Part shown: positions 1-64,000 of the stretch, in pieces | Layout: each line of letters begins with the position of its first letter | Numbering within the stretch: the first letter of the stretch is position 1 | Source of the DNA: Wickerhamiella versatilis | Taxonomy: Eukaryota | Reading direction: 5' to 3' | NCBI GenBank assembly: GCA_030867685.1 | Contig: JAQOWU010000001.1 | Location: 186,001-250,000, forward strand | Length of the DNA stretch: 64,000 bases | Program-made: the position numbers and the translations under genes | The notes under the pieces: model-generated | What the model saw: the letters and a program-made list of their open reading frames with translations, nothing else | Databases searched by the model: none | What the model was told of the DNA's origin: nothing

Positions 1-572
1 CACATTACTTTATGTGGCCCACCGCAAAATTGTACTACCTGGCTGCCTTCAGCTTTTGGCTTTCTCAGATATATATTATCAATATTGAAGAGCGCCGGTC
101 AGATCACTGGCAGATGTTCACCCACCATATCGTGACATGCCTATTAGTTTTGGGTTCCTATGCGTACTCTTACACGAGAATAGGACACTTGGTACTAATT
201 TTGATGGATGGGGTGGATACTGTCCTTAGTATTGGTAAGGTAATGAAATACCTAGACTTCCCGCAGAGGTTTTGTGATTTCTTCTTCCTACTATTCTTAA
301 TACTTTGGATTTGGTCTCGCCATATTGTTTATATGTACCAAATTTGGTTTGGATTCTTCAAAGCTGATATCCCAGAGGGAACTTGCACATATCACCCTCT
401 GACCAACGAGCCCGTGGCTTGTTTCAGCAAGCGGCCACACGTAGTGTTTGCACTTCTCGCGGTGGCTCTACAAATAATTACTATAATGTGGCTTGTCCTT
501 ATCATCAAAGTTGTAATTCGGGTCGTTCGTGGTGAGGGTGCGGACGATACTCGAAGCGACGATGAATCTTAG
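1..572 (+). CDS. Ceramide synthase (LAG1/LAC1 family, TLC domain), 5'-truncated by window edge
   Basis: Lag1 motif RRSDHWQMFTHHIVT...MDGVD, multiple TM helices, C-terminal ADDTRSDDE. The frame is open back to the window start. Confidence 0.92.
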   Translation, partial: HYFMWPTAKLYYLAAFSFWLSQIYIINIEERRSDHWQMFTHHIVTCLLVLGSYAYSYTRIGHLVLILMDGVDTVLSIGKVMKYLDFPQRFCDFFFLLFLILWIWSRHIVYMYQIWFGFFKADIPEGTCTYHPLTNEPVACFSKRPHVVFALLAVALQIITIMWLVLIIKVVIRVVRGEGADDTRSDDES

Positions 573-645
573 TGAACTCCTAATTGTCCTAATGTATGCA
601 TCCTGATATATCAGCAAATAAATATATTGGCTTCTAAAATCCCTT

Positions 646-1617
646 TTAAATTAGCTGTGGTGATAGCAGTTCAAGGTAGTTGGATGGGCACATGCCTTCC
701 TCTCCCGTTGCACGTCGGCACATCCACCACTTCCCAGAAATATCAATGACGTCCAGTATCTCTCCCTCGTCAAATGGGATCTCCCCGGCCATAGTATTCG
801 CGTCGTACCTAAACTTTGCTCGGGCCTTATAGGATGAAATTCCTCTCTCTTGTTCACTGCCAATTGAAGAGAAGCCGGACACTACCTGAGACTCGGGTGC
901 CAATTGCCTCGCATTACTTAGTCGTGTACTCGTGATGTGCGACATTGGCCCTTGGGCGCGATTCTGAGAATCATCCTGGGTTTCAGGGCCCTGGTTTGTT
1001 GCGTGAAGCGGGATGCCATGTCGAATAAGCTGGCTTGACGAGTAGACCTGCGGGTAGGTCGTGGTATCCGCCATGGGATTCAGTGGAGCGCTGACCTCAA
1101 CATTTCCATCAGTGATTGCAGTAGACATTTCTGGATGTAGCGCTACGCGCGAATTTTGCTGTACAGGATACTGCATCGGCAAAGGCTTTTTTTGCATAGC
1201 AAATGAGTCAATAAATGCGTGTACGGGCTCGTCCTTCGTGGTGCCAAAGTAGAGTATCCATATAAAATTGATGATTGACAAGAGAATCTGGCCGGCAGCC
1301 GCTGCTGCAGAAGATGTATCGTCGCGCCATACGAAGTTATTTGTGGAATTTGTGGAATAAACAACAGCAATCGCCAACAAGGCAAGAAGCGCATTTCTGT
1401 ACTGTCGTATCTTATTGGTAAAAGCCGTATATACTGTCAGTAATATACAGAAGGCCTCAAACGCTAGTCCCCACCAGCAAAAGATGGGAAAGCTGTCCGA
1501 ACCGGAAGCGTCATTGATGATTGAGGATACGAGAGCAATAGTCCAGGAAAATACTCCCATTGGAATCGTAGTCAACCAAAAAGGGTCCCCAAATATGTTT
1601 GAGAATGCATATTTCAT
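646..1617 (-). CDS. SHO1: HOG-pathway osmosensor Sho1 (4 TM helices plus C-terminal SH3)
   Basis: N-terminal GDPFWLTT, four TM segments, AAAAGQILLSIINFIWILYFG, SH3 domain ARAKFRY...GKWW...GMCPSNYL. Confidence 0.9.
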   Translation of the reverse strand: MKYAFSNIFGDPFWLTTIPMGVFSWTIALVSSIINDASGSDSFPIFCWWGLAFEAFCILLTVYTAFTNKIRQYRNALLALLAIAVVYSTNSTNNFVWRDDTSSAAAAAGQILLSIINFIWILYFGTTKDEPVHAFIDSFAMQKKPLPMQYPVQQNSRVALHPEMSTAITDGNVEVSAPLNPMADTTTYPQVYSSSQLIRHGIPLHATNQGPETQDDSQNRAQGPMSHITSTRLSNARQLAPESQVVSGFSSIGSEQERGISSYKARAKFRYDANTMAGEIPFDEGEILDVIDISGKWWMCRRATGEEGMCPSNYLELLSPQLI

Positions 1618-1789
1618 CGTGAGATTCTCTCGTCAGAGCCCAAACGGTGGCGAACCTTGACTTTCACTACGAAGGGGGTAATTCGGGAATAATAGGGTTG
1701 GGGCCTTTATAATTATGTAATTTGAAATCTTAATTAACGCGATGCGTTAAATGTACTTCGCTAAGTCGAAGTAATTTTTCTGTGTATTA

Positions 1790-3097
1790 TTAGATCACAC
1801 GAGATATATTCACTCCTAGGCACAATATCATCACGAGAGATCCAAAAGCTACCATAACCGTAGAGAAATGATGAAGATAAGCTGTTTGCCTCGGGGAAAA
1901 TGACACCAGGCGGTTCTCAAGACCCGATTTGGACAAAACATACACAAAGATTCCTGGTAGAATGAAGGAAATAGCTGTAGCCCCGGTAGAGCCAACAAAG
2001 CTTAGGACAAGCTCAAGAGATCTTACAGAGAGCGCGAGTACAAAAGAGCTTACAAGAAGCGCGATGGTCACGATATAATGCTCAAAATTAGTTTGATGAA
2101 GGGTTGCAGCACCTGGTGCAGTGATTCCCTGGGAAAGCGGATCGGCCCCCACCAGTGGAACATTCTCCTCAGATGCCTCGCGAGGGACTCCACTGCGGTG
2201 CAAGCGCCATGCCCTGATGATATTACTTACTGATGCCCGTGCGGGATGCAGCATCAACGGGTATGAAAAGATCACAACCACAACAATAGCAAATCGACCG
2301 AATGTCGACCAAATAGACTGTGGATACATTGATATGATGTTATCGCTAACATCGTTGCCGAAACTCAAGTAGCCTAGGAGACCAACCACGGCATAAAGGA
2401 CACCTGCAATTGACATCACAGTAGCGACTATTCCTGCAGTCAGAGAGATAGGGTCCGCCTGCAGCTCATTCAGGGTTGAAAACATATTGTGGGCACAAGT
2501 GAATGCGAAAATCACAAGCGGCAACGAAGTCAAGAAACCTGTGAAGCCACCAGTTGGTGTCACCCAATTAATAGTACCGCCTGGAACATCGCCAAAAAGG
2601 AAATTAACAATGACCAATACTATGATATAGGCCAAGAATGACAACGCGATCACCGATGCAACCTTAAGTGAATCCAAAGTCCTATAAAAAGACAATGGAC
2701 CCACAATTCCTAGAGCAACAACCAGCCAAAACGTACGATTAACTAGAAATCCCGAAGCACCAAGCTCGCCAGCTACAACTGGCATGAGATTGCCGGAAAT
2801 AACAAGATAGGATACCGTGACACCAAAGCACTTAAGTGCAATGGCGAGATCAAATACAACCGCAAGACTAGGAACCGTAATTTTCGACACGGTAAAGAAA
2901 GAGGCTTGTCCCTTCGGCAGAAACCCGGCAGCGTAGGCCTGAAAGAACAAACCAATTCCAGTCATCAGCCCTGCTATCAGTATCGAAAGCGTGGCTAGCA
3001 AGACACCCTGGCTCTTATAAGCGAATGGTAGGGCTAAAATTCCTGCTCCCATGGTCGTCTTGACCAGATTGATCACGGTAGCGACTGGACTGCTCAT
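1790..3097 (-). CDS. Vacuolar amino-acid transporter (AAAP family, Avt5/6/7-like)
   Basis: NLVKTTMGAGILALPFA, FAFTCAHN, SYPLMLHPAR, VGSTGATAISFILPG; about 11 TM segments. Confidence 0.88.
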   Translation of the reverse strand: MSSPVATVINLVKTTMGAGILALPFAYKSQGVLLATLSILIAGLMTGIGLFFQAYAAGFLPKGQASFFTVSKITVPSLAVVFDLAIALKCFGVTVSYLVISGNLMPVVAGELGASGFLVNRTFWLVVALGIVGPLSFYRTLDSLKVASVIALSFLAYIIVLVIVNFLFGDVPGGTINWVTPTGGFTGFLTSLPLVIFAFTCAHNMFSTLNELQADPISLTAGIVATVMSIAGVLYAVVGLLGYLSFGNDVSDNIISMYPQSIWSTFGRFAIVVVVIFSYPLMLHPARASVSNIIRAWRLHRSGVPREASEENVPLVGADPLSQGITAPGAATLHQTNFEHYIVTIALLVSSFVLALSVRSLELVLSFVGSTGATAISFILPGIFVYVLSKSGLENRLVSFSPRQTAYLHHFSTVMVAFGSLVMILCLGVNISRVI

Positions 3098-3580
3098 CTC
3101 AGGTGTTTTTACGTAACAGAGATTATGGAACGATGGTTAGTTATTCTAAGAGTATGACGAGGCGAGTTCATAGCAAGAACTTAATTTGTTACCTGAATGC
3201 TTTTTGATTGATTGAATTGGTAAAAGGTCTCAAATTGCTTTGAAATGTATATGTCAAAATATCTTAAATGTCGCCAAGCTTGTTATAGCTTTATTTGCTA
3301 TTTTTTTTCTGCTTGCTTGCTCAAAATGGACAACACTAGTACGTTAAAGAATCTTCCACCCTTTTACTTAACTAGCGATATGCCAGACCAATCTTGACAA
3401 CGTTATATTCCATTGCATGCTCTAACTGTTAAATAAATCTAGTGCCAGGCATCGCCAGTTTCAATTGATTATTTGCCAGGTGGAGTCCAGATAACCTTAT
3501 TTATGGTAATATTTTACGTGGCTATATATGCGTATATCTGTAGATATGGGGTCTGTGCATGATCAGTAGCAGGCTGACCA

Positions 3581-5254
3581 ATGTCAGAGCCCCCGGTGAA
3601 AAAAAAGAAGGTTGAATCACCCTTAAAAGAGAGCGATGTCGGTATTTCTGAGAGAGTAAACTCTGCTCCGCGATTTAATGGCTTGCTCAAAGAGCGTTAC
3701 ACCGACTTTCAGGTAAATGAAATAACGAAAGACGGTGTCGTCGTACGACTGTCAGTCCCACTACCTGAAGCCTCCCCAGAGCCTGAAAAGCCCACAGAAC
3801 CGGAAAAACCAAATATTCCCGAGCTTGATGAGTCCCTCAAAAAGAAAGCTGAGGAGATTCTGGGTGAGACATTCGTCTCGGGATGCTTAAAACTGTTTCT
3901 GCCTCCCCAAGAGAATCCACCGATTAGGGTCATTACAGAAAAGACATTTAACGATAAATCAGAACGTACCGAGGTGCATGAGCTTATAAGGGAACTCTTC
4001 AAGGGACGTCTCGATAGCAATATGGAAAAAGATGCTAGGATCAGCGCTGCCCCCATGACCCCGAAAAAAAAGAACAAAGATAAGGCAGGGGGGAAGTTTT
4101 TGCATATCACTGTCCTCAAAGAAAATAAGGAAACAATGGAAGTAGCATCATTGCTAGCAAAACTCATACACTTGAAACCTCGAGATGTCACATTCGCAGG
4201 CACAAAGGATAGGAGAGGTATCACAACACAAAGGTTCGCGCTGGCCCATACGACAATCGGAAGAGCCACACGATTAAACTCACAGCTTCGAGGCGCCGAA
4301 ATTGGAAATTTTGTTTATACTGATGAGCCGCTTCGTCTAGGCGACCTCGGAGGCAACGAGTTTTGGATCACCCTCCGGGACGTCACTGGAACCCCAGAGG
4401 AGATTGAGGAATGTTTTTCGGGCCTAAAAAATAATGGGTTTATAAATTACTTTGGTCTGCAGAGATTTGGTACGTTTAGCACGTCCTCGCATGAGCTAGG
4501 TCGATGTATCCTCAGCGGCGATTACGATTCTTGTGTCTCCAAACTATTAAGCCCGCAAGACGTAACGAACCCAGAATCTCGCGAGGCTAGAAATGTCTGG
4601 GCTGAGACACATGACCCGGCGAAGGCTTTGCAACTTATGCCAAGACGATGTGCCGCTGAATATGCTATCCTAGCCGCATTGAAAGACTCTCCGAGTTCAA
4701 TAAACGCCATACTACGTGTACCGCGCAATCTGAGAGTAATGTACGTGCATGCATATCAGAGTTATATTTGGAATTGTGCCGCCAGTGCTCGTATTAAAAT
4801 GGGTCTAACTATCCAGGATGGTGATTTAGTGATTGATGAGGAATCAGAAGATCAGTTCGAGAGAGCTAGACCTGCAAACAGTGAAAAGGATACTATTTTT
4901 GATATAGTATTGCCAACACCAGGATTTGACATTGAATACCCCTCTAATCTACTTAAAGTATACGAAGATATTATGGGATCTGATGGAATCGACTGCCATT
5001 CTATGCGACGAAACATAAGAGAATTCTCGCTATCTGGAAGTTACAGGCCTCTGCTTGCGAAACCAACTAACGTAGAATGGTGGATGAAAAATTACTCTAA
5101 CCAAGAAGAAGACATTGTTTCCAGCGACCGGGATGTTCTTCGTGGTCAAAGTAAGATTATTGACACAAATGGAGAACGCCGAGCTGCAGTTTTGAAAATG
5201 TCCTTGGGACCATCTCAGTATGCAACCATGGCTCTTCGGGAAGTGCTGCAATAG
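3581..5254 (+). CDS. PUS7: Pseudouridine synthase Pus7 (TruD family)
   Basis: KERYTDFQVNEI, FAGTKDRRGIT (catalytic D), GFINYFGLQRFG, YATMALRE. Confidence 0.96.
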   Translation: MSEPPVKKKKVESPLKESDVGISERVNSAPRFNGLLKERYTDFQVNEITKDGVVVRLSVPLPEASPEPEKPTEPEKPNIPELDESLKKKAEEILGETFVSGCLKLFLPPQENPPIRVITEKTFNDKSERTEVHELIRELFKGRLDSNMEKDARISAAPMTPKKKNKDKAGGKFLHITVLKENKETMEVASLLAKLIHLKPRDVTFAGTKDRRGITTQRFALAHTTIGRATRLNSQLRGAEIGNFVYTDEPLRLGDLGGNEFWITLRDVTGTPEEIEECFSGLKNNGFINYFGLQRFGTFSTSSHELGRCILSGDYDSCVSKLLSPQDVTNPESREARNVWAETHDPAKALQLMPRRCAAEYAILAALKDSPSSINAILRVPRNLRVMYVHAYQSYIWNCAASARIKMGLTIQDGDLVIDEESEDQFERARPANSEKDTIFDIVLPTPGFDIEYPSNLLKVYEDIMGSDGIDCHSMRRNIREFSLSGSYRPLLAKPTNVEWWMKNYSNQEEDIVSSDRDVLRGQSKIIDTNGERRAAVLKMSLGPSQYATMALREVLQ

Positions 5255-5668
5255 ATAGAGGATTTCAAATAGTTTTTTTATTTTTGATATATTCTCGAGC
5301 TCAGTTATCTTTGGGTCGCTGATGACCTATATTATTGGCGTTTCCTCTCTTGGAGCTTCCCATGTCCCCAGTCCCACTTACCCTTGCCCGTAAATTAGTT
5401 GAAAGCTTAAAGGCCTAAAATGGTGAACATGGTTGTAAAATTGGATTAATATCAATATCATAGTATTTTGATGGTTTGTTTGGGTAAATGTCCTACAGTT
5501 GCGAAATGTAGAAAAATGGATATAGCACGGTTTCAACCTAGATGCTCTGGGGAAAGTTTCTACTTCGGGAAATTTTCTCCATTTCCAGATCTGCATTGTG
5601 CTAGCATAAAAATGCTAGTGAATCCCTAGTCTGCAAGAAGGTTCGCGCGCCCTCCGCACTTGGCTCCA

Positions 5669-6436
5669 ATGGCACCCCACTTCTACAATACTTATCGCCG
5701 GCCGCTCGGTGAAACATCGGGGAATACCAACAGCTCTACCTCTGCTACTAAAGCTGAGGGTGAAACTTTTCGATCATGGCTGGCCTCCAAAACCCGCTTT
5801 CGTGTTGAGCCTGCACTTCCTGCAGCTAGTACCTCTACGGTAGCTGCAGATCTCACCCCAGTACAATTTTATCCACAAAAGGACCAGGTCAGAGCTGTTA
5901 TCTTAGCTGTTCAGAGTGAAATTAGCCTATTGGCAGTTCTGACCCAGTCATGTGGGGGTCCTCTGGAGCGAGTGGCCCGAACTCCAGATGGTCGGGCCAT
6001 TATTTTGGAGTTTCTGAATCCTCAAAATGCAGATAATTTTTTGCGTTATGTTAATGAGGGCCACTGCGTTGTTGATGGAAAGGTTTTAAGCGCCCAATTG
6101 GCTGCTCCGAGCCTCCCACCGGAAAGTTCTAACGCAGATGCTCGACGCACGCTTTGCCTATGGCATTCTGTTGGCCATAATTCCGGTCAGGTGTATGTGG
6201 GCTTGAACCTCGGTCAGTTGAAGGCCACGTTTGGGAGGATAGGCACCTTGGTTGCTATCCAACCGATGTTCGCGAAGAAGTACGTTGCTTTTGCTGTGCA
6301 TTTTGACAGCATAGGTAGTGCCGTCCGAGCGAAGTACCTTTTTGACCACTCCTCCTCTATGTTCGCTGACTTGTCACCGAACTGGCATCTCGATTTTGAC
6401 CGAGATCCTGTTGACCGCTCATGCATTTTTGTTTGA
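5669..6436 (+). CDS. Two-RRM-like protein resembling sporulation factor Ssp2
   Basis: First ATG at 5669 (the ORF track starts at TTG). QSCGGPLERV and C-terminal WHLDFDRDPVDRSC resemble Ssp2 motifs as I recall them. Confidence 0.55.
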   Translation: MAPHFYNTYRRPLGETSGNTNSSTSATKAEGETFRSWLASKTRFRVEPALPAASTSTVAADLTPVQFYPQKDQVRAVILAVQSEISLLAVLTQSCGGPLERVARTPDGRAIILEFLNPQNADNFLRYVNEGHCVVDGKVLSAQLAAPSLPPESSNADARRTLCLWHSVGHNSGQVYVGLNLGQLKATFGRIGTLVAIQPMFAKKYVAFAVHFDSIGSAVRAKYLFDHSSSMFADLSPNWHLDFDRDPVDRSCIFV

Positions 6437-6959
6437 CAAGCATAAGGTGAGTTGGTTTTTTGTATTATCTTGCACTTTATTTTATCTTTTCGACCTGGTG
6501 TTCAGCGGGTAATTGTAAGGTATTCATTTTATTTTTGGAGATTTCAATTAATTTAGTCTTTTAAACATGTGTTCATATAGTGATTAGAATTTTAATGTCA
6601 TTGTCAATTTGGCCAAACTTCAAGGCCCATGTGTCCATGAATTCTTGTTAAAAAAAGGGTCTGAGTTCCTATCTCATTATTCCGAATTAGGTAATCGGCA
6701 TTATGGTATCATACAGTTAATGCCAGTGGTCGCCCTGGTCAACATCCAAAAAAGCTAGCCTCGAGATTTGCCATTCTAAAATATATCGATACTCAGGATA
6801 TTATTCTCCTACATTACCTTTCACAGCAGAACTAACATTGCTATACTATAGATATACATATAATTTGATTGTGAACATAAATCGGTAAGATCACGGATGT
6901 ATCACATAATCGGTCGGAGTTACGGGGAATACGTTCCCACACCGAAGAATTTTTAAAAA

Positions 6960-7919
6960 ATGTCAAGTTTTGCTAGTGCTGCCAAGTCTTTTGCTCGAGA
7001 GTTATTCGCCCCATCAACCCCAGCCTTGAGACAACGTGATTATCCCGATCTCAGCGGTCAAGTATGGGTTGTTGAAGGAGCCACAGGAGGCATTGGAAGA
7101 GAATGTGCTTTAAAACTTCTTCAGCAAGGGGCTAAAGTATGGCTGATAGGACATAGTCCCTCAAGAATGGAAGAAGTAACTGAAATGTTGAAAAGAATTG
7201 TACCCAAGGGTCATTTCGAAACTGCACTTATAGATTTTGTTGATTTATCAACAGTGAAACCAGCTCTCAAACCGTTATTAGAGGGAGAAGATACGATTCA
7301 AGGTGTTTTGCATTGCTCGGGAGTTATGCTTAGATCCAATAAGGAAAGAACTGAGCAGGATCACCAGTCAACGGTTGCCATAAATAACATCGGCCCGCAT
7401 CTGGTACAGCGGTTATTAGATCCGCTTTTAATTAAATCTTCTAAGTCTGAAGGCCCGATCCCACGCATTGTCTGGATATCCTCTATGATGTCCTCTACAT
7501 CACCCGAGGGCGGATTTCACAAGCACAATCTTACGAAGGGGAGTGATCCCCGCAATCAATATGCAGTTTCAAAGGCAATAGTCTATATTCAATCCGTACA
7601 ATGGGTACAGAATCATCCAGGTGTTCAAGTATTGTCTCTCAGCGTGCATCCTGGCCTGATAGATACGAATTTTGAGGACAGTTCGTCACTAGTTAATGCA
7701 CTTTTTCTGCGTCCATTGATGAGACAGCAGAGCTACGCCTCCTATATTCCTCTTTTTGCAGCATTGTCACCATCAATTACTTTCGAAGATAATGGTGGCT
7801 ATTATGTGCCACCAGGGGTGAAAGAGAAAATGCGCCGTGACATCGCAAAAGCAGCAAAAGGAGAAAAAGGTGCTTATCTATGGAATTGGTTGAACGAACA
7901 AACGAATAAATTTATTTAG
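6960..7919 (+). CDS. Short-chain dehydrogenase/reductase (retinol dehydrogenase/Env9-like)
   Basis: GATGGIG Rossmann motif, RIVWISS, catalytic YAVSK, SVHPGLIDT. Confidence 0.88.
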   Translation: MSSFASAAKSFARELFAPSTPALRQRDYPDLSGQVWVVEGATGGIGRECALKLLQQGAKVWLIGHSPSRMEEVTEMLKRIVPKGHFETALIDFVDLSTVKPALKPLLEGEDTIQGVLHCSGVMLRSNKERTEQDHQSTVAINNIGPHLVQRLLDPLLIKSSKSEGPIPRIVWISSMMSSTSPEGGFHKHNLTKGSDPRNQYAVSKAIVYIQSVQWVQNHPGVQVLSLSVHPGLIDTNFEDSSSLVNALFLRPLMRQQSYASYIPLFAALSPSITFEDNGGYYVPPGVKEKMRRDIAKAAKGEKGAYLWNWLNEQTNKFI

Positions 7920-7983
7920 TATATACTTTTCGTCAATATATAAGTATGTATGTATGTATTTAAAAAGTACTCAGCGTCTCGAT

Positions 7984-8742
7984 CTAATTGTCATCTGAAG
8001 AAGAGAGTAAGCGAAGAATATTCAGGAATAAGTTTAAAATGTCCAGATACAGCTCAATTGATGCCGCTATCTCGTCTTCAGGGCTGAACTGTGTCATGAT
8101 AACCTGTGTATCCACTAGAATAAACCCACTGAATACAACAACTGCGATAATGGAGTATGCGAGTTCAATCCTTGTGCTATTAGTGAATAGCCCGATAAAC
8201 CCGAGGGCTATCAAAGCAAATAGAGAGGCACATAAGTAAGGTAACCAGCTTGTAAGATCGTAACGTGTCTGTACTGCAAAAGCACTGAGTCCAAAGAATA
8301 CAACCATTGTGATCACAAACGCATTAATCACAATACGAGTATCATAGAGTGAGCTCACTACACCTACAAGATACGACTCTGCCAGCGTAAATAGGCCGAG
8401 AAGTACAAGATTCCAAGGCCAACGCCGCTGAAGGACCATGGCTCCAATCATGAGACCGATGGCACCAAACATGGAGACGTATAGCAGCCATTGATGCGTT
8501 AATGCCCAGCTTTGGACACCGGGAACGAACATAATTACAGCGGACAGACCAGCAGTAAGAGTCAGTTGCATACCTAGCAAAAGGTACACACGACTCAGAA
8601 AGCCATGCCGAATATCCATCGTGCATTCACTCACACTGACACTATATTTGAAATCATCAGGAATAACATCACCATCATTTCTAGATGGAGTTGGCTCATT
8701 AGGACGCAACAACGCCTCTTCGTACTCCGGAGGGTTCGACAT
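7984..8742 (-). CDS. BXI1: Bax inhibitor-1/TMBIM family membrane protein
   Basis: IRHGFLSRVY, DTQVI, ELYLDILNLFLNILRLL; about 7 TM segments. Confidence 0.9.
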   Translation of the reverse strand: MSNPPEYEEALLRPNEPTPSRNDGDVIPDDFKYSVSVSECTMDIRHGFLSRVYLLLGMQLTLTAGLSAVIMFVPGVQSWALTHQWLLYVSMFGAIGLMIGAMVLQRRWPWNLVLLGLFTLAESYLVGVVSSLYDTRIVINAFVITMVVFFGLSAFAVQTRYDLTSWLPYLCASLFALIALGFIGLFTNSTRIELAYSIIAVVVFSGFILVDTQVIMTQFSPEDEIAASIELYLDILNLFLNILRLLSSSDDN

Positions 8743-9057
8743 TGCTCAGCTTACCTAAGTGACCCGGTTGTAATATATGTGCGGACACAATCCTAATAAG
8801 CAGGTCTGGTCGATGTATCTAGAAACCCTTGCCCAGGTCCAATATACCGAAGTGAGCTTGGCTCCGCAAGATAAAGAGATTTAGTTTCCTAATTGTTTGC
8901 AACTTGCCTTCTAGAGGAACTGCTCTATTTGGAGAGCTAATGCCAGGGCTAAGAAATACGAAGTAATCCACTTAAACTGGGAATCTGAGCATTTGTTTTC
9001 AATGATATTCAGACTTTATTTTCGAGCACAGCTCCATCTAATGTCGCTAAACTAGAT

Positions 9058-9998
9058 TTAAGATTCATCCATACGTTCCCCATCTGCGCTCTCCTCGCCT
9101 CTTGAGCCCTCAGCGCCGCCAGCACCTGACTCGCCACCCGAAGTTCTTTCAGCATCATTGCCTTCGTGAGTGGCATCTCCAGTCACTTCCGGCTCAGCTT
9201 CCGCCTGCGGCGCTTGAGCCGGGGCCATCACTCGTTTTGTAGAATCTAACTTGTCCAGCCATGGAGCAATGTCTTCATCCTCGATGATGGTAAACTCCTT
9301 GTCTATCCCTACAACAGCCACGCTCGTATTACGGAAAGTAAGTTCTTTGTCCTGTGGAAGCGTGTCTCGAAGTGCAAGCAGGCCATGAACAACGAGCTCC
9401 TCCAAATCACTTGATTCAAGCTTATCAAAATTGCGCTCCAAATATGTTCTGGCAGCCTGACTCCGAGCTCCAATAGCGGTCCCAAAGTATTCCAGTATAG
9501 ATCCACTAGGTAAAAACTCACACAGATGGGGACCTTTTTCGTCAGCTCCGGCGACAAGAAGTCCCACACCGTACGGTCTCTTGCCATACTGCTGCGTATT
9601 GGCCTGCGCCTTGTCAGCGATGGAACTTACCGCCCTGTTTACAGCAAGCGGCTTGTCATAGAGAAGTCTAGTCCGCAGGCTCTGGGTCCGTAAGCTTGCC
9701 ACAAGGACTCGTGCATCAGGTGCAAGCCCAGCAAGTGCCACTCCCATATTATCATCTACTTTCATTAGCTTCTTTTGATAGGATCCAAGCTTCTCGGCAT
9801 TGCGCTTGAGCGCCACAAGAACAACATGTGTTTTCGAGCGTAAGCCCACTGCCGCAGAACCCTGCTTGATTGCCTCAAGTGCATATTCAACCTGGAACAG
9901 CCTTCCTGTCGGCGAAAATGTCACGCTGTCGTTGTCGTATGAGTTTCGAAACTGCGTTAGCTATGCTTTTATAATGTGCTTGTAGCGCCACTTACCAT
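9058..9998 (-). CDS. PRE5: 20S proteasome alpha-6 subunit; exon 1 = ATG only (9996-9998), intron 9952-9995, exon 2 = 9058-9951
   Basis: Splicing restores the conserved N-terminus MFRNSYDNDSVTFSPTGRLFQVEYA; GARSQAARTYLE; acidic tail. Confidence 0.93.
9952..9995 (-). other. 44-nt spliceosomal intron in PRE5
   Basis: Minus strand reads ATG|GTAAGT...GCTAAC-G-CAG|TTTCGAAAC. Confidence 0.88.
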
Positions 9999-10379
9999 TC
10001 GCGTGAAAGCTGGTTAATGCTTAGTATGTAAGCAGGACAGGTGACTTGTTCACAAGTCGCACCCAACACATCAGAACTTAAGTACTATATATTTTACTTA
10101 TTGCTGCTTTGGATATTCAAACAGACTTTGATATACCCTGAAATAAAAAAACCGCTGGAGGTTTAATAGTGAGATACTTAAGTCGCCAAAAAAGGTTTTT
10201 ACTTTTAGAGTTCGGCAATTAAAAAAAAAGAATTTTTCAAAAAAGAGCGTACGGGAAGCCCTTGCAATAGTCTGCGTCATTTCGAGCTGCTCGGGTGTAC
10301 TGTCATTGGATTGCACTTGACTTCTGAGCGGTCCACCCTCGTAGTCAGCTGTTCCCTCTGCTGGCTGGCTGCTCACAAC

Positions 10380-10769
10380 ATGCGATTCACGCAGGTTGAA
10401 AAGATATTTACACTTTCTAGTGTGCTTGCGCTTGGTTTTATACTCATTATACTAAGTTGCGCACTGTTCCACAACTGGCACCCGCTTATGGTGATCGCTA
10501 TGTTCTTGCTTGCTCCTCTACCGAATAGTCTATGTGGCGCCCGTTCGTCTGACGACTTTATGAGCGAGGCTCCGGACCTTTTAGCTGACTTCGGCCGGTT
10601 TTTAACTGGATTCCTGCTTCTAGGTGGCATTGCACTCCCAATAGTAATGGCGCATAATTCTGTGATCAGCCACGCGGCAATGCTTATGTCTCTCGCTGGC
10701 GGTGGACTCGTCTACTTTTCGATTGTGACGTTTGGATCTCTTTATTATGAGCAAGAATCAGAGTTCTAG
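10380..10769 (+). CDS. VPS55: Vacuolar protein sorting protein Vps55 (OB-RGRP family)
   Basis: First ATG at 10380; GFILIILSCAL..NWHPL, APLPN, DFGRFLTG, ALPIVMAH. Confidence 0.9.
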   Translation: MRFTQVEKIFTLSSVLALGFILIILSCALFHNWHPLMVIAMFLLAPLPNSLCGARSSDDFMSEAPDLLADFGRFLTGFLLLGGIALPIVMAHNSVISHAAMLMSLAGGGLVYFSIVTFGSLYYEQESEF

Positions 10770-10937
10770 AGACCACTAGGCTGGCCCCACGTGTGCTACA
10801 GGTGAACGAGTCGATATCCATGCCTCGAAATGTATATTAAGATGTTCCTCTATTTTGGCTGTTCACTCTGCATAGTTGTACTGCATAGTTGCAGGCAGAA
10901 TTCGTTACCCACAACAGAACTAACATTGGTTTCCCAG

Positions 10938-10952
10938 AGAATGTTCTAGAAG
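10938..10952. promoter_or_regulatory. Perfect three-unit heat-shock element upstream of the 11293 gene
   Basis: aGAAtgTTCtaGAAg matches nGAAnnTTCnnGAAn, about 340 bp upstream of the ATG. Confidence 0.5.
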
Positions 10953-11292
10953 TGCGGAGCAACAAACGAGGCAGTGGATCACTCGTAAATTGCAGAGCGT
11001 TGTAGAACAAAGGCTACGTTCAAGAGATATATTTAATGGAAGGAATGAAAGAATGATGAAGAAGTGCCGAGGACTTGCTTTGTATCTGGAACAGTTGTCG
11101 ACTTCAACTGCTATATTTTAATAGTATTGATGGCAGCATCTAATTGAATTATCTAGTGATATTAAAAGGACTGAAGGTGCTCTATATGACTTCTTATTAG
11201 TTCTTGCTACCCAACGCACAATTTATTGCCCTAACCCTTCAATTCGTATATAAGTTGGCACAGGTGGCACCGTTTTTCGGAGTGAATCAAGA

Positions 11293-11898
11293 ATGCCTGA
11301 TATTGACAAGCTGTTTGATGATGTTAGCAATGGCTTAGGTGAAGCCCGTGAATTCACCTCTAAGCTCCAGGGCCGTTTCGGGGATATGTTTTCCAACTAC
11401 GAGTTCGACCCTACTGGCTTCAATCCATCCGGCGCTCTTCAGTCACTTGGTTTCCGGGGAAACAGTGTTCCAAGCGAACGCCAATATGCCGATTGTGTAG
11501 CTAAAAAGGGCGACTCTGTCTGGCTCGAGGATGGTAGCTATAAGTGCTTATTTCCATCTGATCCAACACCGGAGGGCAAGTGGTTCAAGGATTTCAAGGG
11601 ATTCCTTGATTTCCGTGAACAAATGCGGAATGCACGTATGAAGGAACGTCGTGAACTGGCCAAGTCTCATTTTAATGACTCGCCATTTCCAGGCGGTGAA
11701 CATCCCCGCCTGATCTCTGAAAAGGAAGCGAAAACGAAGCACCCAATTTCTACTAACATGACTTCAGAAAGTGTTACCCTAGATGATGGTACCTTAGAGA
11801 CGATCAGGAGAGAGGTGAGGCTCTTTGATGACAATACAGCGTATGTGAAAGAGTCGACGGAGAATTCGAAGGACAAAGGCTGGTTTTGGCGTTGGTAA
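11293..11898 (+). CDS. Mpm1-like (mitochondrial peculiar membrane protein 1) protein
   Basis: PSERQYADCVAKKGDSVW...YKCLFP and Trp-rich C-terminus KGWFWRW resemble the Mpm1 family as I recall it. Confidence 0.55.
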   Translation: MPDIDKLFDDVSNGLGEAREFTSKLQGRFGDMFSNYEFDPTGFNPSGALQSLGFRGNSVPSERQYADCVAKKGDSVWLEDGSYKCLFPSDPTPEGKWFKDFKGFLDFREQMRNARMKERRELAKSHFNDSPFPGGEHPRLISEKEAKTKHPISTNMTSESVTLDDGTLETIRREVRLFDDNTAYVKESTENSKDKGWFWRW

Positions 11899-12015
11899 TT
11901 TAGGTTAACTTATAAATGAATATACAGATGCATCAAGATATTTCGCTTTCATAAAATAAAATCAATAGTCACTCGAAAAAAAATATTATATTTCTACATG
12001 TATTATAAGATCAAG

Positions 12016-14145
12016 CTATAAAAGTAGTACAAGTGGAATCAATAATAGAGCAGCTGAGAACTTCATTACATTTCCAGAGTTGGCGACAGCTGGCTGGCTG
12101 TTGCTAGCTGCTGCTGAAGTTGCCAATTTCGGGGCAAGGCTAGAAGTAGCGGCTATTTCACTTTCTGCTGCCGTAGTATGCACCGCGCTTTGTCCTTCAG
12201 TGCAGGAGCAATCACTAATTGTCAAAGTGGTTGGTTTTGTGACAACATACGTCTGTGATCCAGCGGTGAAGGTAGTCGGCGAGGGACAATAGGTCGTGTA
12301 CACAGATACCTTGGCTGTGGCGGTAGCATTGGCATTGATGCCTTGACCCGAGTATAGCTGTGAGGTGACTGTACCCTCAGTACCATTTCTTGGACTTACC
12401 GATTGACTGGCCTGAGTTGTCAATTGCGTGGTCGGGTTTTGCGACACAACAAAAGATGAGGGAGATGGGCTCTTAGTACTCACAGCCACACTGGAGGTCG
12501 CGTTATTTTTCGTTGAGACATGAGCAGTGCTGGTCGCGGAGGACGTTTTCTTATTGCTGCTAGTGACGCCCTGTGTAGAATATCCTTGACTCGACAATGC
12601 GGACTTTGTTGTTGTCGTTGAAGAACTGTCCTGATGTGGTATCCATCCAGCGAAAGGATTAATATCTAACGACCAGATTAGGACCTGTGAGTCCAGATTA
12701 AAACCGGTCTGGTCCTTATACTGAATGGTGTTAAAATCCATGTGGCCATTTTGCGTGACAAAGTCATTGTCAGATGCACTGAGTAGATAAACACTACCAT
12801 TATCTGTTTTCAAGGGTAAGAAAGACAAACTTTCCCATTTCTCATTAAGCAGACCTCGATCAAAATCTCCACCATTATGCGCACCAAACTTTGAGAGCTG
12901 CGAATTGTCATTATAGTTGATAAACGAGTAATGTTCAGTGGCAATAGTCCCGTTCTGAATCTTGCCCTTAGCACTTTTACTGCCATCTGCAACAGTGCCG
13001 CCTGGCTTATCGGAAGAACTTCCTAGTATATTTGTGGCATCAGAGATGTCAATGACATCGATATGACGGTAGATAGACGTTGAATCATCTTGTCCATTAC
13101 CGTGGTGGTTATCCCGATTAAGGATAAGGAGCTGCGTTGGGCTTATATACAGTATCTCACTCATGGCAGCAACACGCAATCTCTTGCTAGGCTTTTCACT
13201 TGGGTCATTGTAATGAGGAAGTTTCACAACCCACTCGCCGGTGATTTTTGCATTTGCAATTGATCCGCCACTAATATCATAACGGAAAATCCGAGATGCT
13301 TGCCTGCGCGTAGCGTGGTCGCCTCCGTCCTGAATTGTTGCTGACTGCAGCATCACAAAAAGAGTGTTACCATCGGGAGAAACAGTGAGTCCTTCAAATC
13401 CTTTGTTTTGTGATCTGCCTGTCTTAATCTTAGGCTCGTTGATGTCCTCATCGTCGATAGGTGGGTTCCCAGAATTGAAGGATACTTCCCCATCCTTCTC
13501 TCTCGGCACCAAAGCATCCACTGGCTTAATCGCTGCCAACATTTGTCCGGATTGATCAAATTCATAGACGTACGGACCATACTCATCAGATATGAGAAAA
13601 TGGCCATTGGATAGCTGGCGTATAGATTCTGCATCAATACACACAGCTAAGTCTTTCAGGCCAATGTCAGCACCAGGTAATTCAGGATAGCCACCAGAGG
13701 CAGGAATTATGCCAGAAGACTCATAACCAGTGGTGTTGCGGCCATCAGGTCCCTTGAGTAAAATGGTGTCGACAATATCAAGGTTTATGTTCAAGTCACC
13801 ATCTACTTTCTTGGGCTCAAAAATCAACTTTAACTTGTAAATACGTGAAGTAAAGTTAACTGTGCCCTTAGTGTTCCAACCACGATCAGGAAGACCCCAA
13901 ACTGTGCAGGTAACCTTATCATTGTCATGAGTACAGGACTCAACATCAACACCAGATCCCAGACTGATTGAGTCACCGTAATTATCAACCGCGTCACTGG
14001 GCAAGTAACCGAATCCTGCGAGGCCATTGTTCTTATAGTGTTGACCTTTTATGTTTAGCACGTCGTTGCCATCAACGGGTGCAGCAGTAATATCATTGTA
14101 ACCAAAGGAGATCCCAAGAATTGAAGCCAAGGCAAGTATCTGCAT
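12016..14145 (-). CDS. Secreted, GPI-anchored protein with a phytase-like (esterase-like) beta-propeller domain
   Basis: Signal peptide; LPDRGWN, DAESI, ISDEYGPY, NKGFEGL, EKWESL, SDNDF; Ser/Thr stalk; YTTYCP...TLTISDCSCT cell-wall motif; hydrophobic GPI-type tail. Confidence 0.82.
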   Translation of the reverse strand: MQILALASILGISFGYNDITAAPVDGNDVLNIKGQHYKNNGLAGFGYLPSDAVDNYGDSISLGSGVDVESCTHDNDKVTCTVWGLPDRGWNTKGTVNFTSRIYKLKLIFEPKKVDGDLNINLDIVDTILLKGPDGRNTTGYESSGIIPASGGYPELPGADIGLKDLAVCIDAESIRQLSNGHFLISDEYGPYVYEFDQSGQMLAAIKPVDALVPREKDGEVSFNSGNPPIDDEDINEPKIKTGRSQNKGFEGLTVSPDGNTLFVMLQSATIQDGGDHATRRQASRIFRYDISGGSIANAKITGEWVVKLPHYNDPSEKPSKRLRVAAMSEILYISPTQLLILNRDNHHGNGQDDSTSIYRHIDVIDISDATNILGSSSDKPGGTVADGSKSAKGKIQNGTIATEHYSFINYNDNSQLSKFGAHNGGDFDRGLLNEKWESLSFLPLKTDNGSVYLLSASDNDFVTQNGHMDFNTIQYKDQTGFNLDSQVLIWSLDINPFAGWIPHQDSSSTTTTKSALSSQGYSTQGVTSSNKKTSSATSTAHVSTKNNATSSVAVSTKSPSPSSFVVSQNPTTQLTTQASQSVSPRNGTEGTVTSQLYSGQGINANATATAKVSVYTTYCPSPTTFTAGSQTYVVTKPTTLTISDCSCTEGQSAVHTTAAESEIAATSSLAPKLATSAAASNSQPAVANSGNVMKFSAALLLIPLVLLL

Positions 14146-14975
14146 GCTCCAGTTTCTGGCTAAAAATCTGCCTATCGCGCTAGTAATACGCTATTTTGTC
14201 GAGGGTAAGGTTCTTCACCACGTGGGGTGGTCTTATATGTGGTATTTAGTCACGTCAGCAGTGAAAACACGGTATATTTAGTTGAGCGGGGTACACTGTA
14301 ATGAAAAGGTGTATGTTTTTCTGCTAATAATCTCATCAACCCCACTTTTTTGTCTAGCATTCACCCTGAGGGTTGATAATGCACTCTATCAATGAAATCG
14401 TGTTAGTAAGTGATTGATGATGTAATAGATTACCTTCGAAAAACGATATTCACGAATAAAGATTCATTGCATTCAAGAGGCACACTGCATTCTGTGCTAG
14501 CAATAAAGATTATGTCATTCTAAGGTTTTTTTTGGTCTTTTTTATCGAAATGACGTTACCCTTTCATTTTGATAAAGTATGCAAATAGATCTATTCTATT
14601 CACTTCGGTATGGTGAGATAAGGTCCAATTCTGGAATCTGTTCCTAAAAGCCTAAATCTTCTGGGATTAATGCTGTAGAACCAGCATCATCTGGATTGTT
14701 ATGGCTATCTTAGGGCTTCCATCATTAAATAGGAATAATCTATCACCTAATATATTCATGACGTCTCCGTAAATAAAGCTTGACTTAACATCATTATTCA
14801 TGTGGTTTCCCTTCTTGGCCTAAAAATTCAAATTCAGAGGAGGTCAGCAATGGTCGAGTACCACATATCAGCCAACAAAGCAACGCATATGGATTTCTAG
14901 ATTGTTTAATCAAAGTTAATTTCTTCATTACTCCTGAAGGTACGGGTATGCCCACCGGATGTGCGTTTAATTTTA

Positions 14976-14984
14976 TTAAAGTTT
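14976..14984 (+). promoter_or_regulatory. Wor1/WOPR consensus site TTAAAGTTT (variants at 14520-14528 and 15256-15264)
   Basis: Exact match to the known Wor1 motif, about 400 bp upstream of a WOPR gene. Confidence 0.4.
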
Positions 14985-15388
14985 CGACCAGCGTCACTGT
15001 ATGTTAATGAATCTGAAACTACCCTAGATGCATGCTCCGAAATACGGCACAGCCAGCTGGTCCTCAGACCGTACCGTCCGACCGCATTTGTCAGCGTTGC
15101 ATGCACCATGCACGACGTCCCGCAGTACGCTGTACCAAGTAAAAATGAATGCTATGCGCTAGTATAATTTAATTTAAGGCATTTAGGCCCAACTACCTTA
15201 TTACCTTCTCCCCCTGGCTCATCTTTCTCCGTACTGCATTGGCAGTTGAACCCGAAAACCTTAATTGAAATTTGACGGTCTCCCACCCGCAATAACAGAT
15301 TACATGAGTGATGACCCGCCCGCGGCCTCAGAAGATATATAACCCCGGGATTAGGATTACAAGAAGTCTAAGTGAGAGTCAAAAGTCT

Positions 15389-16615
15389 ATGACTCTCGTC
15401 CCAACCTTCGAGGGATATGTGCGAGATACACAAGACGCATTGATCCTTATTCAAGCTGTAATTGATGGTCGATTACAGCCAGCTCAACACAGACCCAGCG
15501 AACAGGAGCGCCCCACATCTATACGGTCTGGTGCGGTATACATATTTAACGAAAGGGAGTCTAGTATTCATCGATGGACAGACGGGGTTTCCTGGAGCCC
15601 ATCAAGAATACTAGGTAACTTCCTGTTGTATCGCCAGCTCCGAAAGCGCTCTGGTGACTCTCGTGGAGGCCCTCAGAGGCGTCACAAAAATTTGAGCGAG
15701 AGCTTTCAACGACAAGGAGGGGGGCATGCCCCGTACCCTCAGCGTAAAGACTACGGAGAGGGCTCTTTTTGTTCCACTGACTCAAGTTTTGGTCCAATAG
15801 AGGAAAGTGAAGCTAAGCTCCCAAATGTGGAATGGTCGGTATATGGCTCACTGACTGATTCGAATAAGTTTGCCAGCGATAGTCTTTTTAAGAAGGCTAT
15901 TTCAATAGAGTTCAAAGATTCGCATATCAAGCTTATTAGCTACTACAGGGCAGATGATGTAAAGAATGGTCTACTAGCTATTCCTTCACAATGCCCACAG
16001 TTAAATAAGATTCGGATCATCGACGAAATTGCTGATAAGAAGCATTTCCGGATGCCTGTGGTCCTCGGGAGATCAGGTTCTGTTTCAAAATTTGAACAAG
16101 CACAATGGTCGCCCACCCAGCCCTCGTACCCCACGCCAGTCTCCAATTTGGCCATGCCAGAGTATAGCCCACACGCGTACAGATACCCATCACACCACTC
16201 AGCTATGGCATATCCATACCCCCCACCAATATCAGCAGTTCATACAACACCTTCCCAGCCAATACCAACTGCAAATAGTCATTCTGTTCCCAGAGTTGCT
16301 GCTGGACAGCCACTCTCGCCGCCATCTCACCCGGCTCTCTTGACGCCTACTAGCCAGACCATCCTGGATCCCACAAATTCTGTGGCTTCTCAGGGTCGTA
16401 TATCAGTGGCGATGCTTGGGCAAGAATATGAACCTTACGATGGGGCTCTACTGAGTCGCATGTACAACGCCACGGAGGCTACCGATCCTCCATCAGGATC
16501 AAGTTATAGGTCAGACGACATACCAACGCACATACAAGAAACTGAAGCACCATCCGAATATGATGGTCTTGCCGGTATCTCCGCGGCGTATAATTACAGT
16601 CTCGAGCATTACTGA
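15389..16615 (+). CDS. Gti1/Pac2 (WOPR) transcription factor, Wor1/Mit1/Ryp1-like
   Basis: PTFEGYV..TQDALIL, IRSGAVYIF, RWTDGVSWSPSRILGNFLLYRQL, GSLTDS..F, KLISYY...DV; Pro/Ser-rich tail. Start placed at the ATG of MTLVPTF. Confidence 0.9.
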   Translation: MTLVPTFEGYVRDTQDALILIQAVIDGRLQPAQHRPSEQERPTSIRSGAVYIFNERESSIHRWTDGVSWSPSRILGNFLLYRQLRKRSGDSRGGPQRRHKNLSESFQRQGGGHAPYPQRKDYGEGSFCSTDSSFGPIEESEAKLPNVEWSVYGSLTDSNKFASDSLFKKAISIEFKDSHIKLISYYRADDVKNGLLAIPSQCPQLNKIRIIDEIADKKHFRMPVVLGRSGSVSKFEQAQWSPTQPSYPTPVSNLAMPEYSPHAYRYPSHHSAMAYPYPPPISAVHTTPSQPIPTANSHSVPRVAAGQPLSPPSHPALLTPTSQTILDPTNSVASQGRISVAMLGQEYEPYDGALLSRMYNATEATDPPSGSSYRSDDIPTHIQETEAPSEYDGLAGISAAYNYSLEHY

Positions 16616-17384
16616 GAAAGGTAGTGGTTAGGGGTCTGTGCGGAGTGCATAAAGTTCTGATGTGCGGCGTACTATATCCGTGCGCATGAAATCACATTTA
16701 TTCTCCAAAGTAGAGTGGCTGGTCCATTGTAATTTCTGGTAATATCTTTCGAAATACCATACTCTGTCTCTATGTGATGAAAGTATTCAATTGAATGATG
16801 TACTCATATGTGTGATATCTACTGAATATTTACGTAGCATCCTGTCTCTATGAACGCTACCATGATTCCCTACAGCTCATATATAATTATATTTTGTAAA
16901 AAAAGCGGTCGCTGAATCTGTACCTCTATTGAAGATACTTCACCTGAAATGAATCGTATACTGTAGACATGTACAATCTCTCTCTCTCCCTCTCTATATC
17001 TATGTGTATAATTATTTTCACACGCCGGATGCACACGCGATTGGTTCATTACATTAGAAACCGCACGTATTCGATTGAAGGCAGATTATATAAATGAAGC
17101 AGGAATTGGAAAACAGACATCCGCATAACGTCAAAAGATATATATAGTCCTGAAAAAAGGGTAGGGTCCACGCGACCGGCCCACCCAGCTGGCCCACCCA
17201 ACCATATCGGAAACCCACCCCGTTCTATGAATTATCGTAGATCACTCATTCATGCACGCATCTTAATATCGTGACATAAAGTGGCACTGTCTGCGACAGA
17301 ATTCTGTTGTTAGGTGGTCTCTTTGCCTCTCTGTATGGTAATTACGCCAGAAGCCGAGTGTCGCGTTTGTTTGTCATCCATTAT

Positions 17385-18371
17385 ATGTCCCAAGGCCCAG
17401 GACCAAGCAAAAGGCAAAAGACAGAGCCAGCACTGGAGCTTCCTTGGGTTGAAAAATACCGCCCGCGCTCGCTGGACGATGTTGTGGGTAACGAGGACAC
17501 AGTGTCTCGTCTTCGTGCTATAGCACGCGACGGTAATATGCCACACATGATTATTTCGGGTATGCCAGGTATCGGTAAAACCACCAGTGTGCACGCCCTC
17601 GCTCATGAGCTGCTTGGAGACGCTTATCATGAGGCGGTACTCGAGCTGAATGCTAGTGATGAGCGCGGTATTGACGTGGTGCGAGGAAGAATCAAGCAAT
17701 TTGCTCAGAAACGCGTTAACCTCCCCGCGGGTCGCCATAAGATTGTAATTCTTGATGAAGCCGATTCTATGACACCTGGTGCTCAGCAAGCTCTCCGGCG
17801 AACGATGGAGATATATGCCAATACAACTCGTTTTGCATTCGCGTGTAATCAATCCAATAAAATCATTGAGCCTTTGCAGTCTCGATGTGCCATCCTCCGC
17901 TTTGGTAGACTATCCGATGAGCAAATTCTTGCCCGTCTTCTTCAAGTCATTGCAGCGGAAAATGTAAAATATTCGGATGACGGTCTCAGTGCGCTATTGT
18001 TTTCCGCGGAGGGTGACATGCGCCAGGCACTGAACAATTTACAATCCACTGCCTCTGGTTTCGGTTTCGTTAACTCTGAAAATGTTTTCAAGGTTGTGGA
18101 TCAACCGCATCCTGTGGTCGTGCGAAGGATGTTGAAAAATTGCATGAATTCACAGCTAGAAGATGCACTGACTGATATGGAGGAGCTTTGGGGTAAAGGA
18201 TACAGTGCTATCGATATTATTTCCACTCTCTTTCGTCTTTGCAAAACTATTGAGGCCTCCGAAACACGTCGGCTTCAGCTGCTCCGTGAGGTTGGCTTCA
18301 CACAGCTTAGAGTGCTCGATGGTCTTAATTCAAAATTGCAGGTAGCCGGGCTCCTTGCAAGAATAGCTTAG
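17385..18371 (+). CDS. RFC4: Replication factor C subunit 4
   Basis: [46 protein letters not shown]; first ATG at 17385. Confidence 0.95.
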
Positions 18372-18892
18372 GTCTAGTTTAGTGGATCCACGTTGGTGGT
18401 GTGAAAGGGCATAATAAGTATGTATAAGTGTATCATGTCATATGTTCCTGGTTAGTTATATGGTTTTGTATAGACACTTGTTATATGTATGCATTTAGGT
18501 TGTGATTTCTGCTTGGTTTATTGTCCAGATATGGTGGGGCAAATGCCTTTGGTAGACCGTGTGTACACGTTCTGTGTATGTAGATAGCGCACTACCAGTA
18601 GCAATTTATACCTATTTCTATTTATTAAAGAAAATTTTGGATAAGAATTAGGTGTTTTCGTGGTATTTATGCGGCCTCGACTGACTATCATCCCTCAATC
18701 TATTAGAAACCCAGCTTAGTCTTTCATATCTATAATGTGAAATTAGGCATCATAAGTTAGATGGGGTACAAGATCTATAACATATACATTTACACGAAGA
18801 ATAGACAATAAAAAGGAAAAAATTACATCATATAAGGCCGCTGCTATGGATATATATCATTATAACCATAAGCTGTGCATACCTAGATAAAA

Positions 18893-20377
18893 TCATAGAT
18901 GCAAGAAATCGGCATACTGTTGCGGGTCCAGCATGTCTCGCAGGACTTGAGTAGCCTGTTGACGGGTAGACTCCAAATATTCATCATCATTGCTCTGCGC
19001 CACTGATGCCATGCACACCAAAAGCTCGTCCGGGTTTGACATAGTCAACTGAGGCAACATAGACCATAGGAAAAGTACACATTCTGAAACAAGCGTCTTG
19101 TGGGCCGGTGATGCGATTGCATTGACTTCGTAGACCAATGTCCTAGTGACAGCAGCCTGTGCAGTAGGAGATGTCGGCTTCAGGGCCTGAACGAAACGTA
19201 CACTCACAGAACGCAACTCATAAAAGTCACATAGGGCCAAGTGGTCACAGAAGGAATTATTTAGAACACCAGGGGGGAGCTGAAAATATGAAGGATACGA
19301 AGTATCCAATGTCGCAGCATTAAGTGGCTTTTCATCCCAAAGGCCACCAAATAGCATCTCTATAGATGGCTTGGGCGGGTACTCTGGAAACAACTGGCTC
19401 TCTGGCAGGCCACGAGGAGGGATATACCCGCAGCCAGCAAGCGCTATCATAATCTCTGCCGCTCGCACCACGATGGAGGGAACATGTGACATGAGGGCAG
19501 CTTGAATCGTTTCAACTGGGATATCATATTCAACGTCGAGGCACATCAACAGATCAAGCGCACAAAGTAGGCAGCTGAGAAGGTAACACGGGATTCGCGG
19601 AACTAGGTCATTAGGTCCCAATGTCGATGGTAAAGGAGTGAGTTCGCCTAGCCACTCACCCACTTTCCGCCACAAGCGGACTGCAGTGCTTTCGCTGGGC
19701 ACACAATGAGGCATCAGCACCCCTACAAGATCTAATGCCAAGATTCCAATGTCCAAAGGTTTCTCTAATAAATCTAATGCTGCTGCAAGAGCACCATCAG
19801 ACGTATCCGCATCTCCTATCGTCAAACCCTCTCCTTTTCGATATAGTTGCTCGAGGGTGGGTTCTGAATTCTCTTGTATACGATGCCGTAAAATATCAGC
19901 GCGCCAAGTCTCTGTATGCTCCTCATGATGCGCCTGTAATTGTGGGGATGGTGAGGGTGTCGGTGACACTACTGCTCGCCGGCGAGGTAAAGCTACTCGG
20001 TTGACAACAAATCCATCACCACCTCTATTTATATTTTTTCGCTGGGTATGGCCTGCCGGAGTCGACGCATCGGTGGGCCTGGGTAAAGCAGGTTTGATTC
20101 GGTCAGCTTTGGATGCGGCTGTAGCAAATTCAGAACGGCTTTGAGATTCGAGCAGCTGCCGCTTGAGCTGATTGACTTCTTTTTCAAGGTCTGATCGACG
20201 AGCAGTCTGCTGCTTAAGAAGTTCTGAGATTTCCTCTTGATGCTTTGAATTGCGATTGGCTAGTTGGGACCGTAAGATTGCATTCTCTCCGCGGATGCTA
20301 AGCTCTCTATCTTTATCAGATGGCTGCTGTGATGCTTCAAAAGCATCGAAAAGCGCCTCGTCCAGGTCACTGCTCAT
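18893..20377 (-). CDS. Probable ATR-interacting checkpoint protein (Ddc2/Lcd1/Rad26/ATRIP-like)
   Basis: Acidic N-terminus [14 protein letters not shown], coiled coil beginning [11 protein letters not shown], helical C-terminal region. Confidence 0.5.
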
Positions 20378-20444
20378 CGGTCATTGGGATTTATTCCAAT
20401 CGCCAGCGGTTAGTAATAGCAGATCACTGGTGAAATTCTTCACC

Positions 20445-21161
20445 ATGGTTAAGGATGATCCTAATGCTGTTCCAGGCATTCCATCAGCACCTAAACCATT
20501 AACTTCAAAAGATAAGGATACTACAAGGTTGATTGTGGTGTTGAGTGAGGCATGTATTGAGTCGTACAAAATTCACTCAAGTTCTGGTGAAAGATATGCA
20601 CTGCTGAACTGTGATGACCATCAAGGGATTCTGAAGAAAATGGGGCGCGATATTAGTGACGTGCGTCCGGATATAACGCACCAATGCTTGCTCACTCTTC
20701 TGGACTCCCCCATTAACAAGGCAGGGAAACTTCAGGTTTATATTTCAACTAGCCGTGGTGTGCTCATCGAGGTTAACCCAGCCGTCCGCATTCCTCGCAC
20801 ATTCAAAAGATTTAGCGGCCTAATGGTGCAACTTCTTCACAAGTTGAGTATACGATCAGTAAACAGCGAGGAGAAGCTTCTTAAGGTAATAAAGAATCCC
20901 ATCACCCAGCATCTCCCGACAAAATGTCGAAAAGTGACCCTTTCATTTGATGCACCGGTCATCCGCGTCCAGGATTATGTGAATAAACTGGAATCAGACG
21001 AATCGGTCTGTCTTTTTGTTGGTGCCATTGCTCGCGGAAAAGATGATTTTGCTGATGAGTTTGTCGATGAGAAAATTGGTGTCTCTCAATATCCCCTTTC
21101 TGCATCAGTTGCCTGCTCGAAGTTTTGCCACGGCTGTGAGGACGCATGGGGAATCATGTGA
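20445..21161 (+). CDS. EMG1: 18S rRNA pseudouridine methyltransferase Emg1/Nep1
   Basis: [50 protein letters not shown]; first ATG at 20445. Confidence 0.96.
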
Positions 21162-22141
21162 GGTCCAGATAAGGTTGCACCCCACCATATGTCACCACTC
21201 CACCTAGTCCTCTTGGGATGTGCATCGGCGTTGTTCGACAGAGTAAGGATAGGCGGTGTCCGTAGGCAGGAGGTTGAAATGAATGACCCAGAAAACGAAG
21301 GCGCCAACCCCGTTTATGCATCTAGGGAACCCTGAAGGATGGTAGTACGAAGTTGTCAATGGATGGATGTGTGAATGAGAGGATGGCCTGTCTGGCTGTT
21401 AGCACAGACGTCCACGAAGGTGTAGCTGGCTAATATTGTTGCCGGAGGCCTTAAATACAGAAGCTGAAAGGCAAGTAGAGCATTGTAATTGTCTGGGGCT
21501 ACTTGTTATGTTTTTTAACCAAGTCCTGGAGGCCTCATGAGACACCCAGATCCCACTTTTCCATATTAAAAAAAGTAATAGGTGCAGCATTAATTAATTT
21601 TAAAATATGGTTCTAACAATTGTGCAAAAACCGCCATAAGGCGATTTCCCGGACCACAGGCTGGGATGGCAGCATGTAGCATCGCGCGTTTCGGCTGCGG
21701 AATATTCCCGAAGCTCCGAACAACTAATGGATTACAAACCAACACTATTCTTACGAAAATATTACGTGTTGTAAAAAGACAAAGACTAAGAGTCACGATA
21801 CTAAGCACATGGCCATGTTTAACAACATCGCTAGAGGCCAAGGCGTGATTTGAATATAATAGGGGAAATAACTTCTAAGGTTACCTAGGGGGCTGGATTT
21901 TGCCACCCTGTCCTTACCCCTCACCTGACAAATACCCCTACCCTCGTTGCCCTGGGAAACTAAGACCTCCCCAATCACAGTCGAACAACGCCACACCGCC
22001 AGTAGTGACGCAGAGTTCCACCAGAAGCAGCAGCACCCGCCACAACCTGGAGCATCTGTGTTATCTGTTGATCTTAAGGCGCCACTTAGTCTGCTCAGAC
22101 CTCACCTCGAACCGTATTTCGCCGTGGGTCCCCATTTGGTT

Positions 22142-22852
22142 ATGCACTCGACGCTGATTGGCCAAAGCCCTGTGCGCCCTCTGACCGCATTCCGAAATTC
22201 GGCCAAGTCCAAAGAGGCGGCTAGCGACAGTGATGACAGCGATGCTGCACCTCCTAGTGGAGCATTAAAGTTCCTTTCCGGTCGTCCTCGAAAGCGCAGA
22301 CGGGTCTCGCTTGTGCCGACGCCGCAAACGCCCGCCGCCGACTCCTCAGAAAGTGAGCATTCCAGTGCTGCCGCTGAACGACGAGATGCAGCCCGACGCA
22401 GGCGTCGGCACTCACTAGCTGTGCTAGAATTTGATACATCTGCTCGTCAGCGCTGCTTTGACTATTTACTTTCGGCTATAGATGCCATCTGGGCGGAGTA
22501 CTGTGACTCGACCTCCGCGGCGGAGTCACAGCTTTATTTGCCCCAGTCACCAGTATCTGAAGCTAGCAGCGCATCATCAGAGGAAAATGCTGGATCATCT
22601 TCCCACCATGTGGCTATCTCTTCGCAGCCAGAAAGCCAGCGGCTCATGCGAATGAAGCAACGTTTGCTAGATGCAAAATACAAACTCACCGATCTTGCTG
22701 GCAAGTGTGATCCTGATGCATCTTCGCAGTTTTGGAAATACTGGGATGCCCTCAGGTATACACTAGTAGAAATTGTGGATGGCGAGGACGAAGACGAAGC
22801 CACTGATGTATTAGAAGACCTTGAGGCAGGACGATTCTACCCTGTCTACTGA
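22142..22852 (+). CDS. Uncharacterised protein with conserved-looking C-terminal helical domain (possibly S. cerevisiae YBL029W-like)
   Basis: First ATG at 22142 (frame open from 21929). NLS-like RPRKRRR; RQRCFDYLLSAIDAIWAEYCD; FWKYWD...LEDLEAGR. The family link is from memory. Confidence 0.7.
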   Translation: MHSTLIGQSPVRPLTAFRNSAKSKEAASDSDDSDAAPPSGALKFLSGRPRKRRRVSLVPTPQTPAADSSESEHSSAAAERRDAARRRRRHSLAVLEFDTSARQRCFDYLLSAIDAIWAEYCDSTSAAESQLYLPQSPVSEASSASSEENAGSSSHHVAISSQPESQRLMRMKQRLLDAKYKLTDLAGKCDPDASSQFWKYWDALRYTLVEIVDGEDEDEATDVLEDLEAGRFYPVY

Positions 22853-23387
22853 TTCTTTCGTAATGGAGATTCGCACATTTTTTCTTTTTTTCAAACTCTC
22901 CTATGTATATATAACGATTATTTTCTCGGCATATATAAAATATGTAAAAAAAAACCCATAAAATTTCTTAAATTCCAGATAGCTTGGGCTGCAGATCAAT
23001 GCACCATTGGCAATGGCGCCCTGTAATAGAGTCTGGCGACAGATTCTGGCGACAAAGCAAAGTGATGAATTCAATCCAAAAAGAGCCCATTTTTTTCAAG
23101 AGAAAAATGAATGCTATCTTGCATTGCCCTTCATGTGCCAGGTTCACCCTTGGGTAAGGGATAATTTTAGCGTTTGGCGCAAGAGACCGAAGCCACTGAT
23201 ATTAAATGATATCGTTCGAAAAGCTGGGGGTATATTAGATTAATCCCCCAAATAATTTTCTTAACCTCCCTCCTGTAATGCCAATTATCGGTCAAGAATA
23301 AACAATATGTGACTAAGTGGAACCACACGGGGTATCTGCAGAGTCGTATATAAGCTTTGCGATGTCCAATAGCGAGTTTAAGGCACA

Positions 23388-23873
23388 ATGGATAAACCTT
23401 TTATACCCCAAGGATTGCTGCAGTCATTAGCAACCGAAAAATATAATGATCCATGGAAGCCCACTCACCGTATGGCTCACCATCCTTCCACAGCCAACTC
23501 CTTAGCCTCCTCCCTTGCCAATGTCACTGCACCAAGTTGGGCAATTGATGAAAATTCATCAGAAGACATGGGTGCCACAACATTTGTGGACGAATTCGAC
23601 GACAAAATGGACCAAGATCCGACACAAGAGCTCAAAATGGAACTGGAAAACCTCGTCCAAGCAATCAGCATAGGAAAGTGCCCCACCATGGAGCGGGCTG
23701 CTGGCATGGAGGCATCACACCGACTGCTGGTAAGATTGAAGGAACTTCGAGAAGAAAATGAGAGACTCGCCAGACTAGCCACCGGCAGTAAAGTCTCTGA
23801 AATGGAGGTAGAGATCGACTTGTTAGTTCAAGAGAATGAGGAGCTGCACCGACAAGCCTCAGCCCAGCATTGA
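23388..23873 (+). CDS. Small Mum2/WTAP-like coiled-coil protein (putative m6A writer subunit)
   Basis: HRLLVRLKELREENERLARLATGSKVSEMEVEIDLLVQENEEL aligns without gaps, by eye, to the WTAP core segment as I recall it. Confidence 0.55.
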   Translation: MDKPFIPQGLLQSLATEKYNDPWKPTHRMAHHPSTANSLASSLANVTAPSWAIDENSSEDMGATTFVDEFDDKMDQDPTQELKMELENLVQAISIGKCPTMERAAGMEASHRLLVRLKELREENERLARLATGSKVSEMEVEIDLLVQENEELHRQASAQH

Positions 23874-24007
23874 TCAATTTCACGCAATTAACATTTATCA
23901 AATATTACTTCTATATTAGTGCATAAACATGGATAAGGATAGGGAGAAACCCTCGAGAGGGTTATACAAAATGACCGTAACCTTAGCCGCGACTGTTAAA
24001 AAAATGG

Positions 24008-24349
24008 CTAGTCCGCATAATATCTACCCTCTTCAAGCTCACCGATCTTGTTCTCTATGGCAATGTCATCGTCGGTATCTTCAACAACGGAAATGATGGA
24101 TTTCTTGTTCCTGTCCCAGTACGTCCAGAAGGTTTTAGCTCGAGCATAACGGGCAGACCCAGCCGCTGTTTCAACCATGGACTGAAGACTCTTGAAGATC
24201 TTGAGCAGATTCTGCTCGTCTTCGGAATCCTGAGATTTCTCGAGCTGCGCAATTGTAGATTCTAAATACTTGTAGCAACGGTTCTGTGCTGCCACATCTC
24301 CAGCGGGCATAAAGCCAGCACTGTAACTGAGATAGTCGTAAAGAGGCAT
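24008..24349 (-). CDS. 113-aa core-only paralog of the 22142-22852 protein
   Basis: Shares the RCxxYL motif and the FWxYWD...acidic...LEEGRYY motif with the upstream gene. Confidence 0.72.
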   Translation of the reverse strand: MPLYDYLSYSAGFMPAGDVAAQNRCYKYLESTIAQLEKSQDSEDEQNLLKIFKSLQSMVETAAGSARYARAKTFWTYWDRNKKSIISVVEDTDDDIAIENKIGELEEGRYYAD

Positions 24350-24809
24350 AGTTGAACTGGATTACAAATCTGCATTACTGTTCCTCTTTGACCCAAAATG
24401 GAACTGGTAACTAATCCTTTATCGCTTTAGGCACAAGGCTAACTATTTTACGTATAGCAATTAGTCCTGCTAGGCATAATGCATCATTAAGTTTTAGTCC
24501 CTGTCTCCCTTCCTCACGTGGTAGCAATATAATCAGATACCTTCACTTAGGTTCACTAAAAACCCGGCGATAGCATTCACCCAGCTTGATATCAGTGGTG
24601 AGGGAGCCCCAATTGATGTCAATTAAAGAGAGAGAATGCCAGGGTGATAGCTCTACTTCAAGCTTCATCATTGAGTTTCTACCCTGGGCCCAGGAAATTA
24701 TTTACTATTCATAGACAAATCAAACCTTGTCTGTCGCATTGGTGATATGCAGCAATAACTCTATTTTTATGACGAGACGAATTCTCACCAGAAGTACTAC
24801 TTTGCGTTT

Positions 24810-26276
24810 ATGGACCCCATACATCCCTCGGAAAAAAGTGAGCAAGGTCCTTCCCCCCTCGTTCCAACTGAGTACCCGCCCTCTGGAGAAGCATCAAGTT
24901 CAGATAGGTCAAAAGACCAAGACCAAGAGAGCACTGGCTGGCAACTTCAAATACAAGACTCAGGAGACTCAAATGCGCAGTCACATATAATTGTGGATAT
25001 AGCCCCAATATCAAAGGTAACAAATCTCGCGCATTGCCAAAACCAGCACTTCTATGCTCCAGCCAACTCACAGCTTGACCATATAGGCTCAATGCCATAT
25101 ATCGATTGCAACGCAAAGCCTGCGGATATGGATGCCATGCTAGCACAGATGCAGACATACGGAATTCCGTGTGCGGTGGTATACTCTTCATCCCTCGAGG
25201 GGTGTGCACTAGGACCAAAGCAGGACTGGCTAAAGCAGATGATCCCAAACCTCTTTACCATGGTTACTTCTTCCTCTGCGATACAACTTCTCCAGATACT
25301 CAGGAATCCTAGCCCGAGAGTGGTTACCGCATCAATCACCGGTTCCGACTCAAAGATTGGGCAACCACAAAAAGACAACAACTCTGCACTCATAGCGCTC
25401 TATGTCATTACATCTGTGGTTATTGTTACTCTACTGATCATTCTAACATGTGCGTTCATCAGAGTGAAGCGTCATCCAGAACGGTATAATGGCAGCAATC
25501 CAAATTACGCCAACCGCGCTCGAGGACTAGCCCGGGCAGTACTCGACTCAATTCCATTGGTACAAGTGTCAAAAAACCCAGAGAATGCAGACGAGGAGGC
25601 ACAGAAAAACAATACGAGAGGGACAGAAAATACCATTGTACCGACCTCGCAGCAGGGCTCAGTGATGCAAGGTGTACAGGAGAAGTCAGTTCAAGACCAG
25701 AATGGTACAGCGGCGATAGGAACAGCAACAAATCAGACACTTCAAAACGGCATCACTCACGAAACAGGGCCAGCACTGGCACATGGTCACCCAAGTGAAC
25801 GCCCTAGTGAAGCCAGTCCGAATCAAGCTAATTTGAATGCGAGCCATGACGGAAACAGAAATGAAAGAGGCAAAACACAGCCATTCACTCTTCTTTTGAC
25901 AGACAATGAGGATATTTGTCCGATTTGTTTTGACGAATATGAGGACGGCGATATACTGCGGTTTCTTCCATGTAGACACAAATTCCATGCCAAGTGCATT
26001 GATCCCTGGCTACTAGAAGCCAGTTCAGAGTGCCCTCTTTGCCGAAGAGACTTAGGCCAGAGCTGTAGACCACCTCGACCAAGTCATGAAGGTCATCATA
26101 GGCTAGCAGACTGTGGCTATACATTCCTTTACCGCGCAAAACAATGGAAAACTCGCTTGCATCATCACCATCATCACCACCATAATTATCGTAACCAGAA
26201 CCAATCGTCAATATCTGATTCCAGGCATGAAGACCATACAGATCTTAGTGACGTCTCTACAACACATCATGCTTAA
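24810..26276 (+). CDS. Transmembrane RING-H2 E3 ubiquitin ligase
   Basis: TM helix ALIALYVITSVVIVTLLIILTCAFI, HPERY, RARGLARAVLDSIP, RING-H2 CPICFDEY...PCRHKFHAKCIDPWL...CPLCR. Confidence 0.88.
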   Translation: MDPIHPSEKSEQGPSPLVPTEYPPSGEASSSDRSKDQDQESTGWQLQIQDSGDSNAQSHIIVDIAPISKVTNLAHCQNQHFYAPANSQLDHIGSMPYIDCNAKPADMDAMLAQMQTYGIPCAVVYSSSLEGCALGPKQDWLKQMIPNLFTMVTSSSAIQLLQILRNPSPRVVTASITGSDSKIGQPQKDNNSALIALYVITSVVIVTLLIILTCAFIRVKRHPERYNGSNPNYANRARGLARAVLDSIPLVQVSKNPENADEEAQKNNTRGTENTIVPTSQQGSVMQGVQEKSVQDQNGTAAIGTATNQTLQNGITHETGPALAHGHPSERPSEASPNQANLNASHDGNRNERGKTQPFTLLLTDNEDICPICFDEYEDGDILRFLPCRHKFHAKCIDPWLLEASSECPLCRRDLGQSCRPPRPSHEGHHRLADCGYTFLYRAKQWKTRLHHHHHHHHNYRNQNQSSISDSRHEDHTDLSDVSTTHHA

Positions 26277-26457
26277 ATATTTCCGAATATTACACTGCAT
26301 ATCCCAGGAAATTAAATGTGGGAGAAGAATCCTGATTTTAGAGAGAGCGCTAAAGTCTGAAGAAAAGAAAACAGCTTGTTGCGGGGCAGACAGTTGAGCT
26401 AAAAACTCCATCTATAGTAAAAAGTCATCGAACATAAGATATCCAAACCATTTTGTA

Positions 26458-27297
26458 TTAAAATTCAGGAACAACTACAAATTTAGAGGCAATTTCACCT
26501 AGTCTGAGGGCTTGGCTGCCATTTTTGAGCAGAACAACTTCCTCAACACTGGAAGAGGGTGCCGCTGGAGCAACATCAAAGATGCCTTCACCTATCTTCA
26601 TCGTAACACGACCAGATGCATGTTTTCTTAATGATCCAATACGTCCGTCTTGGAATTTTGTGTCTTTTAGATCGTCATCATCGTTATCATTACTCACTGG
26701 TTGTGATGTCTGAGCTTCGAGTCCTAGCTCAGGAATTTGAAATAGATATAATGAGTTCATATTAATTACGGGAATCTCAGATTCATCGAGCTGTACATCA
26801 TCACGCGGGACACGAAGGGGGAAAAATGGTTCCGCAGCTCTCTCGGGCTCAGCGATGTTTACCTTACTGCCCAATTCTTCTTCTTCCTCTTGCTGGAGAC
26901 CACCGTTTTCCAATTTGATGCGAGGACGACCGTCCGTATTTTCTTCCTTGGGCTGGCGAAGTTTTCTTTCTTTGTCTGAGATGCCTTCAGCTGTATTAAC
27001 TCTTCGAGGCATTCGTGAGGCAGATGGAGCTAGAGAGGGAGCTGCAAGCGGCCCTGCAGCCTCAGCCCTTGTACCGATGTTGCGAGCACCGCCTCGCCCT
27101 CTACGTGGAGGTTGTGGCTGTCGTTTTGCAGGTGCCGGTTCTTTTTCTTCCATTTTTACAGCAGGAGCCGTCTTCTCACGTTCTTCTTTTGACCTCCGCC
27201 CAACGACATTTGGCGCGAACCGAGGCTTCCCTCGAGAGGCTCCACTTAATCCTTGCAATCTCCCTGGTGGGGGCTGCTGTGTCGACGGCGGGGCCAT
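26458..27297 (-). CDS. RPC53: RNA polymerase III subunit C53/RPC4
   Basis: RFAPNVVGRRSKEER, YLFQIP, GRIGSLRKHASGRVTMKIG, LGEIASKFVVVPEF. Confidence 0.88.
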   Translation of the reverse strand: MAPPSTQQPPPGRLQGLSGASRGKPRFAPNVVGRRSKEEREKTAPAVKMEEKEPAPAKRQPQPPRRGRGGARNIGTRAEAAGPLAAPSLAPSASRMPRRVNTAEGISDKERKLRQPKEENTDGRPRIKLENGGLQQEEEEELGSKVNIAEPERAAEPFFPLRVPRDDVQLDESEIPVINMNSLYLFQIPELGLEAQTSQPVSNDNDDDDLKDTKFQDGRIGSLRKHASGRVTMKIGEGIFDVAPAAPSSSVEEVVLLKNGSQALRLGEIASKFVVVPEF

Positions 27298-27648
27298 CCA
27301 ATTTGCAACTTGGGCAAGGGTACAGATCCTCAGTTTTTTTCAGCGAGACCTTTACTTGTGCCCCCCCGGTACACGTGGTACATAAATTTGAATACTATCA
27401 TAATACAATTTGATTTATGCTAAATGAAAAGAAACGATAGAAGTAATCTCTTAACGACTCTCGGGGAAAGGCACCTTAACTAAAGCATATATGATGACCT
27501 CTTTGAGTGGCTTCTGATATTGTATACTCCACAAGCTTCAATTTCAAAATATGGAGTCGTTATCAACATATCTAGATGAGTTCTTGCTTGAGCTAGGCGT
27601 TGCATGAAGGACTGTGTACGTAAGCATTTTCTTCCCTCCAGGCGCGCT

Positions 27649-28992
27649 ATGGCAGAAGTCACAGACTCTGACACCGATGCCTGGACCTTTGGCCAGTGTT
27701 TTGGTGACAAGAGTGACATTGATAGTTTGAGCGAAAGTGATATCATTAGCGCAGTTGAGTTCGACCACACCGGAAACTATCTCGCTACTGGCGATCGAGG
27801 TGGCCGTGTTGTACTCTTTGAACGGTCATCTGGGAAGGGCAAAAAGCCTGAATATCGCTTTTTGACAGAATTTCAATCTCATGAACGCGAATTTGACTAT
27901 CTCAAGAGTCTTGAGATAGAGGAAAAAATCAACCAGATCCGATGGTGCAAAAGACATAGTAACGCTTTGTATCTTCTCACTACCAATGACAAGACGATCA
28001 AGCTATGGAAAATTTATCAGAAATCTATCCGTCTTGTTTCAGAGAATAATGCTACAGATCGACTAGATGCCTCATCGTTTGCATCATTCGACATGAGCAA
28101 ACTGCGACTTCCGCGAGTGTCAGTTCATGATACAATTATTGCAACGACTCCGCGGTGTACATACGCGAATGCACATACCTACCATATCAACTCGCTGAGC
28201 GTGAATAGTGATAGTGAAACATTCCTCTCCAGCGACGACCTGCGGATCAACCTTTGGAATATGGACGTTCCAAACCAAAGTTTTAATATTGTTGATATAC
28301 GCCCGGCCACAATGGAGGAGCTTACCGAGGTAATTACGGCTACTGAATGCCATCCTACTAGCTGCAGTCTTTTCATGTATGCAACATGCAAAGGCAATGT
28401 CAGGTTGGCAGATATGCGTGAACGAGCTCTCTGTGATCAGTATGCAAAACTATATGAAGATCAAACAGACCCATTAAATGACAGTTTTTTCACGGAACTA
28501 ACTTCCTCAATATCAGATGTTAAATTTAGCCCAGATGGCAGATACATTGTTGCTCGGGATTTCATGAATGTCAAAATTTGGGACGTAAATATGGAAAGCC
28601 AGCCCGTCAAGACAATTCCAGTACATGAAAACCTTAAGAGCCATCTTTGCACGAGCTATGAGACTGATTCCATATTTGATAAATTCGAAGTGTGCGTTTC
28701 CGGCGACTCTAAGAGTGTTGTTACCGGTTCGTACTCTAATCAATTTAACATATATCCGGGTGTCCTCTCGGACGTCAGTTTTGATACAGAGCCTGTAACG
28801 TTGTGTGCGGATAAAGGAGTTTTCCGCCAGCGTCGTTCAGATTCGCCTAAAGGACGAAGAGTAATGATGCGTCGGGCGAGGCGGCAAATCGACTTTCGTA
28901 AGAATATTTTGCATTTGAGTTGGCACCCATTGGAAAATACTGTGGCAATAGCTGCAACCAATAACCTTTTTGTTTTTAATGCTCAGCAATAG
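27649..28992 (+). CDS. CDC55: PP2A regulatory B55 subunit
   Basis: [50 protein letters not shown]. An in-frame upstream ATG at 27604 is an alternative start. Confidence 0.95.
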
Positions 28993-29240
28993 CTCCTGGA
29001 GCGGCCTTTTCAAGCAATGTATGCATTCGCGGGGCGAACAGTGGATCAGAATACTTTTAGGACTTCTCAGAGCGAATCCAGTCCACTAGGTCACAGGCTG
29101 ACTAGATACATCTATATAATGACAACAAAGCTTAGTTCAATTGGATAGATTAATTGACTCGATTAATGGATGGGGACCTATGGCTATCGTTTTCTACATA
29201 ATACATATTAAGCCACAATTTCTAAAGCCTTTATATCGGA

Positions 29241-29744
29241 TTAGTCGCATCCGAAGAAAGCAGGACGGGCAATTGTCCGCTTATGGTGGAGAGAATGCGA
29301 CATGTTTTCCTTTCCTGAAAATATTACGCTGTCAGCACGGCTATTTTTTTCTGAAAGCCAAGCTATTGTTGATCGAAGAGATTCCAGTTCTATGCGTGTT
29401 GTACGATGTTCAGTCAGTAGGTAATGAACCTCTTTTAGAACCTCGAGATACTTTGCTTTTAACTCCTTATGCGATCCTATCAAGTTCTCATGAGATGCAA
29501 TAAGTTTGCGATAATCATTAGCAACATCATTCATGTTCATGTTGTAGTGCCTTGAGGCTTCCAATGCCCCTTTCAAGAGTTTGACCTTCTTTTGTGCATT
29601 GGATAATTCTACTTTCATGCTTGTTAGAGCTTTCAAGGCGTCTGTATTGCTGGCCTCAGATTCCTTGTCGTGACTGCAAGACTTTAAAGACTCATTCATT
29701 TCACTGGAACTTTGGGAGGGTTTCATTTTGTTTATTTCCATCAT
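29241..29744 (-). CDS. Hypothetical coiled-coil protein
   Basis: 167-aa ATG-initiated ORF with heptad pattern filling the CDC55-ATP1 gap; no family recognised. Confidence 0.5.
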   Translation of the reverse strand: MMEINKMKPSQSSSEMNESLKSCSHDKESEASNTDALKALTSMKVELSNAQKKVKLLKGALEASRHYNMNMNDVANDYRKLIASHENLIGSHKELKAKYLEVLKEVHYLLTEHRTTRIELESLRSTIAWLSEKNSRADSVIFSGKENMSHSLHHKRTIARPAFFGCD

Positions 29745-29965
29745 TGACTGGGTCTGACTTTACCTCTAAGTCGAGAGGACGCCTCATATGAGGCATGAGG
29801 CACACCCCTTGCCCTCATTACACCTAGCACAAGATGCTTTAAAAACTAATATTCAAATTCATTTTTATCACAACGCGGTCTTAAATGATATTGCACACTC
29901 AAGCCCAAATGTTACGTAGTTTTAGCTTCAAGCGTTAAGGTCTATCGCTAGGCTACTAGCTAAGT

Positions 29966-31600
29966 CTAGCTGAACGACGCAGTGAACGACTCAGCGGCAG
30001 ACTTAAGTGCGGCAAGTTCGTCCTTTGTCAGTTCACCCTTCTTGTCAATGGCATCAACAATCCCCTTCTCATTTGCCTTGATGTACTCACGGAACTCCTT
30101 CTCATAGCGTGCAACATCGCTGACGGCGACGTTGTCAAGGAAACCGTTCACACCAGCATAGATCACAGGAGCCTGCTCAGATGCAGCCAATGGCGAGAAT
30201 TGGGGCTGCACCAGCAGCTGGGTCAAACGCTCACCACGAGTCAAAGTCTGCTTGGTTGAGGCATCAAGATCAGAACCGAACTGAGCGAAGGCAGCGACTT
30301 CACGGTACTGAGCAAGGTAAAGCTTCAAGGAACCAGCAACCTGCTTGACGGCCTTAACCTGGGCGGCAGAACCGACACGCGAGACAGAAAGACCGACGTT
30401 GATAGCGGGACGGATACCCTTGTAGAACAACTCGGTTTCCAAGAAAATCTGGCCGTCAGTAATCGAAATTACGTTGGTGGGAATGTAGGCAGAGACATCA
30501 CCACCCTGGGTTTCAATGACTGGGAGCGCAGTGAGCGAGCCAGCACCCTCTCTCTCGTTAAGCTTGGCAGAACGCTCAAGGAGACGTGAGTGGAGGTAGA
30601 AGACATCACCTGGGTACGCCTCACGTCCAGGGGGACGACGAAGCAACAGAGACATCTGACGGTAGGCAACAGCCTGCTTCGACAAGTCATCGTAGATGAC
30701 CAAGGAGTGGCGCTTGTTGTCACGGAACCACTCGCCGATGGCGCAACCAGTGAATGGGGCCAAGTATTGAAGGGGTGCAGCCTCAGAGGCGGTAGCGGCG
30801 ACGATGGTGGTGTACTTAAGGGCACCGTTGGCCTCAAGGGTCTGAGAGAGCTGGGCAACAGTAGAACGCTTCTGTCCTACAGCGACGTAGACACAGTAAA
30901 GCTTCTTAGACTCGTCGCTGTTGTTGTTGAGAGGCTTCTGGTTGATGACGGCATCAATAGCAACGGCAGTCTTACCGGTCTGACGGTCACCGATGATCAG
31001 CTCACGCTGACCACGGCCGATTGGCACAAGGGTGTCAACAGCCTTAAGACCAGTCTGCATAGGCTCGTGGACCGAACGACGGGGGAGAATGCCTGGAGCC
31101 TTGAGCTGGGCACGACGGCGCTCCTTGGCGTTGAGGGGGCCCTTGCCATCGATAGGGTTACCAAGGGCATCGACAACACGGCCGAGAAGTTCAGGGCCGA
31201 CAGGAACGTCAACAATAGAACCGGTACGCTTGACGGTCTCACCCTCACGTACAAGTGCATCGGAACCGAACAGCACAATACCGACCTGGCCGGCCTCCAA
31301 GTTCAGAGCCATACCTTTGACACCGGACGCAAACTCGACCAGTTCCTCGGCCTGGATCTTGTTCAAACCGAAAACACGGGCAACACCGTCACCAATAGAC
31401 AGGACACGTCCGGTCTCGTCGAGCGACGCCTCAGCGGAGACACCACGGATTCGCTCCTCGAGGATCGACGAAACCTCAGTTGGGGAAGCCTTCGCGGCAA
31501 ATCCACGGAATCCCATGCTGGCATAAGGGACAGCAGGACGCATCCGTAGAGCGGCTGGCGCGGCGCGGCGCGCAGTCTGACAGAAGGCACTTCGAAGCAT
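29966..31600 (-). CDS. ATP1: Mitochondrial F1-ATP synthase alpha subunit
   Basis: Arg-rich presequence, [29 protein letters not shown]; strong codon bias. Confidence 0.99.
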
Positions 31601-31683
31601 CTGCGGTGAGATGGGTTGGAAAAGTGTGACAGAGCACAGGAGCCAGTAAGAGCTCCCAATGTAGCCCTAACCCTCGAAGATTG

Positions 31684-31690
31684 TGATTGG
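31684..31690 (-). promoter_or_regulatory. CCAATCA box (Hap2/3/5-type) upstream of ATP1; another CCAAT at 33540-33544 upstream of COX13
   Basis: tgattgg on the plus strand about 85 bp upstream of the ATP1 ATG; respiratory genes are established HAP targets. Confidence 0.45.
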
Positions 31691-32196
31691 TCAGAGTACG
31701 CAACGACACAAATTCAGAGGGCTCGGCGCGCGCCAAATATAATCTTTTCCCCAAGGATTTTCGCAGAGTCCAGTATGTATCTCGTACGATCCTGGAGTGT
31801 AGCGTCTACACGTGGATCAGGTATATAATATTATTTGCTGTCTTCTAGAAGCCATAGGTAACTAATTGAGATTAGGATTAGGCGAGATTTAATGGCAAAA
31901 CAGAACTAGTTCAGCTTCTTACTACAGGGTTTACAGAACAGATGTAAAATGCCTCTACGCGAATTTGAGTTGAGTACTTAACTGGGATTACATAACATAT
32001 CGGCAGTTCACATGGGCTGAGGCTATTACCATCTTTGGTGTTGCGAAATTTTCACAGTTATAGTGGAAAAAGATCATTGGGGGTGCATCTAACATTATAA
32101 TTGGCGGTTAAAAGTATTTATTCTGGAAGATTTATAAAGCGGATTTTCATTTATAGGCTCCTTTTTGTGACAACGTAATTAGTGATTTCCACTAAC

Positions 32197-33219
32197 ATGT
32201 TCTCTGAGATAGTGCTAGCTCCGATGGCTGGTGTATGCACACCTAAACTAGTGGCCAAAGCATGCAATGCTGGAATAATAGGATCACTGGGTGGTGGGAT
32301 GATGGCTCCTGCAGCTTTGAAAGATGCTATTGCCGATATTCGGAAACAAGTAGGGGCTCATGCAAAGTATAACATAAACTTGTTCGTGGTTGACGATTCA
32401 CCTGAACCGCCCAATCATTCAACTGCTTGGTCTGCTCCCCCATGGTTTGGGAATTATTGTGCCGAACAGGGATATAACGTTCCAACCGACCTTGCACCTC
32501 CCTTTGCCCCGAGATTCACAGAGCAATTCGAAGTTGTTCTCCAGAGCAAACCGCCTATTGCTAGTTTTACTTTTGGAATCTTACCACCGTCTCAAATAAA
32601 TCGCTGCAAAGCTGCTGGAATTGAAGTGTGGGGGACAGCCACATCGGCCGAAGAGGCACGACAATGGGCTGAAAACGGTGCTGATGTCGTTGTACTCCAA
32701 GGGTGTGAGGCAGGAGGGCACCAAGGCTCATTCAATGTCAGAGGTGATCCCTCAATGACAGGACTCGAAAACCTTTTTGCGAATTGCAAGGAGCAGGTCA
32801 ATATTCCAATCATTGTAGCTGGTGGAATCATGTCTGGTACTACGATCAAGAAATTTATTCGCCAAGGGGCGAAAGCAGCTCAACTGGGCACCATATTTCT
32901 TGGAGCCACCGATAGTGGTATTGCAGAACCATACTTCCAAGCTCTGTATTCTGGCCGTAAAACATCGCTGACCCGCTCGTTCACGGGTAGGTGGGCCCGG
33001 GGAATTGACAATAAGTTCATTGAGGAGACTGCATCTTTGCCAGCGCTTCCATATCCCGTTCAAAACCGGCTAACCCAGCCACTGCGAAAGCAAGCTGCTC
33101 TCGCTGGTGATTTGGAGCATATGTCGATGTGGGCGGGCACCAACCTCGATAGATGTAGGAAGAAGTCAGTCAGTGAAATTGTGTCTGAATTGAAGTCCGA
33201 GATGCATGCTGCTGAGTGA
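32197..33219 (+). CDS. Nitronate monooxygenase (FMN-dependent, 2-nitropropane dioxygenase family)
   Basis: IVLAPMAG, QGCEAGGHQG, AGGIM, AAQLGT, TRSFTGRWARGI, LPYPVQN..TQPLR, SMWAG; first ATG at 32197. Confidence 0.92.
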   Translation: MFSEIVLAPMAGVCTPKLVAKACNAGIIGSLGGGMMAPAALKDAIADIRKQVGAHAKYNINLFVVDDSPEPPNHSTAWSAPPWFGNYCAEQGYNVPTDLAPPFAPRFTEQFEVVLQSKPPIASFTFGILPPSQINRCKAAGIEVWGTATSAEEARQWAENGADVVVLQGCEAGGHQGSFNVRGDPSMTGLENLFANCKEQVNIPIIVAGGIMSGTTIKKFIRQGAKAAQLGTIFLGATDSGIAEPYFQALYSGRKTSLTRSFTGRWARGIDNKFIEETASLPALPYPVQNRLTQPLRKQAALAGDLEHMSMWAGTNLDRCRKKSVSEIVSELKSEMHAAE

Positions 33220-33575
33220 CTCCAGCCCGGACACCCATACCGATTTAGGATTCATTCGTGTGTGGTGAAAGAAATGGTGTTTGACGGATTTTTCTTTGTA
33301 GATGACGGCCTCGCGAGCAAGAATATTGGCCCCGATAGCGGGTGCTAGCCCAATGACTATTTTGTTTTCGACCATTTTGGAGTCGTTATAGATTTTATAT
33401 GAATAGAGGTAAAAATTAAGACAAAAAAAGGTTTAAAACAGATTGTTGTGAGACTTTACGGAACTTCGCACTGTGGAGATGGTTAGGGGAGCACAAGATG
33501 ACAAATCGGAAATCATCGTTTTAATCGCTTACCAAACAGCCAATCCCAAGAGGCCTCATTTTTATCTCTCTAACC

Positions 33576-33947
33576 ATGTTTCATCGTAGCACTGTGCAGG
33601 CGTCGCGAGCTTTCACGCGTTTGAACCATCGTTTGGCGTATGAGCCAAACCCAGAGAAGGCAAAGGCTTTCATTGAAAACATCAAACACACCCAGGAGCA
33701 CAACAAGAAGAGCAGTGGCTTGTGGCGGAACATCTCCCTTGCTACGATTCCTATAATCGCGTGGTGTGCCTACGTTACTTACGGTAAGGAAGCTCACCAT
33801 GTCCACCATATCGAAGAGCTTAACAATATCCCTGACGACGAATGGCCCAAGGAGTTTGAATATCAGAACATTCGTTCTAAGAAGTTTCCGTGGGGTGATG
33901 GAGACAAGTCCCTCTTCTGGTCTTGGACAAACAAGCACCGCGAGTAG
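33576..33947 (+). CDS. COX13: Cytochrome c oxidase subunit 6A/13
   Basis: LWRNIS, EAHH, YQNIRSKKFPWGDGDKSLFW. Confidence 0.93.
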   Translation: MFHRSTVQASRAFTRLNHRLAYEPNPEKAKAFIENIKHTQEHNKKSSGLWRNISLATIPIIAWCAYVTYGKEAHHVHHIEELNNIPDDEWPKEFEYQNIRSKKFPWGDGDKSLFWSWTNKHRE

Positions 33948-34070
33948 TTTATTTTTACGAATACTAGCTAGTTAACTTGCAAATAACAATCGTAAAGTCT
34001 TTTTTGCTAGCTTCTGGAACCTATGTACTTATATCGTTTTTTTGACATTATTTCCTAGCATATGACATGA

Positions 34071-35381
34071 CTAGTCTGGTATTCGTGTCTCACAAGATCC
34101 TGCGTTAACCTCGTAACGGACCCATTTTAGTGTTGAATATTTCTCTGATATGCGAAGATGACGAACTAGGAGCCCCGAGCAGGTGGTGGAACTAATTTCA
34201 AACTTGATCTCCGCACTGCTACCCGGCTCAAATTGTGCTGGTGTACTCATGGTAGCCTCGCTGCCGCCCGTCAATCGGCCCAGCCTCCATTCAATCCGGT
34301 TGCTGGCGACCAATTTGGCCCGTCCAGTTGTTACTTTGATCTTTTCATTTTTAGAAGCTCCTGCGGCAACAGAGATCACAACATTCGCAGCGAACAGCCT
34401 ACGGTCTAAAAGACATTGTATTCGTATCGAATCTCGTCTAGAGACTAGGCGAAAAGGCAACTTGATTCCCTGGGTAACGCGATACCTGACCAGCTCTGAT
34501 TCACCCTCTGGCGGAATAAACACAATTGTGCGCATAGAAGTAAATTTAGAGTGATCCACACATTGGTGGAGCCGACAGTCCTCGAGCTTCACAAGGTTCT
34601 GCTGATCATTTCCCGGAACTTGATACGCAATGGGATTACCATCCTCGCGGGACAGTGGGGAGGCTTCGACATCGTTCAATGTCAACTGACATCTAGGCAT
34701 CCCACTGAGCTGAACTTTAGCTCGAATCGCACCATCAACATGGCATGACAAAATCTCACCTTCTGGATCAAGAACGAAACTGAGTTGTTCAAGGATGTCC
34801 ACATAGACCTCATTACGCCTATGACGAATGTCCGGCCGTCGCCACTGTATGGATGATGTAGCTTGGTTGTGATTAGGCTGGCTGTAATTTGGCTGGGTAT
34901 TCGACGACCGTCTTCCTGCAACGGTTGACGCCCTCCTTAGAAGGTTCGTTGCCGCGTTTTGTGCATAATTATTACTATTTTGTGAAAGTGACTGTCGCAG
35001 GACCTCTACCTCAGTAACCTGGGGATACCCGAAGTCTACCATCTCGCCCATAATCTCATATATTTGCGATACGTGACGATAGCAGGAAGTCTCGTCCAGT
35101 TTCCCAAACTGGCTCGTATAGAGCTCAACGAATCTGTAGAGAAACTCATATACAAGTGATGCATCAACGTTGTGCCGCACAATAGCAACAACAAACAATT
35201 CATTGTGTCGAATATACAAAAAGCTTGTTGAACCGATAGTGAAAAGAGGGGATGCCCGGTCAGGGTTCGCGATCACTTCTGCCCGAAACGTATCAGTTAC
35301 GGCTCTTTTCAGTCCATCCTTGTATGCTCGCGATGCTAAAATGTCTCCACGATGTGCGAATATCAAGAGACCAGAGATCAT
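34071..35381 (-). CDS. APM4: AP-2 complex mu subunit
   Basis: MISGLLIF..RGDIL, IGSTSF, DFGYPQ, WRRPDIRHRRNEVYVD, FIPPEGE, KWVRY. Confidence 0.85.
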   Translation of the reverse strand: MISGLLIFAHRGDILASRAYKDGLKRAVTDTFRAEVIANPDRASPLFTIGSTSFLYIRHNELFVVAIVRHNVDASLVYEFLYRFVELYTSQFGKLDETSCYRHVSQIYEIMGEMVDFGYPQVTEVEVLRQSLSQNSNNYAQNAATNLLRRASTVAGRRSSNTQPNYSQPNHNQATSSIQWRRPDIRHRRNEVYVDILEQLSFVLDPEGEILSCHVDGAIRAKVQLSGMPRCQLTLNDVEASPLSREDGNPIAYQVPGNDQQNLVKLEDCRLHQCVDHSKFTSMRTIVFIPPEGESELVRYRVTQGIKLPFRLVSRRDSIRIQCLLDRRLFAANVVISVAAGASKNEKIKVTTGRAKLVASNRIEWRLGRLTGGSEATMSTPAQFEPGSSAEIKFEISSTTCSGLLVRHLRISEKYSTLKWVRYEVNAGSCETRIPD

Positions 35382-35584
35382 AGCATCCCTTGAGTCAGCT
35401 TCGGAGGGGGGGACGGATCGATTACTTAGTAGCTCAAGGCAGCTGAGGTGGAGTGTTCCATATAGACTTTGAGAGTACTAGGCTTGAGCAAGATAGAGTC
35501 AAAAACGCCATGATTTTCTTTTGGTTTGTTAAGGATTAAAACTTGGAATGCATAGCATCATAAATAAATCTATTATCATGTATA

Positions 35585-36304
35585 TTACCACTCAATCTCG
35601 CCTGTTCCAAATGGCTTCAGTGAGTCAAGTTCTCGTACTAAACCGTCGACATTGGACAGATATTTCGAGAGTAGGAGCTGCTTGTCCCGGGTGGTTCGAC
35701 GTTGTACTTCATGTTGAACATCTGGCTTGCGCGTTTCTGGAACTAAGTAGAAAAAAAGGAATTGCAGGATGGCCATCTTGACAGTCTTGGAGGTACTGCT
35801 TCTCTTGAAAGAATCGCACACAATTTTGAGGCCGTTAAGCCGTTCAAATCGCCGAATCACCTCAACCTGACGAACCATCACTGCGAGAAGCGTATTCACG
35901 CAGGCAGTCTGGACATCTGGCGACTTATGACCTATTCCAGCCATTAGATTTTTCAGGTTTGTATCATTATTGAAAACAAGCCTAGAATCCCGGTGGACAA
36001 GACAGATCCCTCTCAGCAGACGAAGGACAACTAATGCGCAGGCAACCTCATCGCTAGACGAGCTCTCTATGACAAAAAAATGCAGATGTGATGCGATTCG
36101 GCCAGCAATGTTCATGGAGAACTGCATTTGGCACTCAAGAAACTTGTCCAGCTCCGGGGTATGGCGGGATCTTTTACGGAGGGTAGACGCACGGTTATGG
36201 GTAGAATCTACGATTATACGTTCTACTTCTGCTGCTGTAGTCATTGTTCTCTTCCTTTCCCGTGCATCCAAGGCAGCGCAACATCGTTGGACGGTAGTTT
36301 CCAT
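35585..36304 (-). CDS. S. pombe Cdc14-like SIN component (not the Cdc14 phosphatase)
   Basis: LRGICLVH..SR, RRFERLNGL, ILQFLFFYLVPE, RTTRDKQLLLSKYLSNVDGLV..L...KPFG. Confidence 0.75.
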   Translation of the reverse strand: METTVQRCCAALDARERKRTMTTAAEVERIIVDSTHNRASTLRKRSRHTPELDKFLECQMQFSMNIAGRIASHLHFFVIESSSSDEVACALVVLRLLRGICLVHRDSRLVFNNDTNLKNLMAGIGHKSPDVQTACVNTLLAVMVRQVEVIRRFERLNGLKIVCDSFKRSSTSKTVKMAILQFLFFYLVPETRKPDVQHEVQRRTTRDKQLLLSKYLSNVDGLVRELDSLKPFGTGEIEW

Positions 36305-36344
36305 CCTGGCGATTGTTTATGAGGTTGGGGTTTTGGGGTGGGCC

Positions 36345-38219
36345 ATGTCACCTAGGCCAGGGACGATTATTCATGCACTGGGCTCGATGAGAGTGGTAGT
36401 CTGTGGGGATGATGGAGTCGGAAAGTCGAGCCTTGTTACTGTACTAATAAAAGATCGGTTTGTTCCGAACATTGAGGATATATTACCTCCTCTGACATTT
36501 CCTCGAGGCAATCAGTCTGTTACTGTCGTCGATACTTCTCCTCAGCTTCGCTCTCGGGATCAACTTTTGAGCGATATTCGTTCAGCATCTGTTATTTGGC
36601 TTGTTTTCAGCGATCAGTATACCATGGAGAGGGTCTCTTTATTCTGGCTGCCTTTTCTGCGTCTTTCTGGTGTCAACCTGCCAGTAATCCTCTGCCAGAA
36701 CAAGTCTGACTTACAGCCAGATGATGTCCATGAGGAGGATGATGAGATATATGCGATGATGCATGAGTTTAAGGAAATCGAGAGCTTCATACGGTGTTCT
36801 GCAAAAGAAAAAGCCAACGTGATAGAAGCGTTCTATTTGTGTGACCGCGCTGTTACCCACCCATTGGCACCGCTTTTCCAGAGTAAGGAAAATGAGCTCA
36901 AGCTTGCTGCAGTAGAGGCCCTCAACCGAATTTTCTTTGTTTGTGATCAGGATCAGACGGGTTTCTTGTCGGATCTAGAGTTATTGCAGCTCCAATTTTT
37001 GTGCTTCCAGACAAGCTTAGAGAGCGAGGAACTAATCCAAATACACGCAGCGCTGAAGGAACGTGGGGAGGGACTCTATGTGGAGGGGCGAGGTGTATCT
37101 CGTGAAGGATTTCTTGCACTAGCTTCGCTCTACTGCGAAAGAGGGCGACATGAGACAATATGGGGCATTCTTCGTAAATTTCATTATACTGACTCCTTAA
37201 GCCTGGATGATAAATTTTTGCACCCGCGGCTGGATGTTCCACCGCGCTCTCATGTTGAGTTAAGTCCTGATGGATATCGATTTTTTGTTGATTTATTTAC
37301 CCTCTTCGATAAAGATAATGATGGTGGTTTGCAACCTAGTGAATTGGAGGCATTATTTGCCCCAGTTTCAGGGCGCCTCCCGCAATTTTGGTATAATCTA
37401 GGGTTCCCTGGCACAACAGTGCGAAACGAACAGGGCTATATAACCCTTCAAGGTTGGCTGGCCCAATGGGCCATGACAGCGTTCTTAGAACCTCGGGTTT
37501 GTTTGGAATACCTCGCACTTTTAGGTTATGGTGCCAGGTCCACGTTGACGGCAGTACGGGTCACCAAGCAAGCGCGCAAGCGCAATCCGAGGTCTCTGGT
37601 ATGGCGCAGCTCCACCGTTCCTGATCGAATGGTATTCAATTGCCTCGTATTGGGCGCCAAGAACTCTGGGAAGACGACTTTACTACAGTCATTTCTGGGT
37701 CAACCTGACGATGGCCAACTCAAGAAAACAGCCGTCAACTCAATCGAAATGCCAGGAGGCAAACAGTGCTACCTAATTCTTCAGAAAGCAGAGACTATCA
37801 ATGACGCTGCTGAGCTGGAGAAATGCGATGTTGTCTGTCTGACATATGATTCGGCTGATCCGGAGAGCTTTTCTCATGTGGTTCAGCTGCGGAATAAATT
37901 TCCTGAGTTAGATGAACTTCCTCTGGTATTCGCTGCTCTGAAGGCGGATTTGGATCGTCAGCAACAGAGATGTGATGAACAACCTGATGAATATACGGCA
38001 AATCTTTTTATCACTGCCCCAATGCATGTATCAGCGGAATGGCCCTCCTCCCTGAATGCTCTTTTTGTTCAACTGGTAGAGGCAGCTCAACGTCCAGGGT
38101 CAGCAACACCTAGACACATGGAAGAAGAAGAGAACGATGAGTCGCTGTGGATCATTGCTGCAGGAATTACTTCAACGCTGGTTATTGCAGGCGTTTTATA
38201 CAGAAGATACACACAGTAG
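36345..38219 (+). CDS. GEM1: Mitochondrial Rho GTPase (Miro)
   Basis: VVCGDDGVGKSSL, EF hands (DQDQTG, DKDNDGGL), second GTPase domain, C-terminal TM. Start is the ATG at 36345 or 36387. Confidence 0.94.
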   Translation: MSPRPGTIIHALGSMRVVVCGDDGVGKSSLVTVLIKDRFVPNIEDILPPLTFPRGNQSVTVVDTSPQLRSRDQLLSDIRSASVIWLVFSDQYTMERVSLFWLPFLRLSGVNLPVILCQNKSDLQPDDVHEEDDEIYAMMHEFKEIESFIRCSAKEKANVIEAFYLCDRAVTHPLAPLFQSKENELKLAAVEALNRIFFVCDQDQTGFLSDLELLQLQFLCFQTSLESEELIQIHAALKERGEGLYVEGRGVSREGFLALASLYCERGRHETIWGILRKFHYTDSLSLDDKFLHPRLDVPPRSHVELSPDGYRFFVDLFTLFDKDNDGGLQPSELEALFAPVSGRLPQFWYNLGFPGTTVRNEQGYITLQGWLAQWAMTAFLEPRVCLEYLALLGYGARSTLTAVRVTKQARKRNPRSLVWRSSTVPDRMVFNCLVLGAKNSGKTTLLQSFLGQPDDGQLKKTAVNSIEMPGGKQCYLILQKAETINDAAELEKCDVVCLTYDSADPESFSHVVQLRNKFPELDELPLVFAALKADLDRQQQRCDEQPDEYTANLFITAPMHVSAEWPSSLNALFVQLVEAAQRPGSATPRHMEEEENDESLWIIAAGITSTLVIAGVLYRRYTQ

Positions 38220-38365
38220 TGCTGGTTATGGGAAAGGCGTCGAATAGCTATACTGATGAGACGTGGAAATTGCTTCTCACGCAATGGATCTTATTTGATT
38301 TGAATTAATTTCGTTGGTTTCAAGTCCCTAAAAGAAAATTAAAATGTGTAATGCATAAATATTTA

Positions 38366-39934
38366 TTATCCACTATGGGCGTTTCCAGAATAGATATTGA
38401 CGAGTAGATTGAAATGCTCACTTAGTTCCTCCGCCAATTTCCCTGGCACGTCACTTAAAAGAGCACTGATAACAAAAAAGTTCGCATGTAAAATTGGCTC
38501 AGGATCACTGGAACCTTTACCCAATTTGGCGACAAATGCCTCGAAGGCAGAGGCCAAGTCTTTAAGCCCCTTGGTGATAGATTCTGAGGAAACAGACTCC
38601 TCTGAGTAGAGTTGTAGAGCACCTGTTAAGAAATTGGCAAAAACCTGGGTCATTGGATGTGGTGTTGTTTCGGATCCTGATCTCTGTGTTGATGGCCTCA
38701 GAGCTGCTTCCTCGATACTACGTGCATTCAATGATAGTAAATTGATTAAAGGTGGTAGTAAAACATCTTTTTGCACTTTCTGCGCCCATTGAGCAATTCC
38801 TGGGGCAATATTGGTTTTCTCATCAAGTTTGCCAAGAAGTCGCATGGCCAATAGGAGACCAAAAATATCTCCCCCTGAACCAGCAGCCTTTGCCCACTTC
38901 TGCACTAACCTATCACAATCATACAAAGCGGGCTGTAAGTGCTCAATTTGGCCTTGCTGTTCTGGTGTAAGAGCAACTTCGAATTCAAGCTCCGCTGCAG
39001 ATTCAAGTGCCAAAAGGAATGTCTGAAGCAGCACCTCAAAGTGCACCCCACCGGAAGGTGCAGTCCACGTCATGGGCAAAGCATCACTTTTGGATAAAAC
39101 AGTAGGTCTTGCGCCTAAATTGAATAAATCGCCTGAGCTGGTTTTCCCGAACAAACCCCAATTAAGGCCAGACGAGCCCAATGTGGGGGGTGCACTATTA
39201 GCTTCTGCAGGGATAGAAGGCTGCCTTCCAAGCCAACGACTATATTTTCCGAAAAGCATACCATAATACCATCGCATTGTATTGACATACGCTTGGCGAA
39301 GTGCCGATGCCAACCTTGGCGTTTCGCGTATGAGGAGCCTTCCAAGCTCTGCATTGTTTATTAAATTTCGCTGCACACTGGCGGAATTACACCCAGGTCT
39401 ACGAAGGCGGCGCAGTTGTAGTACGTACCAGTCACGAGATCTCACCACGGCTCGAGCTTGGAGCTGTACTCTTAGATTACGTGCCTCTTCAGTAGCGATT
39501 GGCGCCAACTCCTCAAGCTCTTTTCCGGGAGACTCTAAGTTTTCAAAGCAGGTTAGTGATGCACGCCATTTTGGACCTATTTCACCATACCATATGTCCT
39601 TTGCTATGGCCGGAGAAACCACCAAGTCTTGGAGGATTGGTCGAATTTCAGATTCTACAGCAGTGCGAGAGGACAGTCTATGATGGATAGTTGAAGATTG
39701 CTGCTCAAGTGTCTCTAGATCATGGCTCATTACTTCAATTTCCTCCTGAAATTTACGGGAACGGCCAGCGATTTCATCGAGAGTTTTGAGTGTCGTAGTT
39801 GTAGTCTGCTCCAAAGACCTCAATATTTCTTCCTGAGGAACGGGCAAATTTTTGCTAATTTGAGGATCAGAGGGTTGCAGGTCTACGATATCCTCTGCTC
39901 GAGCACCCACGAGAGCGCTCACAGCTGCATCCAT
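38366..39934 (-). CDS. VPS52: GARP complex subunit Vps52
   Basis: DLETLEQQS...LSSR..VE..I, DLVVSP, LRQAYVNTMRWYY, PHPMTQVFANFL. Confidence 0.78.
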   Translation of the reverse strand: MDAAVSALVGARAEDIVDLQPSDPQISKNLPVPQEEILRSLEQTTTTTLKTLDEIAGRSRKFQEEIEVMSHDLETLEQQSSTIHHRLSSRTAVESEIRPILQDLVVSPAIAKDIWYGEIGPKWRASLTCFENLESPGKELEELAPIATEEARNLRVQLQARAVVRSRDWYVLQLRRLRRPGCNSASVQRNLINNAELGRLLIRETPRLASALRQAYVNTMRWYYGMLFGKYSRWLGRQPSIPAEANSAPPTLGSSGLNWGLFGKTSSGDLFNLGARPTVLSKSDALPMTWTAPSGGVHFEVLLQTFLLALESAAELEFEVALTPEQQGQIEHLQPALYDCDRLVQKWAKAAGSGGDIFGLLLAMRLLGKLDEKTNIAPGIAQWAQKVQKDVLLPPLINLLSLNARSIEEAALRPSTQRSGSETTPHPMTQVFANFLTGALQLYSEESVSSESITKGLKDLASAFEAFVAKLGKGSSDPEPILHANFFVISALLSDVPGKLAEELSEHFNLLVNIYSGNAHSG

Positions 39935-39939
39935 AACTC

Positions 39940-39947
39940 TGACTCAT
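39940..39947. promoter_or_regulatory. Gcn4/AP-1 site TGACTCAT in the 38-bp VPS52-TRP3 gap
   Basis: Exact consensus about 26 bp upstream of TRP3; TRP genes are established Gcn4 targets. Confidence 0.6.
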
Positions 39948-39972
39948 CCCAGTACTCCGAGAAGACTGAAAA

Positions 39973-41409
39973 ATGCCGAAGGTTGTCCTTATTGACAACT
40001 ACGATAGCTTTACATGGAATTTATATGAATATTTGTGTCGTGATGGAGCAGATGTTATTGTATACAGAAACGACAAAGTGACTATCGCCGCAATAGAGGC
40101 AGATGCGCCTGATATTATTATGATTTCTCCTGGACCAGGCCACCCTGATACAGATTCAGGTATCAGCAAAGACGTTTTCAAACATTTCATGGGGAAATTG
40201 CCTGTTTTCGGTGTTTGCATGGGACTACAGTGTATTGTCTCTGAGATGGGAGGTAGTATTGAGTACGCTGGAGAAATTGTTCACGGAAAGACCTCTGCGA
40301 TCACTCACGATGGCCGTGGTTGTTTTCAGGGATTGAGCCAGCAGCTGAATGTGACAAGATATCATTCTTTGGCTGCAAATATCGTGACCCTGCCAGATGG
40401 CCTGGAAGTCAGTGCGCGGACAAAATCAGGGGTCATTCAGGGTGTGAGGCATAAAAAGTACATTGTGGAGGGAGTTCAGTTCCATCCAGAGTCTATCATG
40501 AGCCAGGAAGGACGCCAAATGCTCCGTAATGTCTTGAATTATCGCGGTGGTGAATGGTCGTCGAATTCAAAATCTCAGCCGGCTCAACAAGACAAGAAGT
40601 CTATTCTGGTAGAAATATATGATCAGCGACGTAAAGATGTTGCCCATCAACAAGGTTTGCCTGGTAAATCTTTTGGTGATTTGAAGAAAAGCCTAGAACT
40701 CGGTTTGGCACCTTCTTTAGTTGATTTTTATGAGCGTGTGTCAACGCCCATGTCTTTGATCGCAGAGATCAAGAGGGCCTCACCATCTAAGGGGATGATT
40801 GGTATGGGGATACATGCTCCTACTCAGGCACAAATATATGCAGATGCTGGGGCTTCCGCAATATCTGTGTTAACTGAACCAACGTGGTTTAAAGGTTCGA
40901 TTGATGATCTTTCAAATGTGAGACGGGCTGTTGATAAGTTTGGAGAACACAGACCTGCAATTCTTCGTAAGGAATTTATATTTTCAACTTATCAAATTGC
41001 AGAAGCTCGACTTGCTGGAGCTGACACAGTCTTACTTATTGTGAAGATGCTCGATGATCAATTATTGAAAGAGCTTTACGACTACTCTGGAACCTTAGGG
41101 ATGGAGCCACTGGTGGAAGTATCCAGTCTTGAAGAGATGAAGCGGGCAGTTGTACTCAAGGCCCGTGTAATTGGGGTAAACAACCGCGATCTTCATAGTT
41201 TCAATGTAGACATGTCAAATACATCGAAACTGGTTGGTCAAGTACCAAATGGAACCATTCTAATTGCCTTAAGTGGGATATATGGAAGGGATCAGGTAAA
41301 AACATATGAAAAAGAAGGGGTACATGCCATCTTAGTGGGCGAGTCTTTAATGCGATCGGCAGATCCCGCACAATTTGTGAAAGAACTCATAGAAAAAGAG
41401 TCGGATTAA
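39973..41409 (+). CDS. TRP3: Anthranilate synthase component II / indole-3-glycerol-phosphate synthase
   Basis: [51 protein letters not shown]; no PRAI domain. Confidence 0.96.
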
Positions 41410-41532
41410 ACTTCATAGAACATTGATTTTGGCCTTTAAATAGTTGAGCCTATCTTTTTAGCTCGCCATAAATTAACAGCTATTAGCATAAGTTGAAAAA
41501 TAATGCAAGGGAAAAAAGCCGCTCCATGAAGA

Positions 41533-42858
41533 TCAGAGTTTGGAGTTGAGCCTTCTCCTCATATCTCTATGCGAGGTTCCCAACCTCCATAGCAAACGAA
41601 AGCCCTTTGACATTTCGTAAGATTTTCCAGTGTCATATGCTGTTAGGGCGCGCGAGAGAATGGCAGATGGGATGACAAAAGACATATCTGGAACGACTTC
41701 ACCACCTTTATCACGCGCATTTGATGACATTAATCCAATCAATTCTCCATTGCTTAGGACTGCACCGCCACTACTTCCATTCCAGCAGCTCGCAGTGCAG
41801 ATAATAATTGCCGGTACAAACTCACCATTTTCATGCGAATACAGCATACGGCTTATGACACCTTCTGACTTTAGTGGCTTAAACCCTGATCTAGGGGGGT
41901 AAAATAAACCAAAACCGATACTCTGCACGGTGGAACCCTCCTTAGGTGGATACGGATTGATTTTCACGGGGTGAGCTGAGAGAGGATCCTTCAAAACCAA
42001 GATAACTAAATCAACGCCTTTCAATGGCTCTTTTACATCAATTACACGGTTCCCTCCTGCATAAATAGGTCCTTTTGCCGCTGACACGACGTGCTTATTC
42101 GTGAGCACAATACGCGGTTTAACAATCACTCCTGAACCCCACATCCGTCTGCCAGATTCCATTATACAATCAACATTAACAATATAGGGACATTCGCACC
42201 TTAAATCACTGCTGTCGTATACCTCAACAGTCTTAGGCATGAATTCTTTTGGGATTGGTAGTTGAGACCACTCAAGTGCAACCATGAGTCGCCCTTCTCC
42301 ATTTGACTTCACAAGTGTGCCTATAATCATTCCGAGAGAGTAGTTATCCACGCATACTTCGCCCCCAGCCATTCCATCAAGATACCTGGCATCCAAGAGA
42401 AGAGCCCCGTTCAACTCTCTGGAAAGAATGCCTGAAGAATTATAGCCAAAGAACAATGCTGGATTGACGGTGCCATATGGCGAACTTTTTAGCCTAACCT
42501 GTGTTCCTTCTGGTACTCCAGAAATTGGAACAAATGGACTAGTTCCAGAGAGGTCAGATATAGGTTCCAGCAACTCCAGCACGACAAGACAAGTGCCAGA
42601 GCTAGGAAGGAGGCTAAATGAAGCACCAAATTCTTTTTCTAGTGGAATCAGCCGGGTCAATTTCTCTATTTGTGTGACAACGGCAAGATCCCACAGGGCA
42701 GTTTTCGAAGTTACTTCAAGGCATACGTCAACACGTTCACCTACAAATAAATTATCTGCAATCATCAGTAACCATTGCTTTTTTCCATCACCGAACCAAA
42801 TTGCACTCCCACACTCCCCCGTTTCTCGCCTCACAATCCCAATCCGATTCCGCGTCAT
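41533..42858 (-). CDS. Peroxisomal trypsin-like serine protease (Tysnd1/Deg15-like)
   Basis: WGSGVIV, LTNKHVV (His), DLVIL (Asp), NGSSGGAV (Ser); degenerate N-terminal repeat GMAGG; C-terminal PTS1 SKL. Confidence 0.75.
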   Translation of the reverse strand: MTRNRIGIVRRETGECGSAIWFGDGKKQWLLMIADNLFVGERVDVCLEVTSKTALWDLAVVTQIEKLTRLIPLEKEFGASFSLLPSSGTCLVVLELLEPISDLSGTSPFVPISGVPEGTQVRLKSSPYGTVNPALFFGYNSSGILSRELNGALLLDARYLDGMAGGEVCVDNYSLGMIIGTLVKSNGEGRLMVALEWSQLPIPKEFMPKTVEVYDSSDLRCECPYIVNVDCIMESGRRMWGSGVIVKPRIVLTNKHVVSAAKGPIYAGGNRVIDVKEPLKGVDLVILVLKDPLSAHPVKINPYPPKEGSTVQSIGFGLFYPPRSGFKPLKSEGVISRMLYSHENGEFVPAIIICTASCWNGSSGGAVLSNGELIGLMSSNARDKGGEVVPDMSFVIPSAILSRALTAYDTGKSYEMSKGFRLLWRLGTSHRDMRRRLNSKL

Positions 42859-42888
42859 CAGCCGTTAGCTCAGCACGAGTAATTCAGC

Positions 42889-43914
42889 ATGGACCTCGGG
42901 GGTATGCTCAATGATGGAACAGCAACGCTTCATAGAGGGTCCGTGGATCATAGAGGGATAAGAACAAAGCCTTTGAAATACGTCAAACCTCCGATTTGGG
43001 CCTTGGTTTGGAATGGTCGCAAGAACAAGATTCATGACGCAAGTATAAGCGAGGTTCGACCAGAATTTCTTGCTGAGCAAGATTCCAGTACCAGTGGGCC
43101 AGGAGAAAATGCGCCGTATAAAATTGGTCCCGGTGGCAACCCCAGTTTGACTGGTTTGGGGCCGAGCCTGAGCGGCGTATTGCCAAAGGACGGCATGGCC
43201 AGCTATATAGCTGGTTGGGCATATGGTCTCATTTCTGAGCTCAACGAGAAAGATCGGAGTCATGTCGAGCTGGAATTTAAATTTGGCAGACTATTGAGCC
43301 GGCAAGGATCGGGGAGGCTTATGCTGCCCATCAGTACGGAGTCTGTTGTTGATCCATCGTACGCGCGTAATTCGACAACTTTTCATTCAGAGGTTGAAGA
43401 GACGGTATTCAAACATCTTGAGGGTATTTTGGATGGTCTTAATGGCCCAGCTATACCTCAGGATTTAGCGCGCACCGAGAGTGTTGGTAGAGACGAGATG
43501 CACGATGGGGATATCCGCGTGAGTTATGATGGAGATAATAAAATTAACGCTGTTATTCACAAGCAGCGTTTGAGTGATTTATTCATAGTCCAGCCACAAT
43601 CGGCAATTGACATGCGAATCACACTTAGTGTGGAGCATCCCGTTGACCTACCAGATCCATTAGGTCCCGCTCGTCATGTAAGGCATAAATCAAGGTTGTC
43701 ATGGACAACTGAAGGCCTTCGTGTTGATTTGACCTCCGTTCATACGGGCCATTTGCGGACCAAGGAAGCTGAGGTGGAAATAGATTCCAAGAAACTCATT
43801 TCAACTTACGAAGAGCAAATGAAGGGCTCGCAAAGCGCTCTGGATAAGTTCATGGAAGTGGTACTATTCGGGCTCGACTCTTGTAGGTTTTTGACCCGAC
43901 AGTTTGGACCTTAA
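42889..43914 (+). CDS. CET1: mRNA-capping RNA 5'-triphosphatase
   Basis: PPIWA motif, ELEFKFG, DMRITLSVE, RHKSRLS, RVDLT, EAEVE. Confidence 0.85.
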   Translation: MDLGGMLNDGTATLHRGSVDHRGIRTKPLKYVKPPIWALVWNGRKNKIHDASISEVRPEFLAEQDSSTSGPGENAPYKIGPGGNPSLTGLGPSLSGVLPKDGMASYIAGWAYGLISELNEKDRSHVELEFKFGRLLSRQGSGRLMLPISTESVVDPSYARNSTTFHSEVEETVFKHLEGILDGLNGPAIPQDLARTESVGRDEMHDGDIRVSYDGDNKINAVIHKQRLSDLFIVQPQSAIDMRITLSVEHPVDLPDPLGPARHVRHKSRLSWTTEGLRVDLTSVHTGHLRTKEAEVEIDSKKLISTYEEQMKGSQSALDKFMEVVLFGLDSCRFLTRQFGP

Positions 43915-44068
43915 ATGGTATAACCTGGAACCCACTCAATGCTGTTTGATCAGCAGTCACCAATCTATGTTAATTCATTAGTTTGGTATTTATGTATTTT
44001 AGCCATCTTACGCTATTCGCCATCCTGTATAATGTGGTTCTGCTAGAAAAAAATTACATAAGCGCTAA

Positions 44069-46201
44069 ATGGCGAGGCCGACTAAAGAGCAGAGAAAAGT
44101 CAAACGCCAGTCCCAGGAGGCCGCATTCTTATCTATCCAGCAGCAGGTGAAAGAATTTAATGGAGATCCTAAGACATTCAGTGATCTCCCACTTAGTAGA
44201 TCAACTCAGCTTGGGTTACGCGGGGCTCACTACGTAAATCTCACTGATATCCAGAAGGAATGTATTATCCCTGCGTTGCAAGGACACGATATTTTAGTGG
44301 CAGCCCGTACTGGATCTGGAAAGACTCTAGGCTTTCTTGTTCCTATCCTGGAGAGACTGTGGGCGGAGCGTTGGAGCCAACCTGATGGACTTGGATGCTT
44401 GGTTATAACGCCGACGCGAGAGCTTGCGATACAAATTTTTGAGGCTTTGCGACGGATTGGAAACCACCATACTTTCAGTGCAGGGCTACTAATTGGCGGT
44501 AAAAATGTAAAAGAGGAAAAGGAAAGGGTTGGCCGATTGAATATCTTAGTCGCAACGCCGGGCAGACTCCTACAACATATGGACGAATCACCAATGTTTG
44601 ATACTACCAATCTCCAAATGTTGGTCCTTGATGAGGCGGACCGAATTCTTGATATGGGGTTCAAAAAAGCTTTGGATGCAATTGTCGCTAATTTGCCCCA
44701 GGAACGCCAAACCATGTTGTTCAGTGCGACACAAACCCGCAAGGTAAGTGATTTAGCTCGCTTGAGTTTGAATAACCCTCGATTTATTAGTGCGGGAGCT
44801 GTCGACAACTATGTGACAACTCCAAAGGAACTGGAGCAATATTTTACTGTGGTTTCGATTCCGGAAAAGCTTGATACGCTCTGGAGTTTCATTCGCTCAC
44901 ACACTCAGCAGAAGATATTGGTATTTTTCAGCTCGTCGAAGCAGGTGAGGTTTGTTTATGAAGCTTTCAGGCGACTTCAACCAGGAATACCGCTTTTGCA
45001 TTTGCACGGACGTCAGAAGCAGACAGCACGTCACGAGGCGACGAAAAGATTTTCAGGAAGCCGTTCAGCCTGCTTAATCGCCACAGATGTGGTTGCTCGT
45101 GGGATAGACTTCCCTCTTGTTGACTGGGTTGTTCAGGTAGATTGTCCAGAGGATAGTGCAACCTACGTACATCGTGTAGGCCGTTCAGCACGCGCCGGAA
45201 AACCTGGTAGAGCCCTTCTTTTCTTAACAGAGGAAGAGGAAGCTCCATTTATCTCAGAGTTGCGAGTGCGGAAAATAGAAGTTCAGAAGTTAGCGGTTCG
45301 AGCCTCTAAAAAGAACACAATTCAGCCAGATGTCCAAGCACAATGCTTTCATGATCCAGAGCTCAAGTACTTGGCTCAGAAAGCCTTTATATCTTATGTG
45401 CGTAGCATTTACCTGCAACCAAATAAGCAGGTATTTAATGTGAAGAATGTTCCATTAGAGGCATTTTCACAGTCTCTCGGACTTGCCAGTACACCACAGG
45501 TGAAAATTAAGGGCACTGGTGAGACAAGGAAGCAGCTTAAGAACCAACCACGAGCATTAATGGAACCGTCGGAGCCGAAGAAAGTTAGGACAACATATGA
45601 CCGGATATTCGAACGGCAGAACCAGGATGTACTCTCAGAGCACTACCAAAAACTTCACAAGAAGTCTGGAGCTGAGGATGATGAAGATAATGACGACTTC
45701 CTTTCTCTGAAACGGCAAGACCATACGCTCGACGAAGAAGCTACGAGGTTACAAGAAGATCCTCCGTCTCAGCGTGCATTGAAGAGGGCACTGTCGAAGA
45801 AACATAGCTCCAAAGGTAATCCAACCAAGCTGGTATTTGATGACGAGGGCGTATCACATCCACTATACGAATTTCAGAACGAGGCCGACTTTGAGAATGC
45901 TGGAAGTGCCGAGGAGCAACGTGCTAAGTTTGTGCAGGATGAAGCGATGGCCATGCTTGATCGTGATATGGAGGATAAGAGAGTAGTTAAAGAGAGAAAT
46001 GCCGAAAAGAAACGACTGCGCAAGGAAAAGGAGCGTCTTGCACAGGAAGATGAATTTTCGGAAGAGGAGGGACCAGATAGTGAACCTGAAGAATCTCAGC
46101 CTCAGTCCAAGCGACCGAAGGTAATGGAGGTTGAAGAACCAGAGACCCTAGAGGATCTCGAAGCACTTTCGCGTCAACTTATAAGTGGACGGTCCTCATG
46201 A
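44069..46201 (+). CDS. DBP4: DEAD-box RNA helicase Dbp4/Hca4
   Basis: ARTGSGKT, PTRELAIQ, DEAD, SAT, HRVGRSAR, YLAQKAFISY. Confidence 0.94.
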   Translation: MARPTKEQRKVKRQSQEAAFLSIQQQVKEFNGDPKTFSDLPLSRSTQLGLRGAHYVNLTDIQKECIIPALQGHDILVAARTGSGKTLGFLVPILERLWAERWSQPDGLGCLVITPTRELAIQIFEALRRIGNHHTFSAGLLIGGKNVKEEKERVGRLNILVATPGRLLQHMDESPMFDTTNLQMLVLDEADRILDMGFKKALDAIVANLPQERQTMLFSATQTRKVSDLARLSLNNPRFISAGAVDNYVTTPKELEQYFTVVSIPEKLDTLWSFIRSHTQQKILVFFSSSKQVRFVYEAFRRLQPGIPLLHLHGRQKQTARHEATKRFSGSRSACLIATDVVARGIDFPLVDWVVQVDCPEDSATYVHRVGRSARAGKPGRALLFLTEEEEAPFISELRVRKIEVQKLAVRASKKNTIQPDVQAQCFHDPELKYLAQKAFISYVRSIYLQPNKQVFNVKNVPLEAFSQSLGLASTPQVKIKGTGETRKQLKNQPRALMEPSEPKKVRTTYDRIFERQNQDVLSEHYQKLHKKSGAEDDEDNDDFLSLKRQDHTLDEEATRLQEDPPSQRALKRALSKKHSSKGNPTKLVFDDEGVSHPLYEFQNEADFENAGSAEEQRAKFVQDEAMAMLDRDMEDKRVVKERNAEKKRLRKEKERLAQEDEFSEEEGPDSEPEESQPQSKRPKVMEVEEPETLEDLEALSRQLISGRSS

Positions 46202-46313
46202 AGGCATGTGGAACATTGAACACTTGTAGATAATTGCATTTTGAGAAACCTAACAACCTTAAGATCCCATTAAAAAAGTAGTTTGTTGGTTCTAACTTAT
46301 ATACTCAAAAAAT

Positions 46314-47879
46314 CTAATCTTGATCCCAATCACCACCCTGTTTAGGAATATCTGGACCACCTGCCCGTCGAGCTACCACAACCTGGTCAACAGAAAGGAC
46401 AGTAACAGCTGCTTCTGCAGCAAGTCTCAAAGCAGACTTCTTAGTAGCGAATGAATCAACTATGTCTGTAGAGAGGTCGTTACGAGAGTACCTGGCGTAA
46501 AGCTGAGATAGAACCTCCTGGGCGTCCTCACCTGCGTTGTCTGCCAAGGACCTTGGGACCACTTCTAGTGCTTCTGCAAATTTCTTGATTGCATGTTGAC
46601 GTACCCCAGGTGTCTTTTCACCCTCCTGTGTAACAGCAGATGCCAATGAAATTTCGCTATAGCCTGAACCAGGTACTAGGCGTGGATCAATTGTTAATGT
46701 TTTGACTACTGCCACAGCCTGTTGAAGTACCCTGTCGATATCATCAAGACTAGACTGTGTTGCACCACGTAGCACTATGGTAGCTGTTCGCGTGCTAGAC
46801 TGGGTCTGCTCAAAAATGGTCACCCGGTCACCGCCGATCTCTTTAATGCTTACTTGGTCAACAAATCCGAGCTGGTCAGCTGGTGGAACACAAAGTTTTG
46901 GCTGAGGAGCAGCTCCTGTCACTCTGCAGAGTCGTTGCAAGTCAAATTTTGAAGGGACCCTGTGCACCAGAATTCCATAACGGCTAAGATAGTACAACAT
47001 TACCTGGCCCACTCCAGATCCAGCAACCACAACGCCAACACCGGCAGATGCAAGCTTAGAGACGAAATTGTCAATTTGCTTTTCCTCGTCCTTTGAAAAA
47101 GACATCAACTCTGAGGCATTGTGAAGAAGAACTGTTCCCTTAGTCTCGGTGGTAGCGATATCTACTGGTGCAGTAAAAACAGCCACTTTGGCCGAAGTCG
47201 CACTTTTCACACTCCCTTCAGGAGCCACAGGGAAAACAAGACCCTTCAAGACTTGGCTCATCTCCAAAGAAGCGCCTAAAATTTTAACGACACGTATGTT
47301 ATCGACGTCGAATTTTCTTCTGTCCGACGGTATAACAACATTTACAGCCTCGGAAACCAGTGGCGCGAGAACATCTGCATTGTCGGCAAGCTTAGATGCA
47401 ATGACTGGTTTTATAGCTTTTTCCCATTCGGTGCTAGTGGCTTCTCCACATATTAACTTCGGCAGCGAAGATTCAGCTATCTTTGAAGCAACCTCAAAAC
47501 CTTCCACGACTTCAGAAGGAGACATGCCAATACGCAACAGGTCCTCCGCCTTTGCCACAAGTTCACCCACCAATATGAGTGTCAGAGAAGAGCCATCACC
47601 ACAATCTGCAGCCTGCTGCTGTGCAGCCATCACTACTAGTTTAGCTGCTGGGTGTACAGTCTCCATTTCTCTCAACATAGTAGCTGCATCCGAGGTAAGA
47701 AATGTCTTGCCTAGCCGATTCACGATAATCTTTGCTCGGCCGTCGGGACCAAAACTGGTCTTCATCATTGATGCAAGCTCTCTTACAGCAAGTAAATGCT
47801 GAGCACTGTCGCTCTTGTAGCTCGTGTATCCATTTTTAAACAGACCACTACTAGGATCTGAGGGCAGCGCTGCAGGCAT
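46314..47879 (-). CDS. CCT8: Chaperonin CCT theta subunit
   Basis: LFKNGY, TSDAATMLRE, TETKGTVLLHNA, SKFDLQRLC, C-terminal DWDQD. Confidence 0.92.
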   Translation of the reverse strand: MPAALPSDPSSGLFKNGYTSYKSDSAQHLLAVRELASMMKTSFGPDGRAKIIVNRLGKTFLTSDAATMLREMETVHPAAKLVVMAAQQQAADCGDGSSLTLILVGELVAKAEDLLRIGMSPSEVVEGFEVASKIAESSLPKLICGEATSTEWEKAIKPVIASKLADNADVLAPLVSEAVNVVIPSDRRKFDVDNIRVVKILGASLEMSQVLKGLVFPVAPEGSVKSATSAKVAVFTAPVDIATTETKGTVLLHNASELMSFSKDEEKQIDNFVSKLASAGVGVVVAGSGVGQVMLYYLSRYGILVHRVPSKFDLQRLCRVTGAAPQPKLCVPPADQLGFVDQVSIKEIGGDRVTIFEQTQSSTRTATIVLRGATQSSLDDIDRVLQQAVAVVKTLTIDPRLVPGSGYSEISLASAVTQEGEKTPGVRQHAIKKFAEALEVVPRSLADNAGEDAQEVLSQLYARYSRNDLSTDIVDSFATKKSALRLAAEAAVTVLSVDQVVVARRAGGPDIPKQGGDWDQD

Positions 47880-47898
47880 TTGTGACTAAGCCTGACCT

Positions 47899-49980
47899 AT
47901 GGATCCGTGGGCATCTATAAACTCGGTATTGCCCACGCCGGAGGCCTTAGAAAAGGATGGTAATAGTGCAAGAGAGTCTGCATTAAAACTGGAAACTTAT
48001 CTATGTCAACAGATACGCAACAGTAAGCCGACGGAAGAGTCACTAGCTCGGATCGCAGAGGGTCCTGGCCAGCTTCAAGACTTAGTTAAAAAAGCAGCGG
48101 ACATCCATGCTGTGGGATATGATGCCTTGACTCGGGTTGATGGTGTTACTCATGAGATTAAGCGGCTGGATCGTACAAAGGAGAATCTCACCCAGACTAT
48201 TCGCATGCTACGACAGTTTCGAATGTTGTCAAAGCTGGCTACCCAGTTGCAACAGCTGTTGAAGGCAAAAAGATATGATGAGATACCTGCATGTGTTGGT
48301 GCAGCTTCTGATCTGGCTACTTTTTTTAAGCCATTCAGAAGCTTACCACGTGTTGCCGAGCTCAGCCAACAAGTTACAGCCTTAGAAAACGAGTTATTTC
48401 AAAATGTCTGCGATGATCTAGTCCATGCAGTACATAATTCTCGTGGTGATCTTAAAAGTGGCATACAGTCTATAGCAGCTTTGAGGAAGGAAGACTACAA
48501 GGATCAGCTTATGCGTAAGTATGCTGATACTATGCTGGCTGAATACCGGCGGATTTTTGGAATTTCTGACGAAGCGGGGAGCCTGGAGAATGTAAAGCAG
48601 CGGTATACATACCTTCGAAAAATCATTTTCACGAGACACGAGCTGTTTGACTACTGGTTCCCAAATGAATGGAATGTACGGGACTTCTTGATCTCCACAG
48701 CCCTATCTCAGACTAGGAGCGACATTATTGCTGGCCTTAAATCACTCAAGTTTGAAACTGAGCATGATATTCAGGTTCTTGTTTCATCATTGGCAGAAAC
48801 CAGGGAGTTTGAGGTACCATTAAGGACAAGGAAACTTAGTGAACTTTACACTCCCTTTTTAGAACACTGGGTTGAATTTCAGGATCATCAAATTGAGAAT
48901 GCTATCAAACAATATCGTCGCCAGCCAGCTATTGGAAGTGAATCAGAGGTATTTCAATCCTCTACGGACCTGGTTCACATTTACCGTGCATTGCTACAGC
49001 AAATGCAACGCATGTCCTCAGGACCTCCTCTTCTTTCACTAGGTCGTGTGTTCAGTCATTGGTTCAAACGTTACTGCGACGATATACTTGGCGGTTCGAC
49101 TAAGAACCCACGTCGCGTTGCGCTTACTGCACACTATCTCCAGACTACTGTTACACAACTAGAGTCAGCGATCAGTGAAAGTCTCGATGAGAAATTAAGA
49201 GATGAGCTTGATATTAGTTCTTGCCGTTCACGAATGGCTAGCTACTTAGATGCAGCTGTAGAGACCCTGGCGGTAAGATCTGCAGATCAGGTTGAGAAAG
49301 GCTGGATCGACATGGCGCAGGCCAACTGGAGAGGCAGAAATGATGTAGATGGAAGTGCGCAGCCGTATGTTGCAACTATCTCTGTTGAGCTTGAAACATC
49401 AATGCGGAAGGCAATGACTGGGTTTGAAAATGCACCAGGTACTATATATCATCTCTGCGTCCGTGTGGTAGAGATCATTTGCGTGAATTTTCTGGCAACA
49501 GGTCTCCGTGCAGCAAAGCCTGTGTCAGAATTGAGCGCTGAACAGTTATTATTGGATTTCAGTGCACTTAAGAAGACGTTGACAGGATTACCCAACTTGG
49601 TTGAACACTCAGAGTCCGTGCGACTGAAGCGCTTTCCTGAGACCGTTCATCGCACTTTAGATGAGACGGAGGCTATCATCAAGACGTTAATGGGAAGTCC
49701 CGAACCCCAGGATGCTTTCGTGCGCCAATATATAACCCTTGTGAAAGACAGAAGCCCTGCAAATTTCCGCAAGGTTGCTGAGGCCAAAGGATTGCGATAT
49801 CAGCCTATGGCAGTTGAGAATTTCAAGCTGCTGGCTTCACAAGACCCTAATCTGATAAAACAGTCACCCCTCCTCCCCCAGATATCTCTAATACCTCCTG
49901 CCGTGGAACGCCCTGAATCACCAGGTATGTTCCGGGAGAATTTTCGACGCATTGGTGAACTGCTCCGACCGAGTGGCTAA
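47899..49980 (+). CDS. VPS53: GARP complex subunit Vps53
   Basis: IKRLDRTKENLT, EAGSLENV, FPNEW, SSTDL, AEQLLLD. Confidence 0.85.
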   Translation: MDPWASINSVLPTPEALEKDGNSARESALKLETYLCQQIRNSKPTEESLARIAEGPGQLQDLVKKAADIHAVGYDALTRVDGVTHEIKRLDRTKENLTQTIRMLRQFRMLSKLATQLQQLLKAKRYDEIPACVGAASDLATFFKPFRSLPRVAELSQQVTALENELFQNVCDDLVHAVHNSRGDLKSGIQSIAALRKEDYKDQLMRKYADTMLAEYRRIFGISDEAGSLENVKQRYTYLRKIIFTRHELFDYWFPNEWNVRDFLISTALSQTRSDIIAGLKSLKFETEHDIQVLVSSLAETREFEVPLRTRKLSELYTPFLEHWVEFQDHQIENAIKQYRRQPAIGSESEVFQSSTDLVHIYRALLQQMQRMSSGPPLLSLGRVFSHWFKRYCDDILGGSTKNPRRVALTAHYLQTTVTQLESAISESLDEKLRDELDISSCRSRMASYLDAAVETLAVRSADQVEKGWIDMAQANWRGRNDVDGSAQPYVATISVELETSMRKAMTGFENAPGTIYHLCVRVVEIICVNFLATGLRAAKPVSELSAEQLLLDFSALKKTLTGLPNLVEHSESVRLKRFPETVHRTLDETEAIIKTLMGSPEPQDAFVRQYITLVKDRSPANFRKVAEAKGLRYQPMAVENFKLLASQDPNLIKQSPLLPQISLIPPAVERPESPGMFRENFRRIGELLRPSG

Positions 49981-50116
49981 AATATTTATTTTCTAGCATT
50001 TAATCTCACTGTACAATTAATGTAAGATAAGCTAAACGTGGCCGTCTGATTTAAAAAAAAACGATGTAATATACTTTACATTCAGAATGAAGTCAAATAA
50101 CCTATTCCTAAGCAAT

Positions 50117-51334
50117 CTACTTGTAGAATTCAAACTTGTCGGCCTCACTACCGGTTTTAACTTGCGACGAGTAAGCTTCCTCTAGATCCTGCTGTAAGAT
50201 GATGTAGCGGTTTTTCCTGACAGCTCTCAAACCTGCATCTTGCATTATAGCAGCAATAACGGCACCACTTAGAGGATCGTTTCTCATGACAAGCACATCT
50301 AAATCAGCCTCTGGGGCAAGACTCATCTTAGACGCAATCGTTGTGAAGATAAGTCGGCGCTCACGGCGGTCCCTTAGATTGGGGAACTCGATTTTTCGAT
50401 CTAGACGCCCAGGGCGCATTAGTGCTGGGTCAAGAGTGTCAGCCCGGTTAGTTGCCATAATTACCTTTACGTTTTCTGCTTGGTCGAAACCATCCATTTG
50501 ATTGAGAAGCTCAAGAAGAATACGTTGGACCTCACGATCCGCACCAGTCTGTGCATCAAATCGCTTTGTCGCAATGGCATCAATTTCATCAATAAAGATA
50601 ATGGCCGGGGAGTTCTCACGAGCCAGTCGAAACACATCACGTACCATCCGAGGACCCTCACCGAGGTACTTTTGTACAAACTCAGATCCGACAACGCGAA
50701 TGAAGGAGGCATGGGTGTTGTTTGCCACAGCCTTCACCAACATTGTTTTGCCTGTACCCGGTGGTCCAAACAAGAGTACACCACGGGGTGGATCAATACC
50801 AATCTGCTTGTAAAGATCAAACTCAGTGAGTGGTAGCTCCACTGCCTCCCTGATTTCCTGCTTTTGCATATCCAAACCACCGACGTCGGCATATGACACG
50901 TCAGGCTTCTCGTCTGCCCCGAGCATTGAGATACTGGAGTCTGCCTCAGGTGGAAGGATGTCCACTAGTGCATTCGAGTGCCTGTGTAATGCCACAGAAG
51001 TAGATGCTTTGAGAAGCTCCTTGTCGAGAGTGGAAAGAATGCGGACTGCGTAGTTCGACCCCGTTGTCGATGAAACAATCCCTGAGTTCTGATCAATAGC
51101 TTCTAGAAACTGGCCAAGCACAAGAGGTACACTTTGGATGCGCTTAACCTCTTCCTGGGCGCGAATCAACTCACGCTTGAGGTGCCGCTGCTCATCTTTA
51201 ATAAAGTCCTCCTGTAGCGCCAAGAGTTCCAGTTCATGCTCCAGCACTTTCAACCTCACATACTCATTGGTTGTCGTCTCACCAGTGGCTGTGTGGGCAT
51301 GTGCGGCCGGCGCAACAATACCCAGTTCCTCCAT
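50117..51334 (-). CDS. RPT3: 26S proteasome AAA ATPase Rpt3
   Basis: MEELGI start, [19 protein letters not shown]-terminal HbYX tail FEFYK. Confidence 0.97.
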
Positions 51335-51362
51335 GGCTGTTGAATATTGATGACAAACCGAT

Positions 51363-51371
51363 GGTGGCAAG
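51363..51371. promoter_or_regulatory. PACE-like (Rpn4) element GGTGGCAAG upstream of RPT3
   Basis: 8/9 match to GGTGGCAAA about 30 bp upstream of a proteasome gene. Confidence 0.5.
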
Positions 51372-51781
51372 GACGGATACTTTTGGGGAAGGCCTGTAGG
51401 TTATATGATTGAGATTGATATATGTATTTAGTCTAATATATCCAAATAATGCAACATAAAATACCATTGGGTTTCTCGTACCCTAGATGTGCGCTGGAGT
51501 GATCCGGTGAAATGCAATATGCTTATTGTATGGTCTGAATTAGCAGCCACTTGCTTCTTTTCAATTCTTTTTCAGCTTGAAGTTCATTGCAAACTCTTTT
51601 AAGAAGCAGCCCAACCATATAAATACAACTTTATGGCTAAACTAAGCCAAGCGAGTCGTTATCGTTGTGGGCTATCAGGGAAGGGGATTTCCTGAGAGCT
51701 ATTCACTTTGAGGAATTAGACATGTGAGCACCAATAAAGATACCAGTGATAAATAATTACAGTGATTTCTCAAGCGAGGCT

Positions 51782-52267
51782 TCAAGGTATCGTTATTATC
51801 AACTCTGCATTTCCAATTAACAACACATCCTGATCAAGAACTTCTACGAACTTATCAGGTTCGAGATCCTTCCCACTTAAGCATACATAGCCATCCAAAG
51901 CGGTCACATAGAGTCCAGGCTCGCGGTTGTGAGGCTTTCTAAACTGCAAAGCAGCATGATAAACGCATGCGCCCGGAATTGAAATATCGCGTCCTAGAAT
52001 GTAATTACTCCGGCTTAAGGACTGCAAGCTTGTGAGATTTCCGTTTTGAAGTATATGTAATTTGGGGGAAGGTAATAAAGCGTTGCATCGATCTAAGGGC
52101 TCGCTATACCTGGGTTTGACTGGTAAGAGGCCTTTCTGTATAGCATCTTCCTCAAGTATTCCACTAAGACCATAATTAGGGCGCTCAATAACTGCATGGA
52201 AACGCTTAGCTGTGCCCTTTTTGATCCTTCCCTCTGCACTCTGCCGGACACCGCTTCGCGGCGCCAT
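51782..52267 (-). CDS. Pml1/SNIP1-like FHA-domain protein (diverged)
   Basis: PNYGLSGIL, YSEP, YILGRD, HAALQFR. Confidence 0.6.
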   Translation of the reverse strand: MAPRSGVRQSAEGRIKKGTAKRFHAVIERPNYGLSGILEEDAIQKGLLPVKPRYSEPLDRCNALLPSPKLHILQNGNLTSLQSLSRSNYILGRDISIPGACVYHAALQFRKPHNREPGLYVTALDGYVCLSGKDLEPDKFVEVLDQDVLLIGNAELIITIP

Positions 52268-52411
52268 TATCGATTACTTCAGCGCGATCCACTTGCCTTA
52301 AGTGGTACCACAATTGGAAAGTAACATTATGCATTATGAGGATTGCATCCTTATCTATACATTAATTAATTAGCTATTTTATTTTATGCTTGCACTTTTA
52401 TAAAAAAAATA

Positions 52412-53494
52412 TTACTCGTCATTCTTGTCAGAGTTCTTGTCATTGTCAGAATCATCAGAACCGATTGAATCGTCGTCCACAAAATTTTCCTCGTCCTCAT
52501 AGAGATATTTAGGTAAATACCCACCAAGTTCTATACAGCGACGGAAAAAAGAGTATGTGCGAGCCCTGTCGTCAGGATTGAGTTTCATATAGGTCATTCC
52601 GGCCAGGCACCAAATCATCGGATTTGAATAATAGAGTGATTGCATCGATGCCCCCTCTGCACGCTCAAAAGCCGCCTTCACATCGCCTGCATCCATCTTA
52701 ATGAGGATATCTGAAATTACATACTCGTTTGAGGCCTTTTCATCTTTGGCATGGACGATAGCCCAATCCAAAAACCTAGTTTGCAGTGTACCCGGATGTT
52801 GACCGGTTTTTTTCTCACGCCATGCTAACAGTTTCAACGCCACAGTCCATAATTTGCGGATTTCTATGTATGGTTCGCGAATAAGAACACAGAATACCCG
52901 CCATGCTCGGGCCAGATCACCACGATCTAAAAGGACATACAACAGCGTTGTCATTATTTGTTGACTGCGTCTTCTATTCAGAATACGCTGCCAGTCATCA
53001 TGATATTGGCACAATTCTATATTAATTCCTGGAACATAGTTGGTTCTTTGAAGGAAGTCTCGGGTTTTCCTGGACAGCCTCGGGTTGTCAACAAGTTCTT
53101 GCGTATATGGAGAGTCAGCAATGAGCCTAGGCTCACATTTATTTCGTGGCAGATTTTCGAGACCTGCACGCAGTACGTATGCTCTCCGCTGTGCAGTTGG
53201 TGCACGATTGGTCAGAGGGTCAACATCAAAGTCATATACTCGCCGCATTGGTCTCCAATGGCCCTGCTGTGCTGCATATTGTGTTGCAGCATCCCCAACA
53301 ACATTTCCCTGGTCGTCGTACAAGTTCTGAGTACCTAGTCCAACTGACCCCCCTTCCTCGCGGTGCTCAGTCAATCCACCAGCAATCCCCTCTCGGGCTT
53401 CTCTCCGCTCCTCCAACCTAATAAGTCCACGGGTACGAGACTTTACAGAAACCACGCTATCATCGTAGTATTCTACAAAGGCCGATTTAAACAT
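52412..53494 (-). CDS. RRN11: RNA polymerase I core factor subunit Rrn11-like
   Basis: MTTLLYVLLDRGDLARAWRVFCVLIR...IEIRKLW, TPR-like helices, acidic tail. Confidence 0.65.
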   Translation of the reverse strand: MFKSAFVEYYDDSVVSVKSRTRGLIRLEERREAREGIAGGLTEHREEGGSVGLGTQNLYDDQGNVVGDAATQYAAQQGHWRPMRRVYDFDVDPLTNRAPTAQRRAYVLRAGLENLPRNKCEPRLIADSPYTQELVDNPRLSRKTRDFLQRTNYVPGINIELCQYHDDWQRILNRRRSQQIMTTLLYVLLDRGDLARAWRVFCVLIREPYIEIRKLWTVALKLLAWREKKTGQHPGTLQTRFLDWAIVHAKDEKASNEYVISDILIKMDAGDVKAAFERAEGASMQSLYYSNPMIWCLAGMTYMKLNPDDRARTYSFFRRCIELGGYLPKYLYEDEENFVDDDSIGSDDSDNDKNSDKNDE

Positions 53495-53543
53495 TGCATG
53501 GTAATTATAGGATTATTAATAATTAATATATATGTCGAACTAA

Positions 53544-56500
53544 TTAAAAGTCTGCTTCAGTTATTTTGGCCTCCTCGCAAATGGATTTGAAGTAAGATCC
53601 ATCTGTATTAAATAGATCATGTGGTGGACCGATTTCCGCAGCTTGCCCTGCCTCCATCACCAGTATTCTGTCGTAATGAAGAATAGTTTCAAGACGATGA
53701 GCTATGCACAGGACCGTGCATGCCTTAAATTCACGAGCTATGGTCTCTTGGATCATCATATCAGTCTCGAGATCAACCGATGCCGTTGCTTCATCTAGCA
53801 CGAGAATCCGTGATTGTCTAACGAGGGCTCTGGCCAGCGTAAGAAGCTGGCGTTCCCCAAGACTGAAATTGGACCCCTCAGAATCAACCTTCGTGTCTAA
53901 GTGGAACTTATGGAATGAAAAAGCCGCTCCTGAATCATCCATCTCATCTTTGCGGACAACACCAGAGCGTCTCAATGCATCCCATAGCTCTGCATCAGTG
54001 TGACCATTGAACGGATCAAGGTTCGACCTGATAGTACCTTGAAACAATACTGGTTCTTGGGGAATGATAGAGATTTTAGCACGAAGATCTCCTAATCCCA
54101 AGGTCGCGATGTCTATTCCGTCGATCTCAATATTTCCGCTACTCAGCTCTGTTATGCGGAATAAAGCGGTTACGATGGTAGATTTACCTGCTCCTGTGCG
54201 CCCGCATATTCCAATCCTCTCTCCACCTTCAATACTCAGGTTAAGATCTTTGAGAACAAGAGGGAGGCCTGGACGGTATCGAAGTGAAGCATGTTTAAGA
54301 ATTATAGAACCAGAATATGGCCAGTTTGCCGGTGGTGCAGCTTCTGGGATAGAATAATCAGCTTCTTGTGGCAAGTTAAACGCAAGCTCATGCAGTCGCT
54401 CTACTGAATTGAACTGGTTTTCCAACTCTGTCAGCATAGGCAAGAGGAGAACAATAGAGATACTTACCGATGGCAAGAGACTTAGCAGCAGTCCGACCTT
54501 CGACGCGTCAAGGTCAAAAACTTGAAATACGGAAAGAAATATAGCCAGCCAATTTACAAACAATGCAGTAGCAACGACTCTTAGCGATAACCAATACTGA
54601 GATGCTAAGTTCACCTGAAATGAAATATTCATGTCGTCAATACGGTCATTGAGCCTGTTACGAAAATGATCTTGCTGGCGATACCCCAATATCACCATCA
54701 AGCCACCAATAGTTTCAGTCAATACTGTGAACATATTCGAGCGAAACAAAGAATTAATCCGCTTGAGCTCACGTGCCGATGCTCGGTAAAAGTTTAGCAT
54801 GACGAAGGCTGACACCACAATAGGAATCAAAAGAAGGGCCGTATAAGGCACATATACGAAAATTGTGATCAACGAGGTAGCCAGCATTGCACTACTGAAT
54901 AGCACCATACGAAGTATCATGAATAGAGCTGTATCGAGACTTGCCACATCATCTGTAAATCTATTGATAATTCTTCCCAAAGGCGTAGAGTCAAAATAAG
55001 ACATTGGCGCACGATAGATATTGGCCACTGCAGAATTGTGGAGATGTGAAGAGCTATTAAAACAGAACACACCAACAGAGACTGCCATTGTGATGAAAAA
55101 TATAGCACGTAGAGATATTATTAGGCAGTAAAAACCAATGTACCAACCACTTTTCTCGTCATAACGGTTTCCAGTCCAAAATTGAAGCCAAATGCTTTGC
55201 ATTGCTTGGCCCACCGCAACACAACATACCACTAGGATAATGATGGGCACGAATGCGAGTCCAATTACAGAACCGCTTCGAAGATAATTCAGAAGAATAT
55301 CACCTGTGATAGCTCCTCGAGCACGTTGCTCGTCCTGCATCAACTTACCCTTTCCTTGTGGTTGTCTAGACAGTTGTGGTTTCACATCGTTGGTATGCAA
55401 TACTTTCAATGGAACAAATTCCTCATCAGCATCTTCTCCACTATCATTCTCGCGGGAAACATCCTCTCCATCACTCTCATCTTTATTCTTGGATAGCTTA
55501 GAGAACAGTTCATTGAAAGTGGCATTTTGCTGGAGCTCAGAGAGCGTTCCAATAATAACCTCACCACCGCCTGGCATATATACAATACGGTCAGCATATG
55601 GTAGCAAGCTCAGATTATGGGTAGTCATGATACGTGTTTTCTCTCCAAGTAATCCTTGTATGCATAGCGAAAATAAATGAGCTGAGACCTTGGCATCTAC
55701 AGCACTGAGAACATCATCCAGAAGGACCACATCACCCAAATTGTAAACACATCTTGCTAATGCTATTCTAGCTTTTTGTCCCCCGCTTAGCGTGATTCCA
55801 CGCTCTCCCACCTCGGTAAAATCTCGTTCACTGAAATTTTCAAAATCAGGTTCTAGACAGCATGCATGTACGACCTTAGCATACCAAACAGGATCATAAT
55901 CGGAGCCAAACAAGATATTGTTTCGCACAGTATCATTTTGACTCCACGTTGACATGACGCTCGAGATTGTACCACGGATTCCAACACTTCCTTCATATTT
56001 GCAGACGCTTCCAAGAATTGCATTTAGGAAGGTGGTTTTTCCGGATCCGATGGGACCAACGATCATTATGAGCTCACCTTTTCTTGTACTGAAGTTAATA
56101 TTTTGTAACCCAGGGAACCCTTTGGCGCCAGACCGAACCATTTTCTCATTGCTGTCTTCTGTAGCAACTAAGTCCTGGTCAGGAATACCTGGCATGGTAG
56201 CTACTTCTTCGACGATTTTTTCATGTCGCAGTCGCAGCCAACGCTTCCACTTGGCACGGCCTTTTTCCTGTTTGGTAGGAAGGGGAACATTCCATTTAAA
56301 TGTGCCATTGGAGATAGCAATACTTACTTGACTATCTTCTGGCAAAGAGTAGACGTAGTTAGGTTCTTCAGAGGCGCGAAATAAATCATTCAAACGCCGA
56401 ACAGAGATCCAAGCATCTGAGTGAGAGGTAAGTGCTGTACTGAACATCATGGATAGTGGCACAAATAATTGAAACAGAGTAAGGGATGGGAAGGCCAAGT

Positions 56501-57713
56501 CTGGGGATAAATTATTACCAAGGATGATACGGACAGCAAAACTCAAAACCCCTGCAAAGGTAGGAAATGACGATAGACTGGCATCGGTAAATCCTTCAAT
56601 CACCGAGAGAACCTTAAGAAATCCTGTTTCCTGGAATCGCTCTTTTGAGATTAGATCTACAAAAGATTTTTCCCAACCATAAAACTTGATCACACGCATA
56701 TTTTCAACAGTCTCACGCACAGCCGCAATTCGTTTGTCGGCATAAGGCAATGACTTACGACGTAGCTTCGTAATGAAGCGGCTAATAAATACGTTGAGGA
56801 AGATTCCCAGGAGAACTAGTCCGCACCCAGGCAATGCAGCTACTCCTAGATTATGGATCAGTACACCCAAAAAACCACCAAAAGCAGGTATGAAGACCAA
56901 AAGGGTGGCAGTCCACCTTGCAGCCATAAATATACGATTTGTATCAGTTGTAATTAAGGACGTTATTTGTGAACCTGGGAATTGCTGGCGACCCGCAGGG
57001 CTTAACTTCAAAACTTTGTCGTAAACAGCACTAATTAGAATTGTACGACATAACTCGGCGAAATAGCGCGTCTTATATCCATTCCAGACAAAAAGCCATT
57101 GAAAGGCACCTGACACGGCAGTATATCCAAATGTAAACCCTATGGCCCTTCCCCTCTCACCAGTATTACCCAGGTATACTTTATCGACAGACGAAATTAA
57201 AGATCGAGAAATTAGCGCCATTCCAACGTCACCTCCTATATATACACAGCTTGTGATGATGGTATCTAGGAAAATCCATCGCAAAGCAAAGAGCATAGCG
57301 AAAAATTCCTGATACGGTATACCACCTCTTGACTTATACTTTTCAAGCTGCCGTCGGTAATCCTCCATTCGGTATTTATTTTTTTCCTGCTCGGGTATCG
57401 TCCAAGCATCTTGTATCTCCAATATTCTGTCAAATCCTTTTCGGAGTAACGGGCTAATCCAACCCCATGTAAGTCTATTAAGGTAATTGCTCGAGTACTT
57501 AGGACATACTTCGCGCGCTTCAGGAAGCGGCTTGACTTTTGACCCTAGAAGTTTCACCAGGAATTTTGAATGTTGGCGAGGTGTGACTTCTGTGCCGTCC
57601 ACAATAATTGTTGACATCTCGCGGCCAACTTTTCGAACCTCAACATCATTTGTATTAGATAGATGATCACTTTCTATACTAGAATCCACTTCATTCTGAA
57701 TGGTCTTCTTCAT
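53544..57713 (-). CDS. ABCC/MRP-type ABC transporter, Yor1-like
   Basis: TMD-NBD-TMD-NBD; GPIGSGKT, LSGGQKAR, GRTGAGKS, FSLGERQLL; no TMD0. Confidence 0.92.
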   Translation of the reverse strand: MKKTIQNEVDSSIESDHLSNTNDVEVRKVGREMSTIIVDGTEVTPRQHSKFLVKLLGSKVKPLPEAREVCPKYSSNYLNRLTWGWISPLLRKGFDRILEIQDAWTIPEQEKNKYRMEDYRRQLEKYKSRGGIPYQEFFAMLFALRWIFLDTIITSCVYIGGDVGMALISRSLISSVDKVYLGNTGERGRAIGFTFGYTAVSGAFQWLFVWNGYKTRYFAELCRTILISAVYDKVLKLSPAGRQQFPGSQITSLITTDTNRIFMAARWTATLLVFIPAFGGFLGVLIHNLGVAALPGCGLVLLGIFLNVFISRFITKLRRKSLPYADKRIAAVRETVENMRVIKFYGWEKSFVDLISKERFQETGFLKVLSVIEGFTDASLSSFPTFAGVLSFAVRIILGNNLSPDLAFPSLTLFQLFVPLSMMFSTALTSHSDAWISVRRLNDLFRASEEPNYVYSLPEDSQVSIAISNGTFKWNVPLPTKQEKGRAKWKRWLRLRHEKIVEEVATMPGIPDQDLVATEDSNEKMVRSGAKGFPGLQNINFSTRKGELIMIVGPIGSGKTTFLNAILGSVCKYEGSVGIRGTISSVMSTWSQNDTVRNNILFGSDYDPVWYAKVVHACCLEPDFENFSERDFTEVGERGITLSGGQKARIALARCVYNLGDVVLLDDVLSAVDAKVSAHLFSLCIQGLLGEKTRIMTTHNLSLLPYADRIVYMPGGGEVIIGTLSELQQNATFNELFSKLSKNKDESDGEDVSRENDSGEDADEEFVPLKVLHTNDVKPQLSRQPQGKGKLMQDEQRARGAITGDILLNYLRSGSVIGLAFVPIIILVVCCVAVGQAMQSIWLQFWTGNRYDEKSGWYIGFYCLIISLRAIFFITMAVSVGVFCFNSSSHLHNSAVANIYRAPMSYFDSTPLGRIINRFTDDVASLDTALFMILRMVLFSSAMLATSLITIFVYVPYTALLLIPIVVSAFVMLNFYRASARELKRINSLFRSNMFTVLTETIGGLMVILGYRQQDHFRNRLNDRIDDMNISFQVNLASQYWLSLRVVATALFVNWLAIFLSVFQVFDLDASKVGLLLSLLPSVSISIVLLLPMLTELENQFNSVERLHELAFNLPQEADYSIPEAAPPANWPYSGSIILKHASLRYRPGLPLVLKDLNLSIEGGERIGICGRTGAGKSTIVTALFRITELSSGNIEIDGIDIATLGLGDLRAKISIIPQEPVLFQGTIRSNLDPFNGHTDAELWDALRRSGVVRKDEMDDSGAAFSFHKFHLDTKVDSEGSNFSLGERQLLTLARALVRQSRILVLDEATASVDLETDMMIQETIAREFKACTVLCIAHRLETILHYDRILVMEAGQAAEIGPPHDLFNTDGSYFKSICEEAKITEADF

Positions 57714-58200
57714 GGCAGGCCTTTTCTCGCCTCCTATAGAAATCCAGTCGACCTCTATTACTTATCGCTTACCCCAACCCTTCGTTTATATTAATATTTC
57801 ATAAGCGGTGAGCTGTTGGGCTCGCCGGAGGGATAATTGGCGGACTAACACCAAGCTGATATAATATGAGCCTCGCCCACGGCGCTGCATGAATTTTTCG
57901 CAAGAAAGGAATAAGTTCATGTACAAAAATAATATTCCTTATTTCTACGGAAAATCTCTCTCTTGGGCCTTGAGACAAGGGAAAGGGTTAAGACTTGAAA
58001 GAGCGATAAGAAGTGAGCTAATAACAGTTTATTTTATTGGGCCGTTGTTCACGTCTCTCTGAAGTGATTTATTGTACTCAAATTGCTGAGTGAGTGTTAG
58101 AAGACCGTGCATCTGAGTAAGCAAGTCACTCTAGGCCGGTAGCGGCAAGAAAGAGAGGTGTGGGGCTGCATTCCATAGTTGCTACTTTTGCGTTAACGCA

Positions 58201-59031
58201 ATGGCAAGTTATGGTGAATCCAGTCAAAAGCGTCTGTGGACACTAACCCGGAAGGATCTCCAGGAAAGACGAGAGAGACTCATCCACATCGACTCTCAAG
58301 ATCACAATACACGAACAATAAATGCATGGGAGGAGCCGGCAAGAATATGCCTATTTGAGCTCACAAATGAGCTTGGATTCAGGCTTCAAGCTCGACAACG
58401 TGTTATTGCCACAGCACATACCTATCAAATGAGATTACTTACGAAAGTTACCTTACATGAAATGAATGCATACCTGATAGTTGCAACATCACTTTATGTT
58501 GCGGCTAAGGTCGAGGAACAGCCACAGCATGTACGTACAGTGTGTAATGAAGCCCGGGGTTTGTGGCCGGACCGCATGCTGTATGAGCCTACCCAAATCG
58601 CTGAGTGCGAGTTTTATTTGATCGACGAACTATCAAGTTGTTTGATTATATACCATCCTTATTTTGCACTGGATCCCATTAGACGGGCGATGTCACAGTA
58701 TATTGCACTTTCAGCTGAGGAGGTTCAGGGAACTTGGGAGGTTTTGAACGATTCTTACGCGTGCGACGTGATGCTCTTATATAGACCATCCGTGATCGTT
58801 CTGGCGGCTATATACTTCACTCTTCTTCTAAGACCACACTTATGCACTACGTCTACTGATCCTCAGAAAAGAAAGAAACGTGTTGAGAGCCTAGCCCAAT
58901 TTCTAGGCCAATGCGACTGCAATCTGGACGAACTTGCAAATTGTGTGCAGGAGATCCTTAGTTTATATGCTCGCTGGGAGAAGCACAACCAAAAGAGAGC
59001 ACTTAATGAGCTTAACAAGGCTTTAGTTTGA
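58201..59031 (+). CDS. SSN8: Cyclin C (Mediator CDK8 module)
   Basis: MASYGESSQ..W, RQRVIATA, AAKVEEQPQH, AECEFYLI, YHPY, NDSY. Confidence 0.92.
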   Translation: MASYGESSQKRLWTLTRKDLQERRERLIHIDSQDHNTRTINAWEEPARICLFELTNELGFRLQARQRVIATAHTYQMRLLTKVTLHEMNAYLIVATSLYVAAKVEEQPQHVRTVCNEARGLWPDRMLYEPTQIAECEFYLIDELSSCLIIYHPYFALDPIRRAMSQYIALSAEEVQGTWEVLNDSYACDVMLLYRPSVIVLAAIYFTLLLRPHLCTTSTDPQKRKKRVESLAQFLGQCDCNLDELANCVQEILSLYARWEKHNQKRALNELNKALV

Positions 59032-59133
59032 CGAATTAATTTATTACGCTAGTGTAGATAAGACAATGTAAAGCCGTCTTCAGCTGCGAATGGTTAAGAT
59101 GCTCTACTATAGCACAAAGTAAGACAGGTCGAT

Positions 59134-59322
59134 CTAAGAGAAGATCTTTTTGAACTTGTCCTTCAAGCTCCTCTTGGGCTCAGCGGGTGGTTTCTGCTGT
59201 CGCTCAGAGGGTTGATGGTGCACATGAGCATCCCTCGGATGTTTCGCGGACTGCTGGGGGGAGAGCAGGGAGGTTTTAGACTTGTTAGGCGACAAAACGG
59301 GATAAGCGTTGAACTCAGACAT
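59134..59322 (-). CDS. Putative 62-aa small protein
   Basis: ATG at 59322, hydrophilic body, amphipathic end SLKDKFKKIFS; occupies an otherwise empty gap. Confidence 0.4.
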   Translation of the reverse strand: MSEFNAYPVLSPNKSKTSLLSPQQSAKHPRDAHVHHQPSERQQKPPAEPKRSLKDKFKKIFS

Positions 59323-59621
59323 GAGAAGTTGCGGTTTGCGATAACAAAGAAAACTGACTAACCTATATCGTGAGCTTACGGTATCAGATCTTCTCTGTGT
59401 TTGTAAAACAAACAATCCTAGCAACGCAAGATAACCAGATAGATAGCTCGCCGTTGAAAGTTACGGTATTTATTGACAAATCCATGAATCTATTACCTAT
59501 TCTATAAAGTATCGGTGAAAAATAAAAATTAGCATGGGTTCACGGATCCGCTAGCTTTGGCAATGTATGTAGTTTTGCTTCATCGGTAAATACTGAAATG
59601 TCCAAAAAGACTTTTGGCTGG

Positions 59622-60719
59622 CTAGCCAAGAAGGGCATCATGAGGCCGACGCTCCCCAGAAACTCTTCTCCGTGCGACTTCCTCTAGAGGAAGTCCAAAA
59701 TCTTCATCGAAGGAACTCATGCGGGAATGCACACGCGAATTCCGACTCTGGGTCATGCTACGACGTGTTTGGATTCCGCCCACTGCATTATCGATAGGCA
59801 TGGTGCTGAACGTTTTACCTGGAAATAGAAAGCGCGGATCTTCGGCACGGGAAACGTTAAGAATGTATACACCGATAAAAATGACACCAAAACCAAGCAC
59901 TAATGATACACTGGCAACAACATCGCTGGTATTGAATCCACCAAACAGTATAAAACTTGCCAGAAGAGTACATGTCGTAAATGTGACATAGTAGAGAGGG
60001 TTTACAATCGAGGTATCGAACTGATCAAGTGCTCTGTTAAAGTAGTTCATTTGAGTTAGTATACAAATGACCACGACCACAATGAACACGTACGTGCTGG
60101 GGTGCGTGAATTGGTTAGAGCCACCAAAAGTAAGCTTCAGCGCAATACCAAATGCTTTGATGCTCATGACACTGATACTACCGACTGCCGAACAGATAGA
60201 TATGTAAACCATGGGATGCCGTTTCCCATACTTTGGTGCCACGCCATAGATCATCCAAACGCTAAAGATCAATACCAAAACCACGTATACCAGGAAGGGC
60301 CAACGCACTGCATATGCTAATATTTCGTCAACAGTCTGCACATCCTTATCCGGTGGGGCATGAAGAATGATAACAACGGAACCAGTCAAGCACAGCGCAC
60401 ATCCCAATTTTCCAAGTAGACCTAACTCCTCCTTAAGAAATACAGACGCCAAAACAGCCCCAATTATTACCGAGAGCGCACCTAGTGGCGTCACCAAAAT
60501 CGCTGGCGCGAATGTATAAGCTGCAAAATTGGCAATTTCACCAAGAGCCATCGTGGCAATTCCTGCCCACCAGAGTGGCCGTTTCAGGTACTCATAGTTA
60601 TCCGAGGATTGGTCTCCTGCATTCTGAAGGCCTTTCTTCGTGATGATGAAACTTGTTCCTATTGCCAAAGAGCTGGATATAGCCAGTCCAAGCCCAATAT
60701 ATTTATCTGCCAGGGCCAT
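59622..60719 (-). CDS. NIPA-family magnesium transporter
   Basis: DKYIGLGLAISSS, GEIANFAAYTFAPAILVTPLGALSV, QMNYFNRAL; start placed at the ATG of MALADK. Confidence 0.92.
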   Translation of the reverse strand: MALADKYIGLGLAISSSLAIGTSFIITKKGLQNAGDQSSDNYEYLKRPLWWAGIATMALGEIANFAAYTFAPAILVTPLGALSVIIGAVLASVFLKEELGLLGKLGCALCLTGSVVIILHAPPDKDVQTVDEILAYAVRWPFLVYVVLVLIFSVWMIYGVAPKYGKRHPMVYISICSAVGSISVMSIKAFGIALKLTFGGSNQFTHPSTYVFIVVVVICILTQMNYFNRALDQFDTSIVNPLYYVTFTTCTLLASFILFGGFNTSDVVASVSLVLGFGVIFIGVYILNVSRAEDPRFLFPGKTFSTMPIDNAVGGIQTRRSMTQSRNSRVHSRMSSFDEDFGLPLEEVARRRVSGERRPHDALLG

Positions 60720-60934
60720 CGGATGACCTAAACTAGGTGACACAGAGGCAAAATAAGGTGGTATGTGGCCCACAGGGGGAATCTAATCCAAGCAGTTCGG
60801 CATTAATCTATATAGAGTCTATTCCAGTACTTTTAAAATTATGCATACAACGTTTTGCCAGGGAGAATGATTTTGTTGTCCCCCGTCACCTAAAAAAGCT
60901 GCTGAGTAACCCTCATCTCTTGTCGTGAAGGAGG

Positions 60935-61795
60935 ATGTCAAGCTCCGTCGAACGTGAGTTCACGCGAGGCTTGCTTAATGAGGGAGTGCGTATGGATGGA
61001 AGAGATTTTGAGACTTTAAGGCCTGTTGACTTAGAGTTCGGCTCGGGTTATGGCAGCGCAGAGGTGCGGCTTGGAAATACCCACCTGGCGGTTCAGGTTT
61101 CTGCCAGTGTCATTCCTCCCAGGCAAAATCGGCCATTTGAGGGCGTATTTCACATCACCACCGACGTTAGCTCAATGGCTTCGCCAAAATTCCAAAATAA
61201 TCGTCCAGGACCTGAGGAAGTTACCGTCAGCCGACTAATCGAAAAAAGCATTAGACGATCTGCGGCCCTTGATCTTGAAAGTCTTTGCATAGTAGCTGGG
61301 AAGAAGTGCTGGTGTATACGGGCGGACGTGCATTATCTGGACTATGACGGCGGACTGGTGGATGCAACTTGCATAGGAGTGATTGCTGCCTTACAACATT
61401 TCAGACGACCAGATACCTCGATTGATGGCGATGAGGTTATTATACACTCAATAGATGACCGTCCACCCGTGCCTCTGTCTATACTTCATGTCCCAATCTG
61501 TGTTACATGGTCATTTCTCCCTGACGATATTTCCCTGGTGGACGCCACTGCTCAGGAGCAGGAACTGAGAATAGGTGAGATGACAATAACCATCAATAAG
61601 GACAACCAATTGTGCCAAGTCACAAAAGTGGGGCCCCCTCCGCTCTCCCCAACCACCTTACATGAGTATTGTAACCGAGCCCATGAGATAGCAAAATCAT
61701 TGACGTCGAAGATCCAGGCAAAGTTGAAAGATGACTTTGCAACCCGTAATCGTGGTAATCTTGGTATGCTAATAGCAGACAATCCCCGTGAGTGA
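60935..61795 (+). CDS. RRP45: Exosome core subunit Rrp45
   Basis: RMDGR, RPFEG, LDLESLCIVAGKKCW, HFRRPD, HVPICVT. Confidence 0.93.
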   Translation: MSSSVEREFTRGLLNEGVRMDGRDFETLRPVDLEFGSGYGSAEVRLGNTHLAVQVSASVIPPRQNRPFEGVFHITTDVSSMASPKFQNNRPGPEEVTVSRLIEKSIRRSAALDLESLCIVAGKKCWCIRADVHYLDYDGGLVDATCIGVIAALQHFRRPDTSIDGDEVIIHSIDDRPPVPLSILHVPICVTWSFLPDDISLVDATAQEQELRIGEMTITINKDNQLCQVTKVGPPPLSPTTLHEYCNRAHEIAKSLTSKIQAKLKDDFATRNRGNLGMLIADNPRE

Positions 61796-62064
61796 GTTCA
61801 CGAAGTAAAATTATTTCTATGCCTCGCAAACCTTGCTTACTGCTCTGAGTATTTGGGAAAGTTGTATATATATATGTATAATATCTATCTGGAAAGCCAA
61901 TAGCGGGTCCAGACTAATTATCTTTACTAGCGTCAAAAAAATTGCCAAATAATGGGCGGTCGTGATCATGGTTAAATGCTTAAATTAAAAGGTAATGCCG
62001 TCCAATTATTCCTACCATTGCAAGTAGTCCATAATATAACGACAAGCCGTCATTCGAAACAGGT

Positions 62065-62262
62065 TTACTTGGGTGACGATGCCGTCAATACCGGGGCCTG
62101 GTCAAGAGGTTGGCCGCCTCCAACCATTGACGATCCTCTTCGTCGACGATTGCCCTGTACAATCTCTAACTCGCGGGTTGCTCTCTCCTCTATTTCTGCC
62201 TGAGTGACTATACCACTCATGTTATGCATCACGGGAGCCATGTTCAAGAAGTGTGGAGCCAT
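62065..62262 (-). CDS. Putative 65-aa small protein with PKA-type RRRRGSS motif
   Basis: ATG-initiated ORF with a TATAAA about 60 bp upstream on the minus strand; no family recognised. Confidence 0.45.
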   Translation of the reverse strand: MAPHFLNMAPVMHNMSGIVTQAEIEERATRELEIVQGNRRRRGSSMVGGGQPLDQAPVLTASSPK

Positions 62263-63118
62263 TATGGAGTTCTGTTGGTTCTGTGGCGAGAAGCAATTCT
62301 GCGGCGAAATCCCTGGCTTTTATAATCCGACTTTCCTCGAAAATCTTGCGGGGGTTGATGACACATCGTGCATTTGCGGCGCATTCGCATCCGAGTTTAC
62401 ATAAACGGAATTAAGGTCGGAGATTGCGTGCGTTGGTGTTTTTCGGGGGATAAAAGCAACATCTCCGAAAACATCAGGAAATGTCTCTTTTAATCGGTCT
62501 TTTATGTGATTAGTTTTAAGAAAATCTTAAATTTGGACTTTTGACAAATTGGGCTAACGACTTCTCGTCGAACAAGCGCGATGTGACTCATTGGAGGTAA
62601 GAACATACGACTGAAAGTTGAGTTCATTGGGGATTCTAAATAAATGGAATTATGAAGAGTTCTAATATTATGCCTGGATAAATATTTGACCAATACTTCT
62701 TGCCAGCAGTTGCTTTGCTCTTTGTCTGGCCTGGTGGTTCCTGAAGCGTTGTCGTACTAGCCGCACCTATGTCGACGCCTGCCGACAAAAACTGAATCAC
62801 ACAAGAAAGAGAAATTTAAGGCATAGACGTATTGTAATCTGCCCCTTGCTGGTTCACAGTGAGCCGTCAGCAAGCCGTCAGCAAGCTAGCAATAAGCCTC
62901 GAATCACAACCGCTAGCCGCGTCGGCAGCGATGCATGGGTAGGGGCTGGGGGTACGGGTAATCGCGGATAATGGTAGATTGGGCGACAATTACACATTGA
63001 TACAGGGAAGGCAAAACTTTTTTGAATGGTTCGACCCATATAAATTTTGAACGTGTTTCTACACAGTCCGCCTGCGGACCTCAATTTTTCTCTCTCATTT
63101 TGGTTTTTGAAGCCCTGT

Positions 63119-63574
63119 TTAAGAAGTAGGGGGATCACCCTTATAGCCCTCGAAAACATTATTCCACTGAGGAAATTCTGAGCCCAAATCTTGGATAAGT
63201 CGCTCCTTGAATTGCTGCATAGCCTTAGTCTTGCCGTTAATGTACTGATTTTGCTTTACCACGACCTCCACGAACTCTCGGGAGTAGACGTCCGGATTTC
63301 GACCATTGTCAATGTAGCTCAGTATATCAAGTGGCACCGTGGTGTCCCCAAGTTGGGATGAGTCGGCCACCACACGTTGTAAGTCGGTATGGAACGCTTT
63401 GACTTTGCTCTCCAGAGCCTGCTTAGTGCTAGGCTCACCAAAGTAGTCATGCACCATGACCCCGATCTCTATGAGTGACTCGACGGTCTTCAGGATGTCA
63501 CCCCTCACCTGATCAATTCCCGAGGAGCCATCTGTTGGAGTGGGCAGCCCGTTTCCGTTATACTCATCCGACAT
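63119..63574 (-). CDS. NUT2: Mediator subunit Med10/Nut2
   Basis: IEIGVMVHDY, VPLDILSYIDNGRNPDVYSREFVE, NQYINGK. Confidence 0.92.
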   Translation of the reverse strand: MSDEYNGNGLPTPTDGSSGIDQVRGDILKTVESLIEIGVMVHDYFGEPSTKQALESKVKAFHTDLQRVVADSSQLGDTTVPLDILSYIDNGRNPDVYSREFVEVVVKQNQYINGKTKAMQQFKERLIQDLGSEFPQWNNVFEGYKGDPPTS

Positions 63575-64000
63575 AGCAGGTAGCCCGGTAACTGCTTTGT
63601 AATCTTACTGCTTATGATTTATGCTGACGGTTGGAGACTGGAAGCACGGAAAGAGGAGAAAGGAAAGCAAACACGTCTTCCATTCCAATATATGTAGAAT
63701 TACCGCCCTATGGAATGATATAGACATTTGACTAGGTGCCAAGGCGATCAGACATGTTATTTTCTTGATTACGTCACATAACCCGCAAGACCAAATTGTA
63801 CAAAGACATTTAATAGCATAATTTTCAGCTGGCAATTATAACGGCATGAAAAAGCAATGAAATACTTGATCATATTAAGTTGTGATCGATAAACTAGTAT
63901 ATCTGAAGGTTTATTTCGATGGCCTGACCAATAGCTGGCGTGGGTGTGATTGATCAAGCCTCGATATCCCTATTACTAATGGGCGAAGTTGGAGAGGGTC

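Follow-up and report, generated by a model that had tools for sequence, protein, structure and literature searches.

Trans-microProteins are small (<20 kDa), single-domain proteins that originate through duplication and domain loss, as in the plant pairs ZPR/HD-ZIPIII and KIDARI/HFR1 (PMC9638782). Here we describe a pair of yeast genes that invites comparison with such systems, located in a 64,000-nucleotide stretch of a Wickerhamiella versatilis genome of 9.88 Mb in 8 contigs (C1:186001-250000, hereafter the window). The long paralog, L, encodes 236 amino acids (22142..22852, + strand) with a disordered N terminus and a helical core that belongs to a family spread across the Saccharomycotina and lacking a Pfam model. 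The short paralog, S, encodes 113 amino acids (24008..24349, - strand) and contains only the core bundle, preceded by an N-terminal G.vP motif of its own. A weakly expressed WTAP/Mum2-like open reading frame of 161 amino acids, referred to as the middle gene, lies between them (23388..23873, + strand). L and S are convergent and have no promoter in common.

We compared S with the trans-microProteins by size, origin, and expression, the last of these at the level of RNA. At 12.9 kDa (median 14.2 kDa over 24 short proteins) it falls below the 20-kDa limit, comprises one helical domain, is expressed from its own transcript, and lacks the extra regions of its larger relative, from which it likely arose by duplication and domain loss; this long-to-short direction is suggested by the long proteins being the more widely distributed. 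S differs from the described cases in that its domain is not known to mediate interactions (it has neither a family in Pfam nor a hit among PDB sequences, and no known fold resembles it clearly), its gene is linked to that of the parent across two yeast classes, and part of the conserved core of the parent has been lost as well. Gene pairs of this general kind are already known, but we found no description of the L/S pair, of the S subfamily, or of their linkage in the open-access main texts searched.

RESULTS AND DISCUSSION

Homology of the long and short paralogs

The initial annotation, whose open reading frames, lengths, strands, and quoted motifs all proved accurate, proposed that L and S derive from an old inverted duplication in which both frames remain intact. 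BLASTP aligns the two only over the C-terminal block (the last 38 residues; 37% identity over 38 amino acids, E=1e-7), and their local alignment scores 85, where shuffled sequences average 30.7. The controls comprised five shuffle/scoring schemes (three scoring schemes and two local-shuffle controls), and in each of them 0 of 5,000 shuffles attained the score of the real pair. Among the 691 stop-to-stop frames of the window, L and S are mutually the best non-self match (85, compared with 52 and 41 for the next best), the middle gene shows no relation to either, and across the whole 9.88-Mb genome the two match only themselves and one another. No inverted repeat links them at the DNA level, except for one 17-nucleotide arm pair at the FW..WD codons, and Rfam returned 0 matches between 20000 and 27000.

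Independently gathered relatives (13 for L; 3 for S besides itself, at 56 to 69% identity over its full length) gave two small profiles that aligned with a probability of 97.5, and Starmerella bacillaris holds the nearest named relative of both proteins. Deep profiles of L (104 sequences) and S (24 sequences) aligned in HHalign at 99.3% probability (E=2e-20) over 121 columns spanning both motifs. We find 130 matches at E<=0.001 when a mixed L+S profile is run against 1.84 billion representative proteins; sorted by length and motif, these comprise 17 short proteins, 1 odd 194-residue form, and 112 long proteins or long fragments. At E<1e-3 the S profile recovers 113 of the 115 proteins in the long set, and 20 of the 21 in the short set are recovered by the L profile, these sets having been partly collected with one mixed profile. 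Inside one genome, the cores of L and S are only 26 to 33% identical. The proposed homology is upheld by a significant shuffle-tested alignment and by the profile comparison, and the small open reading frame is transcribed, conserved, and present in relatives; none of the outcomes that the initial annotation listed as refuting its proposal was observed.

Anatomy of the shared domain

The first part of L (22142..22420, + strand) is a low-confidence region (pLDDT 42 to 61 over residues 1 to 70) with an acidic run, a basic NLS-like cluster, and RRxS-type and SP sites. It is followed by the conserved core (residues 94 to 233; 22421..22840, + strand), which contains helix 1, a Ser/acidic insert, helices 2 to 4, and an LE.GR tail. 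Helices are predicted in L at residues 75-132, 163-186, 191-213, and 217-227, with core pLDDT above 90, and in S at residues 3-10, 16-39, 43-64, 67-90, and 95-105, with a pLDDT of 79.5 from only 4 sequences. The common domain is therefore predicted to consist of three helices bundled in antiparallel fashion and a fourth, short one, in keeping with the uncharacterized helical domain of the initial annotation.

Conservation was assessed over 131 sequences, from which near-duplicates, 7 fragments, and 5 sequences that did not show the motif pattern had been removed. Of the 93 core columns, L and S have fourteen in common at >80% in both (D..A..RC..Y, FW..WD, E, and LE.GR), and the polar invariants among them are D98, R104, C105, D202, E228, and R231. 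Judging from helix order and, weakly, from covariation, the shared residues probably cluster at the pole of the bundle formed by the beginning of helix 1, the turn between helices 2 and 3, and the tail; the covariation signal from the 131 sequences is noisy, places the first of these elements only weakly close to the other two, and is too shallow for firm contacts. A further ten residues are invariant or nearly so in L only (D114, W117, Y120, C121, E128, K172, R174, K179, K205, and Y206), and since S lacks them it amounts to more than an L from which the disordered parts have been removed. The 21 short proteins have 11 invariant columns and specific gains at G12, Q22, G64, and Y77. The claim that S lacks most of an internal linker holds in that the segment is absent, but what is missing includes more than linker, namely the invariant helix extension of L with D114, W117, C121, and E128.

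That S also lacks the basic, Ser-rich N terminus extends to the whole subfamily: a [KR]3 cluster occurs in 83 of 100 long proteins (27 after shuffling) and in 0 of 24 short ones. The same partition is seen for RRxS-type sites (70/100, shuffle 26; 0/24) and for acidic runs (75/100, shuffle 7; 0/24). Doubled SP sites are not enriched in the 100 long proteins (55, against 48 after shuffling) and are absent from the 24 short ones. These motifs suggest that the N terminus of L may direct nuclear localization and undergo phosphorylation.

Searches for known families and folds

Pfam returned 0 families for the L query, a single stray match in 1 of 60 long proteins, and only scattered sub-threshold matches in 24 short proteins. 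Profile searches of PDB sequences gave best E values of 0.74 and 0.38, and Foldseek returned 0 matches for the L and S models at E<=0.001. A VIA fold search reached at best a Z of 8.8 (rmsd 2.9 over 90 residues) for L and a Z of 6.8 for S. Generic antiparallel three-helix bundles, including the de novo protein 9rgv, the N-terminal domain of CNOT3, and the Hsp70 lid, have the same overall helix arrangement, but their scores lie within the helical-bundle background and permit no conclusion on homology or function.

In the ESM Atlas, S gave no usable match, and the best look-alike of the L core was the 284-member DEHA2E15730p cluster (score 0.84), which we treat as a lead only. Look-alikes annotated as UAF Rrn10 (PF05234) appeared there at 0.77 to 0.78, with the Rrn10 family assigned to 23 to 24% of cluster members. 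The fold of Rrn10 is histone-fold-like. PF05234 had no match in the 60 long or 24 short proteins and was absent from the fold-search listings, so that the Rrn10 lead was upheld by neither Pfam nor fold searches.

L belongs to a Saccharomycotina family that includes DEHA2E15730p, YALI0E01518p, and Zygotorulaspora HG535_0A00290, the last two being members of clusters matched by the profile. Every member name encountered reads "hypothetical" or "uncharacterized," the members fall outside all Pfam families, and a literature search on five identifiers found no paper. L has relatives in Yarrowia and Zygotorulaspora and, by our reading of the loci, also in Candida-, Pichia-, and Hanseniaspora-like yeasts. 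We conclude that L and S represent a genuine domain family that had escaped annotation, in which the core-only paralog is old, transcribed, and in most cases a neighbor of the long form. S delimits a conserved yeast domain without a Pfam model or solved relative, and its 113 residues offer a linker-free construct for structure work and partner searches.

Age of the short paralog and its adjacency to the long one

The 21 S proteins form one clade (FastTree support 0.97), recovered by IQ-TREE with a support of 99/100 on 60 of the 131 rows and with a stem of 2.49 substitutions. The tree has no outgroup root and, being based on only 93 columns, resolves few other forks. In a test on 26 rows, a tree constrained to unite L and S of the window with their nearest sisters is worse by 74 log units (p-AU 0.0006), and a recent lineage-specific duplication is accordingly rejected. 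S has a single ancient origin.

Among the 14 of 21 S proteins that were looked up, the holders known by name are S. bacillaris, Magnusiomyces paraingens, and Yarrowia sp. B02 (Dipodascales) and Tortispora caseinolytica (Trigonopsidales). The occurrence of S in both orders indicates that it predates the split between Trigonopsidomycetes and Dipodascomycetes, which dates to roughly 300 million years ago or more. The duplication is therefore older than the initial annotation could see. The weakest short matches reach E=1e-4, at the edge of detection, which bears on the apparent absence of S from later-branching orders.

Of the 4 named genomes with S, 3 give the genes for S and L accessions that directly follow one another: S. 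bacillaris (GMM50088/GMM50089), Yarrowia sp. B02 (KAG5367014/KAG5367015), and T. caseinolytica (ODV90201/ODV90202), where a third, odd copy is numbered ODV90200; the fourth genome is that of M. paraingens. Four more S/L pairs have a longest contig of equal size (39874, 28012, 27113, and 9180), which is indirect evidence of linkage. None of 15 metagenome loci carrying L has S in its flanks, with only 6 of the 15 having 6 kb or more of sequence on each side. By our reading, the majority of these 15 loci come from Candida-, Pichia-, Hanseniaspora-, or Zygosaccharomyces-type yeasts. The long protein of one locus, L008, groups with those of basal lineages and has no S beside it, so linkage between L and S is not obligatory. 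Baseline microsynteny among basal yeasts can also be high, with a value of 49% given for Blastobotrys versus Yarrowia (PMC5499181), and the adjacency is therefore moderate evidence of functional coupling.

Transcription and promoters

RNA depth was summed from three raw runs bearing the species label, with the depth of S taken from one bin. Depth was 478, 211, and 178 over L and 239, 259, and 180 over S, giving L/S ratios of 2.0, 0.8, and 1.0; both genes exceed EMG1 (181, 53, and 48), the middle gene (11, 4.6, and 9.9), and intergenic sequence (5, 2.6, and 1.7). The transcription start region of L (21993..22011, + strand) is marked by template-switch adapter ends at 21993 (19 reads, X11) and by read starts at 22005-22011 (X8). 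The first ATG downstream of it is at 22142, and an upstream GTG start for L (database protein P0007) was set aside on this ground. Transcription of S starts at 24358..24363 (- strand), 9 to 14 nucleotides 5' of its ATG, with adapter ends at 24358 in 232 reads of X11 and 151 of X13, and depth drops to 0-1.5 past 24420. The RNA data list no introns or read-through joints at the pair. Six of the 8 strain differences listed in S, from pooled strains, are synonymous, which is no more than indicative of constraint; full-length conservation of S across genera is the stronger sign of selection.

Four STRE-type pentamers (AGGGG/CCCCT; 21861..21939) lie 54 to 132 nucleotides 5' of the L start site. STRE elements confer Msn2/4-type control in Saccharomyces cerevisiae. 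These 4 of the 52 matches in the window are packed into 80 nucleotides, the top count among 44 upstream regions of open reading frames, a pattern noticed after the fact. In the upstream regions of orthologous L genes, drawn from 15 loci that are partly redundant, there are 23 where about 10 would be expected, although 4 of the loci have none. There is none at the S gene. This gives modest support to L as a candidate for Msn2/4-type stress control.

The enclosed Mum2/WTAP-like gene

The top Pfam match of the middle gene is the family Wtap (PF17098), at E=0.0096 and 16.3 bits, below the curated cutoff of 35, and all 3 of its PDB sequence matches are to human WTAP, at weak E values of 1.1 to 9.6. 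In common with the WTAP/Mum2 family it aligns without gaps to 48 residues of the WTAP coiled coil, in Pfam as well as in PDB, but it is short, far below the cutoff, and duplicated in the genome, and a genome-wide family search returned no match to PF17098. A WTAP-like working is plausible, and either of the two copies could be the orthologue. A 17-nucleotide gap at 23677 in related assembly contig X1 was considered as an intron and rejected, being too short and found in none of 7, 2, and 9 raw reads across it; it is a deletion that shifts the frame at codon 97, before the coil begins. No gene is annotated between L and S in the three genomes with consecutive accessions, and the middle gene is probably a lineage-specific resident between the two.

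Possible functions of the pair

It is established for the pair that its members are homologous, that S arose once and long ago, that the two genes recur as neighbors, that each is strongly transcribed on its own, and that their sequences are constrained; the domain is predicted to bundle three helices, followed by a C-terminal helix and the LE.GR tail. It is against these findings that the function of the pair has to be considered. The reading we favor, with a probability of roughly 40%, is that S acts like a trans-microProtein on L or on a partner of L. A gene of an early budding yeast would have duplicated in tandem, giving rise to the L and S subfamilies of one undescribed helical-bundle domain. 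L may be a nuclear adaptor that is switched by nutrient or stress signaling and works through the bundle, as its basic NLS-like cluster, RRxS and SP sites, and STRE-rich promoter suggest. S would have retained the bundle pole with the 14 common residues while losing the NLS-like cluster, the phospho-sites, and the L invariants D114, W117, C121, K172, R174, K179, K205, and Y206, a combination that points most readily to a trans-microProtein-like role. Present at an RNA level similar to that of L, S could then bind L or its partner and buffer or dampen L, potentially by holding it outside the nucleus or by filling a site without an effector surface, with the Mum2-like gene as a bystander. A fuller version of this proposal describes a linked two-gene microProtein module older than the class split, in which S binds and gates a PKA/stress-regulated nuclear L and which was kept in Dipodascales and Trigonopsidales (as three genes in Tortispora), S being dropped in later-branching yeasts; taken as a whole, this version is tentative and on balance unlikely.

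Several observations weigh against a microProtein role. L occurs without a neighboring S in all 15 metagenome loci, the identity between the L and S cores is low and the S stem long (about 2.5 substitutions), and the genes are convergent with separate promoters, that of S without STRE. The 14 common residues, with F, W, W, Y, C, and L among them, may serve only to maintain the fold instead of making up a binding face common to L and S, and adjacency can persist neutrally.

It is quite conceivable, if somewhat doubtful, that S acquired a function of its own not long after the duplication and contacts neither L nor its partners, with adjacency reflecting the slow separation of tandem duplicates. 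Such a history would fit the long S stem, the loss of all L-specific invariants and the gain of S-specific ones (G12, Q22, G64, and Y77), the convergent orientation with distinct promoters, the 49% baseline microsynteny of some basal yeasts, and the unaccompanied L of L008, but it sits less well with adjacency in two classes, distant Tortispora included, with the similar RNA levels of L and S in three runs, and with the presence of L in the same genome as a named S in the 3 cases, of 4, that were looked up. We regard it as improbable that L and S instead do the same biochemical job through the common bundle pole (where a Cys, an Asp, an Arg, and a Glu are invariant) but differ in location or state, L being nuclear and regulated and S cytosolic and constitutive, without any need for mutual binding. 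The shared polar invariants, their weak and noisy covariation across 131 sequences, and the confinement of NLS-like motifs to L are what this account would lead one to expect; neither fold nor sequence gives a clear match to an enzyme, however, and L-specific invariants outnumber the common ones, which suggests differing jobs.

The remaining alternatives are much weaker than a microProtein-like role for S. The initial annotation had raised, as speculation, a link to the enclosed m6A-writer-like gene, which would make L and S accessory factors of an m6A writer complex and explain their clustering with it. The genome does encode 3 MT-A70 genes, and an MT-A70 (KAR4-like) gene lies next downstream of L in locus L012 and two genes off in L022 (2 of 15 loci), but the nearness of KAR4 in both loci is in line with an old block of genes held in common (KRR1-MIC10-SPB1). 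RNA from the middle gene is 18- to 56-fold below that of the pair, a second Mum2-like open reading frame of 98 amino acids exists on C7 (33% identity, E=7e-7; Wtap 14.6 bits), three genomes have nothing annotated between S and L, and the deletion in the X1 contig falls 5' of the WTAP-like coil. We consequently drop the link and hold a shared m6A function to be very improbable. That S is a decaying remnant, or that its similarity to L arose by chance between acidic helical proteins, deserves next to no credence: the brevity of the pairwise BLASTP match, at 38 residues, is set against full-length S relatives at 56 to 69% identity, the 11 invariant columns of 21 short proteins, a sharp start site of its own with high depth, the 6 of 8 listed differences that are synonymous, the HHalign probability of 99.3%, and the S clade support of 99/100, which together refute it.

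If S binds and tempers L, the pair would represent microProtein control in a fungus, with the two genes linked over a very long time. If it does not, the pair nevertheless shows cleanly how selection has retained an old tandem duplicate, and adds a new family to annotate.

Genomic context of L and the relation to YBL029W

In loci L020 and L022 the neighbors of L are KRR1, MIC10 (DUF543), a PEX11-like gene, a peptidase M3 (PRD1-like) gene, an MT-A70 (KAR4-like) gene, and SPB1. We take this KRR1-MIC10-PEX11/PRD1-KAR4-SPB1 block to correspond to the left arm of S. cerevisiae chromosome III (YCL059C-YCL054W) and not to the YBL029W region. The match to YBL029W suggested at the outset is therefore doubtful, the syntenic position being different in Saccharomycetales-type L loci, and YBL029W presumably lacks the family motifs of L. 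No S. cerevisiae protein is found among the named members of the profile-match clusters, and this yeast may lack L altogether. The literature consulted on YBL029W and YBL029C-A (including PMC4169159 and PMC5527849) contains nothing on the L/S family. YBL029W does resemble L in being uncharacterized, Ser-rich, and of a similar length class, and an activation-domain tile has been reported for it (bioRxiv 10.1101/2023.09.12.557247).

Gene context of the long gene and its Mum2/WTAP-like neighbor

An MT-A70 (KAR4-like) gene adjoins the long gene (22142-22852, plus strand, in the window) or sits two genes away from it in 2 of 15 loci, the metagenome loci L012 (L012:9080-10219, minus strand) and L022 (L022:12856-13764, plus strand). 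A cytidylyltransferase-like gene (POF1-like) adjoins the long gene in metagenome loci L010, L011, L012, L014 and L021, and in most of these it is followed by a receptor-L-domain gene (SPS2-like).

The weakly Mum2/WTAP-like middle gene (23388-23873, plus strand), which lies between the long gene and its short paralog (24008-24349, minus strand), is not the only ORF of its kind in this genome. A second Mum2/WTAP-like ORF, of 98 aa, lies on another contig (G000:C7:624603-624899, equivalent to L023:3104-3400, minus strand) and is 33% identical to the middle gene over residues 77-156 of the latter. Either both are in use, as diverged WTAP-like subunits, or one of them may be in decay. In the contig of one related assembly (X1), 17 nt of the middle gene are deleted at window position 23677, and this deletion would shift the frame ahead of the WTAP-like coil. 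Three other RNA runs, each with few raw reads here, do not show the deletion.

Tortispora caseinolytica carries three members of the long/short family under consecutive accessions, ODV90200-ODV90202 (proteins P0158, P0131 and P0159), which are, in this order, an odd 194-aa form with a very long branch, a long form and a short form.

Other features of the window

Upstream of the long gene, in the region 20295-20445, the listed EMG1 ORF begins at 20295 and so runs into a gene on the opposite strand. RNA reads place the transcript start at ∼20421-20438, and the true start codon is therefore the later ATG (MVKDD...). Past the EMG1 stop, RNA continues at similar depth for ∼400 nt (21161-21600); the 3′ UTR of EMG1 is thus long and stops just short of the long gene's promoter. 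Between EMG1 and an RFC small subunit gene, a minus-strand gene (18893-20377) encodes a 494-aa protein whose only match is a weak one to LCD1/Ddc2 (E = 0.012) and which is probably a very diverged checkpoint subunit.

The product of a further plus-strand gene (24810-26276) is a transmembrane RING-H2 protein whose tail is His-rich, and RNA depth in the runs examined is low at the 5′ end of this gene. Over its full length (1-64000), the window contains fewer AGGGG/CCCCT pentamers than expected (52 versus 94), with counts at or above the observed number in 100 of 100 shuffles.
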